From NCBI GenBank assembly GCA_020536535.1, contig JAHLWZ010000625.1:20201-84200 (forward strand): a stretch of DNA of 64,000 nucleotides, given 5' to 3'. Shown piece after piece: positions 1-64,000 of this stretch; within the stretch, counting starts at the first letter, position 1; each line of letters begins with the position of its first letter. The stretch is from Pelomyxa schiedti. Taxonomy: Eukaryota > Protista > Evosea. The notes below the pieces were generated by a model. That model was not told where the DNA came from. It did not search any database and was given only the letters and a program-made list of their open reading frames with translations. A program made the position numbers and the translations under genes.

Positions 1-2652
1 CAAGGGCAGAGAGAGTGCCTACATGCCTATCCTATAATATGACACAGCAACCTCCACACATCCATCTCTGACATGCCGTGAAACCTAGCAAAACGAGTTT
101 TTACCACTCACATGACGAGAAGCCGCTTTTCCCCTATCAGTTGTCCCCTGAGTGCTACTTCTTCCAGAGAAGATCTCTTTACCGAAATGTGGTGGATTTC
201 CCAGAGAAGGAATTCAATTGCCCTTTGCTCATAGCAATTCTGCTCAGAGGTGGAAACGTTAACAGCACTATTGGCAGGTCTCTCGATTTGATAAAGACGA
301 AAAGCATGAGCCAGGCTATTGGGAATCTTAATGTGACTTATATTTGGAGGCAAGACAGTTTCTGTATGGCAATTGAACAAGATGGGTTTCGCACAGATAT
401 CTAAGGGAGACTTATAAGTCTTCACATCGATGAACAAAGCAAACCTGTGCAAGTCGAATACCAGACTTCCAAAATGAGAAAATGCAGTGGATGTAGTATT
501 GGATTCCACGTGTTTTAGTTCACACTTGCCTTTGCTACTACAGTCCAGCATATAGTCAACGCGGGATATGCATAGTTCGATTTCCTGTGGTTTTTTTGAA
601 GTAAGGGAATACTCTGTAATAAACAGTGAAGCACCTGAGAGCTCGGGTGCCCATTGATGTAACTGTGAATAGATAAAAGTCGTTGAATCAAGGAATCATC
701 GTGACATCTGTAATTGTTTTAAAAGCCAGGCTCAATTCTTCAACACTCACTTCTGAAGCACTCCTGTAATAAATGAAGGAACTGCACAAATAGAGTGAAA
801 CAGTCTGTTGAATATCATTGCAAGACTTTGGGCTTTTTCGAACATTTTCCTTGGCCATGGGAAGGGTGACAAAGAGTAAGGTGCACTGTGAATCCCTACT
901 TTGATGTCCCTTGATTTGCCCATCATAAACAGGCCATGAGTCACCGACCAGGAAGATGCTGTCAGTACAGAAGTACTGAAGAATGGGTGCGAACCAAAAC
1001 TTGCATCAAGGGAGACGGTAACATTACATAAAGCTGATGCAATTTGTGCTGTGTGACGATACTTTGATAACGCACTTTCAGAGGTTTCCCCAATGCAACA
1101 TACTTGGATACTCAAGTGCTCCCGCTGTGGGCATAACAGAACCACTCCAGTTCCATTCGTTTCCGAGGAAAGTGACAGATTTTGTGCCTTCATTGCGAAA
1201 ATGAAATCACCAATAGGAAACCGTTGAGGAATCTTTACAGTGGCCAGCAGGCACCACCGCGCATTACATGTGCCCCCAACAACGCAGTTGATCTGTCCAA
1301 GTGAAGTATACACGTATTCACATCCACAAAGCACTCAGGATAAAGGGTGCCTGCAAAAATCACCAGTCAACCCACAGCACAATCTTATCCCAATCACATA
1401 GAGTTCTTTCCTCATAAAGAAGCAATAGCGACAAATGTTCAAGTCTTTCGGAAGTATAGGTTCCAAGAGTGATGAATAATGATATAACATTGAATGCCAT
1501 TTCTTGTATTTTCGAAGAGAGACAAAAGAGATTTGTTATGATCGTTTTTCAGATGATCCTTGGTCAAAAAGGAGCACGTCCTCTCAACAGTGCTGCTTAG
1601 ATTGTTTTTGTTTTGAATGAAAGTCTTCACTCCAGGAACTTTACCTTGGAGAAGGAAGATTCCGATGCAGTCCGCCACTGGATTCATTTTATACTCGTCA
1701 GGTAAGTCTGAGAATAGCCATTGCTTTCCTTTGTATTTAGCAAGTATGCACCTCCCCACAGACTTGATGTGCGACACTTTCAGACTATGGGAAGAAAGGT
1801 AGGGTGGCACAGGGTGGGTTGGCATCAAATAAGTCCAGCACTCTGAAAACGGTCGTCTGATTTCAGAAGCTTCAGGGTGGAGTTGAATGTATCGGTGTAG
1901 AAGCTGACACATTTGAAATGTGTCTATTTGACAACTAAATCCGCAATCTATCTTCAGGCATGTCTAAGGAAAATATGTGTGTTGTTATTTTATTTTATAT
2001 TTCAGAAGAGTTGCAACTGTTCAAAGCTCTGTCAAGCGGAGCAGACTTGGGAATTTCTTCCTCAAAAATTGTTTTCAACCTTCAAGTTATTTATTTCTTG
2101 TCTATGAAGTATAAAGGAGAATTACTTTGCTATCTCCAGTGTACAGAGCGTGTTCAATCGGCATTACACTGTTGGAGTCAATGACAGTGTAATTCACAAG
2201 AAGGATCGTATCACCTGTAAACGTGTAAAAAATCGCCAAAAATGAGCTGCCCTACAACCTTTCGCATGGCTGTTTTGACTTCCTCAACGTACTCGTTGTT
2301 CATTATCCCCCCTGAAATCACCAACACAGCGCACTGAGGTTGTTGGGTTGCTCCGTCACAGAGTCCAAGGTGAAAAGTTGAGCCACAGCCACCCGGTTCT
2401 CCATTGGATATCCTTCACCCATAGAGCTTCGCAACTTCTTCTCTTGGAATACGGTACAAAAGTGGAAAGAAGTTCTTTGTTTGGTGCTTGTTGGAACTGT
2501 ATCTACGTTGGTCCCATATATGCAACATTTACAGTGATGTTAGAAACTGATTTCCTGGGTATCTTTTCTCCTTGCCTTGTGCCAAGAACCTCAATCAAGG
2601 TCGCGAGTTGGTGGTACACTTTTGCATATCAGTGCCACCAAAGATACCCCAT
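1..2652 (-). CDS. GSS: Eukaryotic-type glutathione synthetase with a long N-terminal extension (probably Pgm1/IQCH-like); multi-exon, 3' end runs off the window, 5' end approximate
   Basis: Spliced translation gives GSS motifs in order: SWSVTHGL..APYSLSPFPWPRKMFEKA...IFNRLF; LCISRVDYMLD; ELKHVESNTTSTAF; EQNCYEQRAIEFLL; DGCVEVAVSYYRIG. ORF 747-1334 links the GSS N-terminus in frame to upstream non-GSS sequence. Confidence 0.8.
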
Positions 2653-2942
2653 TTTCCAAAACGGAAACGGTCGGTCGTTACGGAAAAAAAAAAGGGTTGA
2701 CACAGAAAAAAACCTCGACGGGCAGCCGACAACGGACAATTTGGGGCAGGGCGGTACCCTCCAACGTGAACGCGTGCTGCTGTTGTTTATCAACGGCAAC
2801 ACTCAGTCGTTCCCCTTTTATGGTTCGCAGCGACACTGGAAAAAAAATCATAATTGGCTGAATAAAATAATCAACAGACCGGAACGCTGTCATTTTCTGC
2901 CAATTGATAATTGCGAACTTGCCAGTTCGTTGAACGAAACTC

Positions 2943-5016
2943 ATGGCAACGACACCAACCAAGGCGGGGCGCGCCCTCATTACTGGACCGGTGGGAGTGG
3001 GAAAAACTACTCTCATCGAATCGTAGGCTTTTTCGTCATTTAAGAAAAATGAGTATATATTTTTCCCTGTTTCTCTTACTCGTTTTCAGGTACTGCAGTG
3101 GGTGCTGGCGAGAATATTCATACGAGGGATCACTAGAGCCCTGTGTGTGTATTTAACCTAATTTGTTTCCGCTTCCCCTTTTTCCCTTAACGAAACCAAA
3201 AAGTGGAGGAAACAAGTTACGGTTGGGAGTACTGCAGTGATATTGGATTTGGAGGAGAGGTTATTGCTCCACCAAGTTTATATCTTGCTCTCTAAACACA
3301 ACTAAAGTTATGGACAAGAGGAGTTCTCAGCAATGCGAGAGATGCTGTATGTTTGCTTGGTCTGGTTCTTTTGTTGAGAACCTCATCTTTGTGATTTAGT
3401 TTCAGAAGAGCAAATGTTATTTTGATTTGTTTCTCCGTTGCGGACAGGGATTCTTTTGTTGAGGCAATAGATACTTTTTATCCAATGGTAGATAGAATTT
3501 TGGAAGAACAGGTTTCCCTTTGTTTCCTGTAGTTGTTTTCACCCTCACATCTCTCAAGAGGCTGCTTTTTCTTGTTGGCTTAAAGTTAGACCTTGTTGGC
3601 ACATCAGGTGCTTGGTTTTGTTTTCCGTAGTTTTGTTTCCTTAGTCAGTTGTTACTGAAGGCCCTTTTGTTACATTTCAGGAAGGGATTTCAGCAGCCAT
3701 TAAAATTCAGGCCTATGGTTATTTTCAATGCAGGTTGAATTCAACATTGTTGGGATCTTCTGATGGATAGCTAGTTCAAAGAAGTATATTGGCTTGAATC
3801 ACCTGTTCGACGAAGTGGCAAAGGCTGGTCTGTTCTCTACTGAGTCAGATACAAAAGTCTCAAAGAAATCTGGATTTTTTGGGTTCTTCTCAAGAAAATC
3901 CAGCAATGTACCCAAAGTAAACCGTGGTATTGTCTTCCCTATTTCCGGGTATGTATTCTCCGTAAAACAGCAACGTTAACACTTTATATAGTAAAATTAA
4001 AACCCAAAGATCCTTGGCTATTCTTCCAAAAGAAGTCTGGTTGTGTACGGAATACTTGCTGGTAAAATAGGCATAACAACTATTATTAGATATCCTGGAA
4101 TACCTTGACTTTATTTCACTCATCCGATTATCTCGTACCTGTAAGCAACTCTATCACCTCGCAAAAACAGAGCCAATATGGTCAAATGCATCCGCCAGGC
4201 CATGGAGTTACCCAGGTCTCATCAAAGAGCAGAGTTGGAACAACACAAAATTTTCCTGGAACCCTGCCATGTGCTTTCCTGATTATGTTCCTCCCTCACC
4301 AAGGAGAGTGAGTATCCTGTCCTCACCTTTTCTTCTTTCCTAAAACGTACAAAAGTCGAGTTCTCCTGTTTGCTTTGGCCCAAATTCCACAATCAAGATG
4401 TCCAATGGCAAAGAGTGCCGAATGAAAGATATTGCTGTTGGGGATCAAGTTGAGTACCACCTCATTGGAAATGAAATGAATTTGTACAAGTCATTCGGCA
4501 CTATTCGTTGCATTTGGAAGTATGACTTTTCACTGTACGTCTAAATTCCTAACGCAATTGTACAGATGTTCAATGCCAAAACCAACAAAAATGGTTGTTA
4601 CAAAAAAGAAAACCCCAGAAGGAACAGAATCCATTCTCGAAATCACCCTTGATCACCCAGTGCTTCAAGATTCCCTGACCAACAAATGGTGCATGCCGGC
4701 ATCTATTCTCGGCGATCCTCACTTTTTCGACATTGACTGTGTTTACAACCTAGTTGTGGATTCAGCTCCATCACCACTACAAACTCAAAGTCAACAACAA
4801 GAATCCCGGGAACCTGAACAGCCACACACAGAAGTGGTTCAAAGTCAGCCAGAGCCGCAGAGAGGAGGGGTTGTTGTTGGAGGACATGTGTGTTGCACCC
4901 TTGGAATGAATGTTCCAGGTCTGGAGGATTCATTCTGGGGAACTGAATGTGTTGTTAAGTGGCTTGAGAAGAGGCCAGACTTCCCAAATGTACACACATA
5001 TTGTGCTGGGGACTGA
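2943..5016 (+). CDS. Atypical Rho/Rac-like small GTPase - F-box - Hint (Vint-type) fusion protein
   Basis: GT-AG spliced reading frame from ATG 2943: P-loop GPVGVGKT; WRKQVTVGSTAVILDLEESYGQEEFSAMRE; ILICFSV; LVGLKLDL; YFQCSS...LFDEVAKA. Then F-box LAILPKEVWLYILEYLDFISLIRLSRTCKQLYHLA..EPIW. Then Hint CFGPNSTIKMSNGKECRMKDIAVGDQV (Cys codon 4371), ITLDHPV, VYNLVVD, GHVCCTLG..FWGT..V..WL. Stop at 5014-5016. Confidence 0.85.
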
Positions 5017-5100
5017 GGTCGAGTTTCACTTCGTACAAACCATGGGAATGTAAATTGTCAGTACCAAAAAATATGGGTATTGTATATTTGTGTTATTTAT

Positions 5101-6342
5101 TTATGAACTGCAGACAGAGTCTGTAACAGAAACGAGGTAGGCCGTTGGGAGTGGTTCTGTGCGGGTGTCATTCCATAGACGGGCTCTCAGAATGAGGGAA
5201 CCGGTGGGGGCATCCAGTAACCAAACTTCCAACTGGTTGTCTGCATTTTGTTGTGCTTCCAGAATGAAGGAACCCTGGATTGAGTGGCCACCACCTATTT
5301 CCTGCACAAAGCAGGGGGATTCCAGGCTGTTGGCATTGTACACCTCAAGTGGATTATCGCCAAAGAATTCGCTGGTAGCGGTAATTGCAAAGTGTGAGTT
5401 ATCCATAGCGTAGTAATGATACCCCTGCAGTGGGATTGTTTGGGAAACAACCCGAGACGAAAAGGGAGACGAGAATCTCAGCACGCCAGAATCGGGCACA
5501 GGTAATAGCACGCGGTCTTCAATTGCAGGAATTCCAGGAGAGAGCACAAGCACTGATCTGGCAGTGAATGCACCTATATCTAATTGGGTTCTGTTTGTAT
5601 AAACCAGTGCGCATCCCTCACGTTGTTCTCGCAAGTCAGCAATTACAATTTCAGTCAAACATCCACCAGTCAGTGGATAGCCCATAAGAATGAGGTGGTT
5701 GGAGTCATAAATGAACCTTAACCAAAAGAATGACAGCACACCAGTGGGTTTCAGAATCTTCATGTGAGGCTCCACCACGCCCCACTCTTGTTCCTTGTTC
5801 ACTTTCCAAAGGTGAATGTCACCGCTTGGCTGCGTAGATATTGCAACCCACTTGGAACTGAAGTCAAAGCAACTGCATTTCTCATCACCACAGAGTAAGG
5901 TCCTTCTCGGAATCCCAGGGGTGTTTACATTCCTTAAACTTGGAATAGCAGAATATCCACCCCCATGCAGGATTTGAACACCGCAATTGATCCAACCCGC
6001 GATGCTATTATAGTCTTCTCCCGTTGATATGTATTTCCACCCAGTGACCCCCAATGTCAGAGACACGCCGAATGCAACATATTGCCATCCCGGACTGGCT
6101 CGTGACAATGCGACGGTAACCACAGTGCTGGTCGGAACCACCCAATTCCTGCCAATGGATTCGATCAAGTCGCGGGACAGGCAAGCGGCGCTGCTGCGCC
6201 AACCGCGATTACGCAGAGCGCAGCACGCAAAGGCAATGAATTGTGGGTGGGAGAACAGTACGTGGCCCTCAACCAACGAGTAGTGGTGCACGTAGTGGCC
6301 CTCGAAATTCCCCATTCCTCCTTTCGTGGCCCCTTGCCCCAT
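5101..6342 (-). CDS. Intronless lineage-specific family protein (N-terminal QFIAF...S..L motif, beta-rich C-terminus); possible N-myristoylation (MGQGAT)
   Basis: Long uninterrupted ORF; shares its N-terminal motif and a GVSLTLGV-type motif with the neighbour at 6399. Confidence 0.7.
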   Translation of the reverse strand: MGQGATKGGMGNFEGHYVHHYSLVEGHVLFSHPQFIAFACCALRNRGWRSSAACLSRDLIESIGRNWVVPTSTVVTVALSRASPGWQYVAFGVSLTLGVTGWKYISTGEDYNSIAGWINCGVQILHGGGYSAIPSLRNVNTPGIPRRTLLCGDEKCSCFDFSSKWVAISTQPSGDIHLWKVNKEQEWGVVEPHMKILKPTGVLSFFWLRFIYDSNHLILMGYPLTGGCLTEIVIADLREQREGCALVYTNRTQLDIGAFTARSVLVLSPGIPAIEDRVLLPVPDSGVLRFSSPFSSRVVSQTIPLQGYHYYAMDNSHFAITATSEFFGDNPLEVYNANSLESPCFVQEIGGGHSIQGSFILEAQQNADNQLEVWLLDAPTGSLILRARLWNDTRTEPLPTAYLVSVTDSVCSS

Positions 6343-6398
6343 CTCCTTGAAACGGTTTATGTTCAGGGAAATCTCGAAAAAGGATTTTGATTGATGTG

Positions 6399-7703
6399 AT
6401 GGCGACAATCACCAGTAGGGGTGGGACTGTGAGGATTGTTCTTAATGCACGTGAGCAGTTTGTTGCGTTTGCTCTTTCTTCTCATGTCAGGTGCGGGAGT
6501 GAAAGCCCTGCGCGGGTCATTTTTGCCTACGGCGGACCGCTTCTGCTTAGGTACATGTGGCGTCTCATGTCTGGTTTCAGGCAAACTAGCACTCACCGTT
6601 CAGAGGTAGGCTCATCGGATTTGGGCTCTGGGGAGACTGGCTTTGATTGCTGGAGAGATGGGAGGTGGTGGATAAAGTTCAAGTGCAGAACTGTTGCTCG
6701 GGCATACGAGGCGTGGGCTTGGCGTTGGTGCACGGCCTGGGTGTCACCTTTGTTGTTGGGTGTCATTGGTGATGTTGTGGTGGAGAGGGTGGAAGAGAAT
6801 ACGCAGGGTTTTACGAGATATGGAACAGGTGGGTGGGTTGACCCTGCGCATTTAGTTGGGGTAAGGTTGGAGCCTGATGGGGTGTTTAGTTATCTCAGGA
6901 ATTGTGTCACCGGCGAGCAAAAGCGCCTGTTCAAATGTGGGGATGACACTCTGGCTCAGGAGGTTGCCGGTGGGAAGTGGCTGGTCTGGTGGGGCTCTGA
7001 TGGTGATTCTGACAAATTGGTTATTGTTGACCTGTGGGATCCACGGCCGGAGGAAACCCGCGTAGATTTTCACATCGCTCCAAGAGGGGATGGGAGTCAT
7101 ATGGAAGATAATGCGGCGCTTATAGCAAATAGGTGGGTGTTGGATCGTATAGTGATTTTGACTGTTCCGGAACGGAATGTGCTGGAATTGAGAGAAATTG
7201 ACTTGCCGCTCACACGGGCAACGAATTATATTGTTACAACAGGTATGACAAGGTGTGGGCCAATACAGGAGATGAAGAGTGTGTCAAAAGTGCTATTTTT
7301 CAAGAACTCCTGGGGAATGGAAGCAAATTCATTCATTGGTTTGATTACAACTGATAATGAGGCACAAAGAAGTACTGTAATAAAAATTGATTCCACTGGG
7401 CAGATAGAAAATCTGGAAGTTGGAAAGCGGCTCTCTTTGAGTCAGCTCAACAAATCCCTGTTCGGGGTTGTCAAGAGCAACCTAAAGCATCAAAGGATAC
7501 AGTTCGAAATCTGGGATACAAACAACACAAAAGGTCCGTGGAGAGTGATTCAACTGAATGACCACCAGAGCCTGACCACAGGTGCTGATGGGTTTATTTA
7601 TCAGATTGATTCTAACCCCCAGTGGCAACACCGTATTAGTGTTATCGAGGCAAGTTCCGGTGTTGTTGTTTTTACCATAGAGCACCACTTTTTGTCGTTG
7701 TAA
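6399..7703 (+). CDS. Intronless lineage-specific family protein, paralog-like to 5101-6342
   Basis: 434-codon ORF with AREQFVAFALSSHVRCGSESPAR and WVSPLLLGV motifs and a beta-strand-rich C-terminal region. Confidence 0.75.
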   Translation: MATITSRGGTVRIVLNAREQFVAFALSSHVRCGSESPARVIFAYGGPLLLRYMWRLMSGFRQTSTHRSEVGSSDLGSGETGFDCWRDGRWWIKFKCRTVARAYEAWAWRWCTAWVSPLLLGVIGDVVVERVEENTQGFTRYGTGGWVDPAHLVGVRLEPDGVFSYLRNCVTGEQKRLFKCGDDTLAQEVAGGKWLVWWGSDGDSDKLVIVDLWDPRPEETRVDFHIAPRGDGSHMEDNAALIANRWVLDRIVILTVPERNVLELREIDLPLTRATNYIVTTGMTRCGPIQEMKSVSKVLFFKNSWGMEANSFIGLITTDNEAQRSTVIKIDSTGQIENLEVGKRLSLSQLNKSLFGVVKSNLKHQRIQFEIWDTNNTKGPWRVIQLNDHQSLTTGADGFIYQIDSNPQWQHRISVIEASSGVVVFTIEHHFLSL

Positions 7704-7987
7704 TTTACAGACAAGCAAAAAGAAAGCTATTTTATTTGGGTCCATGATGCTCTCAAGAATCGTTAGTATCAACCAAAGTTGGGTTCCTCTGGAGCATGGA
7801 ATTGTGGGCAGGATGGGGAACCGACCCAGCTCAATCATCATCAGAGAAAGACAGTGGCAGTGGCACAAAAAAATTTCTTTCAGAGGTGCTTGTGTATGAT
7901 GGTCAGACAGGTGCCGCGCCGCTCATGAAAAACCCGTTGAAACTGTTTTCTGTGTTTCCGGACATGAAATATCTCCAATAATAATAA

Positions 7988-10137
7988 ATGGACAGAAGGA
8001 GGCTCGACGCCGACCGCGTGTTGTGTATATCGCGAATTGTGTGGGAGTGCACCCTTAAGTGTCGCCACCTCCCACATCGAACAACTGACGAAGAAGTCTT
8101 CGACTCTGCCGTATCGCTAATGGCAGTGGCTGAAGCTCTGTTTCCCCTCGTGGCACTGGCCTGCAAGAAAGTATCCTCAGAGAATCCCTCTCAAAGCACA
8201 TACTTTTCACTCGAGTGCGCCGGCGCGGCCGGCAGCCGAGCGTGCGTGACGTGGATTCTATCCCATAAGCCCCACAGAGCCATCAACAAGGAATGCCTTG
8301 CGGTGCTGTGGGGACTGTGCGGCGGCGGCCATTTGGAGCTCGCTATGAAACTGGCCGGCTCCCGGCGCGGTTCCAATCTTCCACCCGTTTCTATTGGCGG
8401 TGAGACCGGGACTGAGAATGTAGATAATGGGAGCAATAGGAGTGAGACTGAGGGGTGGGCTGGATTGAAGTGGTGCGGGGATGATGATGATGAATTTGTC
8501 CAGGAAGTGAGGAGTATAGGGAACCTGAACAAATTCGGTTTTTGTTCACTTCTACACAATGTGTGCGGAAATGGGCACCTTGACGTGGCCAAGTGGGTGG
8601 TTTCTAGGTTTGGAATGAAGGAGCCTTGGGAATTTGCTGATTCACTTGCGAGAGCTTTGCATATGGGACAACTTGAAGTGGCACAGTGGCTGATTGACAC
8701 GGTTCCCTTGAAGGACCTTCAGAACTCCAAGCATGCTGACTTGCTGTGGTGTGCGTGTCACAGTGGGAAAGTAGAAGTTGCTGAATGGTTAGAAGCAAAC
8801 TTTCCCGACGCTGTAGAGGCCCGCAGTTCTTCCACAATTTGGTGGTTTACCAGACAGAAAAATATAACAAACACTAACCTTATCAAAATGAGCCAGTGGC
8901 TCGAAGACCGGTCAATTTCCAAAGCAGACCTACAGTCAATTTACAATGAGGAAGTCGTCAAATGGGCAGTTGACTTTTATGGAATCACTGTAGCAGAAAA
9001 TGATTTAATCCATTCAGTGGACTTGGGGAATTTATGCCTTACCAAGTGGTATGTTTTAGAGAAGAATGTCTCTCCAACACCAGCTGTGTTTATTGCAGCT
9101 TGTGGCAACTTTGTTGATGAAGTTCCTGTTGTTCGGTGGTTATCAACTAGGCTTTCTTTTCCACTAACACAACAATACCTTCGCCATGCTCTCTTCCAGT
9201 CACTGAGATCAGGAAACATCAGGATTGCAAATTGGTTGGAAGAAAATTTCCGCATTACGAGTCAGGATAATGATTTTATGACATCCCCAACGACAACTAT
9301 AGGAGAGCTATGCAAAGAAGCGGGGGCTGATGGAGCAGAGAAAGGTATCAAGTGGTTCCTCCAGCACAGCACAAAGGGGATTTTATGGTGTGAAGAGGAG
9401 GCGGCTCGAATTCTCGAAATCTCCCTTAGGAAAAATGAGGCACCAGTGCAACTACTTCTGCTTGACACCTTTGGCCCAGCAGTTTTTCCGTACAACAAAC
9501 ACCGGGACCTCATGAAAAGGATACTGAGAGAAACAGTTTTCTGTGGACTTCCAAAAATACAGAGCCTGATTTCCACTGTTGGACCAGACTTCTTCACCAA
9601 AGCCGAAGTGGCAGAGTCCCTCACAAATGATAACAGAGAAATTTCCAGTAAATCTGCCAAGTGGCTTATAACTCAGTTTGGACTTGCTAAAGAGCATGTT
9701 ACACGAAATAACCACATTTTATTGTGGAGCATGCTATCTCACCGGCACAACAAATGTGCGGAGTGGCTCATCCGGACATTTAATATCTGTCTCCGAGAGG
9801 TTTTGAGTCTCAACATCGAGATGCAAATTAATCCCAACAATAGATGCACTCCCCACCAGTAAACATCTTGTGGGGCAACGTTGTCTCCACGGACTTGGAG
9901 ACATGGAAAGTGCTACTGAGAGTATTCCCAACAGAACTGACCCCACAAATCGTCAAGAAACGCTTCTCGAAGTTCGTTATTGCATCTCCCATAACAGCTC
10001 AGTTCGTAATGCAGCATTTCCCCGGTGCCATCACAACCGAGGAAATCAGCCAAGCATCCTCCTCTTGCCCCTTCCATTTTGTCACTCTGGAGACCTGTTG
10101 CTGGGTGAATTCCCTTCGTTCTTCCCCTGGTTCTTGA
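7988..10137 (+). CDS. Ankyrin-like helical repeat protein of an expanded family
   Basis: Degenerate ankyrin-like units (LCGGGHLELA, VCGNGHLDVAKWV, ACHSGKVEVAEWL, LRSGNIRIANWL). ORFs 7988-9862 and 9844-10137 can be joined by a 44-nt GT-AG intron ending at 9843. Confidence 0.75.
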
Positions 10138-10267
10138 TTCCCAAAACAAACAAAATTAAATGTGGCAGTTTGCGTTGTTGATTCTCAATCTATTACTTCA
10201 ATTCCCAGTGTTGGAATTCTTCGGCTAAAACAGTTTCGTATCGAGCCGCACCCGCACGAAACAGAAA

Positions 10268-11174
10268 ATGACCACCACTAGCACAAAACACCCCGAACTC
10301 GCCAAGTTAGAACACGTAAACGTAGATGACTTGATGACACAAGGTCCTGTTGACAAAGACGGTTACCTCAGCAAGGCACAAACAAAACCCAAAACAAACA
10401 CTTATCACCAAGCAAAAACAAGCGTTTTGTATTTTTGTGTAATTCTTTTTTTCCCAGGAAGGTGGCCACTTCAAGTCTTGGAAGAGACGCTGGTGCGTAC
10501 TACGTGGAGCCACAAGTATCTCTTTATTATTCCATTACAATTACTGCTTTTTGTGCTTACATTTCCTTTTTTTTCCCCCTTCCATCCCCAAAGTGTACTA
10601 CTTTGCAGCTCCACATTCATGCACATGCAAGGGAGCTGTTGTTCTTGACCCACACGCGGAGGCTGTTCCCGGAACCCCTTTCCACAAGAGCGATTCCAAA
10701 CACAACTACTTCAGCCTCAAAACTCGGCAGAGGATGCTCTACATGTGCGCCATCTCCCAGGCCGAGATGGACTCGTGGATATCCACCATCAATCTCATTG
10801 CCAAATCGCTCCTCCAGCAAGTACACGACCGGTCCCTCGTGAACACATCCGGCGACTTACCAACCCCACTGACGCTCTCGTCTTCCACCACTCCGGATAT
10901 CAGTAATAGTCATTCCAGCAATAGCACAAGCTGCGGAAATTCCACTGGGAGCTCATCAAGTAACTCCACAGGGAGGTCTTACAGCGTTTCTGTCAATGCT
11001 GCGAATGCAAATGGTTCAAATGGTGCTAGGTCTAATAGCTTTGGTGCAGATGGCCCTGTGGCTGTGATTCCTTCTCTAGTGGCTATGCCCCTTCCTCTCC
11101 ATGTTCCTCAGTCTAGCACTGCAAAGAGCAAGAAAAAAGCCACAGCTAATGAGGGTGATGACCTGGACTTGTAA
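10268..11174 (+). CDS. PH-domain protein with Ser-rich tail
   Basis: Spliced: KDGYLSK|EGGHFKSWKRRWCVL...YYF...RMLYMCAISQAEMDSWISTI. The first intron is GC-AG (10376-10457). Confidence 0.85.
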
Positions 11175-11286
11175 CAACTAGCTAGTTGTAGTGGTTTTAA
11201 TTTTTGAAAAACTGTATTCCATATTCCCAAAAGTTTTTGTTGTAGCATAATTGGTGGTAGGTGTTTTTGGGGGATTCTGACTGTGC

Positions 11287-13460
11287 CTATACGGTCTGGT
11301 CAGCCCGGAACTCACGAATGATGACGGGTACAGAGGTAGGTGGCAGCATTCCAAACTCTGTGATGACCATGGAAATGCTCTCAATTGGTGTCACATCATA
11401 CATTAGGTTGAGTATCTTCAAGTTGTCGGGAAGTGTCTTCGCGGGTGTGAGTAGGGAATGGGCAGGAGGAGGGAAGGGGGATCCTGCTGATGTGGGGGTA
11501 ACTCCTAAGCGCTGTCTTGGTGGGTATTGGGGTTGGAATGGCTGGGCAAATAGATGGGGGTCATCCAGTTGATTTTTGCAGAAACTGTCAAGTAGGACAC
11601 TATCTGAGAATTTGTAGGTCTCACAGCATACAATGAAGGGTACTCGGTAAGCTGTGCAGAGGGAAGCTATCATGGCTGTGCCAACCCTGGACATCAAAGA
11701 ACCGTTACTGTACATGGCAAAGGCACCAACAAGAACCTGTGAATTTTGTGAGAATGCAGCTGACATCCAAAATAAATCGAAGTTTACCTTTGTCACGCCT
11801 CGCATGACATAGGACAACGCACGGGGTAACACGTAGGTGCACTTAAGGCCTTTTACACTCAACTCTCGGGCCATAGTAAGGCCTTCACACAGTGGCCTAC
11901 TATCTACTATGACAACACTAAAGTTCTTTCCTAAGCTGTGCGCAGTAAGTAGAATCCGCTTCACTACATGTGAACTGGCATGTGTGAGAATCACGTCTCC
12001 GTTTGCGATTTTCAATACAGCAGTTGACACAATGTTGTCATCAGCCATCAAAATGCGCTTTTGAATAAAATCGTCTATACACTCAAGAAGGTATTTGCGC
12101 TCCTCTTCCACACTGGCCTAAAAAATGTGTAAATGAGTTTCTCGAGGTAATACGAGTACTTTATCACGAGCCAGCCCAATGTGTCTCTTTAAATATTTGA
12201 TTGCATTTCCCATACTTGCTGATATCTGTTCAGAATTGGATAAGTAAAGTGAAACCCGTTCAAAGGTACTTACAGGACGACAGGAAACCATAAATTTGAC
12301 CATCAATTTTATTCCTGGTTCTAGTTCGCGGGAAAGTGTGGATGAGTGGACTGGTTGTGGGTAGGTTGAAATGACTTTCCGGAATGCTGATAGCATAGCA
12401 AGACAGCGTGCATTGGAGCCGAGAATCTATGTCAAATGAGACACCAAAGGAAATTTAAAATGTGGGGTACCGAAAAATTAGCATACTTCAGTCCAACATC
12501 TATTATCGCAGGAGGAATTGGGGATGTTCCTGAAAAAGGAATGCTGGCAGTAAGAGAACAAGTGTGCTGGTATTGAGGCAAGTGGCTAAACAATGTAACC
12601 TAACAGTGCCAAATTCATCAGGGGAATTTAGAAGGTTTCAAAAGCAACCTGTTCGGCATCCTGCGGAGTTGTTACCTTCTTGTCAGCTGGTTTTTTGGCG
12701 GGTTCGTGCTTTTGCTTTGATGCACTATCCCCGCCACTTTCCACTGCAGGTGATGGTGCCTGAGGAACCTCCTTTCCAGCCCCTTTTTGCTTTGATTGCT
12801 GCTGTCTCTTCTGACCCACTTGTGCACCATCCGGCGATGCTGACTGAGCTGCAGACGCGTCCTGAGCTTGTTGCTGCTGGCGCTGCTGCTGTTGCTTGGG
12901 CTTCGGTTGGGTAACCTTTGGCAACTTTGCCTGCTGTTGCTGTTGCTGCTGCTGCGGGCTCTGTGGAGTCTCCCCATGCTGTTGCCTTTGCTCTGCACCC
13001 TGAGGTTGCCTCGCCTCCGGCGCAACAACAACACAAGCCTCTGCATTTGAGGGTTTTTATTGTTAGTGACATCACTGCAACTGCACAACATTTAAATCGC
13101 AGCCACACACCCAAAACAAGCCGACAAACAAAGCATACCATTCGTAGTCGTAACAGATGGGGCCGAGGAAGCGGCGCCAGTCGCCGCCGCCGCCGCCGCC
13201 GCCGTCGTCGTCGTCGTCGCCGTGGGCTGCGGCGTAGCCGGTGCGCTCGGCGTCGTGGCGGAAGCCGCCGTCGTCGAGGGCGCAGGGGCGGGGGCGGGGC
13301 TCGACGCCGTGGTCGTGGTGGCAGTGGCAGTGGCAGTGGTCGTCGCGGCCGCGGCGGCGCCCGAGTCGGCGGAGGTAGTGGCCGCGGTAGTGGTCGCGGC
13401 GGGCGAGGGCGACAGGGACGGGGACGGCGACTGGGGCGACGGCGACGCCGGCGGGTGCAT
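11287..13460 (-). CDS. EIF2B4: Translation initiation factor eIF2B subunit delta
   Basis: LFSHLPQY, GSNARCLAML, CRPISASMGNAIK, IVDSRPLCEG, NGSLMSRVGTA, CCETYKFS, LNLMYDVTP, ITEFGMLPPTSVPVIIRE; low-complexity N-terminus. Alternative start at 13520. Confidence 0.92.
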
Positions 13461-13692
13461 CGGCTTGGGCAGTTCGGTCCATCCCACCAACGAACTCTTT
13501 CTTTCTCGGTTGCCCTTCATTGTCTTCTACTCGCGGCGGCACAAAGGACCCTGTTCTTCTTGTGTACTTTTTAATGTGGTTTCTTTTTTTTTCCTTCGCG
13601 AATCTAATGGGGGGTGCTGGGGGAAAAAAGGGATTATGAAGAAGAGGCGGTGTAGTATGTTGCAATCATTTAGTTGAGGGTGTTTTTGGGAG

Positions 13693-16260
13693 TTAGGAGG
13701 CCAGCTCTGTGAATTCTTTGGTGAATTTGTGGGGGCAGTGGAGCCAGACTCCAGAGCTGTCATCTCCAGAAGCTAGTATTAATGTACCTGGCCAGTCCTC
13801 ACTCGTAACAGTGACAGAGGTTACAGCATCCTGGTGGCACGAAAGAGAAAATAACAGAGGGTCTCCCTTTCGTAGGTCCCAAATTCTGACCTTGTGTGTG
13901 CACTTAGAGTTGCAAACCACCAATTTTAGTAACTTATTTGCGTACTTTGGTGTCCTCACCACCAGTTACTAGCATGCCGGTACTTGTCCAAAAAGGGTAA
14001 TTAGCTGGACCTTGTGGCAGGGTCTTTTTCCCGTGATCCCGTTGAGTCTTGGAAAATTGCTGTTCAATATCAGCTGGATCCACTTGGAAAAATCACTTTG
14101 GGGGGAAAATTGTACATATACATACAGTGGTGCACAAGTACGGAGAGGGGTTTTGATGGGAAGCGAATGTCGAACACTGGAATTGTATTGTAGGTTTCGC
14201 CTGCTATGGCAAGGAAGGTATCGCAATGGCTAATATGACACACATTCAGCATACTCTGAGTACAGAAAGATTCCTGGGGTACCTGATAGAGATACCATTC
14301 ATCTCTGAATGAGCTGTACGAAGAGATGCCACAGACTCATGAGAGCGAAAGTCATAAACAAGTGCCTGGTGGTCCGCACCTCCAAGGACAAATAGAGGAG
14401 AATATCGAAAACTGCAGACACAGGTGGTAGAACGTTGATCGGGCACATATTGTGCATTTTCGGGTCTGCTGTATGGGAAGTACAGTGCACTTGGTGTTTG
14501 AATCTTAAAAAAACCAGAGTTGGTTCTTGAAATTTACTATGAGGATTTACACAGTCTTTATGAGCAACAATAAGATTCTCTGAGTAGAGTCCATAACCAA
14601 AGGCCATTTCAAAAATCCTTTCCCAGAATTAGTAGTGTAGAGTTTCGTGGCTAGCGCAACTCTTCATGTATATCCTTTTCAGCTTGCGGTTCAGTGCCAT
14701 TATAAATATCCCAAACTGCAACACTACAATAAAATGAGTTCAGCACATGTATTCTTCCTCCCACAAACCGGTCATCGTTTCCCGCAGAAATAAGTAAGTT
14801 TGCTTCTGTGTGGTGGGTCAGGATGCGTGATACGGAGGTTTTGTGCTTCCAAATCCTGTGGTTTGGGGTATCAGGGTCAAACCCTAAAACAGATGGGTGA
14901 CTCCACACATCGGTGATAGGCCACACCTGTGGAGTTCCATTTCAAGGGGAAATAAGGCAATGAGAATTACTTTTATTAAACCATCACTCCCTGCAGTTGC
15001 AACCAGTGAATTATCACAAGTCACACTGACCTCATTTACGGTCTTGCCCCCATGACTTAGGCTCCGATATGTTCCTGTCCACAAGTTGTTCAAAAAAGTA
15101 CTATATAAAGTCCAAGGTACCATCTTTGAAGTCAAATATAAATGCTTCAGTTGGTTGATCAATACCCTCATAAATTGTACCACACCCAACAAGATACAGC
15201 CTAGAAGAATTAAAAAGCAGTACAAGGTGGTTTTTCATACTTGTCAGACGGTTTATTGTACAAAAACTTCAATTCAACAATGGATCCACAGTGAATTTGG
15301 GACAAGCTCATTCTTGGAGTGATTTTTTGGTAAACTTGGCAGTATATGTCATGCTGAAACTGAGGTGTCGGAATTTTCTATTCGAAAAGTAAACTGGAAG
15401 CCAGCAGTACATTGATGAAACGACAATCAATGGGGAAAGAATGTATTTACCCCATACTGTGCAGCGAATAGTGTTTGAGGAGTGGAACTTTGGATAGTTA
15501 TATTATCACAGAGAGAGTGCCTTTTGCATCTATTTGTATGTACCTACTAACCGTTAGTGCCGATAAGAAATGAAAGTGTTACTTGATTATGGAGTTGGAT
15601 GACACTCTTCAACATGAATATCATTTCTTTTGCTTTATCCTGCAGCTCACGATTTAGATAGCAAGCTGCAGAAGGAATTGTCACCTCGTCAAAACAGACG
15701 TTTTCAGCTACTTGATGAACCTTGTGACTCCAGGATGGCTTTGTATGTTTCTCGAATCTCGACTTGAGATATGACGGCGGGGAAGTATCTGGGGTCACTT
15801 TCTTATTCCTAGCAACTGCAACTGGAACTGGAACTGGGGGTTTCCGATGCCGTAGGAGTATGTACGCTGAACTGATGAATTGTCAATTGACCTTTTGTAG
15901 GCACGGGTATCTCGTGTAGTCTTGTCCTTGGTGGATTTGGAGTTACTGGAGCCTGATTTAGACATAACAGCGGAATTTGCACAGGAATCAGTGTTGTGGT
16001 GTACAGCAGAATGCAATGTTTTGGGTCTGTAATTTGGTTGCACTTGTGGTTGAGGGGCCGCAGGGCTTATCAGTGGGTCTTTCTTCGCTATAAGAGCCAG
16101 TACCACCTCACACCTGCCGAGAAAACACATGAGCGAGCAGAAAATTGTGGGAGGCCCCACCAGTGCATCGTAGTGGCAACTTCCACATGTTCTGGTGTAA
16201 AATCAGCAATTGGATACAGAGCATTTTCGTAGTGTTTTGCGTTGTCCCTGTCGGTCATCT
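13693..16260 (-). CDS. WD40-repeat protein, multi-exon; N-terminal part unassigned, start approximate
   Basis: WD repeats: HGGKTVNEVSVTCDNSLVATAGSDGLIK, HKTSVSRIL...LISAGNDD, VTGGEDTKVRIWDLR, HQDAVTSV...ILASGDD. Confidence 0.65.
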
Positions 16261-16646
16261 ATGCCCTGGATTAGCAATACAATTTGGTTTTTTCGTCTGA
16301 AAAACCTAAAGAATTGGCGCTCCGTTGTCTGTGGTGCATCGTGTCTCACCGTTGACACAATTTCCCTGCGTCTACGAAAAATGTCATCAATGAAGGGGGT
16401 AGGACAAGAATTTGGTAAGATCCGTTAACGATTTCTTGTTGACGTTTGTGGTTGGCGGTTCGGGGGTGGCGGTGGTAGGTAGTACTCGCGGATCTCGGAT
16501 CTCACCTCACATCTGACACGTCACGTGACCGTGCTGTTGGAGTTGCGGGGATGTTCTTCCCTTCGGGTGTCCTTTCACTATCAGGCGTGATATGTTATCA
16601 TCGTGTGTTTCTTCCAACCTTTTTCTTTCTTTTTCTTTATTTTATA

Positions 16647-17200
16647 TTAGGCATGTGCCCACAGCGCAGTTGTTTCCGTCGATGACATATCAGTGTACAA
16701 CTCACTCGCTGTAGTATGTATTGATTCTTGTGGTCTTACTGGAGGCTCTCCAATGTAGATTTCCTTACTTTCAGAACCGTTGTACCCGCACAGGTAATAG
16801 TGGCAGTTGCGGCTATGTTTAAACACCATTTCAAAATATGTAGAATGAGCCCCACGCTTGGCATTTTCTTTTTTTTCTTTTCCCCCAGGGTCTGCTGGAA
16901 CTCCCAACCCAAGCAGCTCTCCTGCTAAGTAATTACCGATTCTATCGTTCTTCAAACTAATTGATACCGTAATAGAAGAGGGGGCTGGCCACTTGCCCAA
17001 GGCTTTCGGGTGAGCTGTTGGACCCACTTTCATTTGATTGAGCAGGTTCTAACGTCACCACTTACCCATAAACTAAGTAGCAGCTGAGAAGTTCCGCGGC
17101 AGTCCAAATTGGACCCAAATCCAATGGCGGACTTGTACACAAAGGTTAAAGGGAGAGGGAAACGAAACAAAACAAAACAAAAGTAGCTTCCCCTGAACAA
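16647..17200 (-). CDS. Possible small hypothetical gene or gene remnant
   Basis: ORF 16647-17033 plus plausible upstream GT-AG exons; no motif recognised. Confidence 0.25.
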
Positions 17201-17358
17201 ATCGATAGACCTGGGTGGGAATCCCAAGCAGTTCAGTGGAAAAAGTACAATATATTAACATGTTGGGGAAAAAACAGCAGCTAGAACAAGCTGATGATTC
17301 TTTCTTTTTAATCTTTTTCATTTTTTTTTAAAAAAAAGGCACCCACCACGTTTGTTTG

Positions 17359-18153
17359 TGGTGAGCGCCAGCGAGAGACACTTGAGTGAGTGTGCTCGCC
17401 GTCGTAAGTTGTTTGGCACTTCGGTGAGTGCCTGTTGTGGTTTGTTGGTTGGTTAGAGCTGCCTACTTGGGTAGGTAGGTTTGTGCTCGTAGTTTTTAGT
17501 TGTAGTTGACACTGCAGTGAGTGTCGTTGGTTTTGTTTGCACAGAGCGACATGCAGTTGTGGGAAGAGAGCAAGAAGCCGAATGAAGAGGGCGTCTGTAG
17601 AAAGAGAGCACCGGTTACAGCCGAGAGCGAGTCAGTCGGTGCCGACAAGACCTCTCGATGGCAAGCAAAAAAACACATAACAATAGGGTTGAAAAAAAAA
17701 ACAAGGTTGTGTTTTGTTTTTTTTTTCTTGTTGGTTGGGGGGGGGCCTACTTGGGTAGGTAGGTTTGCCCCTCTTGTTTTTGACGCTTTGGTGAGCGCCG
17801 GTTTTTTGGTTTGGTAGGTTTTGCTCGTTTTCGACACCTCGGTGGGTGTGCTCGTAGTAGTAGTAAGTTGTTGGTCGAGCCGCCCACTTGGGTAGGTAGG
17901 TCTGTGCTCGCCAGTTGTTTGACGCTTTGGTGAGCGCCGGTTTGATTTGAGCCACCTACTGGGGTAGGCAGGCGGCTGCTCGTGGTTTTTCGAGCCGCTT
18001 ACGGGGGTAGGTAGGCGGCTGCTCTTGTTTTTGGTTCGAGCCGCCCACTTGGGTAGGTAGGTTGCTCCAACCAAAACGAGCCGCCTACTGGGGTAGGTAG
18101 GCGGCTGCTCGTGGTTTTTCGAGCCGCCTACGGGGGTAGGTAGGCGGCTGCTC
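17359..18153. repeat. Array of imperfect palindromic (hairpin) repeats of two classes
   Basis: Class A, about 33 bp, GAGCCGCCTAC-NNGG-GTAGGTAGGCGGCTGCTC, at about 17456, 17745, 17877, 17949, 17992, 18038, 18078 and 18121. Class B, G(A/G)C(A/G)C-NNNN-GTG(A/G)G(T/C)G.., at about 17377, 17415, 17508, 17782, 17833 and 17921. Confidence 0.9.
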
Positions 18154-19067
18154 GGGGTTTGTTCAAACAAAACACGACAACAACAAAAAAAAAACCACGG
18201 GGAGGGGAAAAAGCCCAACACGAAATACCTTGCTTCAATACACACCCGACGCGGACGAACGACACATGTGTCTCCCACCAAACACCAACTCCAACGCCCC
18301 CCCGTCCCACACACGCCGCACCGGCTCTTGTTGCATATTGGTCGAGATCTTGATCTTGTCGGTTGTTGTGAGTGTTTGGTTTTTTTATAATATTATGACT
18401 TTTGATTTTTCTTGTGGCTTTTATACAGAAATATCAATTTGACACGTCGATATTTGCGTACAACTGCGATAGAACAAGTCGGAGTAGGGAATAGAAACTC
18501 TTTCTTAAAAAAATTTCCAGATCTGAATGAAAGGAGACGAAAGCCTTGGGCAGACACCGATGGTTCTCTGTTGTTTGGGAGCTCGAAAAAAAGGGTTCTT
18601 TGTGTTGTCCAAGGCAAGGCCTTCGGAATGGATACACTACAAGGGATGGGCGCAATCACATTGCAACCCCTTTCCGATTTATATTGGGATGTGGGATTTT
18701 GTGCCATCCTCGTTGCCCTCCAAAAACATCGACTCTTGAAAGAACATAAATTGAGTCCCTGTCATCGATGGGGAAAAAACAAGAACAACACACGACAAGT
18801 AGTCCTTACTTTGAAAATATGGCACTTGGCAGCCTTTCTCGAGGCGGCACATTTGTTCACACATGCACTCCCAAGTGACTTAACGATCTTAAAGACAACC
18901 AACAGCCGGCGCGAAACACCGGCACCAACAGATTCTGTTCGAGATCTTCAGAACATGTCAACGCGTCCAGCGCGGCCCACCGTAGGGCACGTCTTTTGCC
19001 TTTTATTAAATCAAGTACTCTTCGCAATTCCCGTAACTGAACCGGGAAAAGAAAAGGGCAGAGAGAG

Positions 19068-20089
19068 ATGCGATCGTCAGAGCCGGAGGCGCAGGAGACC
19101 TACATGGACAAGGAGTACTTGGTGTTGGTTGACGAAAATGATAGATCTACGGGTGGATCAGCTTCGAAGCGGGAATATATCCAACCTCTGAATCACTTCC
19201 GTCTATCACTGTTTTCCTTAACCCCAACGCACGCCACTTAGTGAAAACGAGCGGGGAAGTTGGCATATTGCACCGTGCTTTCAGCGTGTTCCTTTTTGAT
19301 TCTCGTATTTGTCATCCCGATCGTTTTTTGCAGGCTTTCTAAACTGTGTGCCAGAGAACCGACTGCTGGTGCAAAAGAGATCATCTGACAAAATTACTTT
19401 TCCGCATCTGTGGGCAAACACTTGTTGTTCTCATCCTCTCACCAATGCTCCAAATGAGACTGAGCCAATTTTGGGTTTGTTCGGCCACCTCAACCCCAAT
19501 TGCGCAAGTAGCAGGTGCCAATTTCACCAAAGGAGTCAAGCGAGCAGCCCAAAGAAAACTTGGCCATGAACTCGGAATCGCGGCCTCGCAGCTTCCTCTT
19601 GACATGTTCCAGGTGGCAACTAAAGTGCACTACTGGGCCAAGTGGAATGAAACATGGGGTGAGAACGAAGGTATGAAGAGTATAACTTACAATGGCTTAA
19701 CTGTTTCCTTTTTATTGGTCAAACAGTGGACACTATCCTCATTTGCCAAGGTAACCAGTTTCGCTCAACATTTCCGCTTATGTATCCATCTTATAGGGAA
19801 TGTGGATATGACGCTGAACCCCAGCGAAGTCTCCGATGTGCAATATGTTACCAGAGAGCAACTTTCCTCTCTTCGCGAATGCACCTGTGTGCCTTTTTCC
19901 TTAATACAAGTGGATTTCCTAACCAAATGAACAGGTTCAGGTTCTTCCTGTACTTGCCAAGGCCAGACCATTTCCTGCTTCTGTCAACTAACACCATGGT
20001 TCGCCCGTATCATTAAAGCCAACCTCCTCTTCAAATGGTGGGACTCACTACACTCCATCACATGTGACAACGAAATCCACAGATTGTAA
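19068..20089 (+). CDS. IDI1: Isopentenyl-diphosphate delta-isomerase, type 1
   Basis: Spliced: LVLVDEND...SKRECHL...[12 protein letters not shown]...[24 protein letters not shown]...[12 protein letters not shown]...WGENEVD...NPSEV...LTPWF...IHRL*. Confidence 0.93.
19177..19232 (+). other. U12-type (minor spliceosome) AT-AC intron in IDI
   Basis: 5' ATATCC, branch site TTCCTTAAC at 19214-19222, 3' AC about 10 nt later. Removal restores GAA T|GC CAC, giving the conserved K-R-E-C-H-L and the frame to HRAFS. Confidence 0.9.
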
Positions 20090-20154
20090 ACAAAACAGCT
20101 TGTACCCAAACTTTTTTTTTACAGAGGTTCTTGTTTTACAAACAAGTGGTACCC

Positions 20155-20974
20155 TCATACCAAAGCAAACACCATTTGGACGTTGACTTCAACACTGAGT
20201 GAGCCTGGAGCAATTGGAGGAGTTGTGATGGAATATGCCGAGCTGTAGTCATACTGCACCTTGGTTGTTGTAGTTGGAGGCTCACTTACAGCCAGGAGAT
20301 TGCCCAGTGTTTTTTTGCTAAGGGTTGCGAGGTTGGCTGCTTTCACTTGAGCATCGGCTACGGCAAGGGCCCTTGCTGCTATCAGAGCCTAGGAAAGAGT
20401 GTAAATTTGGATACCCAAGAAGTAGCAGTGTACCGGTGAGTAGTCTCTCGACTGGAACTGGACTCCTTGAATGCGATTGGCACCGGCAAGTAGCGCAGCT
20501 TGTAGAACTTGTGGAAGCAGGGGAATGGGAGAGGTGACGGTCAGCATGTTAGTCATTTGCCACTATAGAATGTAGGTTTCAGATTACAGAGGGTGGTATT
20601 CCGTACCTCGCTTATAACACCTTCCGAGTTTGTCATGGGATATAAGTTGATGAATGTAGTTTTGAGATCCGAGTTCGGGATGCCTGCATTAAGCACCGCT
20701 TGAATAACAGCCTATAATAATAGAAAAAAGTGGTTATATCGCCAAAAAGCCAAAAAGGGGGAAAAAAAAAGTAAGGATTGCACACCTGAGAAGTCTTCGA
20801 GTTTGTATCCACAACGTCGAAAACACTGGTCCCATTAGTGAAGACACCGATCTCAAAAACGGCAACGTCAACAGTACTGTTGGATATCCCAGTACCAATC
20901 ACCGTGAGTTGGCACCTAGCGAGTGACACAACCAAAGATACAGTAGCCAGAAACACAAGTAACGATGACGACAT
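20155..20974 (-). CDS. SIMPL/DUF541 (BP26/YggE-like) secreted protein
   Basis: Signal peptide, then LTVIGTG...DVAVFEIGV, AGIPNSDLKTT, AVADAQVKAANLA....LG, PIAPGSLSVEVNVQMVF; multi-exon. Confidence 0.8.
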
Positions 20975-21308
20975 GGATTCCCTTCAGGTGTGTGCTGTTG
21001 TTGTTGTAGGTTGCGTGTTGTCTTGGACTCGTCTATTTACTGTGCGCCGAAGACGGTATAAAAGGACCGTGGCACCACGCACGCCATGGGAGCCAAAAAA
21101 TGAAATTATGGGATTCGTCATGGAGTGTGACTTGGCGTCGGGGACTGCACAGTGTTCGGTGTCGTCTTTGAGGTGATCCACTGAGCAACGAAAAAGTCGG
21201 TTCCCAAAAATGGGTGCTGTGTTGGTTGGAATTGAGCAAGTGATTTCTTTTTCCTGAAAGGTACTCCGAATAAAAGAAAACTTAAAAGAAAAAAAGCACA
21301 AACAAACG

Positions 21309-24300
21309 ATGGAAACCGCTGTTAGTGGCACCAACACGGCCGCCAGTTTGGAGACTACAACACACGTCGACGACCACCCTAACACAACGGCAAATGAGCC
21401 CGTAGTAAGTACAATTGGTACCACGCCGGGGATTGGTGCCACATCGGCCGAGCCGAACCACGCGTCTACACCAACGTTGCCCCAGCAACAACAACACGGC
21501 AGCCCCAGGCCTCAGTCTCCAAAGGCGCCGCAAAGCCCCAAGCCGCTGACGACGCCCAAGTTGGTCCAGAGCCCCGGCCGGCAGCCAGCGGCGGCCACCG
21601 GTGTCCAGCCGTCGAGCCCCAAGCCCCACTCCCAGACGCCCAACTTGGTCCACGCCAACAGCCCCAAGCCGCCACAGTCCCCGAAGCCCGCCACACCCAT
21701 AATCTCGTCGAGCCCCAAGCCCCACTCTCCAAGGATTACCGTCGCTCACACGCCAACCTTGGCCGTGGCACCTCCGGCGCCCCACGAGCCCGAGTCTACC
21801 CACGTCGTCATGCTCCCGGAACACGAGCACGACCACGACCACGATCACGTTTTGCACCATGACGTCACCATCACAGCAACTGCAGGCCCCGCCGCGCTCC
21901 ACGAGGAGCAGCAGCATCACCACGACGAACCCTCGTTCGACGTGCACGTGGACGTAGTGCCGATAACAGCAAACGAGCCGGAACCCCAGATTCCCGTCCA
22001 GGTTCAGATTCAGGTTCCGAGCTTGGATCCGAGTCAGAATCAAGACCAGAGCCTGCTGGGTGCCACCACAGTGGTGGACGTGCACGACGCCATACAGATC
22101 GCGAACGACGCGTCGCTGGCGGTCAGTGCGCTCGAGGCTGAGATCGCGGCGGAGCTCGGGACCAGCACCATTCAGATTGAGGCGCAGCCGCCGATTATGG
22201 GCATCAAGGCTGAACCCAAGGCCGAGGTTCAGATTCAAATCCGGACTGAGGAAAGTCATTCCAGGCCTCAGTCTCCGTCGCGGTCTCAGTCGCAGCCCAG
22301 GCCCAAGTCTAGGCCTCAGTCTCAGTCTCAATCCCACCGGCCTCAGTCACAGCCCCACACGCAATCCAATTTGGGATTGTTCGACCAAAGTGTCGAAATA
22401 ACCAAGGAACACGTGGAAACTCACATCGAAATCCACGGGGAAACCACCGCCGCCGCCGCGGTTGAGATTGTTGGACTCACCGAACTGAAGGATGAAATTC
22501 ACTTAGGGGATGACAAGGGCCCTAAGGTGGAAGCTGCAGTAGAGGGCGTCGATTACAATTATGGGGGGCTAGACGACCTGGACGAGGACGCTTTCGAGCC
22601 GACAAAATCTGCTGCCACTACTATAATTAATAAAACAGAGAAAGTTGATATAGAACTGACCAACACTGTTGAACTGAAAAGTGAAAACTTGAATGTAGAA
22701 CTACAAATTCCAACTCATTCAACACCAAAGCACTTGGATAAGTCCCCCTCAATCCCCAAGCTCAACGGGGATAAAATCCATTCTACACCCAAACTCACAA
22801 CAGACAAGTCCCATTCATCCCCAAAGCTCCCACAAGATGGGTCTCATTCAACACCAAAACTTCACTCAGGCAGGACAAACCAAATTCAAACAGATATCAA
22901 TCTCTCTGTAAATACAACCACCGTAACAATATCCACTCCTACGGAGGATAATCTTCCTCCTGAACCTGCAGTTATTCCTGCTAGTGAAATGGGAACCACC
23001 AACTTTATTTCCACTGAACCTGAAACTCAAATTGTTTCCACTGACCCTACAGTTCCTGCTTACACTGAAGGAACATGTGTCACCTACAACGATCCACTCA
23101 ATGAAACCAACTGTGCCAATGTTAATACAACAGAAAATCTGAACGTGTGTGGCATCAATCAAGGTGAGAACGCTCCAACAGGAACAGGTAACCTCCAAAA
23201 TATGTTCCCTCTCACTTATTAGTACAGCTGAAAATCAGGGCACGGACAATGGTCAAGATGCTGATACCCTTGAGCAAGCTATTATTCCAGCATCAGATCC
23301 TGACTTCGAACCAGTAGACGACGAACCGAAACAAATTCCTCAAGTTCGATTTCTCTTACGTGTGCTTAAGAATGACTATTATGTTGTAGCAGTCCAAAGT
23401 TCAAGAAAAACCAAAACCAAAACCAAAAGCCAAGGCGGCCGCACCCAAGTCCAAGACAACAGCATCGCCTGTAAGTGTAAGGATATTTACACTTAAAAAC
23501 TAATGGTTTTACAGCCAAGAAACCGTACCGATCAAGTTAGAAAAGAAAGCATTCGTATGCTACACCCAGAAGATCCTTTTAATTAACTTCATTGTCAGCT
23601 CAAATCACTATGCCGAAGCACGAGCCTTCCCGTGTTGTGATAAGACCAGGTCAACAAACATTACAAAGTTACGGCTCACATTTACAGATCCCATTATCAC
23701 ACCTGGAAGAAAGCTTACTGACGTAATTGTGGAAAGAGAAATTACTATAAGTAAGCTAAAAGAAGAGATCAAAACCTTGCAAAGGGTACACACCGCTACA
23801 AGAGACTGTTCTAATCTATCTTCAGATGCAAAAAATTCAAGAGAAGGCAATAAATGAGCTGGACAAAGATGTTGGGGGAAGACAAACTGAAAAGATCAAG
23901 TCTCTCACAGAAGAAAATCGTTGTCTTAGGTATCCAGTATATAGTAATTCCACAGTCTCTGATATCGAACAAGGTCTAAACTACAAGAAACTGCAGCTAA
24001 GCTTCTTCAAAGTGAATCTGTTGCAAAGGCTACTCACCTTAACATGATTTCTGCCAAGGTTAATTGGTCAACCTTTTCATGTGTAATTGATTGGTGTTAC
24101 AGGAAAAGTGCACAGAATTAACTCAACTCCTTGCGGGGAAGGGGAACACAAAAGAAAAGGAAGAAATGGAGTCCTTGAAATCCAAATTAGCTGTATACAT
24201 TTTCGATTTGGATAATGCAATTTTGTTAATACTTGAAGGATACGGAGCACAAACTCGATATAATGATAAGAGCAAAAGAACAACAAGATGCCATGATCAA

Positions 24301-25044
24301 GACACTCACCTCAACAAATAAAAAGCTGAAAGAGAAAATTGATGCCCTCACATCTCCCACTAATGTAACATCAGCCTAATTTGGTGAATGTAACCTCTTG
24401 TTAGGCACCACCTGCTCCAGCCAGACAGACTCACCCAACCTCAAAAAATCGTCAACCTCACACAAAACCAGCGCCCCACTTTGCTACAAATAAAAAAAAT
24501 ACCAAACCTGCTGATGGAATGCCATACCAATTCCCGCAACCTGAAGCACCCTTACATGCCGAAGCTCAGTCCGAACCTAAAGAAAAAGCCCACAGTTCTC
24601 AACCACACGAACCCCAAGACTTGCACGGTGAGAGCACAGGGTCTAATCAACCACAAGACACGCACGCTATAGATATCCCCAAAGAGAGTTCTCAGGTTCT
24701 GTCTTCTCACTTCTAATCCCCACTCACTCTCATTTTAATAGCCGGATGAAAAACCAGGGCATTCTCCCAAAGCCGATCCCAAGAACGGTTCCACCCAAGA
24801 GAGCAATCACAACAACAACAGCCCCCCAGACAACATTGAGCTGGAACTACCCAAAGAACCGCAACAACACTCCGAAAACCCCGCATCATCATCAACAGCC
24901 CCCACGACCACAACCACAGCAACAACAAATTCCACAACACCAGCAACAACATCCACACCACCCCAGCCCAAGAAGCTAGTACTTAGTTTCCCCAAAGTGC
25001 CAAATTCCAAGGCCAAGCCACCTGCCGTACGAGGAACTTCGTAG
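21309..25044 (+). CDS. Large low-complexity protein (SPK/QSP repeats, His/acidic tracts) with a C-terminal coiled-coil region
   Basis: Long first exon (ORF of 637 codons) followed by many short GT-AG exons; heptad-like EKEEMESLKSKL segment; stop TAG 25042-25044. Confidence 0.65.
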
Positions 25045-25289
25045 AAGTCCACGAAGCAGTTCCCCTCCCTGTATGGAATCCATGTTTCTTACCTTTCTGT
25101 AAAAACCCACTTTCGCGCTTCGCAAAAACAAAAAAAAACTAGCCTTTTTAATTTAATTCCAGAAAATCTGCACACAACCAAAAAACAAAACCACCCGTTG
25201 CGAGCGGCCCGACCGTAGACGACGAAACAGAAATAGCGACGACGACTTGAACTTCGAGACGAAACCTTGGGGCGTGAGTGAGCGGAACA

Positions 25290-27819
25290 ATGCGGGGTGG
25301 TGGCAGGGCGCTCCTGCGGCGGTGGTTGTGGGCCGCCGCGGCACTTTGGCTCGTGGAGTGCGCGGGGGCCTGGCGGGGGCCCGCCTCGTATTTCCGCGGG
25401 GGGTCCGGGGGCAAGGGAGCGGGGGGCGGCGGGATGGCGAGGGGAGCGGGCGCCCAAGGGGGAGGAGCAGGGGGGGCGGGGCCCGCGGGCCTTGGCGGAG
25501 GAGGAGGGAGCGGCGGGGGGCTGCCGCTGTATGTGGGGTCGGGCCGCAGGCAGCACTTGAATAAGCAGGTGAAGGCTCCGAGGAGGGTAAAAGTGGCAAG
25601 GGATGTGAATGGGAGCTCGGCCTCGGACTCGGTGTCTGGTGGTGATGAGGAGGAGTATGTTGAATTCCAGTGTGTCAATTTTGACCTCGAGACTTTGGAG
25701 ACGAGGAATTGCTCGATTGTTGATGAAGGTCCTGTGCATGCTTGGGTTGGAGTGTATGTTTTTTTTTCTTTGCTTGAGTTTTGGGTTCAGGAAGGTAATT
25801 TTTTTATATTGTTGTGCAGGTATGTAACTGGAATATCTAATGTGGATCCCTTTTCCAATACATTTTGGGCCATGGGCTATACATGGCTCAAGTTCAAGAA
25901 CTGTGCAATGATTGACGGATACCCATATGCGTATGCCTCGTGATGACTTTATTGCTATTTAAATGTCTCCCAGTGGGAGTACTATCGAGTTTGAAAACAC
26001 CTTTGATTCTACAAATACGAAGCCTGAAATCAATGCCCCAGCACTTGTAGATTATTATGGTCCGTATTGTGACCAACCAGAAGCTGGGTGGATGTATTAT
26101 CAGTTCTTTTTTACAAACCAGGTTTGTTGAGCGCTGTTAGTTTGAGCGCTTTAAAGTGACTAATCTTCTGGACCAGTTTTCAATGTCATTCCAATTTTCA
26201 AAGTATCCTCTTGACACCCAGTATCTCATGATAATGTTTGAAGACATAAAATATGACGAAAGTATAATTTAGTCCATCGCTGTAAAAGCTTACCACTCCC
26301 AGGCTCAGTTATTCTTCACCCAGATAATACATCTGGCTTCCACTGGTTTGCATTCCCTGTTTGCATTTTTTCGTAATTAACCTGTTCAAGGACTGTGGAT
26401 ATTCCCGGATTCAAAGTTTTTTTTTTCTCAATTTTGCCCCTTTAATACTCCCTAGATTTCTCATCTTAGAAGCCGCAACTCCTCCAGCTACTACGCTACC
26501 ACCTTTGGATACCCTGGTAATGAAGGGGTGTCCTATTCACATGTGGAACTGGGTGTTGAAATCAAACGGAAATCAGTGTTTTTTATTGCCAAGGTTACAA
26601 TCCCTCCTCTTCCGCCCCGCCCCCCTTTATTATAACCGAATTTCTATCTAGATTCTTCCACCAATTATTATCACTGTAGGGGTGACAGTTGGTAGGAGAG
26701 AATTTATATTATTTTTGTAATGACTTTTTTGTAGTGGGTATTATGCTCGATCCTTTCAGACTTGATGCCCGACTTGCAATAGGAACTGGAGGTTTGCTGA
26801 GTTTGGTTTTCATTGCCATGGCAACCGGCGATAAAATGCCTGATATTGGACAAGTAAGTTTTGTTGTAAACGTTCAAGAAACTGTAAAGTATCAGTGCAT
26901 TGACTATGAAAAAGGTAACAGTGGCGGACTGGCTTTGTGACTGGTGCTTCTTTCTTTTACTTGTAATTTTTGCTGAAATGATTGTGGTTCATCGCTGGCT
27001 CAAGTCCCTGGAGCATCTTCTTATGAAGCACTCTATTAAGGACCATAAAAAGAAGAAACCAATACTTCCCATTGGTGACACCACCGAAGCACAAGAAAAT
27101 TTAATAATGGCACCCGTCGACCCTCCACCTGAATCTGAAGCGGAACCTGAACCACAACCTGAGATGGAAGATATGAAGGCAAAAGCTAACGAAGATAAAG
27201 AACCTGAGGGGACAGATGAGGAACCAAAAGAGCAAGAGACGCATAAGCATCATCATCAGCATAAGGATCAAGATAAGGATCAGGATCAGGATCAAGATCA
27301 AGATCAGGACCAGAATCAGAATCATAGTGATGGAGCTGAAAAGGCAGAACCTAGCCCAAGTGACGACGCTGATGATACCAGTGCTGTTGAAATGGAAAAG
27401 CCAGTGGACCACAAAATTGAGGATGTGAGTGCCAACAAGGAGGCCCATTCAAAAAAACATCAAAGTAAAAAATTCAAAGATATCTTTGGGAAAGAACCCG
27501 AAAATCACATGTCATTGCTTCTGAGACTACAAGCCAAAGCCAAGAAGAAGAAGGAAAAGCACCAAAAAAAGAAGGCGAAGAAAAACGTATGTACCCACTA
27601 CTCAGCTCAAAAACAAATATGTCTAACTAATTTTTTCCTCTCCAGCTCCTTCTAACCTACGATCTTGCCGTCGCCAAAGCTAAAAGAGTGGACAAAATGG
27701 TACCGGATACTGACAACCTTATTTTTCCATATCTCACGTATCAATAGGTACTCTGCTTGATAACCGGCCTTGGCACTATAGGCACCACTGCTGTTGTAAT
27801 TTTGGCTACCTACTTGTAG
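25290..27819 (+). CDS. Cys-less (Pro-loop) pentameric ligand-gated ion channel subunit
   Basis: Signal peptide; VHAWVGVYVTGISNVDP, FQFSKYPLDTQYL (Pro-loop), EIKRK pre-M1, ILPPIIIT (M1), RLAIGTGGLLSLV (M2), MPDIG.VTVADW (M2-M3), long acidic M3-M4 loop, RVDK-M4. Confidence 0.85.
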
Positions 27820-28174
27820 GAACATCTGACTTCAATAGTTCCACAACATCACGTTTGTGGCTGTTTTTTTTCGTTGTTTATATTGATATATACGAAATTT
27901 CTTACTTAGTGAACGGGAATCCATTTCTATTAATCTGTCGTTTTATGGAAAATACTCGGTACAGCCCACAATCCAAAATCAGATCTTAGCTCTTCTGTTA
28001 AAGCACATCTGGCAGAAGAAGTGCTCTTCCAAGAATTTTGATTTTCGAACATCAAAAAAGGGGGAAGAAAAGGGACACATCGAGACCAAAAAAACACCAA
28101 GAACAAATTTACAGAATAAATAATCACTTAACAAAAACAAAGTTGCACCTTGTGCAAGTAACAGGGCCGGCCAC

Positions 28175-31100
28175 ATGCAATCAAGACTTCGCTTTTTGTT
28201 AGCTTTATGCTGTGTAGTATTGGTGGCGATAGCTCCTGAGGTCTCAGGATCCAAGCAGTCACAATTCCCTGCTTTTGACATGTTGAAACTGACGCAGGGG
28301 AGTACTGCCTCTTTCTATCAAAATACTGCGAGGTTACTTGCGGACCACTTTGCCCAGACTGAGCAATTAAATACGAGATCTACACCGGCTGCTAGCAGCG
28401 GACCCAGCGCTGGATCCCGTAAGGAATGCCAGGCGGCTTTCGATCAGTGGTTCAATGGCTCGTACCCTGGCGGTTTGATGATGCTGCTATCGTCCGGCTT
28501 TCCGGGTAGCTACAGTGACTGTTCGGCTATCGATACTGCTCACTACTGCTCTGTCGAATACGTGGTAATTTTCCTTGGTTTTTGTTTTTTTCCGTACTTA
28601 CGATGTTTCGTAGCTGAATACGACAGCGTTGACTACCATCAACATTACTACCAACGCGTCGGCCCCAGCAATTAATATCACCAATTTTATATCCCAGCAG
28701 TTACTGGAGGAGTGGATAGCTGCACTGAAAACCATGTCAACTGGAGAGGAAGAAGACCTTCCTATGTATTTTTCCGCAAACCATTTTCACTACTGAGTTT
28801 TCTTGAAGCAAAGTATGGATATGTGCCCCAACAGCTTGTACTGCTGATGACCTTCTTGTGGAATTCCATAAATACCTAGGATTAATGTTCCTTCCTATCA
28901 ATTTTTTTTCATGTTAACCCGTTCTAGTTTGCAACTTTTTGGCATTGATGTGGATACCTTCACTGCCGGCAACAGAGGCGTTTGTACTGAGGATAGGATG
29001 AGACTGAGCGACTCAACTGGTGCCATTACAATGGTTGCTATACTTAGCTTTCTGGGTTTGGCGGCAATTGTTTGGTGTGACCTTGGATGCGTCTATCTGT
29101 CTTTAACCCTTTACAGTACTAGCTATGAGATCTACAAGGAGTACACACAAGAACCCCCAAACCCTGATAAGAAATTAGCGAGACCGTACGTTTCCCTCTT
29201 CTTTATTCAACTCTCAAGTGCATCTCAGGCCGAGAAAAAATAAAAAAGAACGTTGGTTTACATCATTTGGCCTTATATCAAATGCCGAATCTCTCTGTGT
29301 GGAAGATGAACCGGCATATCTCAGTTGGTTTAATTGCTTCCGTACTTGTTCAATGTGCTGGATTATGATGGTATTCCAGATTTCCAGTTCTTCTTTAACC
29401 AAACTTTAGGCCCATTTCTTCTTGTACCATCTTGAAGCTGCTATTCCGTCAAACCTTTTTTGGATTCTTAAAACTGTGCGTTCGCACTTTTCCATTTCTT
29501 GCGTTTCTTAAAGCTCTAAAGTGGTTTGCCCGATTCACAACAAACCTTATACTGAGTGCTGATCCCTCTATGGAAACGTTCTTTTTCATGGGTGGACTGC
29601 TTATGGCGAGGTCCTTATATAAAAAACTTAAGGATGGCTCTATGACAGCCAAGGAGTGGCTCCTCCATTTTGTACACAGGTTGACATATGATGTCCCTTT
29701 TTCAAATTACTGATATATGCAGATACATGAGACTCACACCGATTTATATGCTGATTTTATTCTCCCTACATTATCTGACACCCATCATGGTCCGGGTAGG
29801 TCAATTTCTTTGTAGGTTGAAATTCTAATTTTATTTTATTCAGGGTCCTTATGCTATGTGGATTCCAGAAGACCTTGACCACTGTGGTATACCCCTCCCA
29901 CATTTTTTTTCCTTGGTCCTAATTTGACTAAAAGGACAATACTGGTGGACAAATCTCCTGTAACTACTCTTTTTCTCACTTTTATGCGAAATTTTAACCT
30001 TGAATCCAGCTATATAAACAACTTTATTCCATATGTATGTTCTTTATGACTTCCGGTTATCTCTTCTGATTGGATTTTTAGAATGCATCTGCTGAATGCA
30101 TGGGACAAGCTTGGTTCCTTGCTGTGGATATGCAGGTTTAGCATTCTTCCACCCTTCAAAATATCTCATTCGAGCAGCTTTTCTTCTTTATTGGAACTCC
30201 ACTGGTGGTACTTTTGTGGTGGCAACCAATTGTGGGAATTGTAACTGCAATTTGCGTCATTATTGCTAGGTTTTAAGTTGGCAAAACCACCCTGAAACTA
30301 AACTTGCCTGTTTAGTTTTGGAGCAAACTTCGGTCTTGTCTGGGCTGAAGACCTGCCAGTTTGCAAGGGGAACATCAATTGGATTTTATTCTATGACGAC
30401 GACCACGTGGTACGTTGAAAGCACAGTATTCCATATGGTTTACTTCTTTCAAGAAACCTTGGATGCGAATGGGAGCCTATGCAATTGGCGTTCTGCTTGG
30501 GATTGGTCTGATTGAGAGTGAGAAATACAAAGAAAAAATCAACAAGTTTATGAACCAAGCATTGAGAATCGCTTTGTTCTTAATCACTGGAGGGACCATG
30601 CTTGCCATTATACTATCAACATACCCGCTGTACAAAGACGGGTACGGGTTTTTTTTTTCTGAAGTGTTACGACTAAAACAATGCACAGCCTATACGAATG
30701 TTGGACTAAGTGGAACAAATTCCAGAATGCTCTGTATGTTTCTTATCCAAGAAATGTGACACTTACTTTTTTCAAAGATATTGGGCTGCAACAAGACCAG
30801 TGTGGGCGTTATGCCTTGGAACATGGACATACCTATTTTGGCTTGATAGGACTGGCGTTTTGTGCCGTTTCCTGTCTGCATATGTATCCCTCAAAAAGAG
30901 TTTTCCGAAGAACTTAATCCATTTTCAGATCTGGGCCATTCCCAGCCGTTTAGTCTATTGTGTCTACTTGGTAATAGCGAACTTGGTAAACTTGCCTTTT
31001 TTCTTACTTCATTCAGTTCCATCCCGGCTTTATTATGGTTCTCGTTTTCAGCACCGTGGCTCCCTACACCTACAACGACCTTGATTTCACACAAGACTGG

Positions 31101-31268
31101 ACCGGACTTATTCTGATGGCTTTTGTACTAGGAGCGGTTTGGCACCTCTTCGGAGAAAAGCCATTTGGAAATGTGGAATCCCTGCTTACGTCGTATATCC
31201 CCGAATTAGACTGCTTAAAGAAGACAAAGATGCCCAGCGAAAAATCACCACTTATAAACCAGCCCTAA
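28175..31268 (+). CDS. NRF-6-like O-acyltransferase (acyltransferase-3 family)
   Basis: Signal peptide; Cys-rich NRF-type N-domain; SMETFFFMGGLL, HRYMRLTP, YWWTNLLYINNF, CMGQAWFLAVDMQ, KPWMRMGAYAIGVLLG, SRLVYCVYL, FGEKPF. Confidence 0.88.
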
Positions 31269-31352
31269 ACATTCACTGAACACCCCCACAAAAACAATAA
31301 ATTTGTAAGTTTCTACAACTACTCGTTACGACGAGTTTTATTCTTCCTACTT

Positions 31353-32307
31353 CTACTCAATGTTGTCAAAGACTTTGTGCCATTTTTCACGTGTTAATTC
31401 CGTCCCGTCGGCCGTGAGCTGGTCAACAACGGCACTTGCCTTTGCCATACGTGGCTCAATCAGGTCCTCACTCTGTCCAAGAGCATGCAAAACCTAGTGA
31501 AGGTTACGAAAAAAAAAAGTAGGGAAAAGTGTGAAAGGGGAAATGATAGGGGAAGTAGGGGGAAACCTTTTTGAGACCAATACTTATTTCTTCTGGGGCG
31601 AGGCAGCCGTTGTGGTTGGTATCTAAGAGGTCGAAAATGAGGTTCATGAGGGCTTCCTTTGTTGAGTTAGCTGGAAGGCCAAATGATATGAAAGCGGGGG
31701 CAAAAATGGAAACGCACATCATCGTCAGAATCTTCATCGATGAGAGATAACAGACTTGTCCAAAGACAGAATTCACCTGGGTTTTATTTAAGTGAGGAAA
31801 ACTCAAAACCAGACACAAAAACAAATAACCCCACAGAGCAAGACAAATAGGTCCACGTACTGAAGGATATTCCTCCACTGTCATTAGTGTCAACCAGTCG
31901 GAACAAAGATTCCCAGCTTTCCCTTCTTGCATCAACAATAGAATGTACCAACTTTGTATATGTTTAAGGACTCTAGGTTATTCCATTTTATTACATAAAT
32001 GCAAATAGTTATGAAACACAATGTAAGACTCACATCTTCGTTGACTTGCGCAAAAAGAGTCTCGAATTCTGCCCTGGACAATTCCACAGTAGGACCTCGT
32101 CCCTAAATTTTCAGAAAAAACACAATTAAAAAAAAGACCCAATGAGGCCGAAGTGGAACAGCAACAAAAACAAAAAACCGAAAAAAAGAAAAACCAGTTG
32201 CCTACGAGTTTTAAGAATTCCTGGTGGATTCGTTCCAACACCTCGGGCCTCATTTTAGTAGCACGCTCCAGTACCCTACGTGTCTCTGTATCCCCAGCCG
32301 CTGCCAT
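31353..32307 (-). CDS. EF-hand calcium-binding protein (calcineurin B/NCS-like)
   Basis: EF loops LFRLVDTNDSGGISF and LIFDLLDTNHNGCLAPEEI. Confidence 0.75.
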
Positions 32308-33208
32308 CTGTTCTTTCGGCAGGCAGTTTTTTTTTTTTTGTTGTTACTTCTCTTTTTCCACGTTTGGCTTTCGTCGAAGCCTCTGTGATGGGTCTCTGGT
32401 GGGACTTTGAGAAAAAAGAGCGAAATCAGCCACACTGTTGCGAATGACAGCGAATCGTCGTGTTGTTTTTGGGTTGGTGTTGTACGTTGCACTGGCCACA
32501 GACTTAAGCCTGTGTCAATGCATGGGTGATGAGTGTATTCAGGGGGTTGGCTCGTGTCAAAATCAGGACGCTGGTGAGTGCAGCGGGTTTTTGTTAATTT
32601 AAGTTATTTTGAGCTGATAAATACAAGAATTGTTGAGCTTCTTGGATCCCGTGCACTTTGCTGTCGAGGTTTTTCGTCGTTTTTCCTATGGTATTTGGAA
32701 CACTAGTTTTTAGATGCAACAAATTAACGCTCAATGTTACGGCAATATCGAGTGCACTCTGAGGGCAATTGACAAGTCGACACAAAACAGACTCACTCAG
32801 CCTTGTGTGATGTGCATTGCACAGGTTGATCCCGTTCTGCTTGAAGATATTGAGCTTACTTTAATTAGAATTGTGCTTGTGTTAATGCCCAGTGCGAGTC
32901 TGTTTGCAGTATTACGTGGTTTTCACCCTTCTGTTTCAAATGCAGGGCGGTATGGCATGCCTTTGAACAACCGTAAGTTCACTTATTTTTATGAAGGAAC
33001 ACTGCCAAAAAGAATTGTTGGAGTGCAGTGGTTTGGATGCAAATTCCTTCCCACACTTAATAAAAGGCTCAAGACCAAAACAAGAAGATGTATGCAATTG
33101 GTAGGCAATTACAATGGTTGTCACTATACTGTGAAATAGAAGGGTTTATTTTTTGTTACCCATGTTCACAAACAAATAATTTTGCTTCTTATTTTTGTCT
33201 TTGGGTGT

Positions 33209-34223
33209 CTACGGTATGATCCCGAGGAACCAAAGAAGAACGAGAATCAGAATAAGAACGATAAGCTGTTTGTGTTAAGTTGAAAGTAGAAGAGAACTAT
33301 GTAAGAAGGTACCAAGCTGCAACCAACAGAGATGAGGGTCCATTTTGCGTTTCGGCGGCACATTTTTCTCTTAAGTGCAGTACTTTTCCCATGATAGGTG
33401 TGAGCATTTGTGTTCAGCTTTTCAGTGACTTCCACGAGAGTTTCTATTTTCTCCTGTCTTTCAAGTACTTTGTCTGTTCACTTATTAACTTTTTCTGTGG
33501 GAGCTGCAAAAAATTACCAATGTTCTTGGTCACAATTTGTTTTACATTCTCAACTTCAGTCCTAGCTGCTGTTAGTTTGTCAGCTTCGTGAGCACGATTG
33601 GTAAAGAAATCCTAAGATTGATTAGCTCCGAGTGCTGGGATGAGTGGTACCATTTTGTCATGGAGAACCCTAATAAATCCCTCAAATTGGCGGGGAACAA
33701 GAGTTGCTTCGTTGATTTGAGTGTTGTATGTCCCAAAAAATCTGATAAGCAAGCCTGGTTGAAAAAGAAATAGTGGGAAAGGATAAGTACTGATTTTGGA
33801 TGTCCTCCAAGAACAAGAAAGGAAGTCGATAACCTTTTGGAATTAGACTACAATTCAATTTAGTCCAATAAAATACCATACTCAGCATCCGCAAGGACAA
33901 GGAATACGACTCCTTTGCTTACAACGTAATGGAAGATAAACCTATCCCTCCATTTAGACAGCAAAAAGAAAATAGGAAACATACGCTTGATGAGTCAAAG
34001 ATTTACGTGTGTCACCAGGTGGTAAATGCGAAAGAATGTGCTGTACGACCTCTTTATAAGATCCCGTCTTCATGGAGTCCTCGGCCAAAATAATACCATT
34101 CTTCGCCACTACACTGTAGATCATAGATCCCTTAACGATAGCGCCACCACTTGGGCTCGTAGGTGTCGCTCTTGCGGGTGGCGGAGACGTTGCCGGTGCC
34201 GCTGGTGGTGCCGCTGCTGCCAT
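33209..34223 (-). CDS. VAMP7: Longin R-SNARE (VAMP7-like)
   Basis: MIYSVVAKNGIILAED longin start, FIFHYVVSKGVVFLVLAD, SNARE motif ending LKRKMCRRNAK, C-terminal TM LIVLILILVLLWFLGIIP*. Confidence 0.8.
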
Positions 34224-34594
34224 CGTCAAAGGTCTATTTGTTTAGTTATTTGTTCTGTGATTTGCAGCAATTCTGTGATTTCGTGTTAAGATTTTAACCG
34301 AGGCTACAAGAGGCATTTCTATAACCAGCAACCAGCCCCGGGCTGTATTTTCTCTGGGTTCCACACCGATTTTCTAACCTGAAACTGCCAGACCAAGAGG
34401 GGGACAGGTGATAACAGAAGAAGTACAATTCAACGAAGTGCAAGGCAAATCAGTTGAAATCAGGGCCCGCCGATGAATTGTTCAAGTGCAATTGTGCCTT
34501 CTTCGGCCTTTATAAAGACCCCCTCGAAAAACCAGAAACACCAAAAAAACCCAAGCACCAAACAACAGTTACTTAGTGACTACAACAGCACTAA

Positions 34595-37041
34595 ATGGAG
34601 CGCATATTCAACCCCCAGAGCATCGCGATCATTGGCGCTTCATCCAAGCCCAACAGCATTGGAAACCTCGTTGTACAAAACCTCATCGACAGCAAGTACG
34701 CCGGAAAGATGTTCCCCATCAACCCCACTGCCCCCGACGTAAGTATTTTTTTTTCACACACAAATCAATTTTCGTTTCCACAATTCCGTGTTTTCCGGAA
34801 AAACCTGGTTTCGTTTTCTGTCTTGACAATCAAAACAGATCAATGGCATTAAGGCGTACCGCACAATTGGCGACGTGCCCCTTGACGAGATCGACCTCGC
34901 GGTCTACACCGTCCCGGCCAAGTTCGTCGTCTCGTGCGCCAAGGAGGCGGCGGCCAAGCGCGTCAAGGGCCACGTGGTGATCACGTCCGGCTTCAGCGAG
35001 GTCGGCAACACGGCGGAGGAGGAGGAGATGGTGCGCATCGCCCGCGCCACCGGCGGCCGCGTCGTCGGGCCCAACATCGTCGGCCTGCTGCTCAACAGCT
35101 GCAACGCCAACGCGTCCTTCGCCCCGTACCTGCCGTACCGCGGCGCCACGGCCCTCGTCTCGCAGTCGGGCGCGCTACTCATCGCGCTCGACGGCACCAC
35201 GTTCCTCAGGCACTTTGGGTGCAGCTCCATGGTCTCGCTGGGAAACATGGCCGACGTCGACTTCGCCGATACCATAAGCTACTTGTCGAGCGACCCGACG
35301 ACGCAGTGCATCGCGCTGTACATCGAGGGCGTGAAGAACGGCAGGGCGTTTATTGAGGCCGGAAGGAACTGCACAAAGCCAATTGTGGCACTCAAGAGCG
35401 GAGTCTCTGCTCACGGAGCTGCGGCCGCTGCTTCTCACACTGGGTCTCTGGCCGGTGCCGTCAAGATTTACGACGCTGCTTTCAATCAGGTTTTTTCCCC
35501 CCTCTTTTTTTTTTTCCCCCCGAATTCAGTACGGAGATGCATGGTGATTTACATAAAATAATGCGGTCTAAATATATTATTTTACTGATTGTGGTTTGTT
35601 AGGCAAAAATCGTAAGAGCAATGGACTTGGAGGAACTACTTGTCGCATCTCAGGCTCTTTCTATGCAGCCACCCATGCATGGAGATAACATACTTGTTAT
35701 CACCAACGGCGGAGGCATTGGTGTTTTATCGGCTGATGCTGCTGAGTTCTGTGGCATTCCCCTCAAGTCTGCACCAAAGGACTTGCAGGTATTCATTACT
35801 TCACTGGTACTTCTTGTTTTAACATCACGTCTTCCAGGACTTGTTGTACAAGTGTATGCCCAGCTTTGGCTCACCCAAGAACCCCGTTGATATCACTGGT
35901 GGTTCTGGTGCTAAGGGCTACGAAGACACAATCACCATTGCCTTGCAGCACGAGTGGGTTCACGGTATCGCTGTTCTGTATTGTGAGACCAGTGTCACGA
36001 ACCCAATGGCAATTTCGGAGTCTATTGAGCGTGCATACAAGGCCTCTCCCATCAAGAAGCCCTTGGTTTGCTGCTACGTCGGTGGTCAGCTCAGTGTTGA
36101 TGCCAGCTACTACCTGATGGATAAGGCTATTCCAGTTTATGCTGACCCCAAGAGCACAATGTCCGCACTGTCTGCCCTCCACAAATATGGACAGTTCCAG
36201 AGCCGACCATACACACCTTTTACTCCATTCCCTGATACCATGACCTCTAAGGAAAGAGCAATGGCCATCATCTCTGGTGCCCGTGCACAGGGAAGAGACT
36301 TGCTTACTGAGCCAGAGTCTAAGGCTGTCTTTGTTGCCTACAACTTGCCTGTTCCCAAGTTCCTGGTTGCTACCTCTGAGGATGACGCTGTCGCCAAGGC
36401 CAATCAAATTGGTTACCCCGTTGTGATGAAGATTGTCTCCCCTCAGGTATAAATTCCCAAAGAATGCATATTCCCACAAACCCTAATTGCTTTGACAGAT
36501 TATCCACAAATCCGATGCCGGAGGTGTAAAGGTCAACGTTCGCGACGACGCCACTGTTCGCCTCTGGTACAACAAGATAAGAGAGAACGCCCTTGCATAC
36601 AACTCGCACGCCGATATCCACGGAATCATAGTATGCAGCATGGCCGACTGGGGAAAGGAAGTCATCGTCGGTTCAGTGAACGACTCCACATTCGGACCCA
36701 CAGTCATGTTTGGAATGGGAGGAATATTCGTCGAGGTGCTCAAGGACGTCACATTCCGCGTTGCTCCCTTCACCGTTGAAGAGGCCCGAGTGATGCTTCC
36801 CGAGATAAAGTGCTACCCAATGCTGAGCGGAGCCCGCGGAGAGAAGCCAAGAGACGTGGAGGCTCTGGCGGTTGCAGTTTCTCGCATATCCCAGATGGTT
36901 CACGACCTCGGCAGTGAGGTTTCTGAGGTTGATGCAAACCCAATCATGGTGTACGAACAGGGCCAGGGCATATTCGTCGTCGACGGCAGAATCATCCTCA
37001 AGTCCACCAAGCCTGTTGCTAAGCCCACTCACGGACACTAA
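34595..37041 (+). CDS. ADP-forming acetyl-CoA synthetase (acetate-CoA ligase, alpha-beta fusion)
   Basis: FNPQSIAIIGAS, ITSGFSEVG, VVGPNIVG, LVSQSGAL, SLGNMADV, AASHTGSLAG (phospho-His), ITNGGG.G, NPVDITG, GYPVVMKIVSPQIIHKSDAGGV, FGMGGIFVEVLKDV, EVDANP. Confidence 0.95.
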
Positions 37042-37093
37042 AAAAACTGCTGTGTTTTCTTCATCTGGTAACAAAAAAAAAAAAAAATACGAA

Positions 37094-38023
37094 ATGGGTA
37101 GTGCCCACAAAGAAGCGGACGTTTCTGATGATAGTAATGACGAAGTTCTAGTGGTTGTTACGTTTTTGGCAGGATGGCACGTAAGGTGTGGTGCAGGGAG
37201 TGTCATGTCGACGTTGGGAGCGCCCCATTGGGTGGGGAGGGAAATTGTGGAGTTCTTGATTGGTAGCTAGTGTGTAATTTTTATTGCGTTGGCACTCGTG
37301 GCCATCGGTCTCATCCTCTTGTTTGAATAGCAGGTGTGGTGGCACACTATTCACTGGGAATGGGAAAGTGGAGGACAATTGGCGCTATTTCCACTCAGGG
37401 GGATACAATTTCTTGGATACTACCTGTTGGGTGTGGAAACAGCGTTCTAGGGAGGATTGCTTGGTTGGAACCTTCTCTTCAGACAGTGGCACGCTTTACA
37501 GGGCGAGTCTCTTGGGGTTTTCAAGTGTCAGTCTTACCTCGCTATGGGTGCCAGGTCTTCAGTAATTACCATACCTGGTTTTCATTCATTACAGGAAGGA
37601 TTTGGGGCGAGTTCGAGTTTGATTGGACTTGACCTAGAAAATACCGTTAACCTTGGCGGGGGCTACTTTCCCGTAACATGGCCAACTCTTTGTAAAGAAA
37701 GGGGAGCAAAGTCATTTGGTGTCTCTCTTACAGGATCAATAGAAAACCGCGTGCTAGGTAACCGGGTAGATACCCCGGGCTCTACACCCCCCAAATCCAT
37801 GAATGCCAAGCAGGATGACCTGTTTTCATTTTTCCTCCACTTTGCACCTGACCAACAGCATGCAACTGTGCACGTGTTTCTCAACTCAGAGCCACTCTTC
37901 ACACTGCAAGATGTTGACACATCGCTACCACTCTACCCTACTGTCAACATCTGCTGTGCACAGACATCTCACAACTTTGTGAGGAATCCACCAGTCCCTC
38001 CTTCTCTCAGAGGGCAATGGTAA
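37094..38023 (+). CDS. SPRY-like domain protein carrying the family N-terminal HVRCG motif
   Basis: N-terminal TFLAGWHVRCGAGS motif; C-terminal SPRY-like HVFLNSEPLF...LPLYPTVNI. Confidence 0.6.
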
Positions 38024-38157
38024 CTTCATTTCACCAAAACCGGCTTTTTCGAGTTTTCTCTGTTTCCGCGATTCTTCCGCAAATCAACACCAGCAAGGAG
38101 ACCACCATTAGAAGAAACCCCAACGCCTAATTAAAAAAGTAAAACTTCGAGGAGTAA

Positions 38158-41100
38158 ATGGGAGGAGATACCTACGAGCCACCCCCGGATCCTTTTGTTC
38201 TAACAGAGGAGCAAAAAACGGTGAGCGCAAAGTGTTGTAACCAATGATAGTATTAAAATGTGAGTAGGAATTGCTTGCTGCCACCAAGATCGCAGGCTGT
38301 CATGCCGATTTGCTCCCGCATCGTATGATGCCTTGCAATCATAAAAACCCGGTAGTAATTGGTGTGTACCAAAACGACTGTGATCGCCACCTAACTTGGA
38401 ACAAAAAAACAAACAGGACTGGACGTTACTGGCTCCCAGCAACGAGTTTACGCGTAAGTTGCCTTTCGTTCACCTTCATCGTTTACTTACTTGTTGCAGA
38501 TATATCCTTGGTAAATGCAACGTTATTCAAAAAAAAAAATAAGAACGTACTGTTTACAAGCAAATAAACTAACTCTGACACTGTGTCATCGGAATAGCGC
38601 GCCTACCAGAGATTGGTAAAAATACATTAATTGGTTTCTAGAGTGTGCTCACTATCTATCAGTTCATTCAATATTCAGAACCCTGGATGACTGTGCCATC
38701 AGCCTTGCTTTCATTGGGGATGCAAGTGTTGACCCAAGAGCGCCTCTTCAGGGTCAGTGTTAGCACATAAAACATTTTAAATAACAGTAATTTTAGTCAC
38801 GCCATTTTGCACAACTTTGGAAGAACTGCAGAGCTTTGTTTTAAAGTTATCACTTGAACAAAACTCAGCACTTGTTTACCGTAAGTTTCCATTTTACATA
38901 GCAAATTTCTAACTTCTCTTTTCTATTTGACAGCTGCGAGACCTGGCGGAAATAACGGCGTAGAAAGCTATGATCTGTGTGCGCTGCACTATGCACTGAG
39001 ATCCCAGCTAAGTCACAAAGGCTTATTCATCATTGTAGGGGATGAACTTATTCCTGACAGGACAGAAGAATACAGTATCTCACGAGGTAAGTTTATGTAC
39101 TAGAAAAAATTCTTTCCGCTAAATCCCCTAGTTCTCGATCTACGTGGTGAAACATCAAAAATTCCACCTCAAATTTTTAAGAGTCTCAAGCGGTTCTATC
39201 ATCCCATTTTCATCCACTCTGATTATGGGTATCCCGTGCACTCCGTTGTTCATTGTTACTATGAAAATGACACCGTCTCAAGAAAGTATCAGCAGTACGT
39301 TATTTTTTCTATCATTTACTCTTTTGTAAGGTACTATACAAACGTTGAAGCCCAATGGCAATCCCTTGTTGGACCAGAGTGTGTAACTCAAGCCAATACA
39401 CCACATGAAGTTCTCCTGCAAATCATTTCAGCAGTAGAGAGTTGGTCTAGACGTAAAGCAGCTGGGATTGCGGATGTAATTGAAACCCCGCAACAAAGTC
39501 GCATCTCCAAAATGCCAGAATCTACTTCTTCAGGAAAAAGCAGCCGTGTTGAGTGGATACCACTTGTATCACGAGCGGTTTGGATTGTCTTGAAGAGAGA
39601 GTTTTCTGTGGAACTATCCGCCAAGAGGTGGGCACATAGCGATAGTTCAGCTGATGAAAGTGATTTAGTTCTCGTATCTGCCGGGGAAGCAGTCTTTCCC
39701 CTTCGCGCTTGTGTCGGAAAACTTTTGGTTTGGTTCTTCTCTTCATTCTCCCAGTATCTCAACACAGAACAAAGAAATCCCTGTGTGGAGTTACCCTTTA
39801 TATATTAAAGTGCTGCGTTATAAAAGATGCGCCACGGCTGGCACAGTGGTACTGTGACTACTATGGAGTGACGAAGTCAAAGGATCCTTTTTATTCCTTG
39901 ATCAATACACCCAAAAGGAACAGTTTGCCATATTACACTTTGTTTGCAATTCTTGGGAATGCAGATACTCCAAGCAAAGTTGAACTTGTGGATTGGATTG
40001 TAAAATACTTCCAAATTCCCTTACCTTTGCTCTCTTGTACTATTCAAAAGTGCATGAAATTGGCTTCTTCAAGCAAATCTTATGACCTTTTGATGGCGCA
40101 TTTCAGCCCCACTCTTCGCTCCGAGTACAGGAAGGCTGAAAGGCAATCGGAGTTTGTGAGTCTTTCTGCGCTGACTGATTGTCTTGAGACTAAGACGTTG
40201 AATGGCAGAGAGATAGAAATTTTCACTGAGCTGTTTGACGTTTTTCCGATGGCAGAGTTTGAGAAGACCAACTACATCCTTCCAGAAACCCGCAAACACG
40301 ACACAGCAGACTTCCTGGAGTGGATTTTGCCGCAAACCAAACTTACAGAAGAAAAGGCACGTGAAATAATTCGGTATATGGAATGCAACCGATCCGTGGA
40401 GTTACTGCTCCCTTATGCTCACCTCGAGGCTAGCCCACCTACCCTGAACACGCTATTAGAAAATCTGATAAAACGTGATCAGATAGAGTTTGCAAAAAAC
40501 CTCTGGATATCATGCGGCTCACCACCCGTGCCATCAAGCCTGCTTAACGGTCACGATTACTCCCTGATTCGGCAAACTGTTGAAGCTTTTCCACCTCTTG
40601 TTCCATTCATGGCGTCGCATGCTCGTTACATTGCTGTCGATCTCTGGCTGCATCAAAAACCTGGATTCAGGGACACCCTCAAGTGGTTGTTGGACCAGGT
40701 TTCCATCCCATCAGATTTGCGCTACGACGTCATGCAGTCCTTGGCAGCGTATACCGGATCTGTAGAGGGTTTGGAGTGGGCCTTCAATACAGTTGGTCCT
40801 GAGCTCAGGACAGCTAATGTGGAGTCTGACAATGCTGCTATGATCAAGGCAATATTCCATTACGTTATGAGATATAGTTGGAATCACAAACAAGAAGTGT
40901 CAGTGCTGAATTGGCTAGAGAGTAAAGTCGGAAAGATTCCACAGGAAGCAACAACCTCATACCTAGCCACCTATATTCATTCTGCTATGGGAGGTAGGCG
41001 ACTTGATCTTTTGAACTGGATTTTTGGCCGCTTTGAAGTCGCAGTGAAAGATATCACTGACCGCATACAGCCCCTTTTGGACACATGCTGTGACATATGT

Positions 41101-41609
41101 GTCGGTACAGTGGAAGGAACTCAATGGATGATAGACCACTTCCCTGATAGAGACATCCTGCTGAAGGTTATTCAAATTCCATTTACCAATTTCGATGCCA
41201 CCTCTAAAATACAACAAAAAGATGCTTGTCTCAGCACTTGGCAAAAAAGTCAACAGAGTGACCTACGAACTAATTAAATCACACATGTCACCACCACCAA
41301 CGTTGGAAGAACGGAGGTCCAAACGGTGCTCTTGGGACCCTCCATATTTCTATTATGGGCTCAGCAGTATCCCCCACATCAAGTGGCTAGTAGAGGAGTG
41401 CGCAATCACGAGGGGAGATCTGGTGGAAGGCAAACTTCTAACTGTTATGGACCCATCATATGTAGTGTTTCTTCACCACTAGTTACACCACTAACAAGCT
41501 TTTCTTATAGGAGGATTACACAGCTGTACTGCTGAAGAACATTGCCGAAACAAACCCATTGGCTGCCCAGTGGTTCTATGATAAATTTGGCATAGCGTTC
41601 CCGTTTTAA
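38158..41609 (+). CDS. vWA-domain protein fused to an ankyrin-like helical repeat family module
   Basis: Spliced vWA: VIGLDVTGS, ISLAFIGDA..D..APLQV, GGNNGVESYDL, KGLFIIVGDE. Then the VSRAVW...GEAVFPL family motif and helical repeats. Includes an 11-nt micro-exon at 38500-38510. Confidence 0.7.
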
Positions 41610-41841
41610 TGCATAAAAATATTCCAATCCCTAGTCGTTCTGCCTTCATTTGTTTTCTTTTTCGTCTTTCCAGACTTAGATGGGGTGCCTACGTTGGCAC
41701 GACGTCGGCCAAACAAAAAAAAGGAAAAAGAAAAAATTGATCCGAGAAGGAAGGAAAAAATCTGGGCAGTATTTCCCTGCTGTTCTGTCTCCATCGAAGA
41801 GAAAGCATAAATACTGATAAATAATCACCTACGTACACGAC

Positions 41842-43853
41842 ATGCATCTGCAAAAGCGACACACTCACGCACCGGGGCCAGTAACATCTGCGGTTGGTGT
41901 TGTTGGTGAAGTGAATACCTTCGTCGGCGTTGGTGGCGACCCGTCTTTGTCGTACCAGGGCGGCGTTGTTGACCAACAACAAGCGGGAATTGGCATGGGA
42001 ATGGGAATACCTTACGGCGACCCTCAGTTCGATTTCCTGCTCGGTTTCGATTCCTCCTCGCAACAGCAACCCCTTCCTCTGGGTCTCTCACCAGGGACGC
42101 CACAACCTTTCGGGTCACCCTTACCTCTTTCGTCTGTGGGTTCCCCTACACAGCAAAATTTCATTCCTCAACAAAAGCAGCAGCAACATGAGTACCAAAA
42201 TAGCCAAGTATTACCGCTCCCTTTGGACGGAGAGTCCACTTCCCCCAGCTCTTCGAATGTGTCAACACCCGCCAATGGGACATCGGCTTGCAACACACCG
42301 AATGGAGCACAGCAAACTGATCAGTCACCTTTCTATCCTGACCCTGCTGGCATCGTGTCCAATATGCAAGGCGGTGAGACTTGGTTTGAGCCACAGCAAG
42401 ACTTCAGTGGACAACAATCCCTTCCTCAAAACGTCATTAACCAACAAATTCCGACAATGCAGTACCAGTTGCAACCACAGTACCAACTACCAGTTCCTGT
42501 GCTCCCGCAGAACTTGCATCCTTTCCCACAACCACCTCAAATTCAGTATCCTGTTCTACCACCTGCCGAAAATCCTCCAAGTGAAGTAAGCAATTATTTT
42601 ACATCCATATTATACTAAATCGAATAGAGATCACGGAAGCGCAGCAGGGTAGACCGTAACACCACGGATGCAGCTCTCACCATTCCGCCGGCTACAATCT
42701 CTAACAACTCCAATCAACCCCAGAGTTGCGTGCACCTTTTTACACCACCAGCCCTCAGCACACCTGCTCCCTCTCCCACAGTACTTCCGTTTCCACTCCA
42801 AATTCAACAGCCGTATCAACCTGGCACAGCACCCACCCCAACACCTGTAACCCCCATATTACCACAGACCTTCACTATACAGACAGAAGAAGATCTCACC
42901 CGGTTGAACAGCACACAAATCGAGGCATACATCAATGCTCTGAAACAAAGTGGCACTCTGGACCCTTCCCTGGAGCGCCGGTTGAGAAAAGCAAGGAGGT
43001 TTACTTCTACCACCATTTTTACCACGCTAAAACCAGAAAACCAATAGAGCAATAAAAAATCGCGAATACGCGCAGCAATCCCGCAACAAGAAAAAAGCAG
43101 CACAAGGCAACCTGGAATTGGAACTGAAACAAGCTCAGGCTGAGAATGCTACCCTGCGCAGTCTTAATGACCAATTAGAGACCGAAAACTCGAGGCTTAA
43201 GGCTCAGGTTTTTCTTTCCCTTTTTTAAACATGTTTCACGAACCCAACACCTTAAACAACAGTTGGAACACCTTACAGCTCTCGTTTCTCATCTCAACGC
43301 CACTGGAAGATCGGCGCACCCCAAGCCAAATCCGTCAACTCCTCAATTTCAAAAGTACATTTCTATTAATGCACCTGAAGTACTTAACAAAATTAAGGGC
43401 ACCTGTGTCGGTTGCTGCTTGCATTCTATCAGTTTTGTTCTTTGCAGTACTTGTTCACTTCCAAAGTCCTCAAATGGATCAAGACAAACAGTTGGCACTC
43501 AGTGGACATGTTTTATCGTAAGCTTTCCTTTTATTCAGTAGAAGTTTTAACACTTTTCCTGTAGGCCGCCTTCTGTAAGGACTCTTATGGAGGAAGGGCT
43601 GTCCCACCCACAGCACAGCATGTGGTGGGTGTCACATAGTCTATGGTGGCTTGTACCGGAACCCTTCCACATCAACGACGGAGCTCTGTCCTCCTGTGAG
43701 GACTCCATTTCCCCCGAGATACTTGCCAACTACACAGAGCGACTGGCCTGCCGCTGTCACAACTGTGCCTGCTGTGTTGACCCCATTATGTTTGGTACTC
43801 CACATGACACTGGTGGCTATCACGCGTGGGGCTCTGGGCGCCGTGGTGCCTGA
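41842..43853 (+). CDS. Membrane-tethered bZIP transcription factor (ATF6/CREB3-like architecture)
   Basis: Q/P-rich N-terminus; basic region RKARRAIKNREYAQQSRNKKK; zipper LELELKQAQAENATLRSLNDQLETENSRLKAQL; hydrophobic VAACILSVLFFAVLVHF. Confidence 0.8.
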
Positions 43854-44132
43854 ATCCATTGAATACCTTTTTGTCTACTACTGTATTGTTAACATGTAGC
43901 AAACCCTATCCCTTCTTTTCCTTTCCCTTGTGTTCAAAGATCGTGGCGCTCACTTTCCTTACGCTAAAATTTGGCACTTCCACAAAATCCGTTCATCGGT
44001 TTGTTTTTGTTTTTTTTTTGTGATAATACAAGAGGAAAAACCAAACAACGTAAAAAACCAATCGAGCGCAACGTGTTAGTACCGCCAGCCTCCTCCTCGT
44101 AACCAAAAACTATTTAAAAAAAAAACACCACA

Positions 44133-47100
44133 ATGAGCGGGGAAGAGAAGCACAAGTCGTCCAAGCACAGGCGCGAAAAGGAGGCAGCTCAGGCCGAAGA
44201 GGAAACAGAAACAGCAACTGCTGAAGCTACCACAGAACAAGATGATGTCACTGCAACCACCTCGGAACACAAGCACAAACACAGGCACCGCCACGAGAAG
44301 TCGGCAGAAGAGGAGACAGCGGCAGCCGCTGAAACCACAGCGGCCGCGGCCGAACCCGAGCCCGAGCCAGCACCCACCAAAACCGAGACGGAAACCGAAC
44401 CCGCGGCCGAGGAAGCCCCGGCGCCCAAGCGCAAGCACAAGCACCGCCACCACGACGACGAAGGCGCCGAGATGACGTCCACGTCCACTACGGCGTCGAG
44501 CAGCACCAAAGCCACGTCGACGATGCTTCCCCTGGGTGACACCGTAACCACCACTCTCAAGTTGGCGTACCAGCAGCCCGTATGTACGGGTTTGCTCGTC
44601 GACCTCGTCGGTTCATTGGGCTCTCCTTCTAGTAGTTCGACTACTACTACTTCTGCTGCTGCTACTTCTACTACCACTAGCACTAGCACTACCGCGTCCG
44701 CGTCGGCTTCGGTTTTGGCTACGTCCCCGGATGGCCTTTTGAGTGCTTCGCCGGGCGTTTTGAAGTGCTCGTCGCCGGGGCTTGTTGTGGGGCCAAAGCC
44801 AGCGGAGGAGCAGTTAGCGAAATTGCTGGCTGGAGTGAAGGTAAAGTTCGTAAGGCCGGAGAAGAGGAACAAGGCGGCTGTGAAGCCGATGAAGCTAGCA
44901 CAATGTGGCACAGCACAGTTTACTCTGATTTTGGGAAAAACTACGCATAGTATTCATTTCAGCTTATCGAATGTTTGGCTCCAATAACCTTTTTTTTTTT
45001 TTTTTTACAGTACCATTGAATATCGTTGGTGAAATTATGAAGGGTCAAAAAAGCGCAGTTTTCGAGCACGCCAATGCTTTGCATGCTATTCCACCAGACT
45101 CGGTGTGTTTCTTACATTTCATTTCTTCGTCTCTCACTATCTCTACAGGCCAATCTATCTTTCACAATCATATACAACAACTCTAAGGTTCTATCAACAG
45201 CCGATATCATTATGCCTGATGCTGAGTCGTACGACTTGTGGACAAATGCCTTGATTTATCTCGTTAGTCAAGAGAAAATAGGCAACCCAGAACTGAGGTC
45301 ATAATGATCGACGTCATTCACAAAAAAATTAAAACCGTATTCCTCCAGCTTCTATTCCCGTGTCTGGGGTGCTGTGAATAGTGGAGCTTTGTCCCCAAAG
45401 CAACTTTTCTCTGTGCTTCACAAGCTTAATTTTGATGCACCCCTTTCTTCAGTGAAAACTAAATTCAAAGTACCTGATATTCTCTTCTTTCAACGCTCAC
45501 ATGCCATCCAAGGAGTTCGACACTGACCATAATGGGCACATGGACTTCAATGAATTTTTGAATCTCATGCACGCACTTAGGGCTCGTCCAGAGATCCCTG
45601 CCATTCTTCAAGCACACTCAAATGGCAAAACAGATCTTCTTCCTAACGAGTTACAACACTTCCTCCTTACCGAACAGAAAGTGAGTTGCTAGGTGAAAAT
45701 TCGAGGATAAGTAATTGTACCCTAGGAATCACTTAGTGTTGAAGATTGCACGGAACTCATAAAGCTGTGGGGACCCCCAGGTGCCACTTCAATGAACATT
45801 GAATCTTTCGAGGCCTTCCTTACATCTCCTCAGAATGACGTCTTCAATCCCTTACTTTCCCAGTGAGTAGTTCCTGTGCAAGTAATTTCAACTGTTTTAT
45901 CTTTTCCAAGATCACACCAAGACATGAGCAAGCCTCTGTCTCAGTATTGGATTGCTAGTTCACATGTAAGAACATCATTCTGCCTCATCATTTTCTCTAA
46001 TCTGCGATAAGAATACATACATATTAGGAGACCAACTCAGAGGCCGAGCTTCTGTTGAAGCTTATATAAAATGCCTCAAAAAAGGCTGCAAGTGTATCGA
46101 AAGTACGGCCAACTGTTTGTTACTTAATGTCACACGATTTACATTTTCTAGTCGATGTTTGGGATGGTGAGGATGGTAATCCAATTGTAACACATGGTCA
46201 CACTCTGATGAAGCCAATCAAGGTTCAATTAAAAGGAATTTTTTGTAACTTATTTCTGGTCAGTTTGAAAATGTAATCAAAGTCGTTAACGAATATGCCT
46301 TCTTTGTATCACAGTATGTAATACAATCTCTTCCCCAAGTTGAGTGTGCAATAGATACCCAGTGACTCTATCCCTTGAGATACACACTTCGACGGAACAG
46401 CAAGTTAAAATGGCAGAAATTCTTAGAGGAGTTCTTGGGGGTAGCCACCTTCAAATTTCCTTCTACACCCGCCTTTTGCTTTTCCTCGAGTAGTAACTTA
46501 TCTTCTTTAGATAAAATCGGCCTAAGGCCAGCATCTCTTGGAGAGGCCCTTCCATCCCCGGGCGATTTGCTAAATAAAATTCTGGTAAGCTCCTCCAATG
46601 ATTTTCCTTGCTGACTTTGCCAAGATAAAAGGACGTGTGTTGCCACCAGACGAGGCATTAGCCAAGATAGCTGAGAAGTAAGTGCCTCATAAAATCGTTG
46701 TACATACCTTACTTCAAAACAGCAAGAAAAAAGCTGAGGAGGAAGAAAGGAAAGCCAAATCAGGAAGCAGGTAAACCCTTTCATCTCATTCTCGTCTCTT
46801 ATCTATCCCAGCAAAGGAGACAAAAAAGCCCCCAAGGGAGAGTAAGTAGATTGGCGCTCAACATTGCCATTTAACTGTTGTTTAAGTAAAAAAGCTAAAA
46901 AATCCCATGCTCTGGCGCCGGAGCTCTCTAATGTCACATTTTTCAAGTCGGGTTCAATCCCTGACTTGGAGGCAGCAATCAGTTCATACTTTTCCTTTCC
47001 TCTCATACCTTCTTAAAATTGTACAGCTACATGCTCTCCTTATGACATGTGTTCCTTCAGTGAATTGAAAGTTGCTAAGTTGACCACCTCTATGCCAGAC

Positions 47101-48123
47101 ACTGTTCTACGGTAGTGCTTTGACTTTGTTTGATTTATTTAACTTCTCTCAGATTCACTCATCAACATCTTCTACGCACATACCCCAAGGGCACAAGAGT
47201 GAACTCATCGAATTATGACCCAATCCCGTGCTGGAATCTCGGAGCCAATTTTGTTGCCTTGGTAATGTTAATGTTTTTTTTTGACTACCTAACAACATAC
47301 TCAAAAGAATTATCAAACTAGTTCAGAACCCGTATGTATCCTTGAAGTTTAAGTAAACTAATTTGGTGATGGGTGCAGATGTGGTTGAATACTGCCAAAT
47401 TCCGAGAGAATAGTACGGCCGGTTATCTACTTAAACCGCTTTACATGCGCGAAACCATGGGCTTCACACCACAGACTCCACTTAAGACGACTCGTTTTAC
47501 AAACCTTGTCGTTAGAGTAAGTTCCGCTCTTTTCCCCAGTTTACAGTAATTGTTAATGCAGGTTCTGAGTGCCAGACAGCTACCCAAGTATTCTGGGTCT
47601 GCAAAGGTTGATCATAATTGTTCATTACTTTCAATTCCAACTTGTCTGTCAATAAGGGTGAAGTAATTGACCCGTTTGTTGTGTTGAGCATTTGCGGTGT
47701 TCCTCAAGATAGTGCAGAGAAGAAAACCAAAACAATAAGTATGAAACAGTACATTTGTTACGCAATCTTAACCAGATTTCAGTGAATAATGGATTCAGTC
47801 CTTCGTGGGAAGAAACCTTTGAATTCCCTCTGACAGCCCCAGAACTAGACATTTTGCTTATCAAGGTTGAAGACTGGGACCAAGTTGGCCGCCCCAATAA
47901 GTATCTCCCCGTTACCCCAAACAAACTGTATTCATTCTATTACAGAGTGGCACACTATGCCGTACCAGTTCACTGTATAAGGTATTCTTTATCACTGAAG
48001 AAAATTCTATCACGCAAATAAAAATTTTTCCCTAGGCCTGGATATCGCTGTGTACCACTATTTGACAACACAGACACACCAACACCCCTCAGTAACTTAT
48101 TCTGCCACTTCTCCTTCTCCTAA
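44133..48123 (+). CDS. Phosphoinositide-specific phospholipase C (PH-EF-X-Y-C2, delta-like)
   Basis: [71 protein letters not shown]2 [23 protein letters not shown]. Confidence 0.93.
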
Positions 48124-48887
48124 AAGCACCTTTTATTTTTATGTGAGAAACATCTTTACATACAGTGGTTTGCAAAAGTCGTGAAAAATTATTTTCTAAA
48201 ACATTGTACTGGGCAGAGGAAGGGTGGTGTTGGCCGAGTCGCAGGCAACTCGTGTGTTGGAGCCCAAACAAGGAAGCCCCCTCCCTAACAACTTTCGTGG
48301 CATTTCTTTACTCATCAGAGAACCCGCGATTTTTAATTACGCATCGGGTTGCGGGCGTAACGACGATGGTGTAGAGTGACAACAGTTACGATGCACTGCA
48401 CCGTGGCCCGGTAACTGTGTCACTGGTGATCTCACAGAAAAACGTACACGAGCGGTGCACGATGCACAGCCTCGCTTTTGGCCAAATGTAGGCAACAAGC
48501 CCCCATGAAGACACCCCAACACCCGCGTCACAGACTGCCACACCAACACACGTAACTGCACCTGTTAACACACGAGTTGCCTGCGACTTTTGCAAACCAC
48601 TGGAACCGTAAAAAAAAACCTGCTGGCTATTTTGTTTAATTTGTATACGGGTATCTGTTGGACATGGCGAGCCAGGTAATGGAGATAACATTGGAATGAG
48701 GACTCACCAATAAAATCACTTCGGAGTGAAGGATCTTTCATTTTGTAATTTATAAGAGTGGGGCTGACCACACGAGGCGGCAGTGCAGTGCCTGGGCAAT
48801 CAGGAGAGCACCCAACTTGGCAACGGAGCAAGCCCCACCACCAAGCAGACACCCCCAACAACCCCACAAAAAATAAGTTTAATATCG

Positions 48888-49830
48888 ATGCTACCCAATG
48901 GGCAGCTTTCAGATATTAAGCTGAAAAGAACAGATACTACACTTGATCTTAGCCAAAAGGCCGAGAAGGTATGAAGAACAATTTCTCCTTTCCCTCGGAA
49001 GAGCCCCACCTCTCCTCTCACAACAATTATGGGCCGGAGCTGAAACTTTTCCAAGAACTCCATCTATTCACCCTTCTCTACAGAAAAGACCCTCGGCGTG
49101 CTGGGGTTCCGCTCGCCGTTGTCATCTCACGTGCCGTATGGGAATACGTGTTGTCATGGTTGATGCAGTCTACAACCGCCGTTTGGACCGACGAAGACGA
49201 GGCCACGGAACCCAGCAATGTGTTTTCCACATTGTCCCACCGAGTGGGAAAAACCTGTGCAAGTGGAAATTTGCAGGTATGTTAGGGAGCACATATGAAG
49301 GCAGGAGGTGAGTTCAGCCTGGTAATAACAGGAAGTTTGGCACTTGTTGAAGTGTGCAAAGCACTGAACGGATATGAAGACAACGTGGAGGGTGTCAAAT
49401 GGCTTCTAAACCATGCCGAAATGAAAGGTGTGGAAGAGAGTCTGGTTGAGAACCTGGTCAAAAAGAAAAACATCTCGACTGTGCCCCTGCTCCTCATTGA
49501 GAAGTTCCCAATCCCCGAATGAAGCTCCCAAAATTCTTGGTGTCTTGACAAGGTGAAGTATTTCGCAAGCCAAGATGATTACTTCCTTGTGCTCTATTTC
49601 CTAAGAGTTTTCTCCCTGGACATTGAGTTTCACTTGTTTCTATGGCCAAATTTCCGGACATCACACCGACTTTCGTCAAAGAGAAGCTCATGTACCTTGC
49701 ATGGTCTCTGGCCATTGCTCAGTACACAACGAGGTACTTCCCAGAGCTAACAACAGAGGATATTCTGGTTTATTGTTCAGCCCACGCCTCCTTCGAGTTC
49801 CCTGTTGGACGAGAACACTATCACGATTCT
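48888..49830 (+). pseudogene. Decayed copy of the ankyrin-like family gene (related to 7988-10137)
   Basis: Retains VVISRAVWEY, EGVKWLL and FPDITPTFVKEK...AQYTTRYFPELTTEDI segments. Has an in-frame TGA at 49520-49522, a frame change near 49640 and large internal deletions. Confidence 0.6.
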
Positions 49831-49880
49831 GCCAGAATCGGGGAAGGAAAAAAGCCCCAAAAACGAAACCAACAAAAATT

Positions 49881-49951
49881 GGGCTCTGCCCGGAATCGAA
49901 CCGGGGTCACTTGTACCCGAAACAAGTATTCTGCCACTAAACAACAGAGCC
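49881..49951 (-). tRNA. tRNA-Pro (anticodon CGG)
   Basis: Minus strand: acceptor GGCTCTG/CAGAGCC, anticodon arm CTTGT-TTCGGGT-ACAAG, T-loop GGTTCGATTCC, discriminator C, oligo-T just downstream. Confidence 0.93.
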
Positions 49952-50053
49952 TTCTCAGACACAGAGAACGGACAGCGAAACAACCAAGCAAGCAGAAAAT
50001 CTTTTTTGTGAGGCGGCTTCCTGTTTACTTTCCGGTCGTGGGTCTTTGTGCAT

Positions 50054-50125
50054 GGCTCCGTAGTATAATGGTTAGTATGGGAGATTTTGGCTCTCTTGAT
50101 CTCAGTTCGATTCTGAGCGGGGCCA
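50054..50125 (+). tRNA. tRNA-Gln (anticodon TTG)
   Basis: Acceptor GGCTCCG/CGGGGCC, D-loop AATGGTTA, anticodon arm GGAGA-TTTTGGC-TCTCT, T arm CTCAG-TTCGATT-CTGAG, followed by TTTTT. Confidence 0.92.
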
Positions 50126-50200
50126 CAGTTCCTTTTTCTAGTACCCCTTTCGTTTGGATTCTTTGTTAATGATTCCGGGTCTCAGTTTTTGCAATCATCA

Positions 50201-52035
50201 ATGTCCAACACAGAGGGTTGCGGGGACGAACCGGAAGCCAAGACGGAGGCGCACCCACAATCGACCTGCACTACGACTCTCTCTGGTACGGGTACCACGG
50301 CCATCCCCGAGTCGCCTGGCACACCAACTACCCCAGGAGCGTCGCAGCCCCCAGCAACAACGACCACTACGACATGCACAACTTCCACGGCAGCCACAGA
50401 ACCCGGCGACGCGGCCACAACGCCGGCGAGTGGGAATTGTGGGTCGTCGAGCGCGGCTGCGGGCGCTGCCGATGGTGGGGGCATGCCAACCGTGTGTATT
50501 GTGATCGGAATGGCTGGAAGTGGTAAATCCACCCTCGTGCAGGTTCCTTTTTGTGATTTTATTTTATTTTATTTTTATTTTATTATTATTTTATTTTATT
50601 TTATTATTATTTTTTTCACTCAAAACACTAAACAGAGATTGGCATCACACCTTAGTAGTGAGGGGAAAAGACCGTATTGTATTAACCTTGACCCTGCTGT
50701 GACTTCTACACCTTTCCAGCTCAACATTGACATCAGAGACACTGTGAGATACAAGGAAGTGATGAGCCAGTGTGTTTGCCCCTTTCCTGCAAATTACTCC
50801 ATCTACGTTTCTGACAGAGGAATAAAACACAAAGATACTCCCTTGGCCCAAACGGTGCTATAATGACGTCGCTGAATTTATTTGCCACACGGTTTGACCA
50901 AGTAGTAAATTTCATTGAGAAAAGAGCACACGAACGAAAGTTTAATCTCCTTTCTCATTCTTTGTTCTCAAGTCATAAGATATGTGATTGTAGATACTCC
51001 AGGGCAGATAGAAGTTAGTCCCAGCACTCTAAATAGTAGTATATTGACGTGTGTAGGCTTTCACATGGAGTGCAAGTGGCACCATCATAACAGAATCCCT
51101 TGGATCAACTTTCCCAACTGTCATAGTTTATGTAGTTGATGTACCAAGGTGAAGTGGCACGGTGAGAAGCATTCGCAACTGTACTGACAATATGCAGATC
51201 AGTGGCCAACCCCTCAACTTTTATGGCCAATATGTTGTATGCTTGCAGTGTGATGTACAAGACGAGACTTCCACTAGTGCTGGCCCTCACAAAAACAGAT
51301 GTGGTATGCTTCTGTTCCACCCAGAAAACCTGTGTAAAATGGATAAGATGAGTGAAGCACTTGTTGTTGAGTGGATGAAAGACTTTGATGTCTTCCATCA
51401 AGCACTGAAGAGTGATACCAGCTACGCAAATGATTTGATGTGGTCAATGACCTTGGTACTTGACGAGTTCTACAATTCCTTGAGTGTGTGTACTTCCACT
51501 TTTTACCCTCTTGCAACTTACGAGACTTTCTAGTATGCCGCAGTATCATCAATCACAGGATCCGGTATGCCTGAATTCTTTGCGGCCGTGGACAAAGCCG
51601 TAATTGAATACAATACGTATGGTGCAGTAGTTTCCACATCCACATTTAAACATCACTTAGTACATATCTCCCCGAGATGAGAAAGCTTCAAGAAAAGAGG
51701 GTGTGTTCTGTTTCGAAGACGAAATCAAAGCCTCTCACATAAGTCTTTACAAAAGATGACTGAGAAGGCAAGACAGGAAGAGGCACAGCTGAGGAAACTC
51801 AAAGCTGACCTTGCCAAGAATAAAGCGAAATCCACAACGGCAGCTTCAACTTCACGCGCACACAGGCCAAGTGATGATGGGGAAGCTGAAGGAGAAGACT
51901 CCAGTGACCCAGAGACCGACAACGTTGATGAACGAGAAGAAGAAGGTAACCAAAATTATAATCCTTTTCACTTTCCATTCACTCACAAAAAAAGATGATG
52001 AACCAACAGAGAGTGCGTGGGATCACAATGACTGA
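50201..52035 (+). CDS. GPN1: GPN-loop GTPase 1
   Basis: [80 protein letters not shown]. Confidence 0.95.
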
Positions 52036-52188
52036 AAATATAAGATAAAGTAAAAAGTAATATGGTTTTTTTTTTTCTTGGTTTAGATACAACGCAGGAG
52101 TGGTGTTTGTTAAAATCAAAATCGTTGTCAAAACTGTGGTCCGCAAGCTTTGGAAAGAACAGTTCCATGAGCACCTCACCAAAATCGT

Positions 52189-53339
52189 TCAATGGTTGAA
52201 GGTGTCCTCCCATCGACGGAATACGGAAGTCAAACATTGAGAGGCAAGGTTATCTGTGGGGTTTGTTAATTTAAAAATGCAACATTCAGGTGATACTTAC
52301 ATTGACTTTTATTTTGCACCCAAGACCACGGCTTTGGGAGGAACGCCTTTCCGGCAGTATAGTGCGCAATGGATATGTCTACCCATTGTGGGCAATCACA
52401 TTGACTCACTTAGAAATGGTTCAAGAAAGGTTCTGTTGGAAATAGGATATACCATAGCCACCATACTTTGGATATGGAAGAGCAATCCAATCGGGAAAAG
52501 CGTATTGCAAAACTTCTTGGTCATTTGCAAAGTTTAGTACACCTTTGGATGATTCAGATAAACTGTTGGGAGGAAAAGAAATCACCATCTGATAGAAGTC
52601 CTGCCACAAAGTCAAAGGCTGTTCGAATTTGATTATGTTTTGATTTGCCAGGTTTGAATATCATAACTCCACTGTTCAGAGATGTTGCCTTTTGCTCGCA
52701 AGAACCTTTCTGTTGGTAAGATGGAAAGACTGGAGGTAGGAACCACCAGTATTTGGTTCAATTGCTGCAATGACTGTGTTTTTCGTATTTAAGTTAAAGA
52801 GTCCGTCAATGTTTGCGGTTACAAGTGTATCACTATCTAACCACACCTATCAAGGTGTTAACTTACTAAGAAAGAAATTTAGATGTACAATGCAATCAAG
52901 ATCCAAATCAAACGCATAGAACTTGGTGAAAGCATTTACCCACCTTTTCATCATCACCGGGAAGGAGTTGGGAACAGGAAAAAGGGCTGTCTGAATATGC
53001 GTTGATATCCCATTAAGTGATAAAGGCACCGCATAACAAAGTCATACCTCTTGGATGAGGCAACCTGCATTCTTCATCAATTCCCGTGAAATCACTGACA
53101 CATTACTTGAGACAAGAACAATTAATGGGTACCTAAGGGTAAAATCCAGCCGTTATATCACATTAAAGAGCCTTGTGTGTTGCACCTGGTATTAGTCATC
53201 TGTAAAGACTTTGCTAGGCTCAAAACACCCTTGTTTTTGTTTAGTTTTGTTTGTGTTGTTAAAAAAAGAAATAGGTTACCATGGCATACTGATCATTATC
53301 AGTGAGAGTAACATATGCAAACCGCTGATGATTTCCCAT
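52189..53339 (-). CDS. Glycosyltransferase family 8 (glycogenin-like fold); may have a further upstream exon with a TM segment near 53480-53600
   Basis: FAYVTL...YAMGVLSLAKSL, AFTKF, VWLDSDTLV..NIDGLF, PNTGG, NDQEVLQ, HILHY..GVPPKPW. Confidence 0.8.
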
Positions 53340-53401
53340 CGCCTCTGTGCCTATCAAATGCAAGTAAGTGAAACACGTCATCACTGAAGTGCTTCCAGTA
53401 A

Positions 53402-53456
53402 ACACGCACACGCACACGCACACGCACACGCACACGCACGCGCACGCGCACACGCA
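53402..53456. repeat. (CACACG)n microsatellite
   Basis: About 9 tandem hexamer units, directly visible. Confidence 0.95.
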
Positions 53457-53810
53457 AAACCAAACCAGGGAAGCCCTTCAGACCTGTGGCAGGTGGTACA
53501 TTGACAGGGGTAATGAGGGGCTGGTAGTGCACAAGAAGCACGAACGTGATCACCTGCGCACCAACAACAGTCGCGCACAACGATCGGAACCCACACCTAC
53601 ACCCCGTGGCTGTAGATCAATACAGATTTTAGAGGCGATCGCGAGAAGGAAATCTGTTGTCTGTTGAGGACTTCTGGCTCCACTGTTTGGGCGCTCCAAA
53701 CAATTTGGTGGAAGGAGCCCCCTTGGGTCCCCACCCATCGTGCATCATTGCGGGGGCTCTTTCTTCGACTCCTCAGAGCTTGTGGGACTGAGATCTGATC
53801 ACACTCGAGG

Positions 53811-53936
53811 ATGATGAGCGACGATGGCAGTGTGCGGTCGGGCAGCTTGGTGGCGAGTGCGCTGTGTCGCGCAGCGAACGCTGGTGACTCCGCGAAGTTA
53901 ATCGCGAACATGAGGTTACCAAACACCGACGGTTTG

Positions 53937-53977
<41 letters not shown>

Positions 53978-56539
53978 ACCTGATGTTTTTTGTGTTTTTA
54001 TTAAACATATAGTTAACGCTACGACGGAGAGGGGAACGACTGCCCTGCACGTTGCGAGTAGGTCCGGGAGCGTTGAATGTGTCACGGCGTTGATGGATGC
54101 TGGGGCTCGTGTTGACGTTACTGACGCGGAAAACTGGACTCCTCTGCACTACGCTTGCCTATAGTGTGTTTCCTGGACTACTTTTTTTATATGGACTAAC
54201 TGCAACGTCTTATTCCTCTCTCTCTTTTTTTTTTTTTTACTCTGACCAATTTTTTCTGGTTATAGTGGGCATGAAGCTGTTTGTGAATTATTGCTCAAGG
54301 GCGGTGCTAGTATTGTTGGTTGAGACATAACTTCATTCACTTTTAACTGATAACTGGAGAAACTAGCAAGAACCTCACAAGGGGCTACACCACTACACCA
54401 TGCCTGTCATAATGCACACAAACGCATTGCTTCTTTACTAATTCAACGTGGAGCTGATATATCCCAACATAACCAGGTGGGATCGCCGTTGCACCACTTT
54501 GCCATCAATGGTTTGTGTGGAATTGAGTTGCACTTATAACACTCTACAGACACAGTGGAACTCCCTGTAAAGAATCCTGATCCCGTTGGTGTAGCTCTAT
54601 GGAAGAAAATGCCTTTCACAGATGTAGTTTTCAAAATTTCTGGTACTGAAATACCAGCTCACAAATGTATTATGTGCAAGTGTGTTGTTCACTTTATCTG
54701 GAAACATGTATTGACATCTCTAACAGAAGCCAGTTCTTCGTTGACTTATTTAGTCACAACCCAACCCAAACCGTGTTTGATTTGAACAACATGAAATCGT
54801 ATTGTTACATATTTTCCCCTTGGAGACTGATTTAGTGCAGGGAGGTTGTATTCCGTTACATATTAGAATGGGTCTATACTGGAGCACTCCAAATCTTCAG
54901 CCCAGTAAATTCTATGGAAATGTCTGACACAGATCTCGTGCTAGCCCTAATAACTGCCTCCAATTTATTGAATCTGGAAGATTTAAAGGTAAGATAGCTC
55001 TACTCTTTTTACCTAACAGTGTTTGTACCTTTAAGATTGCCTGCACGATCTTTCTGTGGTCTAAAATGAGCGCATCTTTATGTAAAAAGGCTTTTCCAGT
55101 TGTTTTGGAAAGTCCATCCAGTTTCCCACTGCTCTTGACCTGTTTGGCAACATTCTCCTTGAGGTAAAGGCTACACAAAACATAATAAATAGACAGTGCA
55201 TCACAAAACATTGGCAAAATGAACTTATTAAAGGAACCCAAAAGAACTTGGGGCCAAGCTCCTCTTTCCCATTCAAGCACAAATTATTGCTGAGTTACTT
55301 CTCCCATCCCTCCCAGTTAATACTTCACGTCCACGAAATTCTCCTTCCGTAGCTGTTCAGAGCGCGACACAGAAAGCAGCAGCACTACATTCACATTTGC
55401 TTTCCACACAAACTCCACCAACGGCACCAACACCTTCCAGTTCACCAAAGCCAGCAAGTACATCTTCATCAACACAACAATCAACATCTACAAGTATTAC
55501 TACCAGCAAAACAACACTCGCAACGCAGCCGCCAGCGGCATCAAAATCACCGGCTCCGTCGAAATCGGCAGCTCCATCGAAACCAGTAGCTCCCTCCAAG
55601 CCAGCAACTCCACCAAAAAATACCAAAAAAGCTACTACCCCTGTAAAGCAAGCAACACCTTCAGGACCACCTCCAGGTTTTCTACATGATCAAAGTACTC
55701 TCACTATCACCATCCCACCGAATCTCAGACCCAAACTGGAAGGTGCTAATTTCAAGCACTGTAAGTGTCTCTTCAATGCCATCAAAAAGAATAGATACGC
55801 CGTTGTCTTTTTGGAGCCAGTGGATCCTATTAAGGATAACGCCAAGGACTACTTTGATAAAATCAAAACGCCAATGGACTTGGGCACTGTCAAGGTGTGC
55901 CTTTGCGTTACATCATAACTAATTGAAAACTGATTCATATGCATTTCAGAAAAGGCTGTTCGAACTTGACGTGTATCATCACCAGTCAGAATTTCTGTCC
56001 GATGTCCAGCTCATATGGAGCAACGCCATGACCTACAACGAAGAAGAGTCTGACATCTACGGCTATGCAACCGCTTTACAAGAATCCTGGATAAAGAAAG
56101 TTGATGCCACTGTCTGGGAATTCCTTCCGGGCTTGCATCCCAAATTCCTGTAAGCTTACTACCCACTCAAAACCTAAGCCCAATGCCCACCTACTAATTA
56201 CCAAAAAAAACCAAACTCAGGGAAGCAACCGGCGCACCACCCCCGATTACAGACGAGTACAAAAGAACCATTTTTGACGATCTGCTGAAGATGACACCCA
56301 CACAAGTTTCGCGCATTCTGGAAATTTTCGGCCACAGTTACAAGGTATACTTCTCACTGGCATGCGCATTGAAACAACAACAAAAAAAACCTTATGTGTT
56401 GTACACCTAGGACCCCAACCCCATCCGGATTTGTCTGAATGAAGTACCAGAGGCCAAGTTGAGAGACTTGAAGAACTACACACAGGCTTGTCTGGAAGAG
56501 AAAATTGCCGGAAGAAAGAGACAAAACAAGCGCACTTGA
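53811..56539 (+). CDS. Ankyrin repeat - BTB - bromodomain - ET-like domain protein
   Basis: ANK GTTALHVAS..G, WTPLHYAC..GH, GATPLHHAC; BTB FTDVVFKISGTEIPAHKCIM; bromodomain FLEPVDP...DYFDKIKTPMDLGTV...LIWSNAMTYN; ET-like C-terminus IRICLNEVPEAKLRDLKNY. Confidence 0.85.
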
Positions 56540-56607
56540 TTTTTGTTGTTCTCTTTTTCTTTTTTTACTTTGTGTCCTTTGAAGCCGTTGAATAATGGCT
56601 ACAGTTC

Positions 56608-59242
56608 TTAAGAAATGAGCCATGTCTTGAGGGCACAATCCTGTCCCACAGTGGCAATCAAATTGGGGGCCACCCAGGCACAAACATTGACTCCATTGAA
56701 GTGTGCAGCTGTATAATGGAAAAGTTAGAAAGAAAGAGGAACAATAGTGAGCATAAGATAACATACTCTTGACAAACAAGCGGGTTGTGGGGTTGGCAAT
56801 GCTCCAGACATAGAGTGAACTGTCAAGGCCACCGCTGGCAAGGAACATGGAATCAGCGCTCCAGGCAACGTGGTTCACACGGGCAGTGTGGAATACCCAC
56901 CCCTCAATCCTGACCTGCAGGTGGGTGTAAGTGTTCAGAGTTGGAATTCTTTTCTATCTTTGATGTAATAGGAGTGGGGATGTACAGCGTTGGTTGCGGC
57001 ATCCCAGATGATGATGTTCCTGCTTGTGTCTGCTGTGGCAAGGAGCTGGCCATTTGGTGAGTAGGCAATGGACTGCACTGCTCCTCTGATATTTTCAGCT
57101 CCAATAACCTTATGATGATTGGATGAGATTAGGTTCGGCGAGAGTAAAGGAGCGGCAAGCATACCCCTTTCTCTACAAGACTGTCTCCGGCAAGAGTGAA
57201 GATGTGCACTTTCCTGTCATCTCGGCCACCTACCGCGATATCTCCAGAAACAGAATTGACAGTGACACACCCTGGACCCCAAGCAACTGGCATATTTGAC
57301 ACAACAACACCACCGCGAATAACGGCAATGGACTTAACAGTTGCAACAATAGTTTCAGCAGCACCGGCCAAGGCAATACCAGTGCAAGGAGCTTCCACTC
57401 CAATTGCTTCACTGTTATTATGTTAGTCCTGTAAAGGGAACTACAAAGATGGTTACCCATATCGTCTGGTGTCGAGGGGTGTGAATCTCACGCTGTCATC
57501 CATGGCACAAGTGACCAGGAGGGGGTTGGGGTGTCGTGTGTCAACAAGAATCTGGGCAATTTGGTTGGTGTGACCTTTGCCCTCCATGGCGACGTTCTCA
57601 CCGGTGGCTCCTCTCCACATTACTACCTACAGTGAGATTGAAGAACTAATCCAGTACTGCATACAAATTCGGCCATCATAGCTGCCGGTGAAGAAGTTAC
57701 CCTCATGCTGGCACATTGCAGTGATGAATTTGTTGTGTCCCTGTAATAGGTCAGAAATGAATAGAATACTTTTACATTACCCTAATCACAGCGACAGGAG
57801 CGTCAGCACTTGGGTCAAGAAGGTTGATGTCTCCCTCAAGGTTAACAGAGACAATGTGTTTACCCTAGGTTGTTGTCAGATGGGAAGGTGTGTCACTGTC
57901 ATACCAGCCACAAGCAACCAAGTTGTTGGGCCTCGATTTCAGTTCCACAAGTAAGGACCTTGACCGGGCGGCCTGATGCAGCATCCCAGAAAATGACAGT
58001 TTTATCTGCTGAAGCCTGGCACAGACCGTGAAAGAGGAGAAAAAAAGAGCGAAACTTACAGTCATGAATTGCGTGCCATCAGGGCTCCAAGCAGCAGCAT
58101 AAACTCCAAGTTTATGCACAGTCTCGGCTTCAGCCAGTTTATCTCCCGTCTTACCATCGAAGATAAATACCTAGACCGGTGTTAATCCTTCTTTGCTTAT
58201 TTGGTATTTTCACAACCTTCTTGTCGCTGGAAGCGGATATAAACTTGCTCCCATCGGGAGAAAACTTCAAAGCATTGACGAATCTTGTGTGTTCCTTAAA
58301 GGCTTTCTTGAACCTGAAAGGAGGACCATCAAAGAAGTTGACACCGGCATCTTCTCCACCGGTAACGATCTGTTGGGTGTGAATACTAAAAAGTGTTCCC
58401 AAAGCCGCACTTTAAAAGGGCGAGCTGGGCGATAATCGCAAGCCATAAGACACTTGCTGTGGCCAGTGATTTCGCCAACAGTGCTTCCTGCGTCCCACAT
58501 AAAGACATTTCCAAATCTTCAAACAGACAGTAAGGGAAAAGATTCGAAAGATGGAATGCACCAACCGCTCTTTGCCATCTCCAACAGCAAGAATGTGTTT
58601 GCTGTCAGGACTCCAAACTATATCGTTGATTGGTCCAGAGAGAGCCTTTGTTACAACGGTTGGGTGCGTTTAAATTGGGAGCCGCGGGAACCTTCAATTC
58701 GAGTTTGAGAGGATGTTCTCTCTGAGTAGTATCCCAAATGCGAATATTACCAGCCACATCTAGTATTGCACTTATTACGATCTAATTACTCCCACATTCA
58801 GCCAGTACCTCCTGAAGCAATATAGAAACCAGTTGGAGCGTATTTCGCGCAGGTTGTCTGGGCTGGATGCTCGAAATACATATCGGCACTCCTCAAGTCC
58901 TGTACATCCATGAAAAATGACGCCCGCGGAACCTCAAACAAAGCACAAAAGCAAGAAGAAGCAGAGGTAAATACCACAAGACTCCTAATGATAATAGCAG
59001 TTCCGGTAGCATACACAACAGTGGTCTGTGCCTTGGGCTCAGCGCCAAGGATTACAGGTGACCCTCTCTTGGTTGCAGGTGATGGAGCGAAGATGTGTTC
59101 TACACATAGCAAAATTAATCAATAAACAACAAAGCCAAAAGAATAGGTGGGGACAAAATGAGGGAGAAAGGGAATTGAACAAAACGCAAAACGCAAAACG
59201 CAAAACGAAACAAAGGAACGCACGAAGAGCGATGGTAGTCAT
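56608..59242 (-). CDS. WDR1: Actin-interacting protein 1 / WDR1
   Basis: IFAPSPATKRG, AKYAPTGFYIASG, WDAGSTVGEITGHSK, RPARPFKIVTGGED..VNFFDGPPFRFKK, HTRFVNALKFSPDG, FHTARVNHVAWS...LASGGLD. Confidence 0.93.
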
Positions 59243-60429
<1,187 letters not shown>

Positions 60430-60598
60430 AGAAATCCTTGAAAATTCACTTTGTTTTTGTTGCGGGGTTTTTTTTTAGATGAGACTTCCAACTTTGTTTT
60501 GTATCACCACTAAAGGTGGTTGGGTTCTTGATGAAGATAGAGCACTGGGAAGTCGAGTAAAACACAGTGAGATCACTTGGCCATTAGATCTATTAATA

Positions 60599-62001
60599 AT
60601 GGAGCGATACACGATAGGGCCCAAGATCGGTCACGGCACATTCGGTACTGTGTGGAAAGCCTGGCGTGCGACACCGTCGTCGCCAACCTCGCCCCCGTCG
60701 TCTCCTCCTTCGGGTTTGGCAGACGCGGTGCAGCACGATGATGGGAACGCGGTGGCCATCAAGTCTATCAATCCTAATTCATCAACACACGACGGCATCA
60801 CGTTCACTGCTTTGCGGGAAATAAAGGTACTTTTTGCTTAGATTTTTGTTTTTATTATTTCCTTGCCATTTTATACTTTTATATTTATGTAATTTGGCCT
60901 ATGCGTGCATGGAATTACTGTGACATGTTGCAACATTAAATGTATGAGCAAAAAGATACTTATGGAAGTGAGGCATCCAAATATCACTCCACTTCTGGAT
61001 GTGTTTGTAAAGGGAGGGACAGTGCACTTGGTATTTCAGTTCATGATGACGGATTTGGAGCACATCATCAAGGATAAAGAGATTGCTCTGAGTGTAGCTG
61101 ATATCAAGTGGGTCTTTTGGTCTATTTGCAGTGGTTTAACCCCCTTCAGGTCTTACATGTTGATGCTAATGAATGGTGTTAGTTACTGCCACAGTCAGTG
61201 GGTTCTGCATAGAGATTTGAAGGTTCTTAATACTGCACTCTTCAAAGGAATTCATGTAGTGTTAGCCGTCTAACTTGCTGATTGCCCCTGACGGAGTCTT
61301 AAAACTGTCTGACTTTGGTATGGCGCGAACATATGGCTCTCCAGGAAGAAAGTACACCTCTCAGGTCGTTACAAGATGGTATAGGCCACTGGAACTTCTA
61401 TGGGGCGCTGTACAGTACACTGGAGCAGTGGATGTTTGGTCTTGTGGGTACTTTTTCCTTCCTTCCGTTATTCCGAATATGAAACAATGTTTGATACCGA
61501 ATGCAGCTGCATCTTTGCGGAGCTCCTGACGCGACTTCCGCTATTTCCCGGCGAGTCGGATATAGACCAAGTGGAAAGAATCACAGGATTATTGGGAGCG
61601 CCGACCGAAAAAGTACTCCGGGTTAATTACTTATCACAATATTGATCTCTAAATAGTCTTGGCCCGGTTTCACACAACTCCCAGACTTCTTCAGTCCCAC
61701 AACACCCATACAACCAGTTCAGACCTTGGAGCAGGCCATCAACGCACCACCTGAAGCTATCGACTTGCTCAAGAGAATGCTTGTATGTGACCCAAACATG
61801 CGCTGGTCTGCAAGAAAGATACTTGCAGAGAGCCCATACTTCAAAACCACCCCATTACCAACCCCACCAAATCAACTGCAAAAACCCACTTCTGCTCTGG
61901 GCAGCAGTGAGAGACTGAGAAACATCACTGCAAAGTCAACTTCTACAAAAACAGGACGAATTGGTACATCTCTTTTGAGCCAATTTGATAATGCAGAGTA
62001 G
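60599..62001 (+). CDS. CDK7: Cyclin-dependent kinase 7 (CAK)-like
   Basis: [63 protein letters not shown]. Confidence 0.85.
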
Positions 62002-62066
62002 GAAAAAAAGGAACCACATAATGTGTGTTTCTCTGTTGTGATTCTTGTTTGTATTCTCTGAGTGCA

Positions 62067-63978
62067 TCAAAGCCTTGGTTGCAAACTAAAGAAATTTGAG
62101 TTTGCAAAGTAGAAACAGCTAGTACAAAAAGTACAAACCTTTTGGGGGGACTATGTGAAAGAGGTGGAGACTGGTGCCTGGGTTTTTCTCTGTCTCTGTC
62201 ACTGTCATAGCCTCCCGGGTATTCAGTGTCTGGTGTGCGGTCTGCATCCCTGCTACTTCGGCCTTTGCTACTACTCTTTGTGTTGTTGGTTCCTGTCCCT
62301 GGGCTTGAAGTGGCTGCCGAAGCGGACTTGGCTGGCCAGGTCCGGTCTTTTTCTTTGGGTTTGTCGGTGTCTGTGGGCTTGTCCTTTTCTGTTTGTTCCG
62401 GTTCAACATCACTTTCTCCTCTCCTGGGTTCAAACTCCTCGTTCCGCTCCCTACTTTCTCCTTCCCGACCTTCTCTGTTGCGGTCTCTGTCATTGTCTAT
62501 CCCTCTATCTCTGTCGTGACTGTGCTCCCGGCTTCTGTCTCTATCTGACTCATGATCAGTGTGCGCCCTGCTTCTATCTCTGTCACGGTCTCTTCCTCTC
62601 TCACTATCGCGGCTATGATCACGGCTCCTCCCCCTATCTCTGTCTCTATCTCTGTTACGGTCTCTGTCTCTATCTCTTTCTTTATTGTCTCTTGCCCTGT
62701 CTCTGTCAGAATCCATATCTACTGGATCCCGGTCCCTCTCCTGTTCTCTTTCCCTCTCTCTTTCCCGTTCTCTTTCTCTTTCTCTTTCTCGTTCTCTTTC
62801 CCGATCATGGTCACGATCACGGATTGGCCGAACCAGAAGATCCCTCGAGTCCTTTCTTTCAGTTTTGGCATAGGCAAGGGAAAGACCTTTAGTGTCTGCA
62901 GGTTCCATTCTGTGTAAAATTGAGTGCCACAAACGCAATGTATTTATACCTGTAACCCTGCAGGTAGTGCATGGCATTAGTTGCTTGATACTTATTGTCA
63001 TACTCCACAAAGCACAAAAAGAATCTTGACACAGAGGATCGAGGTTCCTTGCGCACAAGACGCACACTTTGGAAGCCCTTGTAGGGTGGCTCAGTCCAAA
63101 CTACAATTGAAAGCATTATACCTGAAACGGTCGAAATATGTGTGCCATCTCTCTCTCAGTGGCGTCACTTGGAACACCTTCCACAAAGAGGGTGTTGCTG
63201 GCATCAGGTGGGAGAGGTGGAAACATTCCCTGGGAAGTTGTGAGGGGAAACACCACTTTGGTGATGGTTGAGATCAAGTTTAAGGTGCGATGGAGTGAGG
63301 TTTGTGCAGGGAGGGACATATAAGCATGTGGGATAACATGGACTATGGGGTCATGTGTTTGGCACATTGGCAAAAACGATTTGTGAAGGGAAATGGAGGT
63401 GTTGGAGGTGGGAAACACACAGGAATGCCCGAAGGAGTGCCAGGGGCCATAAAAGGAGGAGATATGATAGGAGTGATAACACCTGGATGTACTGTATTGT
63501 TGTACATATCAGGTGGGGGTGCAGGAAGGAGAGGGGCACTATGAGAACTGTGGGAGGAAGAGTGACTGCTCCCGCTACTACTATGGTGATGTGAAGCAGT
63601 TGTCACTGTAGACATCAGACCGGAACGAGAGGGTAAAGGAGCAGGTATCAAAGACGAACTAGGAGAAAGAGAGCCAACCCGAGGAATTGTAGCTGGTCTT
63701 GAAGATTCCATTTTTGAAACTGGTATGAAGTTTTGTAAGGAAAAAAGTCTGAGTTACTGCCATACCCTCTTCAAATTCCGGTCTATCCCTCTTCCTGTGG
63801 CGCAATATCGTGCTGGAATGGGCAAACTCAATGGCTAGCAATTTGTATTAATACAAAAAAAAGGTAGATAAAAAAGTACCAACGCCTGTATCTCCAGATC
63901 CATACTTTACACCTTGCAGATAATCGCGTGCCCTGGAAGCAGAATTGACATCTTCGAACTCAACAAATCCAACCAAGC
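62067..63978 (-). CDS. Tandem-RRM RNA-binding protein (RBPMS/plant NSR-like RRM) with RD/RE-rich tail; 5' end outside the window
   Basis: End of RRM1 LVGFVEFEDVNSASRARDYLQG; RRM2 DASNTLFVEGVPSDATEREMAHIFRPFQGFQSVRLV...LCFVEY...AMHYLQGY; long (RD/RE)n tract. Confidence 0.8.
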
Positions 63979-64000
63979 TGGGGGGGGGGGGGGGGGGGGG
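63979..64000. repeat. Poly-G homopolymer at the window end
   Basis: Run of 22 G. Confidence 0.9.

Follow-up and report, generated by a model that had tools for sequence, protein, structure and literature searches.

The window, a 64,000-nucleotide stretch of a Pelomyxa schiedti contig (JAHLWZ010000625.1), contains a gene, Pelo_7900, whose single spliced reading frame joins a small GTPase domain, an F-box and a C-terminal Hint domain of the Vint type. Its profile score and fold mark the protein as a Vint and its motif as an F-box protein, and it belongs to the Ras superfamily, with switch regions that are not those of Rho. It is part of a family under purifying selection whose Vint domains keep the residues of an N-S acyl shift, and the precursor may mature by cutting itself immediately before the Vint to leave a GTPase-F-box adaptor.

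Three-frame reading places the gene in 12 exons separated by 11 GT-AG introns of 41-67 nt each, with a single open frame of 511 amino acids from the ATG at 2943 to the TGA at 5016 on the + strand (Table 1). The public annotation of the 84,200-bp contig (Pelo_7900, labeled P0077) gives a protein of 507 amino acids that is otherwise identical, the acceptor of intron 6 lying further downstream in-frame and shortening the product by four residues. Eight of the 11 intron positions match most annotated paralogs in place and phase, with the remainder located in variable loops. The splice joints 4307>4356 and 4519>4566, both GT-AG, are present in RNA contigs from three single-cell RNA runs of one sample in one study, which places the F-box exon together with the two Vint exons on one spliced transcript. 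No RNA contig over the GTPase exons (2943-4088) is found among the four runs compared, and the join between GTPase and F-box is read from the open frame, the annotation and the conserved introns. The proposal of one spliced frame, made in a sequence-only reading of this DNA, is thus upheld by the 12-exon model, the annotation and the F-box-Vint joints, while the RNA check of splicing that it called for succeeds for both F-box-to-Vint joints and does not reach the GTPase exons. That gap would accommodate a model in which a GTPase gene and an F-box-Vint gene have been wrongly joined, but this is extremely improbable as the frame is open across all introns, the public annotation gives the same model and the order and intron positions recur at 14 further loci and in another organism. 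The interval 2943-5016 is confirmed as one real gene, with its F-box-Vint part expressed and spliced.

Two further features of the transcripts were observed. One RNA run has an alternative 58-nt intron (4141-4198; joint 4140>4199) that changes the frame and leads to a stop at 4423, ahead of most of the Vint; the product would have 310 amino acids, be cut within the F-box and have no Vint. Two alleles are expressed over 4192-4841 with 12 differing sites (10 codons, of which seven are replacement and three silent, and one intronic site), none of the codons being catalytic; at three positions in the linker the residue of the other allele is of the type found in paralogs.

Table 1. Features of Pelo_7900 and its neighbors, in window positions.
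Feature	Position	Strand	Basis
Glutathione synthetase exon	747-1334	-	Upstream neighbor
Pelo_7900, whole gene	2943..5016	+	Three-frame model, public annotation, shared introns
Exons 1-6	2943-3022, 3090-3144, 3204-3259, 3308-3346, 3400-3511, 3559-3607	+	Model and annotation
Exons 7-12	3649 (or 3661)-3733, 3775-3948, 3992-4044, 4090-4307, 4356-4519, 4566-5016	+	Model and annotation
Small GTPase domain, exons 1-8	2964..3829	+	Pfam Ras, PDB halves, alignments
G1	2985-3008	+	Within small GTPase domain
Switch I	3121-3141	+	Within small GTPase domain
G3, split by intron 3	3249-3317	+	Within small GTPase domain
G4	3574-3591	+	Within small GTPase domain
G5	3729-3781	+	Within small GTPase domain
Basic-aromatic stretch KKSGFFGFFSRK	3863..3898	+	Conserved; position of Ras/Rho hypervariable region
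F-box, split by intron 9 (4045-4089)	4014..4181	+	Pfam F-box; best PDB matches Fbw7, Skp2
Aromatic linker, ~45 aa, with Val(-1) last; interrupted by intron 4308-4355 (RNA-confirmed)	4182..4370	+	Conserved in family
Vint-type Hint domain with Vint tail; intron 4520-4565 RNA-confirmed	4371..5013	+	Pfam Vint; paralog model compared with 8R2C
Cys1 nucleophile (C309 in P0077), in V|CFG	4371..4373	+	Invariant in 10-row family alignment
Block B ITLDHP (T385, H388)	4642..4659	+	Motif alignment
Block F VYNL, Asn at F4 position (N419)	4741..4752	+	Motif alignment
VCCTLGM; Thr469 at place of intein terminal Asn / Hedgehog C400 (C143); Leu at +1	4888..4908	+	Structural alignment
Short Vint tail VPG..D.FWG..V..WL..RPDFP, lacking the two His of vWA-Vint tails	4909..5013	+	Alignments
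DSFWGT	4927-4944	+	Motif mapping
Intronless ORF, ~435 aa, no Pfam match	5101-6408	-	Neighbor
Intronless ORF, ~435 aa, no Pfam match	6387-7703	+	Neighbor
Ankyrin-repeat ORF	7988-9862	+	Neighbor

All three domains of P0077 score above the curated Pfam cut-offs, with Ras at 82.8 bits (cut-off 21.6; E 2.6e-23), F-box (PF00646) at 40.3 bits (cut-off 20.5; E 2.4e-10) and Vint (PF14623) at 34.9 bits (cut-off 27). The F-box is as good as had been claimed, Fbw7 and Skp2 being its best PDB matches, and docking to SKP1-CUL1 is predicted from the motif; SKP1 is encoded at five loci of the P. schiedti genome, in which F-box matches number at least 147. The basic-aromatic stretch that follows the G domain is a candidate membrane anchor. 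The full-length predicted model (pLDDT 54) is uninformative on the packing of the linker.

The Vint of a paralog, P0012, was modeled in place of that of Pelo_7900, using a 37-row alignment, and has a pLDDT of 88.6. The best match to this model is the Tetrahymena Vint crystal structure 8R2C (Foldseek E 4.4e-10), with a Z of 20.9 and an rmsd of 2.8 for 155 aligned residues over 7-171; BIL, Hedgehog and inteins come next, at Z of 11 or less (1AT0, Z 11.2). The tail of the P0012 model contains an aromatic-rich helix and corresponds to the Vint tail of 8R2C. Profile score and paralog model together bear out the Vint/Hint assignment, and the motifs read by eye (the Cys of V|CFG, ITLDHP, VYNL, VCCTLGM and DSFWGT) are all where they had been placed, with no terminal HN. 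The opposite strand repeatedly reads FGPK, which reflects nothing more than the near-palindromic nature of the FGPN codons.

Cys1, the block-B Thr-x-Asp-His-Pro and the block-F Asn are present in every family locus in which the motif was read, with the exception of C387b, where block A is not matched by the pattern and is missing from the annotation too. These catalytic residues are invariant despite an overall family identity of ~40%, and the loops adjoining them differ freely in length. Additional conserved cysteines occur in CIWKC, WC.P and CCTLG. The residue at -1 is almost always Val, a β-branched residue that slows such reactions. In place of the intein terminal His-Asn followed by Cys, Ser or Thr at +1 there is Cys-Thr and then Leu, and Hedgehog Asp-303 (D303) and Cys-400 (C400) align to Lys358, the Lys of CIWKC, and to Thr469, respectively. 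In Hedgehog, Cys1 and TxxH drive the N-S shift and thiol cleavage and D303 activates the sterol (PMC9163320); C143 (C400) forms a branched intermediate (PMC12054796). The alignments thus indicate that the N-S acyl-shift residues (C309, T385 and H388) are retained, as the sequence-only reading held, and that those for Asn cyclization, splicing and Hedgehog-type sterol activation are absent. N-terminal self-cleavage is likely because Cys1 and TxxH are kept, and splicing and cholesterol transfer are unlikely because the intein His-Asn, the +1 nucleophile and D303 are missing. The occurrence of Thr, Ser or Cys at the C143 position of Vints suggests, by analogy, a branched ester on this residue as a step.

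The G domain is a mosaic of Ras-like switches and a Rho/Rac-like back half. For residues 8-82 the top 60 PDB matches are all Ras/Rap, and for residues 78-178 the top PDB matches are all Rho/Rac, the best being Entamoeba Rho (3REF). The two halves are 20% and 46% identical to the Rac-type gene of a second organism, L061, compared with 34% and 28% to a Ras. The Rho-type second half (LVGxKxDL, QEG, YxxCS) is present, whereas the Rho-type switch I/II (PTVFDNY, DTAGQEDY..LRPLSY) is replaced by the Ras-like YEGSLEP and GQEEFSAMREM, so that the Rho/Rac assignment originally given to the whole domain stands for its back half and fails for its front half. The positions of Ras G12, T35, D57 and Q61 are occupied by V17, S41, E63 and Q67, amounting to G12V-, T35S- and D57E-type changes with Q61 kept. 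Changes at G12, T35 and D57 in Ras impair hydrolysis and the Mg and effector contacts. Normal GTP/GDP cycling is doubtful on account of these Val, Ser and Glu residues, and the idea of the domain as a GTPase switch is correspondingly weakened. There is no CAAX box after the G domain or at the C terminus of Pelo_7900, and the C termini vary across the family.

Pelo_7900 is no isolated case: the family has ~19 loci in P. schiedti and a relative in the second organism. In the genome searched (52.4 Mb in 5,337 contigs), Pfam Vint matches occur at 47 places; family profile and local mapping give the order GTPase, F-box, Vint at 15 loci, and Kelch, F-box, Vint at four, in two of which an N-terminal Rac-like domain is confirmed. 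The counts take in loci regardless of intactness, and the presence of the GTPase was judged in the loci read, C386 and C930 being short of upstream sequence and C2773, C35 and C3322 being fragments or unread. One contig, C387, carries two GTPase-F-box-Vint loci in tandem. Values of dN/dS of ~0.1-0.4 across all domains (0.15-0.32 for the Vint) in paralog pairs, those with Pelo_7900 being partly saturated, show purifying selection on the family. In the tree, the family Vints form a clade apart from the vWA-Vints (support 100/99), which also takes in ankyrin-Vint, other Pelomyxa, cryptophyte, haptophyte and environmental proteins with other N termini. The closest proteins in the homolog search are annotated P. 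schiedti proteins, with no GTPase-F-box-Vint architecture outside P. schiedti among the homolog matches listed; the ten structure matches listed from the ESM Atlas include no F-box+Vint cluster, and there was no usable feature match.

Several other Vint loci of the genome are of note. The nearest paralog of Pelo_7900, C1195 (L033, G000:C1195:1-2231), has 76% DNA identity and is a probable pseudogene because of frameshifting 11- and 10-nt deletions. A second Vint subtype (CFLGDG...LTTGHPV...DHSV.INGL.VCTLGKDCG; L010-L013, L016, L017, L021, L024) is attached either to Kelch-F-box or to F-box, so that the coupling of Vint with an F-box exists in two subtypes. Eight canonical vWA-Vwaint-Vint genes (L001-L008) are also present. 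The Vint of an ankyrin-repeat protein, L054 (G000:C672, P0017), lies very near that of a GTPase-F-box-Vint paralog (support 100/96), a closeness that indicates recent domain shuffling.

The second organism, an environmental eukaryote, is represented by L061, a 109-kb contig of an environmental assembly that is also partly present in two other runs, has a GC content of 38.6% and gives no DNA match in the P. schiedti genome (G000). It carries a spliced gene that encodes a near-canonical Rac domain along with Kelch repeats, an F-box, the linker and a Vint; the catalytic residues are unchanged, and identity over the F-box-Vint part is 36-41%. Five G-domain introns and the F-box intron are in the same place and phase as in Pelo_7900, and this sharing of architecture and introns indicates that the architecture predates a single species. 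The simplest view is that Pelo_7900, Kelch-less and Ras-like, is the derived form, although the Vint tree leaves the order between Kelch and Kelch-less forms undecided. The L061 gene includes a GC-AG intron, and a tRNA-His gene (3251-3321 of L061) lies ~30 nt upstream of its start codon. More widely, a cryptophyte (Rhodomonas), Pavlovales and environmental sequences encode proteins with the same non-vWA Vint subtype and N-terminal regions without a Pfam match (P0022, P0028-P0030, P0032, P0033, P0011, P0019, P0023); the N termini of the cryptophyte and haptophyte proteins look F-box-like, which Pfam did not confirm.

That the Pelo_7900 Vint carries out some acyl-shift chemistry is probable, and there is an even chance that this takes the form of self-cleavage of the precursor at Val308|Cys309 to give a GTPase-F-box SCF adaptor in a one-way maturation. 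Cys309 would attack the Val308 carbonyl in a single-turnover N-S acyl shift assisted by T385 and H388, the acyl group may pass to Thr469, and water or a small thiol would free a 308-amino acid GTPase-F-box protein with the aromatic linker as its C terminus. Splicing and C-terminal cleavage would not occur because there is no His-Asn and +1 is Leu. The freed N-terminal part would dock on SKP1-CUL1, where the hydrolysis-impaired G domain (or, in sister genes, the Kelch propeller) may, together with the basic-aromatic stretch, provide membrane position and substrate contact in a manner like RhoBTB/Rab40, and removal of the Vint would serve the adaptor as an irreversible maturation step or a timer. 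Self-cleavage is favored by the invariance of the catalytic residues amid divergent sequence, which extends to L061, by the low dN/dS of the Vint, by a fold nearest to a Vint and then to BIL, Hedgehog and inteins, by the Thr at the intein-Asn/Hedgehog C400 position, by the part played by Cys1/TxxH in Hedgehog (PMC9163320) and by the SKP1 and F-box complement of the genome. Against it, no Vint activity was found published in the literature searched, Val at -1 is slow for such chemistry, the conserved tail and linker exceed the needs of plain hydrolysis, a cleaved Kelch-less adaptor would have no classical substrate receptor behind the F-box, and SKP1 and nucleotide binding are both predictions.

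In an alternative reading, the (thio)ester, possibly parked on Thr469, would be resolved by a protein amine or thiol, ligating the GTPase-F-box part to a target that is then tied covalently to the SCF. Behind the F-box, the usual place of a substrate receptor, there is only linker and Vint, and a slow Val(-1) could hold the ester in waiting; two separate Vint subtypes are joined to F-boxes in this genome, U-box-vWA-Vint proteins exist, and Tetrahymena BIL2 makes isopeptide links from ubl4 to substrates that include a Ras GTPase (PMC8616854). The adduct is hypothetical, though, a ligated adaptor could be used only once, and BIL2 still has the Asn of inteins and acts together with ubiquitin-like domains on either side, neither of which applies to the Pelo_7900 Vint, making such capture rather unlikely; if true, it would put Hint chemistry to a new use and give the Vint class its first function. 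The same receptor position, the Val at -1, the several extra conserved cysteines and the lack of a Vint activity in the literature searched could also describe an ordinary F-box protein that is not cleaved in vivo and retains the Vint as a substrate-binding or regulatory (for example, redox-sensing) domain. This is unlikely as exactly C1, T and H are invariant over 20 loci and two species while the loops beside them are free in length, as catalysis predicts. Transfer of the N-terminal part to a sterol or other lipid alcohol, put forward earlier as a replacement for prenylation, would fit with the missing CAAX box, the aromatic-rich helix of the Vint tail and the precedent of GmGIN1, a GTPase with a true Hog domain (PMC2362128). 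It is nevertheless very unlikely given Lys at the position of D303, the sterol activator in Hedgehog (PMC9163320), Thr at C400 and a tail of the kind common to Vints, as in 8R2C; the basic-aromatic stretch might already bind membranes and is the simpler anchor candidate. Self-cleavage with release of the adaptor remains the preferred reading.

Of the known systems, the Hedgehog and vWA-Vint precursors are nearest to Pelo_7900 in its predicted mode of action, but it falls outside both groups since it lacks vWA/Vwaint, D303 and C400. It shares with the vWA-Vint proteins the Hint subtype, motifs A and B, the C-terminal tail fold and a cytosolic location, and some of these, the U-box-vWA-Vint forms of the vWA-Vwaint-Vint proteins, also have an E3 module (Burglin 2008, PMC2362128). 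It differs in having no vWA/Vwaint Pfam match, a GTPase and F-box N-terminal part, a separate Vint clade, DHP in block B, a shorter tail, and TLGM and D-S-F-W-G replacing TLGH and the His of H-x-F/Y-G. The Hedgehog autoprocessing domain (Hint and SRR) is similar in fold, C1, TxxH, C-terminal position and, as proposed here, cleavage on the N-terminal side only, but Pelo_7900 has Val instead of Gly at -1 and is not secreted. GmGIN1 of Glomus mosseae likewise has a GTPase before a C-terminal Hint and no signal peptide; its Hog domain includes motifs J, K and L, its GTPase is AIG1/IAN-like and there is no F-box (PMC2362128). BUBL/BIL2 of Tetrahymena (PMC8616854) is another protist Hint tied to the ubiquitin system and a model for transfer to protein amines, although BIL2 lies between ubiquitin-like domains and has a terminal Asn, whereas the Pelo_7900 Hint is terminal and follows an F-box.

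Among GTPase-cullin adaptors, RhoBTB acts with CUL3 and Rab40, through a SOCS box, with CUL5. RhoBTB3 has been described in this role (PMC3812982). As in these proteins, an atypical small GTPase and a cullin-adaptor motif occur in one polypeptide, the differences being an F-box (CUL1) in place of BTB or SOCS and a self-processing domain in place of a prenylated or plain tail; the family thus adds an F-box form to such fusions. The literature searched (mostly outside subscription journals) yielded no paper on GTPase, F-box and Vint together, on structure 8R2C, on Pelomyxa with F-box and GTPase, or on Vint beyond PMC2362128, in keeping with the suggestion that the architecture is undescribed, with GmGIN1, U-box-vWA-Vint and BUBL/BIL2 as partial precedents. 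Vint, the third class of Hint domain in eukaryotes, was described in 2008 and has a structure on deposit (8R2C), but no activity is reported in the literature searched. The family sets it on small, soluble and well-understood partners, making its function directly testable. That F-boxes accompany two Vint subtypes in one genome hints that Hint chemistry and ubiquitin ligases are functionally linked, and conservation in L061 makes the architecture more than a quirk of one assembly.

The neighboring genes (747-1334 and 5101-9862) show no sign of belonging with Pelo_7900. A 44-bp near-identical, high-copy element lies at 2854-2897, 45 nt upstream of the ATG, and has 312 candidates in the genome, a depth of ~6,000 in the DNA run and often two inverted copies 50-150 nt apart; it resembles the terminus of a MITE-type element. 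In a DNA-run contig 49 other letters replace 2802-2901, indicating that the element is polymorphic at Pelo_7900.
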